45,800 nucleotides of DNA from Chloroflexota bacterium. GTDB lineage: Bacteria; Chloroflexota; Limnocylindria; Limnocylindrales; CSP1-4. A program made the position numbers and the translations under genes. This document shows positions 1 to 45,800 of this stretch, piece by piece (positions within the stretch are counted from its first letter, which is position 1; each line of letters starts with the position of its first letter). The notes under the pieces were generated by a model. The model was given only the letters and a program-made list of their open reading frames with translations. It was not told where the DNA came from and did no database searches. Location of the stretch: positions 1 through 45,800 of the forward strand of contig JACQEG010000111.1 of the NCBI GenBank assembly GCA_016200665.1, read 5' to 3'.

Positions 1-122
1 GATTTGACCGTCCAGAGGGGCGCGCTCGTCGCGTTCATACCCCCGACGTAAGAGGAATGTGGAACCGAGCCGCGGGATAGGCCCGTTCAGGGGCAACGGT
101 CGCTGGACGGCGGGCTCTGCCC

Positions 123-770
123 TCAGCGGCGCAACACCGCCGGATCCCCGGGTTGGATCTCCGGATGGCGCCTGGCGAGCCAGTCGACGATGGCCCAGTA
201 GGTCGTCTTGAACGCGATGCCGTCCCATGGGATCGCGTCCGGCGCGAAGGTCCGGACCTCGAGCGATTCCGGGCTGGTCGCCGGCTCGCCGCCCATGACG
301 CGGGCCTCGAAGGCGAGCACCACCACGGCCGCCTCGAGGCGCGTGTAGAGGCCCACGATCTCGCCCGGCTCGACGATGAGGCCGGTCTCCTCGAGGGTCT
401 CGCGCCGGGCGGCCTCGGTCACCGTCTCGTCGACCTCGAGAAAGCCTCCGGGCTGGGCCCACGAGCCGATGCCCGGCTCGATGCCACGGCGGATGAGCAC
501 GAGCTCGCCATCGTCGGTCAGGGGCAGCGTCGTGACGACGAGCCGTGGATTCACGTAGGCGACGAAGCCGCACGACAGGCACGCGAGCCGGTGGCGCTCC
601 TCGCCGGGGACCTCGCCGAAGTGCAGCTCCGCGCCGCACCGCGAGCAGTACGTGATCGAGGCCGCGAGCCAGGACGGGATGCCGCGACCGGACTCGATGT
701 CGGTCGGGCGCGCGTCGAGGCCACGATCGGACCCAGACTCGAGGGAGCGGTCGGCCGTTGGCTTCGTCAC
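123..770 (-). CDS. NUDIX hydrolase with N-terminal zinc ribbon
   Basis: CSRCG...CLSCG zinc ribbon and Nudix box GGFLEVDETVTEAARRETLEETG. The GTG start at 770 overlaps the upstream stop (GTGA). Confidence 0.9.
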   Translation of the reverse strand: MTKPTADRSLESGSDRGLDARPTDIESGRGIPSWLAASITYCSRCGAELHFGEVPGEERHRLACLSCGFVAYVNPRLVVTTLPLTDDGELVLIRRGIEPGIGSWAQPGGFLEVDETVTEAARRETLEETGLIVEPGEIVGLYTRLEAAVVVLAFEARVMGGEPATSPESLEVRTFAPDAIPWDGIAFKTTYWAIVDWLARRHPEIQPGDPAVLRR

Positions 771-1213
771 GCCGTCAGCACCACGATCCAGGCGGCGGCG
801 ATGACGAGGATTCCGATCGAGCCAACGGCGACCCACGACAGCCGGAACAGCCCGCGCCCGCGATTCACCGGCATCCAGGCCCAGGCGCTCCGCCAGATCC
901 GGAGGATCGCGTCGCCGGTCGTGAGCACGAGGATCGGGCCGCCGACGAGGACGCATAGCTTCACCAGCGGGCTGCCGAACGTCGAGCCCGTCTCGAGGGC
1001 GGTGATCGCGACGAACCCGGCGACGAGGGCGATCGCCGACAGGTTGATGTAATGCCGCTGGAGCGGGGTTGGGGCGGTCTCGGGGATCCGGTCGGGCGGC
1101 CGTGACGCGGCCGCCGCCGCGAGCGGTGACGCAAGGTCACGCGGCGCCACGGAGGCCGGCAGGCCCTGACGATCGAGCACGGGCATCCCGGGCTCCCAGC
1201 GCGGATCGTCCAT
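767..1213 (-). CDS. Small membrane protein (about 3 TM helices), unknown function
   Basis: Hydrophobic segments. ATG at 1213 is preceded by TAGGCT 7 nt upstream (leaderless-type -10) and the gene is coupled to the NUDIX gene. Confidence 0.7.
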   Translation of the reverse strand: MDDPRWEPGMPVLDRQGLPASVAPRDLASPLAAAAASRPPDRIPETAPTPLQRHYINLSAIALVAGFVAITALETGSTFGSPLVKLCVLVGGPILVLTTGDAILRIWRSAWAWMPVNRGRGLFRLSWVAVGSIGILVIAAAWIVVLTA

Positions 1214-1223
1214 GGCGGGAAGC

Positions 1224-1724
1224 CTAGACCGGCTCCTCGTTGGACGGGTCGTCCATGACCATCCGCGTCTGATCGGCGCGGTAGGCCGCCAGCCGGCCCG
1301 CAAGGGCGGCGTCGGACAGGGCGAGGATCTCGACGGCGAGCAAGGCGGCGTTCTCGGCGTTGCCGATCGCGACCGTCGCGACGGGGATGCCGCGCGGCAT
1401 CTGGACGATCGACAGCAGCGAATCGAGGCCGCCGAGGTGCTGGGTCGGGATCGGGACGCCGATCACCGGCAGCGTCGTCTTGGCCGCGAGCATGCCCGGC
1501 AGGTGGGCCGCACCGCCGGCGCCGGCGACGATGACGCGGATCCCGCGCGCCGCAGCGGTCTCGGCATATCGGAACAGGTGGTCGGGTGTCCGATGGGCCG
1601 ACACGACCCGCAGTTCGCAGGGGACCTCGAGCATCTCGAGGACGGCCGTGGCCATCTCGAGGATGGGGAAGTCCGACCGGCTGCCGCCGACGACTCCGAC
1701 GAGCGGCCGCTTTGCGTCAGCCAC
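1224..1724 (-). CDS. purE: N5-carboxyaminoimidazole ribonucleotide mutase
   Basis: [29 protein letters not shown] and IPVATVAIG motifs; adjacent to purK. Confidence 0.96.
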
Positions 1725-3507
1725 GCGAGGCCCCGTTCGTCGCGGGGTCGCCGTCCGGCACGCCGGCGCCGTCCGGCGCCCACGACAGGAGCATCCGGGC
1801 CTGGCGGGCCTTCGCGAGCGCCTCGTCCGGGTCTCGCCCAAGTGCCGTCACGTGGCCCATCTTCCGCCGATCGAAGACCTCGCGCTTGTCGTACAGGTGG
1901 ACGTGGACGTCGGGCACGCGGAGCGCGTCGGCAATACCGTGCAGCGCCGCCGGGCGGCGCGGCCCGTCGCCCAGGATGTTGACCGTCGCGGCGGCCGGAG
2001 CGCGCATCTCGACCGAGCCCAGCGGCAGGCCACAGATCGCCCGGACGTGCTGCTCGAACTGGCTCGTGACCGCGCCCTCGATCGTCCAATGGCCGCTGTT
2101 GTGGACCCGCGGCGCGAGCTCGTTGACGACGAGCGAGCCGTCCGCCATGAGGAACAGCTCCGCGGTGAGCACGCCGACCAGGCCCATCCCCGTCGCGAGG
2201 AGCTCGCCGAGCTCCTGCGCCGCCCGGACCACCTCGTCACCGAACCCGCATGGCACGACCGACTCGATGAGGATCCCCTCGTCGTGGACGTTGCGGGCCG
2301 GTGGGTAGGCGGCCAGCGTTCCGTCGGCCGCGCGCGCCACCACGATGGACAGCTCGGCCTGGAACGCCAGCTCGCGCTCCACGAGCATCGAACCGGAGAT
2401 CTCGTGGCTCACGAGATGGGCCTCGACGTCCGCCGCGGACGCCAGCCGCCACTGGCTCCGGCCGTCGTAGCCGCCGATGCTGGCCTTCAGCCGGACCGGG
2501 TAGCCGAGGTCCGATGCGGCGGCGCGCACCTCGTCGGCCGACGAGACCGGCCGCCACGGGGCGACCGGCACGCCGTTGCTCTCCAGGAAGCGCCGTTCGG
2601 CCAGCCGATCCTGGGTGATCTTCAGCGGGTACGGCCCGGGCCGGATCGGGCGCGTGCCGTCGTCGATCCCGGAGACGAGCGGCGCCGAGACATGCTCCAG
2701 CTCGTAGGTCACGACCGCGGCGTCGGCGGCGAGGCGGCGCGCGGCCTCGAGGTCGGCGTAGGTCCCGACCTCGACGCGGTCCGCGATCGCTGCCGCGGGG
2801 CAGGCCGGATCGGGATCCAGGACTGCCACCCGATAGCCGAGCTGGCGGGCCGCGATTCCGACCATCCGACCGAGCTGGCCGCCGCCGAGGATCGCGATCG
2901 TCGCCGGCGGGCTGATCGCCGGGGGCACGAACCCGAGGCGCCGGTAGACGCCGAGGATCCAGGTCGTCTTCGAGTGCGTGTAGCGGAAGCCCTCGACCGG
3001 GCCGGCCTTCGTGATGCCGCGCTTCAGCTCGGTGTACTGACGCTTCAGCTCCGGGTCGTTGCGGAGGGCATCGCGAAAGGCGATGTCGCGCGGGAAGTCA
3101 CCGCCGCGGGGCTGGACGTGGAGGTGGATCCGGAACTGCGCGCCGTCGTAGAGATACGAGCCCACCGGCATCGGCCGGGTCGCCGGCCACGGGTCGGGCC
3201 CCGGCTGGGGCTGGAAGCCGAGGTCATAGAGCATCGCGACGACGCCGGGGATGTCGGACGGCTCGGTCTCGATCGACAGGTCGACGATGCCCTTGCCCGG
3301 CAGGCCCGGGACCGCCGTGCTGCCGATGTGCTCGACAGCCAGGTCCGGCCGGCGCTCCCGGACGAGCTCGCCGATCCGGCGGGCGACCTCGACGGTTCGC
3401 GGGTCCCACTCGTGAACCTCCGCGGTCCGGCGCTCGTATGGCCCGATAGGCCGCGCGCCGGACACGTCGGAAGTGCCGGGTGCAGCGGGCGCGGCTGGCT
3501 CGGTCAC
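1717..3507 (-). CDS. purK: GrpB (UPF0157) domain fused to N5-CAIR synthase PurK
   Basis: N-terminal [22 protein letters not shown] and FRDALR..Y..LK (GrpB). C-terminal [31 protein letters not shown] and RKMGHV (PurK). One uninterrupted frame; GTG 3507 has TACACT 8 nt upstream. Confidence 0.92.
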
Positions 3508-3515
3508 GGGTCGGA

Positions 3516-3558
3516 AGTGTAGGCGGGGCTTCCACTTGCGACGAGGGGGCCGTATGGT
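3516..3558. promoter_or_regulatory. Back-to-back -10 elements for leaderless divergent genes
   Basis: TACACT on the - strand (3516-3521) is 8 nt before GTG 3507. TATGGT on the + strand (3553-3558) is 6 nt before GTG 3565. No SD at either start. Confidence 0.55.
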
Positions 3559-3564
3559 GCGCCG

Positions 3565-4524
3565 GTGACTGCGGGCGTCCCCGCTCTCGTCGAAGAGATC
3601 GACCACAGCGTCAGTCGCACCAGCGGCTCGCGCCTGCGCCGGGTGCTGGTCCGGAATCCTGCGTTCTGGATCGGCTCGATCGGGGTGCTCGTCATCGCCC
3701 TCGCGGCGGTCCTCGCCCCCGTCATCACCAGTCACGACCCCAACTTCGCGTTTCGCAAGGAGGGGCTGACCGCGGCCGGCAACCCCGTCGGGCCGACCGT
3801 GCTGTTCCCGCTCGGCACCGACCGGCTCGGCCGGGACTACCTGAGCCGGCTCCTGTACGGCGCCCGGACCTCGCTGACGGTCGGGATCGTGGCCAACCTC
3901 ATCGCGACCGCGATCGGCGTGACCATCGGATCCGTGGCTGCGTTCGCCGGCAGCCCGCGCATCCGGATCCGGTTCCGTGGCCGGCGGCGCGAGCTGGCGA
4001 TCCCGGTCGAGAGCCTGCTCATGCGCCTGACCGACGCGGTTCTGTCGTTCCCGGTGCTGCTCTTCGCGATCGCTCTCGTGGCGATCCTGCGGCCGAGCCT
4101 GGGCCTCGTCATCGTCGTCATCGCCGGGGTGCTCTGGACGACGATCGCCCGGATCGTCTACGGCCGCGCGGTGGTGATCCGGGAGCAGGAGTTCATCGTC
4201 GCGGCGCGGGCCGTCGGCGTCCGGTCGTCACGGATCCTCGTCCGGCACGTCATGCCGCACCTGGTCTCGCTGATCGTCGTCTACGCCACGCTCGGGATCG
4301 CCTCGACGATCCAGTTCGAGGCCGCCCTGTCGTTCCTCGGGGTCGGGGTCCCGGTGCCGGCGGCATCGTGGGGCAACATGATCTCCGACAACCTCGGCTA
4401 CTACCGCACCGACCCGCGACTGGTCGTGCTGCCCGGCCTCGCGATCATGGTGACGATCCTCAGCTTCAACCTCCTCGGCGACGCCCTGGCGGACGCCTTC
4501 GATCCACGGCGGTGGGCGAATTGA
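3565..4524 (+). CDS. Peptide/nickel ABC transporter permease (DppC/OppC-like)
   Basis: LGTDRLGRDYLSRLLYGARTSL, EAA-like loop FIVAARAVG, and EAALSFLGVG. Confidence 0.93.
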   Translation: MTAGVPALVEEIDHSVSRTSGSRLRRVLVRNPAFWIGSIGVLVIALAAVLAPVITSHDPNFAFRKEGLTAAGNPVGPTVLFPLGTDRLGRDYLSRLLYGARTSLTVGIVANLIATAIGVTIGSVAAFAGSPRIRIRFRGRRRELAIPVESLLMRLTDAVLSFPVLLFAIALVAILRPSLGLVIVVIAGVLWTTIARIVYGRAVVIREQEFIVAARAVGVRSSRILVRHVMPHLVSLIVVYATLGIASTIQFEAALSFLGVGVPVPAASWGNMISDNLGYYRTDPRLVVLPGLAIMVTILSFNLLGDALADAFDPRRWAN

Positions 4525-4665
4525 ACGATCCGGCCGCCACGAGCATCTCACTGGACGTCGGGACGGGACCGGCGCGAGGAGGGCCGTGCCCGGATCCCCG
4601 CTGAGCCCTGAGCGCGCCATGCGCAGCGAGCGGCCGCTGACCTGCCGCACGGAGGAGGAACGGCC

Positions 4666-6372
4666 TTGACGTCCCCAGCGAAACGGCTGGCCGCCATCAC
4701 GGCGGCGATGGCCATCGCGGTCAGCGCTTGCTCCGGCAACGCGTCGACCGCACCGGAGCAGAGCCCCACCGGGAGCAGCCCCGCGGGTGAATCCGCGACG
4801 GCCAGCCAGCCCACCTCGATCCCGCAGGGCGGGACCATCTCCCTGGCCTACGCCAGCGACTTCCAGCATTTCGACCCGGCGGTGATGTACGACACCGTCG
4901 GGATCGCCGCGGTCCGGCTCATGTTCGATTCGCCGCTCACCTACGACTCGGGCACGAAGCTCGTGCCGCTGCTCGCCTCGGAGATGCCGACCGTCAGCGC
5001 GGACGGCAAGGCCATCACGATCAAGCTCCGGTCCGGCGTGAACTTCGTGAAGGAGGACGGCTCGGTCCTGCGCGAGATGACGGCGGATGACCTCGTCTAC
5101 TCGCTCAACCGGGTCCTGGACCCGAACCTGAAGCCCAACCCCTCGCCCGTCGCCAGCGCGTTCTTCAGCAACATCGTCGGCTCGGCCGACGTGCTCGGCG
5201 GCAAGGCGAAGACGGCCTCCGGGATCAAGATGATCGATGCCCACACCGTCGAGATCGACCTCGATCACGCCGATGCCACGTTCATGAACATCCTCGCCAC
5301 GACCTTCTCGGCGGTCGTGCCGAAGGAGCTCGCGACCGAGGACACGGCGGCCTTCGACCTGGCCCCGGTCGGGACCGGGCCATACCTGCTGAAGAGCTAC
5401 ACGAAGGGCCAGCAGGCGGTCTTCGTCGCCAACAAGAGCTACTGGCAGCCGGGCCAGCCGTACCTCGACGAGATCGACTTCCACGTCGGCGTCGACGACA
5501 ACGCGGCCCTCCAGCAGGTCGAGGCCGGCACCCTCGACATCCTCGGCGACACGATCCCGAGCGGGTCGTTCACCGCCGTCACCACCGACCCCCAGTACGC
5601 CGACCAGATCGTCCACCACACGACGGTCGCGACGTCGTACCTGTCGATGGACACGACCCAGCCGAACGACGGCCCGCTGTCCAAGCTCGCGGTCCGGCAG
5701 GCGATCGAGGAAGGGATCGACAAGGACAACATCCTCAAGATCCAGCACGGCGCCGGCGTCGTCGCGACGTGCATCTTCCCGCCCGACATGCCGGGCTACG
5801 ACCCGAGCTGCAACCCGTACACGTACGACGCCGCCAAGGCCAAGGCAGACCTTGCCGCGGCGGGCTACCCCAGCGGCTTCTCGACGACGATCTACACCGA
5901 CACGACCGACCCCGACCCGGCCATCGCGGCAGCGATCCAGCAGGACCTCGCCGCGATGGGCATCACCGCCGAGATCGTCACCCAGGAGTTCGGGACGTTC
6001 CTCGGCACGATCGAGACGCCCCACGCGGCGCCCCTCGTGTTCGTCGGCTGGTACCAGGACTACCCGGATCCGTCCGACTTCATCGACCCCATCCTGTCGT
6101 GCGCGTCGGCCGTCTCCGGTGGCGCGAACGCGGCCTGGTACTGCAACAAGGACGTGGACACCAAGGCGGCAGCCGCCCGTGCTGAGGCCCTCGGTCCACA
6201 GCGCCTCGCCGACTACCAGGCGATCCAGAAGGAGATCATGGCCGACGCCCCGTGGGTACCGCTCTACCACCAGGACTGGTACACGATGACCTCCAAGCGG
6301 GTCGGCGGGTTCCAGATCCACCCGGTCTGGCTGTACTCCATCCGCGACGTCTACATCAAGCCGGGTTCGTGA
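4666..6372 (+). CDS. Family 5 ABC substrate-binding lipoprotein (DppA/OppA-like)
   Basis: Lipobox AVSAC, FDPA, TADDLVYSLNR, PVGTGPY and WYQDYPDP motifs; SD GGAGGAGG before TTG. Confidence 0.93.
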   Translation: MTSPAKRLAAITAAMAIAVSACSGNASTAPEQSPTGSSPAGESATASQPTSIPQGGTISLAYASDFQHFDPAVMYDTVGIAAVRLMFDSPLTYDSGTKLVPLLASEMPTVSADGKAITIKLRSGVNFVKEDGSVLREMTADDLVYSLNRVLDPNLKPNPSPVASAFFSNIVGSADVLGGKAKTASGIKMIDAHTVEIDLDHADATFMNILATTFSAVVPKELATEDTAAFDLAPVGTGPYLLKSYTKGQQAVFVANKSYWQPGQPYLDEIDFHVGVDDNAALQQVEAGTLDILGDTIPSGSFTAVTTDPQYADQIVHHTTVATSYLSMDTTQPNDGPLSKLAVRQAIEEGIDKDNILKIQHGAGVVATCIFPPDMPGYDPSCNPYTYDAAKAKADLAAAGYPSGFSTTIYTDTTDPDPAIAAAIQQDLAAMGITAEIVTQEFGTFLGTIETPHAAPLVFVGWYQDYPDPSDFIDPILSCASAVSGGANAAWYCNKDVDTKAAAARAEALGPQRLADYQAIQKEIMADAPWVPLYHQDWYTMTSKRVGGFQIHPVWLYSIRDVYIKPGS

Positions 6373-6389
6373 TCCTCCCGAACCCGAAC

Positions 6390-6427
6390 GGCAGCGGAGG
6401 GACCGGTCCGCCGGCCCCTCCGCTGCC
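6390..6427 (+). terminator. Strong hairpin after the SBP gene (mRNA-stabilising or partial terminator)
   Basis: Stem GGCAGCGGAGGGACCGG/CCGGCCCCTCCGCTGCC pairs at 16 of 17 positions with a 4-nt loop; no U-tract. Confidence 0.6.
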
Positions 6428-6440
6428 CTGATCGCCAATC

Positions 6441-7382
6441 GTGATCCCGTACCTGATCCGGCGACTCGGCTGGGGCCTCGTGGTCCTGGTCGGCGTCATG
6501 CTGATCACCTTTCTCCTGACCTACGTCATCCCGGCCGACCCGGCCCGGATGATCGCGGGGGCGAATGCCAGCCCGACGGACGTCGCCGCGATCCGGCGGT
6601 CGCTCGGCCTCGACCGGCCGTTCCTCGAGCAGCTCGCGACCTACGTCGCGAACGTCCTCCACGGCGACTTCGGCTTCTCGTACCACCAGCATCGGGCGGT
6701 CCTGCCACTGCTGCTCGAGCGCTTCCCGGCGACCGCCCAGCTGGCCCTCGCGGGGCTCGCGATCGAGGTCGCGATCGGGCTGCCGTTGGGCATCCTCGCG
6801 GCGACCCGGCGCGGCGGGTTCTGGGACCGCGGCGCCACGATGGTGACGGTCGTCCTCGTGTCCGCCCCGTCGTTCTGGGTCGGCTACCTGCTGCTGGAGG
6901 TCGTGTTCCAGGGCCACCAGAGCTACGGGATCGACATCCTGCCGCTGGGCGGCGGCTACAAGCCGTTCGACCTGCGCTACCTGTTCCTGCCCGCGCTAAC
7001 CCTCGGCTTCGGCGGGGCGGCGTACTACAACCGCCTCATGCGCGCGACGATGCTCGACGAGCTCCACCGCGACTACGTCCGGACCGCCCGGGCGAAGGGC
7101 CTCCAGGAGCGCGCGGTCCTGTGGCGGCACGCCCTCCGCAACGCGATCGGCCCGGTCCTGATCCAGGTCGGGCTCGATCTCGGGTTCTTCCTGGGCGGTG
7201 TGGTCATCGTCGAGCAGGTGTTCAGCTGGCCGGGCATCGGCAAGCTGGCCGTCGACTCGATCGTCACCGCGGACGTGCCGCTCATCATCGGCACGGTCCT
7301 GTTCGGGACGCTGTGCATCGTCACGGCGAATCTGTTCGTCGACATCCTCAATGCCGTGACGGATCCCCGGATCCGGTTCTGA
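6441..7382 (+). CDS. Peptide/nickel ABC transporter permease (DppB/OppB-like)
   Basis: YLIRRL, PADPARMIAG, LGLDRP, DYVRTARAKGL, VFSWPGIG and DPRIR motifs. Confidence 0.94.
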   Translation: MIPYLIRRLGWGLVVLVGVMLITFLLTYVIPADPARMIAGANASPTDVAAIRRSLGLDRPFLEQLATYVANVLHGDFGFSYHQHRAVLPLLLERFPATAQLALAGLAIEVAIGLPLGILAATRRGGFWDRGATMVTVVLVSAPSFWVGYLLLEVVFQGHQSYGIDILPLGGGYKPFDLRYLFLPALTLGFGGAAYYNRLMRATMLDELHRDYVRTARAKGLQERAVLWRHALRNAIGPVLIQVGLDLGFFLGGVVIVEQVFSWPGIGKLAVDSIVTADVPLIIGTVLFGTLCIVTANLFVDILNAVTDPRIRF

Positions 7383-7396
7383 CTCGAGGTGCCCCC

Positions 7397-8356
7397 GTGA
7401 CCTTCTCGATCGTGGCGCTGGACCCGGCGACCGGGGACCTCGGCGTCGCCGTCCAATCGAAGTTCCTCGCCGTCGGCGCGGTCGTCCCGTGGGCCGCCGC
7501 CGGGGTGGGGGCGGTCGCCACCCAGTCGTTCGCCAACGTGGCCTACGGACCGGACGGCCTGGCGGCCCTGCGCGCGGGCGGATCCGCCGCGGACGTCCTG
7601 GCCCGGCTCACCGCCGACGATCCGTTGCGGGATCAGCGCCAGGCCGGGATCGTCGACGCCCACGGCGGCAGCGCCACGTACACCGGCCGCGGCTGCATGG
7701 CCTGGGCCGGCGGACGGACCGGCTCGGGCTGGGCCGCCCAGGGCAACATCCTCGCCGGCTCGGCGGTCGTCGACGGGCTCGCCGACACGTACCTCGCCGG
7801 CGGCGCGCCGTTCCCCGAGCTGCTCGTCACGTGCCTCGCGGCGGCGGACGCCGCGGGCGGCGACCGGCGCGGGCGCGAGTCGGCGGCGCTGTACATCGCC
7901 CGAGCAGGTGGTGGCTACGGTGGCGGAAACGACCGCTACCTCGACCTCCGGGTCGACCAGCACGACGACCCGATCGCGGAGCTCGGCCGGGTCCTCGCCT
8001 TCCACCACCTGTACTTCGACCGGCCGACCGCCCAGGAGCTCCTGCCGCTGACGCCGGCGCTGGCCGCGGAGCTGCGGGCCGACCTTGAGCGTCTCGGCGC
8101 CGGGCCCGGCGGCTGGACCGCCCGGGTCTACGTGCCGATGGATCCGAGCTACGAGCCGAACGATCCCGGCGGCGACGCGGCGCGGCCGTTCGTCGGCGAG
8201 CCGCGACCCCTGCCGGAGGGCTGGAACGACGCCTGGCAGGCCGCCCTCGTCTCGTGGATGGGCGTCGAGAACGTCGAGGAGCGAACGGCGGCACCGGGCT
8301 GGATCGATCCACGCGTCCTGCAGGTCCTCCGTTCGAAGGTCGCCGCCGCGACGTAG
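7397..8356 (+). CDS. DUF1028 family Ntn-hydrolase-like protein with C-terminal putative peptidoglycan-binding domain
   Basis: N-terminal (M)TFSIVALD, GVAVQSKFLAVG, QGNIL, GGDRRGRESAAL and DLRVD motifs; C-terminal WMGVENVEER. Confidence 0.85.
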   Translation: MTFSIVALDPATGDLGVAVQSKFLAVGAVVPWAAAGVGAVATQSFANVAYGPDGLAALRAGGSAADVLARLTADDPLRDQRQAGIVDAHGGSATYTGRGCMAWAGGRTGSGWAAQGNILAGSAVVDGLADTYLAGGAPFPELLVTCLAAADAAGGDRRGRESAALYIARAGGGYGGGNDRYLDLRVDQHDDPIAELGRVLAFHHLYFDRPTAQELLPLTPALAAELRADLERLGAGPGGWTARVYVPMDPSYEPNDPGGDAARPFVGEPRPLPEGWNDAWQAALVSWMGVENVEERTAAPGWIDPRVLQVLRSKVAAAT

Positions 8357-8365
8357 CCTCGCGGG

Positions 8366-9181
8366 GTGAACCGGCCCCGTCAGACGCCACCGGAGCCCGA
8401 GCTCGCGCCCGGGCTCCACGGCCGCGCTCGTGCCGTCCCCGGGATCACGTATCGACTCCTGCGCCTCTGCTGGCGGCTCGCGGCATCCGCGCTTCGGCTG
8501 CGGCTCGTCGTGGAGGGTCGCGAGCACCTGCCGCTCGGGCCGGACGGTCGGCCGGCGGGCCGCTGGATCGCCGCGGTCATGCCGCATCGGACCTGGGTCG
8601 ACCCGTTCATCCCGTGGATCGCGTTGCCCGGCCGGCCGCGGCTGGCCTTCTTCGGTGACGCGCGGACGATGGCGCGCTCGCCGCTCCGGCGCTTCGTCCT
8701 CGACCGGCTCGGCGGCGTCATCCCGATCCCGGCCAGCCACGATCCGGCGACGGTCGCCCTGCACTTCGAGGCGGCCCGGGCGGCGCTCGATGGCGGCATG
8801 GTCTTCTGCCTCATGCCCGAGACCGGCCCGGCGTCCGACCTCGGGCAGATCCGGCGTCTTGGCAGCGGGATCGGCTACATCGCGATTCGCAATCGGGCCG
8901 CGATCGTGCCGCTCGTCCTCGGTGGCAACGACGAGCTGTATCTCGGCCGAACGATCCTGATGCGGGTCCTGCCGCCGCTGGACGCCGGGGTGCTGGCCGG
9001 CCTCGATCCCGCGTCGCCCCTGCCCGAGGCCGGCAGCCAGGCCGAGCGCGAGGCCGTGCACCGGCTGCTCGCCGCCCTCGCGGATCGCGTGGCGCCGGAG
9101 GTCGCGGAGGTCCACCGCCGCTCCGAGCCGCCGGCGGGATCGCGCAGGCGCGGGCGCTTCCTGACGACGCTGTTCCGCTGA
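8366..9181 (+). CDS. Lysophospholipid/glycerolipid acyltransferase family protein (PlsC-like)
   Basis: HX4D motif PHRTWVD, MPETG (PEG-like block) and AIVPLVL. Confidence 0.75.
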   Translation: MNRPRQTPPEPELAPGLHGRARAVPGITYRLLRLCWRLAASALRLRLVVEGREHLPLGPDGRPAGRWIAAVMPHRTWVDPFIPWIALPGRPRLAFFGDARTMARSPLRRFVLDRLGGVIPIPASHDPATVALHFEAARAALDGGMVFCLMPETGPASDLGQIRRLGSGIGYIAIRNRAAIVPLVLGGNDELYLGRTILMRVLPPLDAGVLAGLDPASPLPEAGSQAEREAVHRLLAALADRVAPEVAEVHRRSEPPAGSRRRGRFLTTLFR

Positions 9182-9347
9182 CGCGGCTGCCAGTCGAGGG
9201 CCGGCGACGAGCGCGCCGACGTGGCGCGAGCGGTGGGGCGCTCCGGCTCGCGCGGGCGAGGCCGTTCGGACCGTGACCCGGTCGGGCAACCGCCCGTAGC
9301 GTGACCCTGGGAAGGGCCGTGCCGGATCGGGTGCCGGCGGGGATTCG

Positions 9348-12314
9348 GTGATGTTCGAGCGACTGGGTCACGCCGTCTTTCGCCTTCGCTTCGCGATCGT
9401 CGTCGCGTGGGTCCTCGGGGCCGCGGCATGCGTCGCCTTCGCCCCGAGCCTCGCCGACGTCGGCTCGGCCGACCAGTCGTCGTTCCTGCCGCCGAACGCC
9501 GAATCGTCGACCGCGACATCGGTCCTCGAGCGGGCGTTTCCCAGGGAGGCGGGCGCCGGTTCCGCCACGGTGGCGTTCAGCCGCGACGGTGGCATGACCG
9601 AGGCCGACCACAACGCGATCGCCGACCTCGCGACGTGGATCACGGACGCCTCGCCGGCCGAGCTGCGGGACGTCGTCAAGAGCGTCACCAGCGCCGAGGC
9701 CCAGCCCGAGATCGCGACCCGCCTCCGCAGCCAGGACGGCAGCGTCGAGCTCCTCCAGGTCGACCTCTCGGTCAGCGCCTTCGACCAGCGCGCCGGCCCC
9801 GCCGCCGCCGCGCTGCGGGACCGCCTCGCGACGGCCCTGCCGGCAGGCCTGACCGGCCACGTCACCGGCAGCGTCGGGATCGCCTCCGATTACCTCGCGG
9901 CGATCCTCCAGGCGACCGACCGGACGACCGTCGTGACCGTCATCCTCGTGGTCTTCGTCCTGCTCCTCATCTACCGCGCCCCACTCGCGGCGCTCGTCCC
10001 GCTGCTGACGATCGCCGCCGCGTACCTCGTCGGGCGCGGCGTGCTCGGCTACCTCGGCCAGGCCGGCTGGAAGATCTCGTCGCTGCTCGAGACGTTCGTC
10101 GTCGTCCTCGTCTTCGGGGTCGGGACCGACTACACGATCTTCCTGATCTCGCGCTTCCGCGAGGAGGTCGGCGGAACGCGCTGGCGGACGGCCGTCGGCA
10201 CGACCGTTCGGCGCATCGGAGCGGTCATCACGGCGAGCGCCGCGACCGTCGCGATCGGCCTCGGCTCGATGGTCGTCGGCCAGTTCGGGATGTTCCAGAC
10301 CACCGGCCCGGCCCTGGCGATCGTCATCCTCGTGACCCTCGCCGCCGGGCTGACCCTCGCCCCGGCGCTCCTCGGCATCTTCGGCCACCACCTCTTCTGG
10401 CCCCTCCGGGAGGAACGGCTGCGGGGCGACCCGGAGCGTGGCGTCTTCGGCCGCCTCGCCCGCATGACGTCGCGCCGGCCGCTCGCCGTCGCCGCGATCG
10501 TCCTCGTCGCCCTCGGAGCGCCCGCCATCGCCTCCAGCGGGCTGCATCAGACCTTCGACGTCCTGGCCGACCTGCCGCCGTCGTCCGACGCCAAGGCCGG
10601 CTTCGACGTCGTCGCCGACCACTTCGACAAGGGCCAGCTGCTGCCGGTCATGGTCGTCATCGACGGTGGCACCGGGTCCGACCTCGGATCGCCGGCCAGC
10701 CTGTCCGTCCTCCGTGCGACGACCCAGCGCGTCCTGGCGGTCGAAGGCATCACGCGAGTCGAGAGCCTCATCGCGCCGACCGGCGACGGCACCACCCCGG
10801 ACGGCTTCCGGCCCTCGATCCAGCTGACGTCGATGGCGAAGCAGTTCGTCGTCCCGACCGACCCGGCGGCGGGCCTGAAGAAGCTCCTCGACCCGGACAC
10901 CACGACGGGGCTGCACTCGGCTTCGGAGTACCTGGGCGCCCTCGGAGGCTCGTTTGCCGACGTCGCGACGCAGTCGGACTTCCAGCAGGCGCGGGCGGAC
11001 CTGGAGCGGATGCCCGCGGCGATCGCCGCGCTCCGCGAGCGCCTGACGGTATCCAACCAGCTGACCCGCCTTGCCGGGGCTCTCCAGGCCGCCGCTGCCG
11101 CCGGGATCCCGGTCGACCGATGGCTGCCACAGCTCACGGCCTACGTGAACGACCTGGCCGCGGCGTACCCCCAGATCAAGGCTGTGCCCGCGTTCCGGGA
11201 CCTCGCTGCCAGGCTCGTCTCGTCGGCGACGCCTCCGGATCCGGGCGCCATCGCCGCGGACGTCGCCGACATGGCCACGACGTTCGCGAGCACGCCGGAC
11301 GCGATCCTCGTCCCGTCCGGCGCCGCCGCGGACAGCGAGACCTCGGCGATCCAGGCCGAGATCGCGACGATCGGCGTTCGGCTGCCGGTGGAGCTCACGA
11401 GTCTCTCGGCGACGTTCGCCGCGCGAGCCGACGACCTCTTCATCCCGACGGGCCTGTCAGGCGAGGGCCAGGCATCGATCGATCAGACCCGCGCCGCGTA
11501 CCTCTCCGGCGACGGATCGGTCACGCGCCTCTACGCGGTCACGGCCGACGATCCGTACTCGACCGCGGCGTTCGACACGGTGGCCCGGATCCGCGGCGAC
11601 CTGGCTGGGACGGCGATTGGCTACGGCCAGGTGGCCCGGATCCTCGTCGGCGGCCAGAGTGCCCTCGAGCGTGACCTCCAGGACACGATCGCCACCGACT
11701 TCGTCCGCGTCGCGGCCCTGACCGTCATCGGCGTGCTCCTCGTCCTGATGCTCCTCCTGCGTAGCGTCGTGGCACCGCTGTACCTCGTGGGCACCGTGCT
11801 GCTGTCGTACCTCGCCACCCTGGGTCTGGGGTCGCTGTTCTTCCAGGACGTCCTGGGCCAGGCCGGCATGAACTACTTCCTGCCGCTCATGGTCTTCGTC
11901 CTGCTGGTGGCGCTCGGCTCGGACTACAACATCTTTCTGATGAGCCGGGTCCGGGAGGAATCGGCCGCCCGCGGCACGACGGACGGCATCCGAATCGCGT
12001 CGGCCCGGACCGGCGCGGTCATCACCTCCGCCGGGATCATTTTGGCCGGCACGTTCCTGGCGATGGTCGCGTCGCCGCTCACCGTCCTGTTCCAGGTCGG
12101 GATCATGGTCGCGGTGGGCGTCCTGATCGACACGTTCATCGTCCGGTCGCTGCTCGTGCCCGCGATCACGACGATCCTCGGCGAGCGCGCCTGGTGGCCG
12201 TTCGAGCACCACGACGCGCCGCCCGCGCCACACGCGCCGACGCCACCGGAGCCGACGCCACCCGAGGTGCGACCGGTCGGCCACCTGCCCGGGGCGCAGC
12301 CCGGCCGGCCGTAG
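9348..12314 (+). CDS. MMPL family (RND) transporter
   Basis: Two MMPL repeats (FGVGTDYTIFLISRFREE and ALGSDYNIFLMSRVREE), TGAVITSAG and DTFIVRSLLVPA; long helical insert in the second soluble domain. Confidence 0.92.
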   Translation: MMFERLGHAVFRLRFAIVVAWVLGAAACVAFAPSLADVGSADQSSFLPPNAESSTATSVLERAFPREAGAGSATVAFSRDGGMTEADHNAIADLATWITDASPAELRDVVKSVTSAEAQPEIATRLRSQDGSVELLQVDLSVSAFDQRAGPAAAALRDRLATALPAGLTGHVTGSVGIASDYLAAILQATDRTTVVTVILVVFVLLLIYRAPLAALVPLLTIAAAYLVGRGVLGYLGQAGWKISSLLETFVVVLVFGVGTDYTIFLISRFREEVGGTRWRTAVGTTVRRIGAVITASAATVAIGLGSMVVGQFGMFQTTGPALAIVILVTLAAGLTLAPALLGIFGHHLFWPLREERLRGDPERGVFGRLARMTSRRPLAVAAIVLVALGAPAIASSGLHQTFDVLADLPPSSDAKAGFDVVADHFDKGQLLPVMVVIDGGTGSDLGSPASLSVLRATTQRVLAVEGITRVESLIAPTGDGTTPDGFRPSIQLTSMAKQFVVPTDPAAGLKKLLDPDTTTGLHSASEYLGALGGSFADVATQSDFQQARADLERMPAAIAALRERLTVSNQLTRLAGALQAAAAAGIPVDRWLPQLTAYVNDLAAAYPQIKAVPAFRDLAARLVSSATPPDPGAIAADVADMATTFASTPDAILVPSGAAADSETSAIQAEIATIGVRLPVELTSLSATFAARADDLFIPTGLSGEGQASIDQTRAAYLSGDGSVTRLYAVTADDPYSTAAFDTVARIRGDLAGTAIGYGQVARILVGGQSALERDLQDTIATDFVRVAALTVIGVLLVLMLLLRSVVAPLYLVGTVLLSYLATLGLGSLFFQDVLGQAGMNYFLPLMVFVLLVALGSDYNIFLMSRVREESAARGTTDGIRIASARTGAVITSAGIILAGTFLAMVASPLTVLFQVGIMVAVGVLIDTFIVRSLLVPAITTILGERAWWPFEHHDAPPAPHAPTPPEPTPPEVRPVGHLPGAQPGRP

Positions 12315-12345
12315 CCTCCGGCGTCAGCCCCGGCTCAGCGCACGA

Positions 12346-13305
12346 TCAGGGTCGGCGGCGGTCCACCACGGCGAAGGCGAGGACGATGCCGGCGAGGCCC
12401 AGGGCGGCGAAGAGCAGGGTCATCCGGGCCACGACGAGCGGATAGATCTCGCCGGGGTTCACGAACAGGACCGTCTTCAGGTCGGGCATGACGGGCCCGC
12501 CGGACGACTGCGGTGCGCCAGGATCCCCGTACCGGGCGTAGGCCTCGTTCCAGGTGATGATCGCGCCGTCCGGGGCCAGGACCCGGTAGTCGACGACCCG
12601 CCAGCTCGGCTGGACGTTCCCCACGTCGTCGACGCCGAGCACGGCGACCGTCTCGTGGTGGAGCCAGGCATCCGTGGCGAGGTTCACGCCGGCGATCGCG
12701 CCGACGCTCAGCGCCGCAGCGACGAGCAGCGCCGGCAGGATGCGACCGAGGACCGCCCCCGCCGCGAGAGCAAGCCCGAACACGGCGAGGGCCTCGCCGG
12801 CGATGACGGGCCCGCGGAGCCCCAGATGCCCGAACGTCGTCGCCGGGTCGGTGCCGGGGTCGCGGAGCGCCTCCAGCTGGTCCCCGAAGAAGCCGCCGAT
12901 CAGGCCCGCGACGACGACGGCGAGCGCGGCGGGCGCGACCCGCTGGACGAGCCAGCGGCGGCGGGAGGGCGCCAGTGACCAGGCGAAGACCGTCGTGCCG
13001 CGGTCGATCTCCTTCCCCGCCATCGCGATCCCGAGGAACAGGCCCGACACGATCGGCAGGAGGACGATCCCGGCCAGCGCGAAGAAGCCCCAGTCGCGGG
13101 CGATGGAGAGGTAGGCGTCCATGTCGCCGCTGAGGCCCTGGCAGATGAGGGATGGCCCGGTGCCGCGGAAGCAGCTCGCGGGGATGCCGTAGGCCATGAG
13201 GCGGACCACGACCAGCGCGGCCCCACCCAGGCTGGCGACCGCGAAGAGCCCGACCGCGAGCGTCTCGAAGCGGTGAGCGCGGACGGCAAGGACGAGGTTC
13301 GTCAT
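12346..13305 (-). CDS. ABC-2 type exporter permease subunit
   Basis: Multiple TM helices and GKEIDRGTTVFAWS motif; ATG overlaps the ATPase stop (ATGA). Confidence 0.8.
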   Translation of the reverse strand: MTNLVLAVRAHRFETLAVGLFAVASLGGAALVVVRLMAYGIPASCFRGTGPSLICQGLSGDMDAYLSIARDWGFFALAGIVLLPIVSGLFLGIAMAGKEIDRGTTVFAWSLAPSRRRWLVQRVAPAALAVVVAGLIGGFFGDQLEALRDPGTDPATTFGHLGLRGPVIAGEALAVFGLALAAGAVLGRILPALLVAAALSVGAIAGVNLATDAWLHHETVAVLGVDDVGNVQPSWRVVDYRVLAPDGAIITWNEAYARYGDPGAPQSSGGPVMPDLKTVLFVNPGEIYPLVVARMTLLFAALGLAGIVLAFAVVDRRRP

Positions 13306-14165
13306 GCCGCGGCGAGCCTCCGGGCCGGACGGACGGACGCGAGGTAGCCGAGGACGATCTCCTCGAGCGTCGATGGCTCGCCGGGCGTCCCCGGCTCGAC
13401 CCGCCGCAGCTCGACGAGCCGACCGTCCCGCTCGGGGAAGACCGAAACGAGCGCACCCGTCGTCGGACGCTCCGCGCCGTCGGCGCCACGGCGGAGCGTT
13501 CGGTGCGCTGCCCGCGTGGCCTCGATCGTGTCGTGGGCGAGGACCCGCCCGTCGGCGAGGAGCAGCAGGCGATCCGCGATCGGCTCGACGTCGGAGATCA
13601 CGTGCGACGAGAGGAGGACGGTCACGCCATTCGCCTTCGCGGCGTCGGCGACCACCTGCAGGAACTCGCGCCGGGCGAGCGGATCCAGGTTCGCCAGCGG
13701 CTCGTCCAGGAGGAGCAGCGGCGCACGGGTCCCGAGCGCGATCGCGAGCCAGACCTGGGCCGCTTGGCCGCCGGAGAGCTCGCCGGGCTTCGACGACTCC
13801 GGGATGCCGAGATCGTCCAGCCGCCCGCTGGCATGCGCGAGATCGAAGCCTGGACGCAGCCCCGCCGCCAGCTGGAGGTGCTCGGCGAGGGTGAGCTCGC
13901 GATAGAGGGTCGGCGACTGGGGGACGTAGCCGATGGCGCGGATCGCCGCGGCGCGGTCGCGGGTCGGGTCCGCGCCGGCAACCGTGACCCGGCCCGCCGT
14001 CGGTCGCTCGAAGCCGACACACAGCTTCAGGAGGGTCGACTTGCCGGCGCCGTTCGGCCCGACGAGCGCCGTCACCCCGCCGCCCTCGATCTCGACGCTG
14101 ATCGCCCGGAGCGCCTCGGCCCGGCCATAGCGCTTGGCGAGCTGGTCGGCGACGACGATCGGCAT
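13302..14165 (-). CDS. ABC transporter ATP-binding protein
   Basis: GPNGAGKST, LSGGQ, LLLLDEP and SSH motifs. Confidence 0.95.
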   Translation of the reverse strand: MPIVVADQLAKRYGRAEALRAISVEIEGGGVTALVGPNGAGKSTLLKLCVGFERPTAGRVTVAGADPTRDRAAAIRAIGYVPQSPTLYRELTLAEHLQLAAGLRPGFDLAHASGRLDDLGIPESSKPGELSGGQAAQVWLAIALGTRAPLLLLDEPLANLDPLARREFLQVVADAAKANGVTVLLSSHVISDVEPIADRLLLLADGRVLAHDTIEATRAAHRTLRRGADGAERPTTGALVSVFPERDGRLVELRRVEPGTPGEPSTLEEIVLGYLASVRPARRLAAA

Positions 14166-14274
14166 GGGCCAACCGTCGGGCCGCGCTTCTCCCGCCGCCA
14201 GCCGTGAGGACCCGGGCGCCGGTTCGGGGTTCTCATGGACATTCGGACGGAATCCCCTCTGGTACCGTCGAGCC

Positions 14275-15960
14275 GTGGATCAGCTCGGCCGGGCACGCCT
14301 CGCCGTCGCCGTCGCCGGCGTGGCCCTGGTGGGCGGGATGCTCGCCCTTGCCGCCTGGCGCGTGGACCTCGGGTTCACCCTCGCGGCGAGCAACGACCGG
14401 GTCGTCATCGTGAGCGTGGCCGATCACAGCCCCGCCCAGATCGAAGGCTTCGTCCCGGGCATGGTCGTCATCAACCTGAACGGCATCCAGCTGATGCAGC
14501 TTCCGGAATACGTCTACGCGTCGCCGGACGTGAACGGCGAGGTTCCCGGCCCACCGATCGGGATCGAGCCGCTCGCTCCGACGCCAGTCCAGATGGACGC
14601 CGGCCAGCGCGTTGCCCTGGCGCAGGGGACCGTCCACGACCTCGTCGCCGTCCCATCCAGTGCGCTCGAGCACTACGCCCCCGAATCCAGCCCGACGTGG
14701 GTCTACCTGGGCCGCGACTACGCCGGCGACGTCTCGCGATCCGTCGGCACCTACCTCGGGGGCGCGATCCTCCTCGTGATCGGGTCGTGGTGGCTCCTCC
14801 AAGGCAGCGGCGGCCGATCTCTCCAGCCGATCGCCATCCAGCTCGCAGCCGCGGTTGCGACCCCGCTCCTGGTGCAGCCATTGCTCGCGTCGTGGGCCGC
14901 GCCGGGGGTCGCGCTCGCCGGGCTCCTCGTGCCGCTGGCCATGCTGCCGTTGGGGCTGGCCCTTCTCGAGCGCGTCCCGGAATCACCGAGCCGCGGCCCG
15001 ATTCGCGCCGCGGTCTGGGGCGCGGCGGTGGCAGCGGCGACGATCGGCGTGTTCCGCGTCTGGCTGCCTGCGTCCGTTGGATCGGCCGATCTGCTGTGGC
15101 TCGTTCTCAGCGGCGCGGTCGCGCTCGTCCCCGGCATCGCTGCCGCGTCGCCGATGGCTGCCACGGACGGCCTGACGGCGCCGGCTCACCGGGTGCAGTC
15201 GACTGAGCTGGCCGTCGCCGGCGCAACGCCCGGCATGGCCATCGTGACCGCAGGCGCCAATTTCGGATTGCTGTTCCCCCTGTCGGGCTGGCTCGTCCTC
15301 GTGCTCCTGGCCGGGCGGTTCACGTTCCGGCCCCTCGCCCGTTTCGCCGTGCGGGCCCAGGTCCAGCGCGACCTCATCGTCGCCGCGACCGAGGCCGAGC
15401 GGGCCCGCGTGGCCGCCGACATCCACGACGACGCCCTCCAGGAGCTGACCCTGCTCGTCCGGCGGCTCGACGACGCCGGAGACGTCGAGGGGGCCGACAT
15501 CGCGAGGACCGTCTCGGATCGCCTGCGAGCGATCTGCGGCGACCTTCGGCTGCCGATCCTCGACGACCTCGGCGTGGGGCCGGCGCTCGACTGGCTCGTC
15601 TCGCGGATCGAGCGGCTCTCGGGCGGCGAGGTCCGCCTGGAACGCAGCGACGGGACGCGCCTGCCGATGGACGTCGAGCTCGGGATCTTCCGCGTCGCCC
15701 AGGAGGCGCTGGCGAATGCCGTGAAGCATGGCAAGCCCCCGATCGTCGTCCGCTACCGCTCGACCGACGCCGGCGCCTCACTCTCGATCGACGATGCCGG
15801 CCCCGGCATCGAGCCCGACGCGGCGGTCAAGGCCGAGGCCGAGGGCCGCTTCGGGCTCCTGAACATGCAGCAGCGAGCGGAGCAGATCGGGGCGATCCTC
15901 GACATCCGGCGCTGGCCGGCCGGCGGCACCCACGTGGCCCTCGAATGGCGAGCCCACTGA
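14275..15960 (+). CDS. Membrane sensor histidine kinase (HisKA_3/NarX-type) with N-terminal PDZ-like domain
   Basis: ERARVAADIHDDALQ H-box, FRVAQEALANAVKH, DDAGPG and FGLLNM motifs. GTG 14275 has TACCGT 6 nt upstream. Confidence 0.88.
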   Translation: MDQLGRARLAVAVAGVALVGGMLALAAWRVDLGFTLAASNDRVVIVSVADHSPAQIEGFVPGMVVINLNGIQLMQLPEYVYASPDVNGEVPGPPIGIEPLAPTPVQMDAGQRVALAQGTVHDLVAVPSSALEHYAPESSPTWVYLGRDYAGDVSRSVGTYLGGAILLVIGSWWLLQGSGGRSLQPIAIQLAAAVATPLLVQPLLASWAAPGVALAGLLVPLAMLPLGLALLERVPESPSRGPIRAAVWGAAVAAATIGVFRVWLPASVGSADLLWLVLSGAVALVPGIAAASPMAATDGLTAPAHRVQSTELAVAGATPGMAIVTAGANFGLLFPLSGWLVLVLLAGRFTFRPLARFAVRAQVQRDLIVAATEAERARVAADIHDDALQELTLLVRRLDDAGDVEGADIARTVSDRLRAICGDLRLPILDDLGVGPALDWLVSRIERLSGGEVRLERSDGTRLPMDVELGIFRVAQEALANAVKHGKPPIVVRYRSTDAGASLSIDDAGPGIEPDAAVKAEAEGRFGLLNMQQRAEQIGAILDIRRWPAGGTHVALEWRAH

Positions 15961-16610
15961 TCCGGCTCGCGATCGTCGACGATCACCCGATCGTCCGCGA
16001 CGGCACCGCCGCGCTCCTCGCGACGCAGCCCGGCATCGAGCTCGTCGGCACGGCCGGGAGCCTCGAGGAAGCCCGTGCGTTGATCGCCGCGACCGCGATC
16101 GACGTCCTCCTGCTCGACATCCGCCTCGGGGCCGACAGCGGCCTGAGCCTGCTGAGCGCGAACCAGGGCGTCTCTGCCGGGCCGGGCGTCGCCGACGGGC
16201 CGGCGATCGCCGACGGCGGCCACCCGGCGCCGGCCGTCGTCCTGCTGTCGGCCTACGACTACCCGCAGTACGCCGAGGCCGCGATGCGGCTCGGAGCCGC
16301 CGGGTTCGTCGTGAAGACCGCGCCCCTCACGGAGCTTGTCGACGCGATCCGGCGGGCCGCTGCCGGCGGCATGGCGTTCGGGATCCGGCCCCGCGCGGGT
16401 GCGCCGCACCTGTCCGTCCGAGAGCTGGACGTCGTCCGCCAGGTCATCGATGGCCGCAGCAACGACGAGGTCGGGGCCACCCTCGGCATCGGGGTGAAGA
16501 CCGTCGAGACGCACCTCCGCCGGATCTTCGAGCGGTTCGGCGTCGGCTCCCGGACCGAGCTCGTCGCCCGGGCCCTCCGCGAGGGCTGGCTGGAGATCCC
16601 GCCGGGCTGA
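15945..16610 (+). CDS. NarL/LuxR family response regulator
   Basis: IVDDHP, LLDIRL and FVVKT receiver motifs; LSVRELDV...KTVETHL HTH. Confidence 0.94.
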   Translation: MASPLIRLAIVDDHPIVRDGTAALLATQPGIELVGTAGSLEEARALIAATAIDVLLLDIRLGADSGLSLLSANQGVSAGPGVADGPAIADGGHPAPAVVLLSAYDYPQYAEAAMRLGAAGFVVKTAPLTELVDAIRRAAAGGMAFGIRPRAGAPHLSVRELDVVRQVIDGRSNDEVGATLGIGVKTVETHLRRIFERFGVGSRTELVARALREGWLEIPPG

Positions 16611-16613
16611 CCG

Positions 16614-18272
16614 TCAGGGGCTCGGGGTGCTCTCCGCGATCTGGAAGGTCGTTTTGACGCCTTCGCCGCGATCGCCAAGCTGCCAGACGAGGGTCGCCTT
16701 GCCCGGTGATGCGTCCGACGGTATCTCGAGGCGCATCTCGAAGGTCGCGCTCAGGCCCAACGTGAGGACTCCGGCCGGGCCGCAGTTGAGCAGCCGCCGC
16801 GTGTCGATCGAGCCCTGTTCGCCAGGCAGGAACAGCCGCTGGATGTAGCTCGGGCAGTCGCCGGACAGGTTGATCGGCTTGTCGTAGACGGAGGTGTTCG
16901 TGAGCGTGACCACGTAGACGTACGTTGAGCCCGGTGACGCGGTAGGCAGCGGCGGGATCGTGACCTTGAACGGCAATGAATCGCCGGGGTCGGACGGCGG
17001 CGGCTCGGGCGCGTCGGGCAGCCTGAACGGGGCCGGATCGAACCCCGGCGCGGATGAAGCCGCCGGGTCGCCCATGCACGGCGGGACCGGAATGGTTGCG
17101 AACTCGTCGGGCATCGGCGCGACGTCGAGCCGGGAATCACCCAGGACGACGTCCGCCCGCAGCGGCAGCGGGGGCGGCGCCGCGCACCAGTTGGCGAAGG
17201 CCAGCCACGAGCCGGCGCTCGAGCCGGCCGGCAGGACGAACGTCGCGGGCGACGGCAGCGGTCCGCCTGCTTCGGACGCGATCGCGATGTCGCCGGAGGC
17301 GTCCCGAAGCTCGACGGTCGGGCCGGCCGGGAAGAGGCAGTCGACGCCAGAGACATTCAGGACCGCGATCTCCGAGTACCACGTCCCGGCGGCGGCGCCC
17401 CAGTCACCCGACCACGCGAGCAGGTCCGCCGCCACGCATGGCTTGAGATCGGTGCCACCGGAGCCTTCCCCGGTCGACTGGAACTGGAGCACGCCCAGGC
17501 CCGATCCGGCCTCGGGGGCGTCGCAGCGCGGCGTCGAGTAACCCGGCTCATCGACCTTGACCTCGGTCCTCAGCAGCTGACCGCCGCTGCCGTCGGCGGC
17601 CGGCATCGTGAGATCCAGCTCGAGCGGCCCGGGCGGCGCGGCCGCGCCGCACCAGTTGTTCCACACGACGATCGCCCACGCGCTTCCGGCCTCCCCCAGG
17701 CCGATCGCCTCGAGACCGGACCCGGACCCGCGCGCCGTCGGCTCGCGGGACGCGACAACGGTGCCGCCGGCGTCCCGAAGAGCGGCTTCGATGGGCGGAT
17801 CGAGGCGGCAACGCACCTGCGAGACGTTCACGATCGTGACCCCGCCCGCCGCCGAACCCGTGGCACCGCCCCACCCGCCCGCGACCACGGCCAGGCGGGT
17901 CGGATCGCACAGCGGCAGCGCGGATGGCGGCTCGGTCGGCTCCGGCGTGGGAATGACATAGGGCTCGTCGATCCAGGCGATGGCGCCGGGCGGGGTCGTC
18001 GGGACACCCTCGGACGCGACCGGCGAACCGCCAGGTGATCCGGTCGGGGCAGCGGGCGTCCGCCCAACGACGAGCGATCCGAGGACCGCCACGAGGGCCA
18101 CGGCGGCCGCGAGGGAGGCCCACCGGAGGGAGCCCAGCCCGGTCGCGCCAAGCGAGGTGCGGCGAACCCTTAGCAGGTCTGCGGCCGGCTCGTCGAGCTC
18201 CAGGTTGATCGAGTGAAGCGGCTCGTCGGGTGGACGGCGGCGAAGCAGCTCCTCGATCCGATCGGGCTTCAC
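16614..18272 (-). CDS. Putative anti-sigma factor: single-TM protein with tandem DUF4232-like extracellular domains
   Basis: Immediately downstream of the ECF sigma gene. Short cytoplasmic N-terminus, one TM helix, and two similar C...WG.A.G...NVS...C repeats. Confidence 0.6.
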   Translation of the reverse strand: MKPDRIEELLRRRPPDEPLHSINLELDEPAADLLRVRRTSLGATGLGSLRWASLAAAVALVAVLGSLVVGRTPAAPTGSPGGSPVASEGVPTTPPGAIAWIDEPYVIPTPEPTEPPSALPLCDPTRLAVVAGGWGGATGSAAGGVTIVNVSQVRCRLDPPIEAALRDAGGTVVASREPTARGSGSGLEAIGLGEAGSAWAIVVWNNWCGAAAPPGPLELDLTMPAADGSGGQLLRTEVKVDEPGYSTPRCDAPEAGSGLGVLQFQSTGEGSGGTDLKPCVAADLLAWSGDWGAAAGTWYSEIAVLNVSGVDCLFPAGPTVELRDASGDIAIASEAGGPLPSPATFVLPAGSSAGSWLAFANWCAAPPPLPLRADVVLGDSRLDVAPMPDEFATIPVPPCMGDPAASSAPGFDPAPFRLPDAPEPPPSDPGDSLPFKVTIPPLPTASPGSTYVYVVTLTNTSVYDKPINLSGDCPSYIQRLFLPGEQGSIDTRRLLNCGPAGVLTLGLSATFEMRLEIPSDASPGKATLVWQLGDRGEGVKTTFQIAESTPSP

Positions 18273-18827
18273 TCAGGCCTCCGGTCCCAGTCGATCGCGT
18301 AGCCGCGCGATCGCGCGAGCGGCGTGCCCGCGAGCGGAGGACGCCTCCAGCCCGAGGACCCTGCCGATCGCCTCGAATGTGAGGTCGGCCCGATAGTGCA
18401 GGTAGAGCACCTGGCGCTGGCGGGGCGGGAGACGGTTGACCTCAGCCCAGACCGCGATGAGCTCATCGGGCGACGACGTCGGGATCGAGTCGAGTCGGGC
18501 GGTGTCGGATCCGCCCAGGCCCTCGACGAATCCGGCCCAGCGGCGGCGGAGGCGGTGGCGATCCATCGCCAGCCGGTAGGTCGTGCGGAACGTCCAGGCT
18601 CGCGGATCGTCGATCGTCGCGCCACGCCGGAGCGTGCGCCACAGTCGAAGGAGTGCCTCCTGGACGACCTCGGCTGCCTCGTCGTCGGTGAGTCCCAGCC
18701 GACGAGCAAACCCGAAGAGCTGCTGGCTGCTCCGTGCATGCACATCCTCGAGAACGCGTCGCGCCTCCAGGTCGTCGATCGCCCTGGCGTCAGACACGAC
18801 CGTCACACCTCTGCTGACGCTCGACAT
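18273..18827 (-). CDS. ECF-family RNA polymerase sigma factor
   Basis: Region 2 AAEVVQEALLRLW...AWTFR and region 4 LPPRQRQVLYLHY..LTFEAIGRVLG. The start may be GTG 18806 or 18797. Confidence 0.92.
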   Translation of the reverse strand: MSSVSRGVTVVSDARAIDDLEARRVLEDVHARSSQQLFGFARRLGLTDDEAAEVVQEALLRLWRTLRRGATIDDPRAWTFRTTYRLAMDRHRLRRRWAGFVEGLGGSDTARLDSIPTSSPDELIAVWAEVNRLPPRQRQVLYLHYRADLTFEAIGRVLGLEASSARGHAARAIARLRDRLGPEA

Positions 18828-18913
18828 GGCCCGAAGCGCTGCATGCCGTTCAGGATCACGATGCGACCAGGACCGAGTCCCGGCCAGGGATCATTCGTGT
18901 AGCCGCTCGCAGG

Positions 18914-19792
18914 CTACCGCTTCAGGTCCTCCAGGCGGACGGTGCTCGAAGCCTTGGGGATCCCGAGATCGAGCGGCTGCCCGAAGTCGTGGAAGGTGTA
19001 GGCGACTTCGAGTCGTCCACCGCCCAGCACCGGGCCGAGGTTGAAGGTGTACATCACTTTCTGAACGTCGCCATCGCGGCCGATCCAGGCCTGTCCCTCG
19101 AGCCGCCGTTCGATGCCAGCTGCCCGGAGCGCCGCGATCGCGTCGAGCATGTGCTCCCGGACGCCGGCGGGGACGGCGTCCGGCGCCAGCTCGAGGTCGA
19201 GATCGAACCGGAAGTGATCCGTGACAACCCCGTTCACGTCCTCGGAGGCGAGGAACTCCACCGGCGGCACCGCGCCGAACAGGTCGTAGATCACGAGGGA
19301 GCTGTCGTTCTGGCCCTTGGTGACCTGGAGGAACGGGACGGCCCGCGGGTCGGTGGAGGTCAGATCCACGAGCAACCACTTGCCCGACGGGACGGCGGTG
19401 CCGAGAAACGAGCCGCTCAGGAACAGGCGCTTGTCGTCCAGGATCATGCGCATGTGGCCGAGGGACAGGGCCGAGTAGTCCGTGTCGACGACGATCCTGG
19501 TCGGAGACCCGAACGACATCGCCCCGGTTCCACGGATCGCCGTGCCGTCCTTGATTGCGAGGTTCCCGACGTACGTCGTCGAGACGTCGAACCCGACGGT
19601 TCCCGCGGCGATCGTGGCCAGTGCGGCGTCTCGGATCTGACCCACCATCGGGTCGACCGTCGGGGATGGGATCGGCGTCGGCGAAGGCGGGACGGTGGGA
19701 GTCGGTGCCGTCGGTGAAGCGCTCGGGAATGGGGCCGCGCTCGAGCAGCCGGCGAGCAGCGCCACGAGCGCGAGGAGGGCGAAGCGGCGCAT
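18914..19792 (-). CDS. Lipoprotein, LppX/LprAFG (LolA-like fold) candidate
   Basis: Lipobox LLAGC, Pro-rich linker, GKWLLVD, EDVNGVVTDHF and C-terminal FHDFGQPLDLGIP. Confidence 0.65.
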   Translation of the reverse strand: MRRFALLALVALLAGCSSAAPFPSASPTAPTPTVPPSPTPIPSPTVDPMVGQIRDAALATIAAGTVGFDVSTTYVGNLAIKDGTAIRGTGAMSFGSPTRIVVDTDYSALSLGHMRMILDDKRLFLSGSFLGTAVPSGKWLLVDLTSTDPRAVPFLQVTKGQNDSSLVIYDLFGAVPPVEFLASEDVNGVVTDHFRFDLDLELAPDAVPAGVREHMLDAIAALRAAGIERRLEGQAWIGRDGDVQKVMYTFNLGPVLGGGRLEVAYTFHDFGQPLDLGIPKASSTVRLEDLKR

Positions 19793-19992
19793 CGGCTCCC
19801 TCGGGTTCAGCGACCAGGCCTGACGCTAGCAAGGCCGCCGGGGCTGTACGAGAGGCCATTCGTCCTACTCGTCCGCCGTACGGCCACCTGCCACCGAGGG
19901 TCGCACTCGACCTGGGCCCAGCGCCTGCTGGCAGGCAGCCGTCACGATCCGACGCGGCCGGAGCGGACCGTCGTGCTCGTGCGGCTGCGATC

Positions 19993-21069
19993 ATGACCAG
20001 CGTGAGCGGCTCGACGGTCCCGATGATCCTCGACGTCGACACCGGGATCGACGACAGCTTCGCCCTGCTGCTCGCCTGCGCGACCCCCGAGATCGAGCTC
20101 CTCGCCGTCACGACGATCGGCGGCAACGTGCCGGTGCGGCAGGTCGAGGCGAACACCCGCGCTGTGCTGGAGCTCGCCGGCTACGGCCGGGTGCCGGTGG
20201 CGCTCGGGGCGACGAAGCCGATCCGAAAGCGGCTCCAGACCGCCGAGGACACCCATGGCCCCAAGGGCGTCGGCTACGCGGAGCTCCCGCCACCGACGCA
20301 GCCCCTCGATGAGCGGGGCGCGGTCGACGTCATCGTCGAGGAGGCTCGCGCTCGGCCCGGCGCGGTCACGCTCGTGACGCTCGGGCCCCTCACGAACCTC
20401 GCCCTCGCCCTGGAGCGCGAGCCGGCACTCCCCCGCCTGCTCCGCGGCTGGACGCTGATGGGCGGGGCCTACGGCGTGCCCGGCAACACGACCCCGACGG
20501 CGGAGTGGAACGTCTTCGTCGACCCCGACGCAGCCCAGCGGGCGTTCGCCGCCTGGGCGAGCGCCCGCGAGAAGGACGAGACCGTCCCGCTGCCGCTGGC
20601 GATGGGCCTCGACGTCACCGAGCAGGCCCGCCTCCTGGGCGAGCACCTGCGCCAGCTGGCCCTTCGCGGCGGCGCCCGCCCGTACGACGCGGAGATGCTC
20701 GCCCGCGAGCCGGTCGTCGCGAACGGCTCGGTGGCGGACGATCCCCTCCTCCACTTCGTCGTCGAGGCCCTGCGCTTCTACTTCGAGTTCCACGCCACCT
20801 GGGACGGGTTCTACGGCGCGGTCGTCCACGACCCGTATGCGGTGGCGGCGACCCTCGACCGGTCGCTGGTCCAGACGCAGGCGGTGTTCGTGGACGTCGA
20901 AACCGGGTCCGGGCCCGCCCACGGAATGACCGTCGCCGACTGGCGCGGCCTCACCAAACGCCCCCCGAACCTCGACGTCGCGGTCGGCGGCGACGCGCCG
21001 GCCTTCCTGCGGCTCCTGGTCGATCGCGTCGGAGGGCTGGCGGCGGACCGCTCCGGCGTGGCACGCTAG
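19993..21069 (+). CDS. Inosine-uridine preferring nucleoside hydrolase family protein
   Basis: DVDTGIDD, HGPKG, LGPLTNLA, AEWNVFVDP and HDP motifs. Confidence 0.93.
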   Translation: MTSVSGSTVPMILDVDTGIDDSFALLLACATPEIELLAVTTIGGNVPVRQVEANTRAVLELAGYGRVPVALGATKPIRKRLQTAEDTHGPKGVGYAELPPPTQPLDERGAVDVIVEEARARPGAVTLVTLGPLTNLALALEREPALPRLLRGWTLMGGAYGVPGNTTPTAEWNVFVDPDAAQRAFAAWASAREKDETVPLPLAMGLDVTEQARLLGEHLRQLALRGGARPYDAEMLAREPVVANGSVADDPLLHFVVEALRFYFEFHATWDGFYGAVVHDPYAVAATLDRSLVQTQAVFVDVETGSGPAHGMTVADWRGLTKRPPNLDVAVGGDAPAFLRLLVDRVGGLAADRSGVAR

Positions 21070-21118
21070 GCCACGATCGGCCGCTCCCCGCGAGCAGCCT
21101 GGAGGAGGTGGAGATCCG

Positions 21119-22189
21119 ATGTCCTCGAGCTGGTTCCGCGTGCTGGTCGCGGCGGTCGTTGCGATCGTCGCGCTCGTCGCCGGCCTTGCGCTCTACGGAA
21201 GCTCGATCGGCGGTGGGACGGCGAACCCGGATACGGGGCTGGTCCCGGGATCCGACGCCTTCATGCTCGTGCTCGCCCTCTCGCTGCTCCTCGGGTTCAT
21301 CGCGTACGCCGCCATCGAGTTCGCCCAGACGCGACGGCTCGACTCCATCGCCCGGCAGTTCGACACCCGGACCATCGTCCTCATGCCGATCGCGATCGCG
21401 ATCAACATCGTCCTCGGCCAGACCGTCGGGACCGCGCTGAAGATCCCGCTCTACCTCGACTCGATCGGGACGATCCTCGTCGGCGCGCTGGCCGGCCCGA
21501 TCCCGGGCGCGCTGACCGGCCTGCTCGCGAACCTCATCTGGACGTTCGTCCTCGCCGGCACGCCGTTCGGCAGCCCGTATGCCTGGCCGTACGCGATCGT
21601 CGCCGCCGAGATCGGGCTGCTCGCGGGCGTGTTCGGCTACTACGGCTTCTTCCGCAGCCGCCCGAACACCAGCTGGCCGAAGCTGCTGGGTGGCCTCGCG
21701 GCCGCCATCGTGATCCTGCTGGGCCTCGTCGTGTACGGGGTCATCCCGTTCTACAAGGGCGATTTCGTGTTCTTCGGCTCGAGCCCGACCGAGGGCTTCT
21801 TCAACGTCATCGCCTACGGGATCGCCGTCGGCCTGATCCTCGGGCTCATCGCCCTCGCAATCCAGCTGTTCGTGAAACGCGACCTCGGGGTGGCGTTCAT
21901 CGTCGTCGGTGGGGCGATCTGCGGGGTGGTCTCGGCCCTGATCTCGGCGCCGATCTCGGCGTTCGTCTTCGGCGGCGTGACCGGCAGCGGGGCGGACATC
22001 CTCGTGGCCGCCTTCCAGCAGGCCGGGTCGAGCCTCATCGACGCGGTCTTCCAGCAAGGGCTGCTCCAGGACCCGATCGACAAGACGATCGAGTTCATCG
22101 TCGCCTTCCTGTTGCTCCAGACGCTGTCCCGGCGGTTCACGGCCAGGTTCCCCCAGGGTGAGCGGGCCGTCGGCGTGATCGAGGCCTGA
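21119..22189 (+). CDS. ECF transporter substrate-specific (S) component, extended
   Basis: IAINIVLG...PLYLDSIGT..GALAGP and DPIDK; highly hydrophobic; precedes the T and two A components. Confidence 0.8.
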   Translation: MSSSWFRVLVAAVVAIVALVAGLALYGSSIGGGTANPDTGLVPGSDAFMLVLALSLLLGFIAYAAIEFAQTRRLDSIARQFDTRTIVLMPIAIAINIVLGQTVGTALKIPLYLDSIGTILVGALAGPIPGALTGLLANLIWTFVLAGTPFGSPYAWPYAIVAAEIGLLAGVFGYYGFFRSRPNTSWPKLLGGLAAAIVILLGLVVYGVIPFYKGDFVFFGSSPTEGFFNVIAYGIAVGLILGLIALAIQLFVKRDLGVAFIVVGGAICGVVSALISAPISAFVFGGVTGSGADILVAAFQQAGSSLIDAVFQQGLLQDPIDKTIEFIVAFLLLQTLSRRFTARFPQGERAVGVIEA

Positions 22190-22196
22190 GCCTGGC

Positions 22197-23063
22197 GTGA
22201 GCTCGTCGACGACGGCGCCGACGCCCATGGCGCCGCCGTCGGGCAACCCGACCACGCTCTCCGAGGCGGACCGCGCCTACCTCGCGTCGCTCGCGCCGCA
22301 GGCGGCCTCGCCGTACCACGCCCTCAATCCGCTGACGAAGGCCGCCATCGCCACGATCGCGACGCTGGCGGCGTTCGTCCTCGGCGGCTACGTCGCGCCG
22401 CTCGCGATCCTCACCGTCCTCGTGATCCCGGGCGCGGTGGCCGCCGGCGTGCTGACGCGACTGACCCGGGTCGCCGTCCTCATCAGCGTGCCGATCTCGA
22501 TCTCTGTGGCTCTCGTCTCGGTCTTCACCCGGGCCGGTGCGACGGTCCTGTTCACCGTGGGACCGTTCGACGCCACGGCGGAGGGGGTCGACTTCGCCGG
22601 CCAGATCATCGTTCGGCTGTTCGTCACTGCGATGGCCCTCGGGCTGTTCGGCCTCACGACCGAGCCCCGGGCATTCGTCGTCGACCTCGAGCGGCGAGGC
22701 CTCTCGCCGCGGGTGGCGTTCGCCGCGGCGGCGACCCTCGAGACGATCCCCCTCATGGTCGAGCGGGCCCTCGCGATCCAGGCGGCGCAGCGGGCCCGGG
22801 GCCTCGACACGGAGGGCAGCCTCGCGGCGCGGATCGGCGGCGTGATGCCGCTCGTGGGGCCGGTCATCCTGTCCTCGCTGACCGAGGTGGAGGAGCGGAG
22901 CCTGGCGCTCGAGGTGCGCGCCTTCGGCCGGCCAGGGCGGCGCGACCAGCTCTGGACCCTCGCCGACGACGGCCGCCAGCGACTGCTCCGGTGGGCCCTG
23001 CTCGTGGGTTTCATCCTCGTGCTCGTCGGGCGCGTCGCAGGCGCGCTGCCGGCGCTGCCCTGA
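22197..23063 (+). CDS. ECF transporter transmembrane T component
   Basis: LNPLTK, conserved AQRARG and LEVRAF X-R-X motifs. Confidence 0.9.
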   Translation: MSSSTTAPTPMAPPSGNPTTLSEADRAYLASLAPQAASPYHALNPLTKAAIATIATLAAFVLGGYVAPLAILTVLVIPGAVAAGVLTRLTRVAVLISVPISISVALVSVFTRAGATVLFTVGPFDATAEGVDFAGQIIVRLFVTAMALGLFGLTTEPRAFVVDLERRGLSPRVAFAAAATLETIPLMVERALAIQAAQRARGLDTEGSLAARIGGVMPLVGPVILSSLTEVEERSLALEVRAFGRPGRRDQLWTLADDGRQRLLRWALLVGFILVLVGRVAGALPALP

Positions 23064-23077
23064 GCGCAGACGGCCTG

Positions 23078-23875
23078 ATGCTGGAGCTGGACGCCGTCTC
23101 CTACCGCTACCCGGGCTATGCCCGGCAGGTCCTCGCCGACGTGAGCCTGGCGATCGGCAGCGGCGAGATCGTCGGCCTCGTGGGCCGGAACGAATCCGGC
23201 AAGTCGACGCTGTGCCTGGTCGCCTCGGGCCTGGCGCCGGTGTCGGTCGGCGGCGTCCTCGCGGGCGAGGTCCGGATCGACGGCACGGCCACCGCAGGGC
23301 TGCGACCGTTCGAGCTCGCGAGCCGGGTCGGGCTCGTGTTTCAGAACCCGAACACCCAGCGATCCGGCGTGACCGCGACGGTGTTCGAGGAGGTCGCGCT
23401 CGGGCCGGTCAACCTCGGGCTGCCGGTCGCCGAGACGGTCGAGCGGACGCACTGGGCCCTCCGGACCTTGCGGATCGAAGCACTGGCCGACCGCGATCCG
23501 GCGCGGCTGTCGGGCGGCCAGGCCCAGCTCGTCGCGATCGCCTCGATCCTGGCGATGCGCCCGCCGCATCTCGTCCTGGACGAGCCCACCGCACAGCTGG
23601 ATCCCGAGGGGACGCGGCTCGTCGGCGAGGCCCTCCAGGCGCTGGCCGGGACCGGCGCCGCGCTCCTCGTCGCCGAGCACAAGACCGATCTCCTCGACCG
23701 GCTCTGCTCCCGGGTCGTCGCCCTCGACGGCGGACGGGTGGCGATGGACGGTCCCGCGGCGATCGTCCTTGCCGACCCGGCGCTGGAGCAGCTCGGGGTG
23801 GAGCGGCCGGCTCGCCACCGGATCGCCGGTGAGGTCGCCGCTGCGGGGCTCGTGCTGCCGGGAGCGATCGCGTGA
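23078..23875 (+). CDS. ECF transporter ATPase (A component)
   Basis: GRNESGKST, VFQNP, LSGGQ and LDEPTAQLDP motifs. Confidence 0.92.
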   Translation: MLELDAVSYRYPGYARQVLADVSLAIGSGEIVGLVGRNESGKSTLCLVASGLAPVSVGGVLAGEVRIDGTATAGLRPFELASRVGLVFQNPNTQRSGVTATVFEEVALGPVNLGLPVAETVERTHWALRTLRIEALADRDPARLSGGQAQLVAIASILAMRPPHLVLDEPTAQLDPEGTRLVGEALQALAGTGAALLVAEHKTDLLDRLCSRVVALDGGRVAMDGPAAIVLADPALEQLGVERPARHRIAGEVAAAGLVLPGAIA

Positions 23876-24726
23876 TCCACTGCGAGGGCCTCGTCCACGT
23901 CTACCCCGGAGGGACGCGGGCGCTCGACGGCGTCGATCTCGAGATCCGGGCCGGCGAGCGCGTCGCGATCATCGGCCAGAACGGGTCCGGCAAATCGACG
24001 CTGATCCTCCACTGGAACGGCCTGCTCCGGCCGACCGCGGGCCAGGTCGTCATCGACGGCCGGGCGGCCGAGGGCCAGCGCGTTGCGCACCTCGCCCGGA
24101 CGGTCGGGATCGCCTTCCAGGACCCGGACCGCCAGATCTTCGCGGGTCGCCTCCGGACCGAGGTCGCGTTCGGAGCGCGCAACGTCGGGCTGCGCGGCGC
24201 CGCGCTCCAGCGGGCCGTCGACGAGACGCTCGACGTCGTCGGGCTGCGGGGCGAGGCGGACGCCAACCCGTATGACCTCGGCTACTCGCGCCGGAAGCTG
24301 CTCGCCCTCGCCTCGATCCTGGCGATGGGCACCCCGGTCGTGGTGCTCGACGAGCCGACGACGGGGCAGGACGCCGCGGGCGTGGCACGAATCCAGGCCA
24401 TCGTCCGGTCGCTCACCGAGGTGGGTCGGACCGTTGTGACCGTGAGCCACGACATGCGCTTCGTCGCCGAGACGTTCGAGCGGGTCGTCGTGATGGGCGC
24501 TGGGCGCGTGCTGCTGGACGGCTCGCCGGCCGAGGCGTTCGGGGAGCCGGCCTGGCCGAGCCTCGCCGCGACGAACCTCGAGGCACCGCTCGCGGCGCAG
24601 CTCGGGGTGCGCTGGGGCCTCGGCCCGACGCCGACCGAGGCCGGGCTCGTGGCGGCGCTCGCCGGAGCGCCGCGAGCCCGGCCCGCTGACCGGGCTGGCA
24701 CCTTCGGGAGCAGCGACCCCCGCTGA
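23872..24726 (+). CDS. ECF transporter ATPase (A' component)
   Basis: GQNGSGKST, FQDPDRQ, degenerate signature LGYSRRK, LDEPTTGQD and SHDM. Confidence 0.92.
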   Translation: MIHCEGLVHVYPGGTRALDGVDLEIRAGERVAIIGQNGSGKSTLILHWNGLLRPTAGQVVIDGRAAEGQRVAHLARTVGIAFQDPDRQIFAGRLRTEVAFGARNVGLRGAALQRAVDETLDVVGLRGEADANPYDLGYSRRKLLALASILAMGTPVVVLDEPTTGQDAAGVARIQAIVRSLTEVGRTVVTVSHDMRFVAETFERVVVMGAGRVLLDGSPAEAFGEPAWPSLAATNLEAPLAAQLGVRWGLGPTPTEAGLVAALAGAPRARPADRAGTFGSSDPR

Positions 24727-24792
24727 AGAGGCCGTCCGGCCGCAGCGCGGCGGCGCCGGCGCGACCAGCATCGACCCCGAAGGAGGTGCCAG

Positions 24793-25761
24793 ATGCGAGT
24801 CCTCCTGGCCACCGACGGATCGGCCTCTGCGGATCGTGCCCGGGATCTCGTCGCCGGGCTGGCATGGCCGGACGGCACGATCGTCCGAGTCCTCGTCGCG
24901 GTCGACACCCATCTCGAGATGCTCGCGGCGCCCTTCGCCGTGGTCTCCGGCGACGTCGTCGACGAGCTCGACAGCGAGCTCGTCACCCACGCCCGGGTGA
25001 CGCTGGAGGCGGCCGAGACCGCGCTGCGCGAGGCCGGCCTGGCCACCGAGGCCATCACCCGGCGGGAGCGCGCCGCCGACGCGATCATCGACGAGGCGCG
25101 GGCCTGGGCGGCGGATCTCGTCGTCCTCGGCAACCGGGGCCACACGACCCTCACCTCGATGGTCCTCGGCTCGACCTCGGCCGAGGTCGTCGACCATGCC
25201 CCGTGCCCGGTGCTCGTGGCGCGAGCGGCGTCGATCGGCGAGCTCGTCCTCGCCTCGGACGGGTCGCCGTCGGCGATCGTGGCGGAGCGACTGCTCACCG
25301 GCTGGCCGATGTTCCGAGGGTTCCACACGACCGTGGTGTCGGTGGCCCTCATCGGGCCGCCGTGGAGCCCCGGCCTGGCCTCGGGTCTCTACGACCCCGT
25401 CGCGACGACGGACGAGCGCGGCGACGCCGCCGCCCGGAGCGAGGTGATCGACCTTGCCGAGACGGTCGCGAGGCGCCTGCGCGACGCCGGCATCGACGCG
25501 ACCGCCCGGCCGATGGAAGGCGACGCGGCCTCCGAGATCCTCACCGTGGCGCGGGGCGCATCGCGCCCACTGATCGTCATGGGCAGCCGCGGCCACACCG
25601 GGATCGCCCGGCTGCTGCTCGGCGGCGTGGCCCGGAACGTCCTGCACCACGCGACCGGCTCGGTGCTGATCGTCCGGCAGGGCGTCCGCGTCGCCCCGGC
25701 CGAGCCGGCCGTCGAACGAGCGGCCAAGCCCGGTCAGGAGCTGGTGAGCTCGATCTCCTGA
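24793..25761 (+). CDS. Tandem-domain universal stress protein
   Basis: Two USP domains (LATDGS...VLGSTSAEVVDHAPCPVLV and LASDGS...MGSRG...LLGGVA); SD AGGAGG. Confidence 0.93.
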   Translation: MRVLLATDGSASADRARDLVAGLAWPDGTIVRVLVAVDTHLEMLAAPFAVVSGDVVDELDSELVTHARVTLEAAETALREAGLATEAITRRERAADAIIDEARAWAADLVVLGNRGHTTLTSMVLGSTSAEVVDHAPCPVLVARAASIGELVLASDGSPSAIVAERLLTGWPMFRGFHTTVVSVALIGPPWSPGLASGLYDPVATTDERGDAAARSEVIDLAETVARRLRDAGIDATARPMEGDAASEILTVARGASRPLIVMGSRGHTGIARLLLGGVARNVLHHATGSVLIVRQGVRVAPAEPAVERAAKPGQELVSSIS

Positions 25762-26201
25762 CCATCCGCGGTCCACGCCCGCAGGCTCGGCGCGTCCGTC
25801 ACGTCGGGCCCCGCCGCGTCGACGTGCGTCGCGTCCAAGGACACGATGAGCTGCAGTGCCGCCGGGTGACGCGCCTCGCGGAGGTCGTTCGCGGATGGGC
25901 GCGCGGGCGAGACGACGTGCGAGTGGACGATCGCCCAGATGACCTCACCGACGTCGTCGATCGCGATGCTGTGTCGCAGCAGGTCGTCAGGGTGGATCTC
26001 GAAGCGATACGGCGACGCGAGCACGTTGCGGGTCGGGATCCAGCGGAGCGGGTGACCGCCCGCCGCGAACGGCGCGTCGCTCGCGATCAGCCCGCAGGCC
26101 TCGTTCGGGAGCTCGGCGCGGGCATGGGCGACGATCTCGTCGGCGATCGCGCGAGGCAGCTCCACGTGCGCGATGGCCGGCGTCTCGGCCACGGGCGTCA
26201 C
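25734..26201 (-). CDS. JAB/MPN+ (Mov34, M67) metallopeptidase, Mec-like
   Basis: PNEACG and HSH.....PSAND JAMM motif; GTG overlaps the moeZ stop. Confidence 0.9.
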   Translation of the reverse strand: MTPVAETPAIAHVELPRAIADEIVAHARAELPNEACGLIASDAPFAAGGHPLRWIPTRNVLASPYRFEIHPDDLLRHSIAIDDVGEVIWAIVHSHVVSPARPSANDLREARHPAALQLIVSLDATHVDAAGPDVTDAPSLRAWTADGQEIELTSS

Positions 26202-27343
26202 GAGGCCGCGATGGGCGCCGATCGAGGCTCGGAGCAGGCCGGGCAGGCCGGATCGCGCTCGAGCCGGATCTCGCTGAACGTCGAGTCGAGGGCATCGAAC
26301 ACGAGCAGCCGCCCCGCGAGCGTCTCGCCGATCCCGAGCAGGAGCTTGAGGACCTCGTTCGCCTGGAGCATGCCCATGATCCCGGGCACCACCCCGAGGA
26401 CCCCGACGACGGAGCACGAGGGGGCGAGCTCCGGTGGCGGCGGCGTGGGGTACAGGCAGCGGTAGCAGGGACCCTCGAACGGCACGAACGTCGTGACCTG
26501 GCCCTCGAACCGGAAGACCGAGGCGTGGACGACCGGGATTCGGGCCTCGACCGCCGCGTCGTTCAGCAGGTAGCGCGTCTCGAAGCTGTCGGTGCCGTCG
26601 AGGATGACGTCGTACCCGGCGATCAGCTGCGCGACATTCGAGTCGTCCAGGCGCGCCCGCTGGGCGACGACCCGGACATCGGGGTTGAGGCCCGCGAGCG
26701 TGCGTCGGGCGCTCGCGACCTTCGGTGCGCCGACCGCGTCGGTGGCGTGGAGCACCTGGCGCTGCAGGTTGCTGGCATCGACGACGTCGTCGTCGACGAG
26801 CCCGAGCGTCCCGACGCCCGCCGCCGCGAGGTACAGCGCCGCCGGGCTGCCGAGGCCACCCGCGCCGACGATGAGGACCTTCGAGGCGAGGAGCCGCGCC
26901 TGCCCCTCCGGCCCGACCTCCGGCATGAGGAGCTGGCGGCTGTAGCGCTCGCGCTGGCTGGTCGTCAGGCCGCCGGGCCCGAGCGGCTCCGCGGGCGGGA
27001 CGACGACGGGCAGGCCGGCGCGCTGCCAGGCGATGATCCCGCCGGCGAGATTCACCACGTGGCGGTAGCCGAGCTGGCCGAGCGCGGCAGTCGCGTAGTG
27101 GGAGCGGTTGCCGCTCCGGCAGTAGACGACGATCGAAGCATCCCTGTCCGGGACCGCGGCGGCGACGCCCGCATGGAGGCGGCCCTGGGGCAGGTGGATG
27201 GCGCCCTCGAGATGCCCTTCCTGCCACTCGGAGGGCTCGCGGACGTCCAGCAGGATCGCGCCCTCGTCGCGGAGGCTCGCGGCCTCGGCGGGCCCGACCT
27301 CGGCGACCGGGCCAGGGCCGTGCCGGTCCGGCGTGGGCGTCAC
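26198..27343 (-). CDS. moeB: Rhodanese-ThiF/MoeB fusion (MoeZ-like adenylyltransferase/sulfurtransferase)
   Basis: N-terminal rhodanese (LDVRE..EW..GH, YCRSGNRS); RYSRQ, GAGGLG, SNLQRQ, CYRC and CPAC motifs. Confidence 0.92.
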   Translation of the reverse strand: MTPTPDRHGPGPVAEVGPAEAASLRDEGAILLDVREPSEWQEGHLEGAIHLPQGRLHAGVAAAVPDRDASIVVYCRSGNRSHYATAALGQLGYRHVVNLAGGIIAWQRAGLPVVVPPAEPLGPGGLTTSQRERYSRQLLMPEVGPEGQARLLASKVLIVGAGGLGSPAALYLAAAGVGTLGLVDDDVVDASNLQRQVLHATDAVGAPKVASARRTLAGLNPDVRVVAQRARLDDSNVAQLIAGYDVILDGTDSFETRYLLNDAAVEARIPVVHASVFRFEGQVTTFVPFEGPCYRCLYPTPPPPELAPSCSVVGVLGVVPGIMGMLQANEVLKLLLGIGETLAGRLLVFDALDSTFSEIRLERDPACPACSEPRSAPIAAS

Positions 27344-27744
27344 TCGCCGCCGGTGGCGGCGTGGGCGGTGGCTCCCTCGGAGCCTTCGCCGAGCGCGTGC
27401 TGGAGCGTGTCGAGCGAGAGGAGCGCGCACTTGAGCCGGGCCGGGCTGATCTCGATGCCGAGCAGGTCAAGGACGTCGCTGGAGGACAGCTTCGCGGCCT
27501 CATCGACCGGCTTGCCCTTGACCTCGTCGGTCAGGAGCGACGCCGAGGCCTGGCTGATCGCGCAGCCGCGACCGGTGAACGACACGCCGTCGAGGACGCC
27601 GGCGCGAACCCGCAGCTGGAGCGTGATCCGGTCGCCGCACAGCGGGTTCGCGCCCTCGTAGGACGCCGTCGCGTCCTCCATCGTCCCGAAGTTGTGGGGG
27701 TGGCGGTAGTGCTCGAGGATGTAGTCGCGATACAGGTCGTCCAT
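27340..27744 (-). CDS. sufU: SufU/IscU-like Fe-S scaffold or sulfur-transfer protein
   Basis: NPLCGD, GCAISQAS and RLKCALL motifs; downstream of sufS. Confidence 0.9.
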   Translation of the reverse strand: MDDLYRDYILEHYRHPHNFGTMEDATASYEGANPLCGDRITLQLRVRAGVLDGVSFTGRGCAISQASASLLTDEVKGKPVDEAAKLSSSDVLDLLGIEISPARLKCALLSLDTLQHALGEGSEGATAHAATGGE

Positions 27745-27753
27745 GCGCCGTCG

Positions 27754-27759
27754 ATTCTA
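27754..27759 (-). promoter_or_regulatory. Candidate internal -10 element (TAGAAT) upstream of sufU
   Basis: TAGAAT lies 9 nt before the sufU ATG in the 41-bp sufS-sufU gap; no SD. Confidence 0.45.
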
Positions 27760-27785
27760 GCGGTGGCTGTCGGGGCTTCCGGCCG

Positions 27786-29060
27786 TCAGGCCTGGATCCC
27801 GAAGACCCGCTTGACCTCCGTGATGCCGTCGACGAGCGCATCGACGTCGGATCTGGTCGAGTAGACGTTGAAGCTCGCCCGGGCGGTGGCCGGCAGGTCG
27901 AGCCGCTCGTGGAGCGGCATCGTGCAGTGGTGGCCGGCGCGAACCGCCACGCCGACCCGGTCCAGGACCTGGGCGACGTCGTGGGGGTGGACGCCCGGGA
28001 TGTTGAACGGGATGACCCCGCCCCGGATCGAGGTGTCCATGGGGCCGTAGAGGGCCACGTCCGGGTGGGCCGCCTGGAGCCGCGGCAGGGCGTAGTCCAG
28101 CAGCGCCCGCTCGTGGGCCTGGACGCGATCCATCCCGAGCGCCATGAGGTACTCGGCCGCGACGCCCATGCCGATCTCCTCGGCGATGGCCGGGGTCCCC
28201 GCCTCGAACTTCCACGGGATCGAGTTCCACTCGGAGCGGCGCAGGTGGACCTCGCGGATCATCTCGCCGCCGGCGAGGAACGGCGGCATCGCCTCGAGCA
28301 GCTCGCGCCGGGCCCACAGGGCGCCGGAGCCGGTCGGGGCCAGCATCTTGTGGCCGCTGAAGGCGTAGAAGTCGCAGCCGATCGCCTGGACGTCGACCGG
28401 CACGTGGGGCACCGCCTGGGCGCCGTCGACGAGGACGAGCGCGCCGGCCTCGTGGGCCATCCGGGTCATCTCGACGACCGGGTTGATCGTCCCGAGGGTG
28501 TTGCTGACGTGGGTGAACGCCACGAGCTTCGGTCGGAGCTTGAGCAGGACCTCGAAGACCTCGAGGCGGAGGACGCCGTCGTCCGTGATCGGGATGAACT
28601 CGAGGTCGCCGTCCTGCTCCTGGACGAGGAGCTGCCACGGCACGAGGTTGGCGTGGTGCTCCATCTCGGTCAGGACGATCGCGTCGCCCCGCCGGATGTT
28701 CCTGCGGCCCCACGAGTAGGCGACGAGGTTGATCGCCTCGGTCGCGTTGCGGGTGAAGATGACCTCGTGGTGGTCGGGGGCATTGATGAACCGGGCCACC
28801 GACTTGCGGGCTGCTTCGTACGCCGCCGTCGAGCGCTCGCCGATCTCGTAGATCCCGCGGTGGACGTTGGCGTTGTAGGTCGTGTTGAACTCGGTGACCG
28901 CATCGATGACGGCCTGCGGCTTCTGGCTCGACGAGGCCGAGTCGAGGTAGACGAGCGGCCTGCCGCGCGAGGTCAGGGTCGAAAGGATGGGGAAGTCCTT
29001 CCGGATCTCCTCGGGGTCGAGCGGGCCGGCAGCCGGCGTCACGAGCGCTTCGACAGCCAT
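27786..29060 (-). CDS. sufS: Cysteine desulfurase (group II)
   Basis: YLDSAS, ANVHRG, SGHKM (PLP Lys), FEAGTP and RAGHHC motifs. Confidence 0.96.
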   Translation of the reverse strand: MAVEALVTPAAGPLDPEEIRKDFPILSTLTSRGRPLVYLDSASSSQKPQAVIDAVTEFNTTYNANVHRGIYEIGERSTAAYEAARKSVARFINAPDHHEVIFTRNATEAINLVAYSWGRRNIRRGDAIVLTEMEHHANLVPWQLLVQEQDGDLEFIPITDDGVLRLEVFEVLLKLRPKLVAFTHVSNTLGTINPVVEMTRMAHEAGALVLVDGAQAVPHVPVDVQAIGCDFYAFSGHKMLAPTGSGALWARRELLEAMPPFLAGGEMIREVHLRRSEWNSIPWKFEAGTPAIAEEIGMGVAAEYLMALGMDRVQAHERALLDYALPRLQAAHPDVALYGPMDTSIRGGVIPFNIPGVHPHDVAQVLDRVGVAVRAGHHCTMPLHERLDLPATARASFNVYSTRSDVDALVDGITEVKRVFGIQA

Positions 29061-29061
29061 G

Positions 29062-29940
29062 TCAGTGCACCTCGGCCGGCTCGAGCTCCGGGCCCAGCGG
29101 CACGGCGAGCGCCTCGTCGGAGACGTTGGTCTCGAGGCCGGCCTCGCGGAGGATCGGGCCGTAGCCCTCCTCCTCGAGCCGCAGCGCGAGGTCGCGCCCG
29201 CCGGTCTTCACGATCCGGCCCTGGGCCAGGACGTGGACGACGTCTGGCTTGATGTAGTTCAAGAGGCGCTGGTAGTGGGTGATCAGGAGCACGCCGAGGG
29301 TCGGGTTGAGCATCGCGTTGACGCCCTCCGCGACGATCCGCAGGGCATCGATGTCGAGGCCCGAATCGGTCTCGTCGAGGATCGCCATCTCCGGCTCGAG
29401 CATCGCCATCTGGAGCATCTCCAGGCGCTTCTTCTCGCCCCCGGAGAAGCCCTCGTTGACGTAGCGCGTGACGAACGTCTCGTCCATCCGGAGGAGGGCG
29501 AGCTTCTCGCGCATGCGCTTGCGGAAGTCGCCCATCGAGACGCCGCCCCGCATCGAATCGGTGGGATCGACGTCGGTCGTCTTGTCGACCCCCTGGAGCT
29601 TGGCGTTGAGCGCGCTCCGGATGAAGCTCGCGACGCTGAGCCCGGGGATCGCGGTCGGGTACTGGAACGCCAGGAACATCCCGAGCCGGGAGCGCTTGTC
29701 CGGCGACAGCTTCAGGACGTCGCGGCCCTTCCAGGTGATCTTGCCGCCAGTGACGACGTAGCCGGGGTGGCCCATCAGCGCGTAGGCGAGGGTCGTCTTG
29801 CCGGATCCGTTCGGACCCATGATCGCGTGGACCTCGCCCGGCCCGACCTCGAGGTCGATGCCCTGGAGGATCTCGTGCTCGGGCGCGGTGACGGGGGCCA
29901 CCCGCAGGCCGCGGATGACCAGCTGATCGGTGTCGGTCAC
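29062..29940 (-). CDS. sufC: Fe-S cluster assembly ATPase
   Basis: HAIMGPNGSGKT, FLAFQYP, NEGFSGGEKKR, DETDSGLDIDAL and ITHYQRLL motifs. Confidence 0.96.
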   Translation of the reverse strand: MTDTDQLVIRGLRVAPVTAPEHEILQGIDLEVGPGEVHAIMGPNGSGKTTLAYALMGHPGYVVTGGKITWKGRDVLKLSPDKRSRLGMFLAFQYPTAIPGLSVASFIRSALNAKLQGVDKTTDVDPTDSMRGGVSMGDFRKRMREKLALLRMDETFVTRYVNEGFSGGEKKRLEMLQMAMLEPEMAILDETDSGLDIDALRIVAEGVNAMLNPTLGVLLITHYQRLLNYIKPDVVHVLAQGRIVKTGGRDLALRLEEEGYGPILREAGLETNVSDEALAVPLGPELEPAEVH

Positions 29941-30476
29941 GGGTGGGTCAGGACTCCTTCGGGACGGCTGTCGAGGAGGGTCTCGGGCCGGCGCTGCGGC
30001 ACGAGGTCGGCCAGGGTCATGGTCTCGAGCGCGCCCGCGATCGCGTCGCGCACGCGGATCCAGAGGAAGTTCACGGTGCAGGTCGATGTCCGATCGCAGT
30101 TGCTGGCGTGATCCGGATCGTCCGTCGCGCAGATCATCGGCGCGAGTGGCCCCTCCAGGGCCCGCAGGATCTCGCTCATCGGGATCTCGCTCGGCGGCCG
30201 GGTCAGGGCGTAGCCACCGCGGGCGCCGCGGGTCGAGGTCACGAGGCCGGCGTCGCGAAGGACGAATGCGAGCTGCTCGAGGTAGGCCTTGGGGAGATCC
30301 TCCGCCGCCGCGATCTCGGTCAGCGACGACGGACCGGCACCGAAGCGCCGGCCGAGCTGGACCATGAGCCGCACGCCGTATTCGCCCTTCGTGGAGAACG
30401 CGACCGCACCGGTCCCGTGGAACGCCGGGCGGACCGTGTGGATGGGCGGGCTCAGGGTGCGTACAGACGCGGGCAG
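29937..30476 (-). CDS. Rrf2 family transcriptional regulator (IscR/SufR-like, 3 Cys)
   Basis: FSTKGEYG, YLEQL, RGARGGY and C..C..C cluster ligands. Start uncertain: ATG 30530 lies inside the promoter; CTG 30476 follows GAGGA. Confidence 0.9.
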   Translation of the reverse strand: MPASVRTLSPPIHTVRPAFHGTGAVAFSTKGEYGVRLMVQLGRRFGAGPSSLTEIAAAEDLPKAYLEQLAFVLRDAGLVTSTRGARGGYALTRPPSEIPMSEILRALEGPLAPMICATDDPDHASNCDRTSTCTVNFLWIRVRDAIAGALETMTLADLVPQRRPETLLDSRPEGVLTHP

Positions 30477-30485
30477 CGGACGATC

Positions 30486-30516
30486 CTCAATCCCTAGTGA
30501 TTTCGTCGGGATTGAG
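30486..30516. promoter_or_regulatory. Rrf2-type operator (inverted repeat)
   Basis: CTCAATCCC-N13-GGGATTGAG with perfect 9-bp arms, immediately downstream of the -10; resembles IscR/CymR-type boxes. Confidence 0.7.
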
Positions 30517-30543
30517 TCTACGGCCACCATCGTGGAGCGTCAA
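30515..30543 (-). promoter_or_regulatory. Sigma70-type promoter of the rrf2-suf operon
   Basis: TTGACG (30538-30543), a 17-nt spacer, then TAGACT (30515-30520) on the - strand. Confidence 0.75.
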
Positions 30544-30552
30544 CGACCGGGA

Positions 30553-30584
30553 GGGGTAGTAGGTAGGGCGGTCGGAAGTTGCCG
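30553..30584 (+). repeat. Left inverted repeat
   Basis: GGGGTAGTAGGTAGGGCGGTCGGAAGTTGCCG. Confidence 0.8.
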
Positions 30585-30699
30585 ACATCGGCGGCCGCCC
30601 AGCACTGGCGCGAGCCCATTCGTCAGCGCATCCGCTCGGGACGCATAAGCGGACGCGGCGGCGGCGCCCACCCAAGGGTGCGGCCGTCACAGTCACGTC

Positions 30700-31566
30700 C
30701 TACACGGTGATATCCCGGCGACCGAAGACGATGGCGGTCGCCGCAAATTCGGCTGCGATGACCAGGGCGAGCGTGGCGAGAGCCACGGGCACGGGAACCG
30801 GGGCGAAGAACGCTGCCCCACTCATTGACGCGTGATTGCTCCCGGCGGGCGCCCCTGCCGCGAGGAGGGCATTGATGAGCTCTGTCGGCATCCAGCGAGT
30901 GACTTCGGGCGGCAGGCCAACGCTTGGCAGGGTGGCGACGACTGCCCAGGCGCCAACGAAGGAGGCAGCGCTCAGGATCACGGAGCGAACGAGGACGGCG
31001 AAGAGCAGGCCCGTTGCCGCTGCCCACACGTTGACGGCGACCAATGCAGCCAGAGTCCCGATAACGCCGAGATCGAAAGCCTCAGCATCAACATATGGCA
31101 AGAGGCCAAGACCGTGGGCTGCGGGCGGGACGGCAACCCCGACCAGTACGGTGCTCGCGGCCACAAGTCCACTTAGGGCGAGGCCCAGAGCCGCCTTGCC
31201 CACAAGGAGCCGAGGGCGGCTACTGTCCCTCACGAGTCGCGTACGAATCGTTCCCGTGTCGAACTCAGAGGCAACCAGCCAGCAGCTCAGCAGTCCGGTG
31301 CAAACGGCGCCGATAGGAAAGGCGTCCAGAGAAACGCTCCCAACACTTGCCCAAAGCTGATACCCACGCTGCAGGAGGACGACCGGGTCGACGCCCCCCG
31401 CAGGGAGCTCGGGGCCGACTCCCGGCGGCGTCGGGGCTGGGAGTAAGAGGAGCTCACGAGCGAGCAGGATCGGAGTGAGGGCGAGAAGCAGGACAGCAAC
31501 GTCTCGTCGCCTGCGTCCCACACGCCACTCAAAGGCGATCGCCTGCATTGTCCGGGAACGCTTCAT
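30700..31566 (-). CDS. ABC-2 type transporter permease
   Basis: About 6 TM helices and VASEFDTGTIRTRL...R..LLVGK motif; ATG overlaps the ATPase stop. Confidence 0.85.
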   Translation of the reverse strand: MKRSRTMQAIAFEWRVGRRRRDVAVLLLALTPILLARELLLLPAPTPPGVGPELPAGGVDPVVLLQRGYQLWASVGSVSLDAFPIGAVCTGLLSCWLVASEFDTGTIRTRLVRDSSRPRLLVGKAALGLALSGLVAASTVLVGVAVPPAAHGLGLLPYVDAEAFDLGVIGTLAALVAVNVWAAATGLLFAVLVRSVILSAASFVGAWAVVATLPSVGLPPEVTRWMPTELINALLAAGAPAGSNHASMSGAAFFAPVPVPVALATLALVIAAEFAATAIVFGRRDITV

Positions 31567-32468
31567 CGATGACCCCGAGCAGCTCTGAGGAATACCTGTT
31601 CAAGGGACTGGCGCACATGGCGCACCTCAGAGGGATAAAGCCCGGCGGTCGCCAGGAGCCCGACTACTGCTGCTCCATCCTCGGAATGCACCCGAAGCAG
31701 GCGCTGATCTGAGTCGTCGCTCTCCGCCCCGATCATCTGGCCGTTTAGGGCCTCCTTGGCCCTTCTTGCAGCCTCCGGGGAATCGAAGCCAACCTGGAGG
31801 TGTGGACGCTGACGCAGCTGATCCTGCGTGCCCTCCGCGACGACCTTGCCTTCGTGGATGATTACCACGGCATCGGCCAGGGCTTCGATCTCCGGGAGAA
31901 GGTGAGACGACAGGAGGATGGCGACCCCCTCGGCCTTGCGTCTGAGAATGGCCTCACGCACCATGGCAACACCTTCCGGGTCGAGGCTTTCCGTTGGCTC
32001 ATCGAGAACCAGGACGCTGGGCCGCCCGCAAAAGGCGACCGCGACTCCAACCCGCTGGCGCATTCCGGATGACAGCGCTCCCACACGCCTGCGGGCGACG
32101 CCCTCCACCCCGAACTCCTTGAGCAGGCGGTCGGACATGCGCGTGATCGAATCTCCACGTGCTGAAAGTGCGCCGTAGATCGCCACCGTCTCGAGGACCG
32201 TGAGATGCGGGTGCAGCGCGGGGCGGGAAACGAGACCTCCCAGCACACCCGGTTCTGGACGGGAGTTTGCCGCTCCATCGAGGACCCGGACCGATCCGCT
32301 CGTGGGATTGAGCAGGCCAAAGCAGACCCGAATGGCAGTCGTCTTGCCGGCGCCGTTGAGCCCGAGGAGGCCCGTCACGGATCCGGCCTGGACAGCGAAC
32401 GACACCTCGGTGAGGGCGTCGATCATACCGAAGCGCTTCGAGATCCGGTCGAACGCAAGCGCGGTCAT
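31563..32468 (-). CDS. ABC transporter ATP-binding protein (BcrA/peptide-immunity type)
   Basis: GLNGAGKTT, LSSGMRQ, VLDEP and SSHLL motifs. Confidence 0.92.
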   Translation of the reverse strand: MTALAFDRISKRFGMIDALTEVSFAVQAGSVTGLLGLNGAGKTTAIRVCFGLLNPTSGSVRVLDGAANSRPEPGVLGGLVSRPALHPHLTVLETVAIYGALSARGDSITRMSDRLLKEFGVEGVARRRVGALSSGMRQRVGVAVAFCGRPSVLVLDEPTESLDPEGVAMVREAILRRKAEGVAILLSSHLLPEIEALADAVVIIHEGKVVAEGTQDQLRQRPHLQVGFDSPEAARRAKEALNGQMIGAESDDSDQRLLRVHSEDGAAVVGLLATAGLYPSEVRHVRQSLEQVFLRAARGHR

Positions 32469-32479
32469 GGGTCGGCAGA

Positions 32480-32514
32480 GGGCGGACGGGGTTGGAAGGT
32501 ACGCCCGTCCGCCC
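32480..32514 (-). terminator. Hairpin between the secreted-protein gene and the ABC ATPase gene
   Basis: Perfect 11-bp stem GGGCGGACGGG/CCCGTCCGCCC with a 13-nt loop. Confidence 0.55.
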
Positions 32515-32529
32515 GTGGGCCTTTGCTTC

Positions 32530-33003
32530 CTAGACCCGGAACTCTTGGGTGAATAGGTCGCGGACCTGTAGGCCGCAACACACGGTTGTCAGCACCGTGT
32601 GGTTCTGAACGTGATAGAGCCCTCCAGCGATCAGGCCGTATTGCTTGCAGCTACCCGATGTGGGCACCCACATTGCCCACGGACTTGAGTACTTGTCCTT
32701 CGTGCAGCCCGCGATCGGGCCGAGAAAGTCGCTCCAGTGGAAGCAGACGCCACCAACGTCGTAGTCGCAGTGCCCGTAGAACACGGCGATGTAGAGATGA
32801 GTTATGTCTCCAGTGCAGCTGTCGTATGCCTGCGCCCACAGAGCGCCCGAGCCGTACTTCCCCCCAAATTCTGTCTGGTAGCACCCCCCATCAGCGCTGA
32901 CGTTCGCGACCAATGGAGTACCCGGAGCCGCGAAGACGAGAAATGCCGGCAGGCAGAGGACAATGGCCCTCAGCCGTCGCAGGAATCTGCTGTTCCGCAC
33001 CAC
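32530..33003 (-). CDS. Secreted Cys-rich small protein, unknown function
   Basis: Basic N-terminus, hydrophobic stretch and VSA|D cleavage-like site; 8 Cys in the mature part. SD-like GAGGA/GGAG precedes GTG 33003/33000 (ORF track start is 33018). Confidence 0.7.
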   Translation of the reverse strand: MVRNSRFLRRLRAIVLCLPAFLVFAAPGTPLVANVSADGGCYQTEFGGKYGSGALWAQAYDSCTGDITHLYIAVFYGHCDYDVGGVCFHWSDFLGPIAGCTKDKYSSPWAMWVPTSGSCKQYGLIAGGLYHVQNHTVLTTVCCGLQVRDLFTQEFRV

Positions 33004-33117
33004 TTCTCCAATCCTCAATGCTGAGTCTCCGCTGAGTCAGAATGTTGCCTCGGCCCTCCTTCCGTCGCGCGACTGCCCGGTGAGAGGCGCCCACCGACCG
33101 CGCGTTCGACCTCGGTA

Positions 33118-33525
33118 CTACCGGGCCTCCTCGAAAAGGTCCCGGATGCGCGTCTCGAATAGGCCCGCTTTGCGGAGCACCTCGCCTGCGGCGCCCGCGC
33201 TGACACTTAGGGCGACCAACAGGTCGACGGCGCGAGCGGGCCTCTGCTCGGACAAGGCCGCCTCGCCCATCGCTTCGATCAAGGCCTTTGCCTCGGGCCC
33301 GAGCCCAAAGCCGACTGGCCGCGCTCCTTGTCGGGCGAGCGCTGCTTCGACAAGCAGGTCCGGTGCGATTCCAGCCTGAGCTAGCCGCTCCGCGATCGGC
33401 TTGGTCTGGAGCGCGGCGATAAGGAAGTCGGTTGCCTCCACTTGACGTTCGGCCGCGAGCTGGATCGCGACGGCCTCGATCTCGGCAACGCGCGGGTCGT
33501 TGCCGATGAACCGCGTGTGGTCCGT
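33118..33525 (-). CDS. Clp N-terminal (double repeat) domain-like protein; start codon non-canonical or lost
   Basis: Two repeats (VEATDFLIAAL..IAERLAQAGI and ARAVDLLVAL..AGEVLRKAGL). GGAGG lies 6 nt before an in-frame ACG at 33525. Confidence 0.5.
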   Translation of the reverse strand, partial: TDHTRFIGNDPRVAEIEAVAIQLAAERQVEATDFLIAALQTKPIAERLAQAGIAPDLLVEAALARQGARPVGFGLGPEAKALIEAMGEAALSEQRPARAVDLLVALSVSAGAAGEVLRKAGLFETRIRDLFEEAR

Positions 33526-33540
33526 TTCGAGCCTCCTTCC

Positions 33541-33927
33541 TACAATCAATACTTCGCGGGTGGACCAGCGGATATTCGGATCATCCGCGACACCGAAATG
33601 ACATACGCCCAGATGACCGTCGGCCTCTTCGTTTGCCGATCGGCCAAGGTCACCGGCTGGGGCTGTACGACCATCCACCGAGCTGACATTGACTGGCTCG
33701 ATCAGTCAGGAGATCCGCATTGGGGCGTCTGGGAAGTGTCCCACGTCAGTCAGAAGGGTGACAGCGGGGCGGGCTACGTCGCGTTCGAGAGTGACGACAC
33801 GTACGCCAAGCCGGCCGGAATCCTGTTCGGCGGTGACATAGGGCTGGGGGCTCGTTACACCTACTACTACCCGGTCTGGGACGACTGGGCCATCACGGTC
33901 CACGCTTGCGTGACAGCGGCCTGCTAG
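33541..33927 (+). pseudogene. C-terminal fragment of a chymotrypsin-like (S1, alpha-lytic type) serine protease
   Basis: VGLFVCRSAKVTGWGC and GDSGAG catalytic-Ser motif present; no upstream His (TAGHC-type) segment or signal peptide. Confidence 0.6.
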
Positions 33928-33937
33928 GGAGGAGGGT

Positions 33938-34357
33938 TTGATGCGAACCACGGCCATGGCGGTGATCGGCGAGGGGGCCTCGATTGCACTGCAGGCCTGG
34001 TTGGCAGCGTCTGGTGCCCTTGGTCTGTCCGGAGACACGGCCAGCGTCGGAGCCATCTGGCTCGCGATGACCGCGACCGTGGCAATCGCGGTGGCCATCG
34101 GCTCGGTAGGACTTCGGCAATCGTCCAGGAGGCGGACCAGCGGCGCGGTCCTGATCGTAATTGGGGCCGTCGCCGCCTACGCCTGGCCAGTCATCACGGC
34201 CGTCGGGAGCCCGCCGCCGGACTTTCTCGACAAGTGGATCCAGGGACCTGCCCTACCCGTATGGGAGGGCCTGGCCATTCTGGTCGTCGGGGTGGTCCTC
34301 GCGATCCGGAAGTCGAGCCCAAGCGTCACGGTGGATCCGGCAGAGGGAGCAGGCTAG
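33938..34357 (+). CDS. Small integral membrane protein (about 4 TM helices)
   Basis: Strong SD GGAGGAGG and hydrophobic segments; directly follows the protease fragment. Confidence 0.7.
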   Translation: MMRTTAMAVIGEGASIALQAWLAASGALGLSGDTASVGAIWLAMTATVAIAVAIGSVGLRQSSRRRTSGAVLIVIGAVAAYAWPVITAVGSPPPDFLDKWIQGPALPVWEGLAILVVGVVLAIRKSSPSVTVDPAEGAG

Positions 34358-34460
34358 ACCACAAGCGTGGCCGGGCCAGCCAACAGCTTGATCGGGCCAG
34401 CCACACAGCCCCAGGGCCCGTCGAGCCGTCCAGCAGGGTGCCGCCAGGCGACGAGCCGAG

Positions 34461-34492
34461 CGGCAACTTCGGTACGCCCTATCTACTACCCC
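34461..34492 (-). repeat. Right inverted repeat
   Basis: Reverse complement is GGGGTAGTAGATAGGGCGTACCGAAGTTGCCG; contains the EamA stop codon. Confidence 0.8.
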
Positions 34493-35376
34493 GTCAATGA
34501 CCCTGGCCTCGTCGACGGGGCCGTCGGCGAGCCCGGCGCCGGGACTTCCCGCCCGCCGGTCCGCTCGGCGCCGATCCCGGCCACGACGACGCACGCGATG
34601 CCCAGCACGGCGAGCACGTCGGGGACCTGGCTGAGCGCGACGAACCCGATCAGGAGTGCAAACGCTGGCTCGAGGCTCATCAGCGTGCCGAAGGCCGCGG
34701 TCGTCAGCCGCCGGAGGGCGAGGAACTCGAGCGTGTAGGGGATGATCGGCAACAGGATCGCCAGCCCGAGTCCGATCAGCAGCAGCTCCGGGGTCAGCCG
34801 GCCGACCGTGCTCGGCCCGGCCACGATCGTGGCGACCAGCGCCGAAACCGGGATCGAGACGGCGATCGACTTCAGGCCGGCGACCTCGTCGCCAACGTGC
34901 TGGGTCAGGACGATGTACGTGCCCCAGCAGACACCGGCAGCCAGGGCGAAGGCCACGCCGAGGGCGTCCGCAGCGCCGGTCCACGGCTGCGTCAGCAGGA
35001 TGACGCCGACGGCCGCGATCACGGGCCACGCCTTGACGGCCCCGCGACCGCGCGCGACGGCGACACCCAGCGGTCCCAGGAACTCCAGGGCGCTGGCCGT
35101 GCCAAGCGGGAGGCGCGCGATCGAGGCCATGAAGAACAGCGCGGTGCCGGACGTGACGATCCCGAGCGCGACGGTTGCGCGGAACGCGGACGGCGAGAAG
35201 TCCGACGGCCTCGGTCGCACCAGCAGCAGCAGGATCGGGGCGGCCCAGGCCAGGCGCAGCCAGGTCGTGCCCGCGGCGCCCAGATCGTCGAGCAGGTGGA
35301 CGGCGACCGCGAGCCCGAACTGGACGCACAGCATCGACGCGACGGCCATCGACGCGCCAATGCGCGACGCCGACAT
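34486..35376 (-). CDS. EamA/DMT family transporter (RhtA-like)
   Basis: RLPLGTASALEFLGPL, PYTLEFLALRRL and FGTLMSLEPA motifs; about 10 TM helices. Start could be TTG 35406. Confidence 0.9.
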   Translation of the reverse strand: MSASRIGASMAVASMLCVQFGLAVAVHLLDDLGAAGTTWLRLAWAAPILLLLVRPRPSDFSPSAFRATVALGIVTSGTALFFMASIARLPLGTASALEFLGPLGVAVARGRGAVKAWPVIAAVGVILLTQPWTGAADALGVAFALAAGVCWGTYIVLTQHVGDEVAGLKSIAVSIPVSALVATIVAGPSTVGRLTPELLLIGLGLAILLPIIPYTLEFLALRRLTTAAFGTLMSLEPAFALLIGFVALSQVPDVLAVLGIACVVVAGIGAERTGGREVPAPGSPTAPSTRPGSLTG

Positions 35377-35510
35377 CGCGAGTCCGGGTCTGCTGATGGC
35401 GGTCAAGGCCCTAGTACAACGGCTCCGGTCGCCCGCGTCCACCGGACGTTCCGACGCTCGCCTCGGGTCCGGCCGGACGGATCGGACGACTCGTGTGCTA
35501 TCTTCTGCGC

Positions 35511-35771
35511 ATGGCTGTGCGCACGAACCTCCTCCTGCCTGAGGCGCTGGTGGCCGAGGTCGACCGGATCGCCGGGCCTCGAGGTCGGAGTCGATTCGTG
35601 GCCGAGGCCCTCGAAGAGCGCCTCGAACGGGAGCGTCGCCGTGTCGCGGCCCGGGAGGCCGCCGGTGCGTGGCGGGATCACCCCCTGTTTCCGACGTCGC
35701 GCGACGTCGCGGCGTGGGTGCGCGCGGGTCGCGTGGAGCCGGCGAGATCGTCCACGGACGCGAAGGGCTGA
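35511..35771 (+). CDS. Ribbon-helix-helix antitoxin (VapB-like)
   Basis: RTNLLLPEALVAEVD...RSRFVAEAL RHH pattern upstream of a PIN gene; TGcTATCTT lies 6 nt before the ATG. Confidence 0.8.
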   Translation: MAVRTNLLLPEALVAEVDRIAGPRGRSRFVAEALEERLERERRRVAAREAAGAWRDHPLFPTSRDVAAWVRAGRVEPARSSTDAKG

Positions 35772-35773
35772 TC

Positions 35774-36154
35774 GTGCGTGTCTTCCTCGATACGACGATC
35801 GCGATCGACTACCTCCGAGGTGAGGAGGCGGCACTGGCGCGGATCGCGGGCCTGTTCGAGACGGGCGAAACGGCGATCGTGAACGACGTCGTCGTGTGCG
35901 AGCTCGCCACGGGTGCGCCGTCCGAGGACGACGCAGGGCTCGCGGCGTTCCTGCGGGCCGTCGAGTACGTGCAGCCAGGGCCGGACGTCGCCGTCATGGC
36001 GGGTCACTGGCGCGGCGACGCGAGGCGACGGGGCGTGACGATCAGCGCGCCCGACGCGTTGATCGCCGCCTGTGCGGCGCATCAAGGCGCGACGGTCGTC
36101 ACCCGGAACGCCCGAGACTTCGCGGGACTGCCCGTGAGGGTCGAGACCTACTGA
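35774..36154 (+). CDS. vapC: PIN-domain toxin (VapC-like)
   Basis: FLDTT, VCELATG, DALIAACA and TRNARDF motifs. Confidence 0.9.
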   Translation: MRVFLDTTIAIDYLRGEEAALARIAGLFETGETAIVNDVVVCELATGAPSEDDAGLAAFLRAVEYVQPGPDVAVMAGHWRGDARRRGVTISAPDALIAACAAHQGATVVTRNARDFAGLPVRVETY

Positions 36155-36234
36155 CCCGGCGCACGGCCGAGCCAGGCGCCGAGGCGTCCGTCGTGCCAGT
36201 GAACCCCGGGCGCGACGGAGCCGTACTGGCCCAC

Positions 36235-36966
36235 ATGCCTGGCCTCCGCCATCGACGTCGGGCGACGTACCTGTTGCGATTGATCCTGGCCGGCCTGGTG
36301 GCGACGCTGGCAGTCGCGGCCTGCGGGCCCAGCGACGGGTCGGCGACGCCGGGCATCGGCCGGGCGTCCGGCGAGCCGACCGAGCGGCCGATCGCGACGG
36401 TGCCGGCGGATCCCACCCTCGCGGCGGCGGTCGGGCCGTGGCGGCGCGTCCCGGCCAAGGCGGATCCCGCGTTCGGCGCCACGTTCGTCGCGGGCTGCCG
36501 CGCCGCGGAGGCGGCCATCGGCTCGATGCCGGCCAGGGTCGTCGACGTGCGCGGCCGAGGCTGGATCACCGTGCTGCTCGCCTCCGACACGGCGGCGTTC
36601 CTGTGCCGGACGACCGTGGACGACCCGGCACACCCCGTCGAGATCCGGTCGGTCACCGTCCCGAGCGCCACCATCGCCACCGACCAGATCGACCTCGCGC
36701 TCTGGACGCAGGTCCGGATCTCGCCCGAGACGATCACCTATGCCGTCGGGCGGGTCGGACCGGAGCCCGCGGATGTCATCGGTGGCTACGTCGACCAGAC
36801 CTTCGTCTTCGCGACGCACGAGAACGGCTGGTGGGTCGCGTGGTGGCCACCGCAGGCCGCATCGGACGGCTTCGCCGCGGTCGACCACGGTCATGTCGTG
36901 CTGAACGAGGTCAAGGCGCCCGCCAGCGGCGAGTTCCCGGACGCTTCGGCGGGCGCGTCGCCCTAG
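36235..36966 (+). CDS. Hypothetical lipoprotein
   Basis: Basic N-terminus, hydrophobic stretch and lipobox VAAC; Pro/Ser-rich linker. Confidence 0.65.
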   Translation: MPGLRHRRRATYLLRLILAGLVATLAVAACGPSDGSATPGIGRASGEPTERPIATVPADPTLAAAVGPWRRVPAKADPAFGATFVAGCRAAEAAIGSMPARVVDVRGRGWITVLLASDTAAFLCRTTVDDPAHPVEIRSVTVPSATIATDQIDLALWTQVRISPETITYAVGRVGPEPADVIGGYVDQTFVFATHENGWWVAWWPPQAASDGFAAVDHGHVVLNEVKAPASGEFPDASAGASP

Positions 36967-39671
36967 GGTGAACCGGCGGGCGCCGCGGGACGCGCGGAGG
37001 CCGCAACCGGGGTCGGGCCGGGCATCGCCAGGACGGTTGCCACGAGATCCTCGACGGCGGTGTCGGCGCCGATCGACATGAGCTCGGCCGCCCGCTCCGT
37101 GCCGAGCTTCTCGGCCGCCGTCGCCACCGGATCGGGCAGGTGGAGCACCTTGACCGGGGCGAGCATCACGGTCTTCTCGCGGACGAGCCTGTCGGTCGCT
37201 CCGGCGAACCGCGCCCCGAGCTCCGGATCGCCGTACTCGAGCTCGATGATCGCGGCCATGCCGAGGGCGCGGGCGAGGCCCGACGCGTTGTCGTTCGCGG
37301 CGAAGAATCGCAGCCCTTCCTGCATGCGCTGCCACGCGCGCTCGGGCTCACCGACCCGGTAGCCGATCGCCGATTGGAGGGTCTGGCTGTCCGCGACCTG
37401 GTAGGCCGCGCCGGCCCGCGTGAAGGCCTCGAGGTTCTGTCCCTCGAGCTCCCTCGCCCTGGCGTAGTCGCCGCCGAGGAAGACGCCGAGGACGAGCGCC
37501 TGGCGGGCGCGGTTCATCCCCTCCTCGTGGCTCGCCTGCGTGTAGAGGTCGAGGGCGAGCTGCTCGTGCTCCCGGACGCCCGGCACGTTGCCGCTCACGA
37601 CCGACATGAACCCCAGGTCGTAGTGGGCGTCGGCGACGAGAACCGGGTCGGCGATGCGCTCGGCGAGGGCAAGTCGCTCCTCGTAGGCGGCCGTCGCCGG
37701 CTCGAAGTCGTTCATCCAGTAGGCCAGCCCGCCCTCGGCGACGAGCCCGGCGATGCGCACTCGCGGATCGCCGGGCGAGGGCAGCGCCAGCAGCGGGGCC
37801 AGGAGCGCGCGGCCCTCCCGCAGCCGGCCACGCTGCTGGAACCAGCGCCACGTGGCGCCCATGACGCGGAGCCCGGTCGCCGGATCGGCCGCGGCAGTCG
37901 AGCGGGCGAGGACCGCGCGGAGGTTGTGGTCCTCGCGGTCGAAGCGCCGGATGGCAGCCTGCCCGCCGGCGACGAGGAGGACCTTGCCGAGCGACTCCGC
38001 GAGCTCGACGAAGACCGCCGAGTGGCGCGCCTCGGCGGCGGCCTGTTCGCCCGCGGCATCGAGGCGCTCCAGGGCGTACTCGCGCAGCAGCGGGTGCATC
38101 CCGAATCGCATCTCGACCGCATCGCCGTGATCCTCGGCCGGGGGCGCCTCCAGCCGGATCAGGCTCTTGTCCGCGAGGGATCCGAGGCCGTCCAGCAGGT
38201 CCATCCCGAGGTCGGCATCTGCGTCGGCCACGGCCTCCGCGGCCTCGACCGTCCAGCCGCCGGCGAACACCGCGAGTCGTCGAAAGAGCCGCCGCTCCGG
38301 CTCGCTGAGCAGGTCGTGGCTCCAGTCGATCGCCCCGCGGAGCGTCCGCTGGCGCTCCGGGACGTCACGGGCGCCGCCCGCGAGATCGAGGCTGCGGGCG
38401 AGGCGCTCGAGGATCTGCGACGGGCTGAGGAGTCGCACCCGTGCAGCCGCGAGCTCGATCGCCAGCGGCAGCCCGCCGAGGCGCTCGCAGATCTCGCGGA
38501 TCGCCCGATTCGCCTCGTCGTTGAGGGCCAGGTCCGGCCGGTGGGCGCGGGCCCGGTCCTCGAACAGGCGGACCCCGGCGCCCAGGTCCAGGGGCGGGAC
38601 GACGTAGCCCTGCTCGCCGGCGATCCGGAGGAGCTCGCGGCTCGTCACGACGATCCGGAGGTTCCGCGCGTCGCGAACCAGCCGCGCCACGCCATCCGCG
38701 GCGTCGGGCAGGAGCTGCTCGAGGTTGTCGACGACGAGCAGCGCGACCCGGTCGCGGAGGTGCGTCCGGAGCGCATCGGCGATCGGTCGCTCGGCCGATT
38801 CGCGGACGCCCAGGGCCGTCGCGATCGACGGCTCGAGCAGCGCGGCGTCGCGTACCGCCGCGAGATCGACGAACCAGACGCCGTGCGGGAAGCTCCGCCG
38901 CACCTCGTGGGCGAGCGCCAGCGCGAGGCGGGTCTTGCCGCTCCCGCCGGGCCCGGTCAGCGTCAGGATCCGGCTGCCGCCGAGGAGCCCGCGAAGGCGC
39001 TCCAGCTCCGATCCGCGGCCGACGAACGCCGTGACCTCGCCCGGCAGGTTCGACGGCACCTCGGTCGTGCGCAGCGCCCGGGCGTCATCGGCGGCGCCCG
39101 GCACGACCAGCCGGCACAGGCGCAGCGGCTCGTCGAAGTCCTTGACCGCCCGGAGGCCGTCGTCGACGAGCTCCGCGTCGCGGAGGTCCTCGGGCCGCTC
39201 GCCCGCCGGCGCGTCGAGCACCACCCCGACAACCTTCGCGAGCGTGTCCGAGACGACGACCTGGCGGCCATTGCCGGCGGCCGCGATCCGCGCCGCGTAG
39301 TTGACGTCGATCCCGACGTAGTCCTCCGGCGCCCCCTCGGCAAGCCCCTGGCGGAGGCGCCCCTCGCCGAGGTGGAGTCCCATCCGGACCTGGATCGGAG
39401 CGTCGGCCGGCCACGGCTCGGTGGCGAGCGCGCGCTGCGCCGCCGCTGCGGCCACGAGCGCATCGAGGGGTCGGCTGAAGGCCGCGAAGAACGCGTCGCC
39501 CTCGGTCTTGACGACGACCCCACCGTGGCCCTCGATCGCGGCTCGGAGGAGCTCGTCATGGCGAGCCACGATGCCCGCCCACGCGGCGGCGCCCACTGCC
39601 CGCTCGAGGCGCGTGGAGCCCTCGATGTCGGTGAACAGGAAGGTGACGGACGCACCGATCGGGAGACGCAT
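36963..39671 (-). CDS. Class III adenylate/guanylate cyclase domain + STAND (NB-ARC-like) ATPase + helical TPR-like region
   Basis: FLFTDIEGST, KTEGDAF, VRMGLH and VNYAARI (cyclase); GPGGSGKT, VDNLEQ and GLPLAIELAA (STAND). Confidence 0.9.
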   Translation of the reverse strand: MRLPIGASVTFLFTDIEGSTRLERAVGAAAWAGIVARHDELLRAAIEGHGGVVVKTEGDAFFAAFSRPLDALVAAAAAQRALATEPWPADAPIQVRMGLHLGEGRLRQGLAEGAPEDYVGIDVNYAARIAAAGNGRQVVVSDTLAKVVGVVLDAPAGERPEDLRDAELVDDGLRAVKDFDEPLRLCRLVVPGAADDARALRTTEVPSNLPGEVTAFVGRGSELERLRGLLGGSRILTLTGPGGSGKTRLALALAHEVRRSFPHGVWFVDLAAVRDAALLEPSIATALGVRESAERPIADALRTHLRDRVALLVVDNLEQLLPDAADGVARLVRDARNLRIVVTSRELLRIAGEQGYVVPPLDLGAGVRLFEDRARAHRPDLALNDEANRAIREICERLGGLPLAIELAAARVRLLSPSQILERLARSLDLAGGARDVPERQRTLRGAIDWSHDLLSEPERRLFRRLAVFAGGWTVEAAEAVADADADLGMDLLDGLGSLADKSLIRLEAPPAEDHGDAVEMRFGMHPLLREYALERLDAAGEQAAAEARHSAVFVELAESLGKVLLVAGGQAAIRRFDREDHNLRAVLARSTAAADPATGLRVMGATWRWFQQRGRLREGRALLAPLLALPSPGDPRVRIAGLVAEGGLAYWMNDFEPATAAYEERLALAERIADPVLVADAHYDLGFMSVVSGNVPGVREHEQLALDLYTQASHEEGMNRARQALVLGVFLGGDYARARELEGQNLEAFTRAGAAYQVADSQTLQSAIGYRVGEPERAWQRMQEGLRFFAANDNASGLARALGMAAIIELEYGDPELGARFAGATDRLVREKTVMLAPVKVLHLPDPVATAAEKLGTERAAELMSIGADTAVEDLVATVLAMPGPTPVAASARPAAPAGSP

Positions 39672-39749
39672 CGGACGGGCCGCATCTTGGCACTGCGGCG
39701 GCGACCGCGTCGATGGCGCTCGGCGCGCGGCGGGCCGGCGAGCGAGCGG

Positions 39750-41450
39750 TCAGGCCTTGGTCAGCTCCTGGACCAGGCGGGTCAGGCCGAGCGGCCCGAG
39801 GGCGAGCGATCGCGCGTGCCAGCCCTTGAGGTCGAAGTCGCGGCCGGCGGCACGGGCGGCGGCCTTCGCGCCGTCGCGACCGGCGAGCCAGGCCCGTTCG
39901 CCCAGCTTGTACGCCGTCGCCTGGCTGGGCCACGAGAGGTACCGCAGGACCTCGCTCTCGGACTTCTCGTGGTCCATGCCCCCGGCGCGGGTCATGAACT
40001 CGATGGCACCCTCGTAGCCCCAGCGCTGGCCGGGCTTGCCGGACCAGTCCGGGTAGAGCGTCTCCGCGACCGGCGGGATCGGGCGGCCGGTGTGGAGCCC
40101 GATGTCCGCCACGACGCGGGCCGCGCGGAAGGCGTGGGCGCAGAGGAAGCCGAGGCGCGTCTCCGGGGTCCGGAACCAGCCGAGCTCGTCCATGAGCCGC
40201 TCGGCGTAGAGCGCCCAGCCCTCGCCGTGGGCCGAGACGAAGCCGAGCTTGTGGGCCCGGGTCAGGTGGACGAGGCGGATCGTCGCGCCCTGGAGGTGGT
40301 GGCCCGGGACGGCCTCGTGGTACACGGTGCTGACGTCGTCCCAGGTCGGGAAGCGGGTCCGGCCGACGGTGGGGAACCACGTCTGGCCGGGCCGCGACAG
40401 GTCCTCCGACGGCGGTGTGTAGTAGGCCGCGGCGGCACTGCCCTCAGGTGGGATCCGAACGATGCAGCGGCGGATCGACGGGTCGATGTCGAACTGCTGG
40501 CCGGACAGGCCCGCGATCGCCTCGTCGGTGAGGTATTGGAGCCAGGCTCGGTAGGCATCCACGCCTTCGATCATCCGGGCGGGATCCGTCGTCAGGAGCT
40601 CCTGGACCTCCAGGAACGAGGCGCCCGGCAGGATCCGCTCGCACTCCCTGGCCTTCTCGGCTTCGAGCCGGCCGAGCTCGTCCCAGCCCCAGGCGTAGGC
40701 CTCGTCGAGGTCGAGCTCGGTCCCGAGCAGGAACCGCGCCCAGGCCTGGTAGCGCTCCTCGCCGGAGCCGTCGACGTCGGTGGCCTTCGCGGCGTAATCC
40801 CGGCGCAGCCACTCGGCAAGACGGCCGTAGGCGTTGCCGGCGACCGTGGCCGCGTCCCTGAGCTCGCGGCCGAGCGCGCCGTCCGTCGCGCCAAACCTGT
40901 GGTCGTACTCGGCCACATAGCCCGCGAACCAGCCGCCCTCCCCATTGCCGGCCCAGGTCGCGCACTGGTCGGCGACGGCGAGAGCCTGGCGCCGCGCGGC
41001 CGGCCGGCCGTCCACGAGGCCCCGCTCGAGGCTCGCCCGGTACCCGGCCAGCGCGCCATCGACGGCGCGGAGGCGCTTCGCGATCGGCTGCCAGGCCTCG
41101 GCGGTGGAGCGGTCCATGAGGTCGAACACCGAGCGGGTGCTCGATGGCGGCCCGGTGATGATGCTCAGCCAGCGGTCGCGCTCGCCGGTATCGATCAACC
41201 CGACTTCGCCACCGAGGAAGTCCTGCATCCAGCCCCCGCCGAGGCGCTCCGCGTCGTCCTGCGCCGGATCGGCCTCCTGGAGCTCGTTGAGGGTCCGCTG
41301 GAGCAGGGCACGAATCGCCGCGAGGCCCTCGGGCGAGTAGTCCGTCAGGCGCGTGGGGTCGGCTTTGACGCCCCAGCGCTCGCCTCGGACCGGATCCAGG
41401 GCCGAGACATTGTCGACGTAGCGGCTGGAGATGTCCGTGATCGTGGCCAT
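39750..41450 (-). CDS. DUF885 family protein (putative metallopeptidase)
   Basis: AYYTPP, HEAVPGHHLQ, EGWALYAE, EVLRY and QATAYKLG motifs. Confidence 0.9.
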   Translation of the reverse strand: MATITDISSRYVDNVSALDPVRGERWGVKADPTRLTDYSPEGLAAIRALLQRTLNELQEADPAQDDAERLGGGWMQDFLGGEVGLIDTGERDRWLSIITGPPSSTRSVFDLMDRSTAEAWQPIAKRLRAVDGALAGYRASLERGLVDGRPAARRQALAVADQCATWAGNGEGGWFAGYVAEYDHRFGATDGALGRELRDAATVAGNAYGRLAEWLRRDYAAKATDVDGSGEERYQAWARFLLGTELDLDEAYAWGWDELGRLEAEKARECERILPGASFLEVQELLTTDPARMIEGVDAYRAWLQYLTDEAIAGLSGQQFDIDPSIRRCIVRIPPEGSAAAAYYTPPSEDLSRPGQTWFPTVGRTRFPTWDDVSTVYHEAVPGHHLQGATIRLVHLTRAHKLGFVSAHGEGWALYAERLMDELGWFRTPETRLGFLCAHAFRAARVVADIGLHTGRPIPPVAETLYPDWSGKPGQRWGYEGAIEFMTRAGGMDHEKSESEVLRYLSWPSQATAYKLGERAWLAGRDGAKAAARAAGRDFDLKGWHARSLALGPLGLTRLVQELTKA

Positions 41451-41553
41451 GGGTTCGCGTACGCCCTTCGACCTCAGTCCCGGGAGCCTACCGCGTTCGG
41501 GTCGATGGGCCCTGCCGCGGTGTCGCCGCCGGAGGCAGGATCAGGTCGTGACG

Positions 41554-42222
41554 ATGGCGCCGGCACTCCCCTACGGTCCGGTCGTGACCCGGTTCCTGCG
41601 GCCGCTCCAGCGAGCGCTGAACGTGGCGAATCGCGCCTCCGTGGCGCCGCTGCTGCGAGCGCGCCTCGGCTGGCTCCTCGGCACGCCGCTGACCGGTCAC
41701 CTGATGCTGCTGCGGACGCGTGGGCGCCGGACCGGCCTGCTCCGCGAAGCGCCGCTGGGCTACGTGATCCGGGACGGGGCCGTGTGGTGCGTGGCGGGCT
41801 ATGGGGTGACGACGCCGTGGTATCGCAACCTCGTCGATGACCACTCGGTGGAGGTGATCCTCCCGACTCGCCGATTCTCTGCGCTCGCCAGGCCGGTCGA
41901 CGACGAGGCGGAATGGTGCCTCGCCTTCCGGGCGCTGATCCGGAGCTTCGCGGTCGTCGGGCTGGCCGTCGTCGGCGACGTCTCCGGCCTGGACGATGCC
42001 GAGCTCTTCGAACGCTTCCATGCCCTGCCCGTGGTCCAGATCACGCCGGCTGACGGCCGCCGGCTGAGGCCGGGCGCCTTCGATCCCGGCGGGCGAGGCT
42101 GGCTCCTCGTCTACGGCGTCCCGGCCGCCGGGCTCGCGGTCGCACTCGCGCTCGGCGCGGCTGGCTGGAGGCCCGGGCAGGGCGGAGCCATGAGCGACTC
42201 GAGCATCGGGCCCGCCAGCTGA
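41554..42222 (+). CDS. Deazaflavin (F420)-dependent nitroreductase family protein
   Basis: LLRTRGRRTG..R..PL and PWYRNL motifs, plus a C-terminal hydrophobic extension. Confidence 0.8.
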   Translation: MAPALPYGPVVTRFLRPLQRALNVANRASVAPLLRARLGWLLGTPLTGHLMLLRTRGRRTGLLREAPLGYVIRDGAVWCVAGYGVTTPWYRNLVDDHSVEVILPTRRFSALARPVDDEAEWCLAFRALIRSFAVVGLAVVGDVSGLDDAELFERFHALPVVQITPADGRRLRPGAFDPGGRGWLLVYGVPAAGLAVALALGAAGWRPGQGGAMSDSSIGPAS

Positions 42223-43040
42223 CGCCACGTCCCGCCGTCGTGTCCGCCCGGGACGACCCGGACCGGGACATCCACGCCCCGCGCCGCGAGGCGGTGGGAC
42301 AGCTCGGCAGCCCCCGCTCGGACCCAGCCGTAGTCGCTGTCGCCGTCACCCAGGAAGAGCCGCAGCCCCGTCAGGCTCGCGGTCCGGACGAGCTGCATCG
42401 GGTCGTTCGCCGCCGGGTCGCCGTCGAACAGCCACTGGCGATCCTTCGGCGTTGTGACGAACGCTGCCGGACTGAGCGCCCCGACCCCGGCGAGCAGGGC
42501 GGGCCGGCTGAACGCCAGGTGGAGCGCGGCGAACCCGCCCATCGACAGCCCGCCGACGTAGCGGCTCGAGGCCCCGCCGCGATAGCCCAACGATGCCTCG
42601 ACCGCCGGCAGCAGCTCCTGCTCGAGGTAGCTCGCATACCGCCCGTGATCGAACTGGTCGGGGCCCGGCTGCGAGTCGACGCCATAGCTGTTGGCGATGA
42701 ACGCCGAGGCGATGACGACCGGGCAGATCCGACCTTCGTCGATCAGTGCCTGGGCGATCCCATCGACGTGGATCCCGTCACCGCCATGCCCGTCGAACCA
42801 CGACGCCTCGTCGGACCCGAAGCCGTGGAACAGGTACAGGAGCGCGAACGGCCGGGTCGGATCGAATCCGCGCGGCCGAAACACCAGGACCGGCATTGAC
42901 CGGCCGAGCGCCGCGCTCTCGACGGTGAGCCGGGCGACGCTCGTCGCCGGGTAGCTCGGAGCCGCGGCGGGCGGCGAGCACGCGACGACGCCAGAGACGA
43001 GGTACGCGAGGACGACGCCCAGCCCGAGCAGCCTTCGCAC
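42111..43040 (-). CDS. Putative esterase (alpha/beta hydrolase), probable lipoprotein
   Basis: LYLFHG, GLSMGG nucleophile elbow and GGHD; N-terminal VVAC lipobox-like signal. Confidence 0.85.
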   Translation of the reverse strand: MRRLLGLGVVLAYLVSGVVACSPPAAAPSYPATSVARLTVESAALGRSMPVLVFRPRGFDPTRPFALLYLFHGFGSDEASWFDGHGGDGIHVDGIAQALIDEGRICPVVIASAFIANSYGVDSQPGPDQFDHGRYASYLEQELLPAVEASLGYRGGASSRYVGGLSMGGFAALHLAFSRPALLAGVGALSPAAFVTTPKDRQWLFDGDPAANDPMQLVRTASLTGLRLFLGDGDSDYGWVRAGAAELSHRLAARGVDVPVRVVPGGHDGGTWRQLAGPMLESLMAPPCPGLQPAAPSASATASPAAGTP

Positions 43041-43073
43041 GCTGCCGGAGACGCCCCGTGCGGGGACCTTGTG

Positions 43074-43946
43074 TCAGCCCGGCAGCGACCCAAGCTCCTC
43101 GTCGCGCCAGGCCACGGTGGCGGGCACGTTGTTGAACGTGTAGACGTGGAGCCCCGTCACCTTCGCGTCCGGGTTGGCGATGAGCGATGACAGGTCTTCG
43201 AGGAGGCCCGTCGGGCGGTAGGTGCCGCCGGATCGCAGGAGCTGGGCGACGAACCGCCGGTTCTTCAGCACGAACCGGCTGGCGTCCCGGACGCCGATCC
43301 GGGCGCTGATCGAGATGAGCTTCGGGATCTCGGCGACGCCCGGGATCCCGATCCGAACGGGGAGCGAGATCCCCTGGGCGCGGCGGCCCGCGAGCCATGT
43401 CTCGATCGCCTTTGGATCGAAGCACAGCTGGGTCGTCATGGACGTCGCGTAACGGGCCTTGGCCTCGAGCGCCGCGAGGAGCGCCCCATCGGGGATCGTC
43501 GGGTGGCCCTGCGGATAGCACGGGATGCCGACCTCGCGCGGCAGGACGCCGAGGTCGTCCATCGCCTCGAGCAGCGACAGGCCGTCGGCGAACTCGCCGG
43601 GCGTCTCCTCGTCGCCACCGACGACGAATGCTCGATCGATGTTCGCGTCCGTGAGCCTAGCCATGAGCTCGGTGAGGTGGTGGTCGTCACGGATCATCCG
43701 CGCGGACAGGTGGGGGACGACGTGGTGGCCGGCCCGCTCCAGCTCGATCGCGAGGTCGATCGTCGCCTCGATGCCTTTCGCCGGCGAGGCGGTCACGGAG
43801 ATCGTCGATCCGGGTGGCAGCGCGGCCGCCTGGTCACGGGCGTTCCTGAGCGGGATCAGCTCCCAGGTGGGATCCGCGAGGACGCGGGCGAGGGCGGCGC
43901 GGCCCCGGTCGTCGAGGGCGTTACCTCTGCGGAACAGGCCCCTCAC
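43074..43946 (-). CDS. metF: Methylenetetrahydrofolate reductase family protein
   Basis: PHLSAR, FVVGGD, CYPQGHP, TQLCFD and HVYTFN motifs. Confidence 0.85.
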   Translation of the reverse strand: MRGLFRRGNALDDRGRAALARVLADPTWELIPLRNARDQAAALPPGSTISVTASPAKGIEATIDLAIELERAGHHVVPHLSARMIRDDHHLTELMARLTDANIDRAFVVGGDEETPGEFADGLSLLEAMDDLGVLPREVGIPCYPQGHPTIPDGALLAALEAKARYATSMTTQLCFDPKAIETWLAGRRAQGISLPVRIGIPGVAEIPKLISISARIGVRDASRFVLKNRRFVAQLLRSGGTYRPTGLLEDLSSLIANPDAKVTGLHVYTFNNVPATVAWRDEELGSLPG

Positions 43947-43984
43947 CGGCGTGCGCGCACTCGGCCGGGCGAGCCCCGGCGCGC

Positions 43985-44158
43985 GACTGGACTGTCAGAC
44001 CAGTCTGGAGCGCACGTTGCAGCGAAACTCGACCCCGGGTCGAGTTTCCGACCGAATCCGCCGGCGCCGGCCTGGATTTGGGCCCGAGATCGTCCGGAAC
44101 TCGACTGCCAGTCCGAAATCGTCGCAGGTTGTCCCCACAGCTGGACTAGCAGTCGAGT
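43985..44158. repeat. Cluster of palindromes / REP-like composite element
   Basis: Perfect 12-bp-arm palindrome at 44024-44048; inverted repeat 44099-44114/44143-44158 matching 15 of 16; four alternating ACTCGAC/GTCGAGT copies. Confidence 0.7.
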
Positions 44159-44240
44159 CGGCGCCGTCCGCGGACCGCCGGGCGCCCGCGGAGCGCGAGG
44201 CCGCCGCTTCGGCCGGGGATCGCCCGCGCGACCCCGGAGC

Positions 44241-45785
44241 CTAGACATCGGAATCGGGGGAGGACGCCTTGCGCCTGGCGATGTAGTCGAGCAGGGCCTC
44301 GTCGACGGCGGCGTCGATCGGGGGCGCCTCGTACTCGCGGAGCATCCGCTTCCAGATCGCGTTCGCGCGCTGCGCGGCATCGAGCGAGCCCGCCTCCTGC
44401 CACTGCTCGAACGAGTTGTTGTCCGCGGTCTCGGCCCGGTAGAAGGCGGTCTCGAAGTTCGCCAGCGTGTGGCTGTTGGCGAGGAAATGGACGCCCGGGC
44501 CGTTCTCGATGATCGCCTCGACAGCCTGCCCGTTGTGGCTCATGTCGACGCCCTTCGCGAACACCGCGGCCATCCCGCACTGGTCGGCGTCGAGGATGAA
44601 CTTCTCGTAGCCGATGGAGAGGCCGCCCTCGAGCCAGCCCGCGGCGTGGAGCACGAAGTTCACGCCGGCGAGGACGGTCGGCTGGAAGGTGTTCGCCGAT
44701 TCGTAGGCGGCCTGGGCGTCGGCGACCTTGGAGGCGCAGAGGTTGCCGCCGGAGCGGAACGGCACGCCGAGCCGCCGCGCGAGCGCGGCCATGACATAGA
44801 GGACCAGTGCCGGCTCGGGGGTGCCGAAGGTGGGCGCTCCCGACTGCATCGAGATCGATGACGCGAACGACCCGAGGACGACCGGTGCGCCCGGGCGCAC
44901 GAGCTGGACGAACGCCATCCCGGCGAGCGCCTCGGCGAGGGTCTGGGCGCAGACACCGGCGGCGGTCACCGGGGCCATCGCGCCGGCGAGGATGAACGGC
45001 GTGATGAGCGTCGCCTGGTTGGCCTGGGCATAGACCCGTGCCGCGCCGAGCATCGTCGAGTCCCACACGAGCGGCGAGTTGGCGTTGATCAGGCTCAGGA
45101 CCACCGCGTGGTCCTCGAGGTAGCCCTCGCCGAACGCCAGTTTCGCCAGCTCGACGGTGTCGCGCGCCCGGTCGGGGTGCGTGACCGAGCCCATGAACGG
45201 CTTGTCGCTGTAGCGAATGTGGGAATAGACCATGTCGAGGTGCCGCTTGTTGACCGGCACGTCGACCGGCTCGCAGATCGTCCCGCCCGAGTGGTGGAGG
45301 TGCGGGCTGAGGTATGTCAGCTTCACGAAGTTCCGGAAGTCCTCGATCGTGCCGTAGCGCCGGCCGTTGTCGAGGTCGCGCACGAATGGCGAGCCGTAGT
45401 TCGGGGCGAAGACCGTGTACGGGTCGCCGACGATCACGCTCCGCTCGGGGTTGCGGGCGTACTGGATGAAGCTCCGCGGCGCCGAGCGCTGGACGACGGC
45501 GCGACACATCCCACGCGGGAACCGGACGCGCTCGCCAACGACGTCCGCACCGGCCTCGCGCATGAGCCGCAGGGCGTCCGGATCGCCGCGGAAGTCAATC
45601 CCGACCTCCTGGAGGATCGTGTCGGCGTTGGCCTCGATCGTCGCGAGCCCCTCGTCGTCGAGGATCTCGACCGGCTTCAGGGCGCGGGTGATGTAGGCCT
45701 GCCGCTCCGCGCGAGAGGCCGTGCGGGCCGCGATCCGGGCGGCCCGGCCGCCGCCAGCGCGATGCCGCGGACTGTCGTCAGTCAT
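44241..45785 (-). CDS. Trimethylamine methyltransferase (MttB) superfamily protein, non-pyrrolysine
   Basis: EPVDVP, INANSPL, TPFILAGAMAPVT, GAPTFGTPE, DAQAAYES and HAAGWLEGG motifs; no in-frame TAG. Confidence 0.92.
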   Translation of the reverse strand: MTDDSPRHRAGGGRAARIAARTASRAERQAYITRALKPVEILDDEGLATIEANADTILQEVGIDFRGDPDALRLMREAGADVVGERVRFPRGMCRAVVQRSAPRSFIQYARNPERSVIVGDPYTVFAPNYGSPFVRDLDNGRRYGTIEDFRNFVKLTYLSPHLHHSGGTICEPVDVPVNKRHLDMVYSHIRYSDKPFMGSVTHPDRARDTVELAKLAFGEGYLEDHAVVLSLINANSPLVWDSTMLGAARVYAQANQATLITPFILAGAMAPVTAAGVCAQTLAEALAGMAFVQLVRPGAPVVLGSFASSISMQSGAPTFGTPEPALVLYVMAALARRLGVPFRSGGNLCASKVADAQAAYESANTFQPTVLAGVNFVLHAAGWLEGGLSIGYEKFILDADQCGMAAVFAKGVDMSHNGQAVEAIIENGPGVHFLANSHTLANFETAFYRAETADNNSFEQWQEAGSLDAAQRANAIWKRMLREYEAPPIDAAVDEALLDYIARRKASSPDSDV

Positions 45786-45800
45786 CCAATGCCTCACTCC

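Follow-up and report, generated by a model that had tools for sequence, protein, structure and literature searches.

Casposons are integrated by a Cas1-family enzyme, the casposase, and carry their own family-B DNA polymerase (PolB). They were described as Cas1-solo self-synthesizing transposons (Krupovic et al. 2014, PMC4046053). According to the part of PMC4779613 drawn on here, all bacterial (family 3) casposons are reported in intergenic regions. The PolB_CDTDS group, which includes a casposon polymerase, is named after the CDTDS motif C (excerpt of PMC7544198). A synthetic mini-casposon, composed of a target-site duplication (TSD), a terminal inverted repeat (TIR), cargo, a second TIR and a second TSD, was integrated in M. 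mazei via the proteins of a chromosomal casposon, as given in the excerpt of PMC10359463. This integration makes mobilisation in trans possible in principle.

Units that encode no enzyme themselves, but have recognisable ends, carry passenger genes and rely on an enzyme supplied from outside, are known as mobile insertion cassettes, MITEs of insertion sequences (IS) and integron cassettes. Here, we describe a 3.9-kb gene cassette in a window of 45,800 nt (the whole stretch of DNA analysed) from a Chloroflexota genome. In our view, it very probably derives from a casposon, as a non-autonomous form with cargo only.

Structure of the cassette ends

The cassette occupies positions 30553-34492 of the window (3.94 kb) and is bounded by 32-nt inverted arms, which are complementary at 28 of 32 positions (88%), as the earlier note had reported. 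The coordinates of all features are listed in Table 1, in which the TIR scores derive from a matrix of 31 distinct TIRs with a maximum of 55.4 bits. An 18-nt core pattern, allowing up to three mismatches, matches the window twice against 0.05 matches expected, and this number was reached in none of 100 dinucleotide-preserving shuffles of the window. The 32-mer is built of a conserved stretch of 16 nt, a variable stretch of 6-8 nt and a conserved stretch of 10 nt, which are mutually unrelated.

Each arm is abutted on its outer side by a 14-nt direct repeat, the two copies of which are identical at 10 of 14 positions. Five of these matches constitute the GTCAA shared by the targets of the family, with which the right flank opens directly after the arm, while the other nine positions match at five. 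This direct repeat had been missed in the earlier note. The eamA ORF ends at the first TAG of the right TIR (34486-34488). Contigs from other samples of the same study span the cassette junctions without differences, namely 30356-32123 in run X2 and 34393-34568 in run X3. As both junctions are thereby covered, the structure is not an assembly artefact of one sample.

Table 1 Features of the cassette and its flanks in the window.
Feature	Position	Strand	Remarks
Hairpin CTCAATCCC-N13-GGGATTGAG	30486..30516	-	overlaps rrf2 -10 box
Host rrf2 promoter	30515..30543	-	-35 TTGACG 30538-30543; 17-nt spacer; -10 TAGACT 30515-30520
Left TSD copy, GTCAACGACCGGGA	30539..30552	+	opens with 5 nt complementary to the -35 box
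Left TIR	30553..30584	+	GGGG end outward; 49.4 of possible 55.4 bits
ABC-2-type permease, 288 aa	30700..31566	-	PF12679 E 4e-4, below Pfam cut-off; GC3 0.71
ABC transporter ATPase, 301 aa	31563..32468	-	PF00005 E 1.5e-25; GC3 0.73
Cys/Gly/Tyr-rich protein, 162 aa	32530..33018	-	hydrophobic N-terminus; no family
ORF, at most 186 aa	33118..33678	-	no family; overlaps opposite-strand ORF
ORF, 161 aa	33442..33927	+	GDSGAG motif; no Pfam match
Hydrophobic membrane-type protein, 139 aa	33938..34357	+	GC3 0.79
Right TIR	34461..34492	-	GGGG end outward; 49.8 of 55.4 bits
Right TSD copy, GTCAATGACCCTGG	34493..34506	+	within 3' end of eamA ORF

Cargo genes and base composition

The cargo consists of a foreign ABC-2 exporter pair and four small ORFs without known family. 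PADLOC matches to the ATPase are confined to its generic ATPase part. The Cys/Gly/Tyr-rich protein is probably secreted, and no match to it was found in Pfam or PADLOC. Overlap with the next ORF, on the opposite strand, leaves the true start of the ORF of at most 186 aa uncertain. In the 161-aa ORF, the GDSGAG motif could, on a weak reading, mark the C-terminal half of a trypsin-type protease. The third-codon-position G+C (GC3) of the cargo, at 0.71-0.79, is unlike that of both host genes and casposon core genes. Outside the repeats it amounts to 0.86-0.97 (sufS and sufC 0.97, rrf2 0.86, eamA 0.92), and the shift falls at the TIRs, which bears out the lower-GC block seen earlier between the repeats.

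The cassette was also said to encode no transposase, integrase or resolvase, and Pfam searches (10 ORFs, and 8 ORFs at E <= 1) indeed revealed no such domain, nor did they detect a Cas1 domain in the cassette ORFs. Without enzyme genes, the cassette could move only with outside help. No Cas1 was found in the genome of the window (G000), the assembly of which is 82% complete. The interior holds no stub of a core gene and no tblastx HSP of at least 50 bits to four large elements. We found no second copy of it in 65 other species of the genus and no relatives in the metagenome scan, so nothing shows that the window cassette ever moved as a unit.

Insertion at the rrf2-sufC-sufS promoter

Insertion by this family duplicates 14 bp starting at a host promoter's -35 box, most often in the promoter of the rrf2-sufC-sufS operon. 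In the window, this promoter points away from the cassette. The hairpin overlapping its -10 box is conserved in the rrf2 upstream region at 13 of the 28 genus loci matching the regular expression; it is probably the Rrf2 operator, and would as such belong to the host and not to the element. A TIR stands upstream of the orthologous operon in 10 genomes (G000, G013, G021, G025, G073, G213, G239, G345, G420 and G427). Two relatives, G034 and G124, keep GTCAA-N9 at the rrf2 site and have no TIR there, thus providing the empty site that the earlier note had proposed to look for. TANNNT follows TTGACN at a distance of 16-19 nt in 12 of 14 GTCAA-type TIR flanks, compared to 4.5% of shuffled flanks.

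Large relatives encoding Cas1

A search for the repeat in relatives, likewise suggested earlier, uncovered paired copies that flank variable cargo and, in places, the mobilising enzyme Cas1. Two sister species harbor large elements with the same 32-mer ends, GGGG outward: G239:C1 458594-474243 (15.65 kb), with a TSD identical at 14/14 positions, and G427:C120 8561-26161 (17.6 kb), with a TSD of 15/15. Like the window cassette, both lie at the rrf2-sufC-sufS promoter, 14 bp outside its -35 box (TTGACG). Each contains a 520-aa protein matching the Cas1 family PF01867 (E 1.3e-39 and 4.4e-45, respectively). Among solved structures, it comes closest to 4n06 (1.4e-19) and to the M. mazei casposase 6opm (7e-19). 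In the alignment, E, H, D and E are retained at the positions of solved Cas1, and they are conserved in four of the five Cas1 copies of the genus.

A conserved core protein of roughly 1000 aa, also encoded by these two elements and with 213 homologues, is a putative family-B DNA polymerase. This assignment is based on weak Pfam matches in homologues (PF03175 in 14 of 28 aligned members, best E 1.6e-7) and on the invariant columns DxE, NxxxD, YxxxD, DxxSMYP, KxxxNxxYG and CDTDS. The genus member itself has no Pfam match, and nothing was found among solved structures by profile or sequence search. A PolB profile was positive beside the Cas1 gene in all five Cas1-bearing genomes, serving as a positive control, and its search of the window and of G000 (82% complete) was empty. 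Among 10 proteins scanned with Pfam from three Cas1-bearing loci, no other transposase or recombinase domain was found, and an NCBIfam test for another recombinase gave an IS21 HTH part as its sole match (E 0.036). Cas1 is the only enzyme linked to TIRs in the Cas1-bearing loci scanned. Judged from sequence, the 32-bp repeats of the window are the TIRs of a casposon family present in the genus.

Small units and tandem arrays

Inverted pairs of the repeat are oriented GGGG-outward in 7/7 cases in the genus and in 9/9 cases in metagenome loci. Neither Cas1 nor PolB is present in five of the seven genus pairs and in all nine metagenome pairs (0.9-9.2 kb). These make up 14 natural cargo-only units, of which six have a perfect TSD (14/14 in G420, L111, L143, L144, L149 and L170) and, on this sequence criterion, look freshly integrated. 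The 14 small elements have unrelated interiors, which speaks against the amplification of a single non-autonomous element. Stubs persist in some of them, a Cas1 C-terminal stub in G025:C2 and an accessory core gene in L107, and favor decay in place as at least one route. Ends also stand back to back, exactly 14 nt apart, at three metagenome junctions (L121, L139 and L156), and tandem arrays with a 14-nt spacer occur in G025:C2, G428:C177, the right flank of G427 and the left flank of G239.

Alternative explanations

The two arms of the window might survive from two casposon insertions at one hotspot, for instance adjacent members of a tandem array, with the intervening DNA left over from deletions or acquired later. 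We regard such a chimera as improbable, even though tandem arrays with a shared 14-nt spacer exist in the family, the window's two 14-mers differ at four positions, and G000 contains two further solo TIRs followed by low-GC3 genes (C63:74096 and C71:30526). The window arms are in the canonical GGGG-outward arrangement, and GTCAA stands directly after the right arm, as expected of a direct duplication. The central 8-10 nt vary between left and right TIR even where the TSD is perfect (G420, G427 and G239), so the four arm mismatches are no argument for two origins. Far less credible still is a host cis-regulatory site for an activator or repressor, situated just upstream of -35 boxes and by chance found twice, inverted, around acquired genes. 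Its appeal lies in the 14 of 33 motif instances that lie 9 nt from TTGAC, 12 of these 14 with a properly spaced -10 box, and in the regulators rrf2, tetR and arsR among the genes neighbouring TIRs. The motif is, however, absent from the orthologous rrf2 promoters of G034 and G124, and a copy with at most one mismatch is present in only 14 of 65 other genus genomes. In nine instances, TTGAC abuts the motif and no promoter follows, a mirrored arrangement that the opposite end of an insertion should show, and the right arm of the window falls within the 3' end of eamA, a place with nothing to regulate. Moreover, the motif bounds elements with Cas1 and PolB that have perfect direct duplications, and these TSDs refute a regulatory origin.

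Two further readings take up leads of the earlier note, and we attach almost no probability to either. The first is a mobile insertion cassette that stems from the Tn3 family or another IS and is moved by a DDE transposase. Tn3-family ends start with GGGG, as do those of the cassette, and cassettes that have IS-type ends but lack a transposase are known. Yet Tn3-family elements have inverted repeats of about 38 bp with TAAG at their end, duplicate 5 bp and encode a Tn3-type DDE transposase. The family described here has duplications of 14-15 bp, and the window arms show neither a 5-bp duplication nor TAAG at the inner end (positions 35-38), the lack of both Tn3 hallmarks having been correctly noted before. 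In neither the cassette ORFs nor the 10 proteins scanned from three Cas1-bearing loci was a transposase domain found, and in these loci the enzyme partnering the ends is Cas1. A module between inverted site-specific recombination sites, either an invertible segment or of Xer/dif type, would account for inverted sites with no recombinase inside, as in dif modules. Such modules are characterized by a two-arm dyad core, a recombinase, and alternative orientations or excision. By contrast, the 32-mer has no dyad-symmetric two-arm core, and the units are flanked by direct 14-bp duplications and include Cas1 and PolB elements with these same ends. The check for inversion or excision proved negative: contigs of four runs show one orientation, without an inverted form or an excision joint, a weak test given that rare forms are invisible in contigs.

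Discussion

The reading of the cassette as a cargo-only casposon derivative retains the earlier idea of a non-autonomous unit mobilised in trans, which was right in kind, and replaces the affinities suggested for it, which were wrong. A casposase would have bound both TIRs, cut with a 14-bp stagger at GTCAA-N9 and joined the 3' ends of the element, and gap repair would then have made the duplication. As the -35 box is part of the duplicated segment, its copy on the rrf2 side would remain attached to the -10 box, and the host promoter would survive. Arrival as a small TIR-bounded cassette moved by the casposase of another element and origin by internal deletion from one full casposon or from a tandem pair appear about equally probable. 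With a TSD of 10/14, five positions of which are the shared GTCAA, a single integration event is unproven for the window copy. The four TSD mismatches, together with the lack of a casposase in the genome, suggest that the cassette is now immobile.

We tentatively raise, as a rather doubtful extension, that the casposase of this lineage is the engine of a gene-cassette system beyond moving its own transposon, with trans-integrated units stacked at -35 boxes. Such a system would comprise short TIR-bounded cargo units without Cas1 or PolB, with array members separated by a 14-bp repeat. If true, integron cassette arrays and the hypothetical proto-CRISPR array would both have a living counterpart in it, and the window cassette would be a captured unit, the delivering casposase of which has since been lost from the genome or was never resident.

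Integron cassettes likewise pile up next to a promoter, whereas the window family has neither an attC-like folded site nor an integron integrase. Unlike IS mobile insertion cassettes and MITEs, the window cassette has ends that match Cas1 and PolB elements and not an IS, and its duplication is 14 bp. With casposons, the full relatives of the window share Cas1 with catalytic-type residues, PolB, TIRs, TSDs and the absence of any other recombinase found, while the window unit itself has no Cas1 and no PolB. Casposons also have TSDs of a length specific to each family, reuse target sites, form tandem arrays around a common TSD and leave solo TIRs; the last three features are all seen in the family described here. 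Their polymerase displays the CDTDS motif C of the PolB_CDTDS group (excerpt of PMC7544198). Their intergenic insertion is shared with family 3 casposons, a likeness by description and not by Cas1 phylogeny, and the Chloroflexota lineage is absent from the casposon hosts named in the excerpts used here. In the excerpt of PMC4779613, the archaeal M. mazei family 2 casposons show a 14-bp TSD with a conserved motif at one end, CGCA there and GTCAA here, and differ from the window family in TIR and TSD sequences. The literature searched contained no natural cargo-only casposon, no targeting of -35 boxes and no casposon from this lineage. The family is not wholly undescribed, as had been thought possible: the superfamily is that of the casposons, and what is new against this literature is the lineage, the target choice and the cargo-only derivatives. 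The mini-casposon of PMC10359463 (excerpt) has the same layout as the window cassette, without Cas1 or PolB; it was built in the laboratory and its mobilisation in trans was shown, whereas the units described here are natural and their mobilisation in trans is what we infer.

The inverted repeats bound a compositionally distinct cassette

The inverted repeat proposed in the earlier note is real and lies where it was placed. Its two arms (terminal inverted repeats, TIRs) of 32 nt each are complementary at 28 of 32 positions, and an 18-nt core pattern matches twice in the window against 0.05 matches expected, with none of 100 shuffles giving two. The lower-GC block described between the repeats is equally borne out: the ORFs enclosed by the arms have a GC3 of 0.71-0.79, compared with 0.97 in sufS and sufC, 0.86 in rrf2 and 0.92 in eamA outside them, and the change in composition coincides with the repeats. 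Besides an ABC-2-type permease and an ABC ATPase, the cassette contains four more ORFs without family, among them one of membrane type and a Cys-rich one whose N-terminus is hydrophobic. As the note had it, the cassette ORFs showed no domain of a transposase, integrase or resolvase. PADLOC returned only generic ATPase matches for the cargo and no defence system. The TIR outer end, GGGG-TAG-TAG-N-TAG in all copies, places stops in two frames reading inward. The eamA ORF reads through the right duplication and ends at the first TAG of the right TIR.

Features of the cassette and its surroundings in the window
Feature	Position	Strand	Remark
Hairpin	30486-30516		CTCAATCCC...GGGATTGAG
-10 box	30515-30520		TAGACT
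-35 box	30538-30543		TTGACG
Left target copy	30539-30552		GTCAACGACCGGGA
Left TIR arm	30553-30584		
ABC-2-type permease	30700-31566	minus	cassette interior
ABC ATPase	31563-32468	minus	cassette interior
Right TIR arm	34461-34492		
TIR outer end	34486-34492		stops in two frames
Right target copy	34493-34506		GTCAATGACCCTGG
VapB/RHH-like small ORF	35493-35771		right of eamA
Adenylate-cyclase-STAND ATPase protein	36963-39671		902 aa

In the study that produced the assembly, two further samples have contigs that span the left and right junctions with no differences, so the structure is not an assembly artefact of one sample. The contigs of a second sample, run X2, end no more than about 200 nt from the left arm and 7-11 nt beyond the right arm (30342-30356 and 34499-34503), which could reflect branching of the assembly graph at the repeat or polymorphism in the population. 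No joint matching excision (30538/30552 to 34493/34507) was found in the contigs of four runs. A joint from 29125 to 34497 was rejected as an excision form, as it has one side of 21 nt and does not fit the arm ends.

The repeat recurs in the genome and genus, with variants beyond

The assembly holding the window (G000; 2.37 Mb, 175 contigs, 82% complete) carries exactly four 32-mers by fuzzy search and position matrix, namely the window pair and one copy on each of two further contigs. The matrix, built from 31 distinct copies, gave no score between 12 and 45 bits in this genome, and similarity among copies ends abruptly at 32 nt. The two further copies (C63:74096-74127 and C71:30526-30557; loci L005 and L010) are solo TIRs with no partner arm, each with two or three low-GC3 genes (0.70-0.77) on its inner side. 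The gene ending 1 nt before the C63 copy is presumably glycine-dehydrogenase-like, going by visual inspection of the peptide at its C-terminus.

At least one copy with no more than one mismatch at the 20 specified positions is present in 14 of the 65 other species of the genus, amounting to 31 places in 15 genomes with G000 counted. Matches with three mismatches were discarded because a reversed-pattern control was also positive in 19 genomes. A search of 401 genomes of the order found 33-nt TIR variants, with the conserved blocks one base further apart, at five places in four genera of the family; together with two further records carrying the variant, from Chloroflexia and Limnocylindrales MAGs, these indicate an element family wider than the genus. 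The variant sites lie in G147, G256, G264, G238 and G213 (L025-L029), and in loci L023 and L024.

Cas1 and a family-B polymerase lie between the same ends

The genus contains seven inverted TIR pairs, all with GGGG ends outward.

Inverted TIR pairs of the genus (G, genome; C, contig) and identity of their flanks
Genome	Pair length (kb)	Flank identity
G000 (window)	3.9	10/14
G025:C2	3.7	12/13
G420	3.5	14/14
G248	1.8	8/12
G213	2.3	10/12
G239	15.65	14/14
G427	17.6	15/15

In both G239 and G427 the pair encloses a gene for a 520-aa protein that matches Pfam Cas1 (E 1.3e-39 and 4.4e-45), and a third Cas1 adjoins a TIR in G428. Among solved proteins, an archaeal Cas1, 4n06 (1.4e-19), and the casposase of Methanosarcina mazei, 6opm (7e-19), come closest. 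Glu, His, Asp and Glu are kept at the positions aligned with conserved acidic or His residues of 4n06/6opm; they are retained by four of the five genus Cas1 copies, the fifth (G033) being divergent and 50% identical, and form a putative catalytic tetrad, assigned after PMC4046053.

Adjoining Cas1 is a conserved protein, about 1000 aa long, with 213 homologues. The genus protein has no Pfam or NCBIfam match, and no solved structure was found for it by sequence or profile. Its affiliation comes from its relatives: precomputed PF03175 (organellar/viral family-B polymerase) is present in 11 of the best 120 of the 213 homologues, and 14 of 28 aligned members match this family (best E 1.6e-7). The invariant columns correspond to the exonuclease/polymerase motifs DxE, NxxxD, YxxxD, DxxSMYP, KxxxNxxYG and CDTDS. 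The profile of this polymerase (PolB) matches beside Cas1 in all five Cas1-bearing genomes and in none of the five holding only small pairs, G000 included. G427 and G073 have an intact gene, and in G239 and G428 it is split into frames; the G239 locus contains no CRISPR-like array. Cas1, PolB and TIRs are given as the defining set of casposons in PMC4046053, and the full relatives behave as casposons in every test run.

The Cas1+PolB elements of G239 and G073 (L054 2641-8580; L060/L099) also carry type I restriction-modification genes directly inside one TIR, taken as hsdS, hsdM and hsdR from their peptides, with copies up to 80% identical. A Methylase_S fragment (PF01420, E 1.8e-7) closes the small G420 unit; that this HsdS fragment is shared with the restriction-modification genes carried in G239 and G073 was considered and found unsupported by tblastx at a 50-bit floor.

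Elements insert at a promoter -35 box

Five of the ten matching positions in the window duplication are the GTCAA common to the family's targets. Among 33 distinct TIR instances compared with their flanks, GTCAA lies exactly 14 nt outside the arm in 14, and its complement TTGAC abuts the arm in nine, as would be expected, in mirror image, where a direct duplication flanks the opposite end; the remaining ten show mostly one-base offsets or one-base variants. Where elements neighbour each other they abut, with one 14-mer in common between their ends. TANNNT follows TTGAC after 16-19 nt in 12 of 14 flanks versus 4.5% in shuffled sequence, many of these flanks being orthologous, and so non-independent, rrf2 promoters. 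In the window, the two boxes are separated by a 17-nt spacer and the promoter is directed into rrf2-sufC-sufS. A perfect hairpin with a 9-bp stem, kept across the genus, overlaps the -10 box of rrf2; it is probably an autoregulatory Rrf2 operator of the suf operon.

Ten genomes have a TIR at this position in front of the orthologous rrf2 operon; in G427 and G239 it belongs to a Cas1+PolB element. In G034 and G124, GTCAA-N9 is followed by unrelated sequence, which marks an empty site. TIRs also recur at sites in front of a tetR gene and an arsR gene. A reading of the 32-mer with GTCAA-N9 as a promoter-side regulator site was dropped given the Cas1+PolB elements and the target-site duplications. 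The ABC-transporter block beside the suf operon is cargo that was gained horizontally and lies in a casposon hotspot. In L088 (G033:C23), a second, divergent casposon type is present at this rrf2 site, with a Cas1 only 46-50% identical and PolB nearby; the sequence 14 nt beyond GTCAA, GGGTTCAGGTACAGG..., resembles the 32-mer only loosely, and G090 has another GGGGTA-starting sequence there.

As the far side of the empty site, eamA was rejected, since no orthologue lies beside rrf2 in relatives; its matches at E<=1e-40 occur in 4 of 65 genomes, at no more than 49% identity and all located elsewhere. The small ORF right of eamA resembles VapB/RHH proteins with a sub-threshold Pfam match (PF09957, E 4e-4). 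Further to the right comes the STAND ATPase gene, whose orthologue forms the far edge of the variable region beside rrf2 in G013 and adjoins a TIR in G345.

Cargo-only units: possible insertion as such and decay in place

A metagenome scan for the 32-mer pattern yielded at least 120 stretches, 80 of which were examined as loci. Nine contain a GGGG-outward pair of 0.9-9.2 kb, and all nine lack matches to Cas1 and PolB (E<=1e-8), a cargo-only proportion biased by short metagenome contigs, which favour small elements. The duplication is 14/14 in five of these pairs and 12/14 in one, and in three further loci back-to-back ends stand exactly 14 nt apart. Five genus and nine metagenome units thus make fourteen without the enzymes, six with perfect duplications.

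Their interiors have nothing in common pairwise at 50 bits or more by tblastx, a floor set against the low-score HSPs typical of high-GC DNA. The cassette DNA has no relative in the 65 genus genomes beyond ABC ATPase motifs, nor did a metagenome scan with the permease find one. The GC3 of the cargo differs from that of the casposon core genes (0.82-0.93) and is also unlike the host.

By the proposed mechanism, a casposase would bind the TIRs, cut the target with a 14-bp stagger from GTCAA and join the ends, and repair would then yield the duplication (after PMC4046053, PMC4779613 and PMC10359463). Because the -35 box lies inside the duplicated segment, the rrf2-side copy would still be joined to its -10 box. 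PMC10359463 describes a laboratory-built unit, laid out as the window cassette, that integrated in M. mazei via the proteins of the resident casposon; by analogy, this makes movement of small units in trans plausible. The six perfect duplications around cargo-only units, and the lack of core-gene stubs in most such units, argue that small units can insert as such. Decay in place as a further route is argued for by the C-terminal part of Cas1 left in G025:C2, an accessory core gene left in locus L107, and the lack of an amplified cargo-only family; either route may account for the window copy. Marginal matches of 50-56 bits to the polymerase region were seen in G420 and L111, and no core-gene stub in the window interior at the 50-bit floor. 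Cas1 and PolB are absent from the cassette and from the assembled G000, which is 82% complete, and the worn duplication and missing casposase suggest that the window copy is now a fossil.

Classification and comparison with known casposons

Casposons have been found chiefly in archaea and in only a few bacteria, and are thought to be ancestral to the CRISPR adaptation machinery. With neither enzyme found, the window unit is more aptly named a non-autonomous derivative than a casposon. With its first alternative, that of a non-autonomous unit mobilised in trans, the earlier note was right in kind; its Tn3 and dif leads were wrong. The genus family is a variant of the already known casposon superfamily; the nearest described group is probably bacterial casposon family 3, to which intergenic insertion and the CDTDS-type polymerase point, the latter as outlined in PMC7544198.

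Three features appear to be novel: naturally occurring units that have casposon ends but only cargo inside, many of them flanked by perfect 14-bp duplications; precise targeting of the -35 box that would leave the host promoter working; and arrays of units spaced by a fixed 14-bp repeat. The searchable literature yielded no natural cargo-only casposon units, no -35-box targeting and no casposons in this lineage, and supplementary TIR and duplication lists may include such elements. If the small units truly move in trans, Cas1 enzymes would spread accessory genes much like integrons, here transporters in the window and restriction-modification systems in relatives, and the step from transposon end to repeat-spacer array would become open to experiment. 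With the Methanosarcina casposons as portrayed in PMC4779613, the genus family has in common a 14-base target-site duplication that bears a conserved motif at one end, tandem arrays whose members share the duplication, and solo TIRs.
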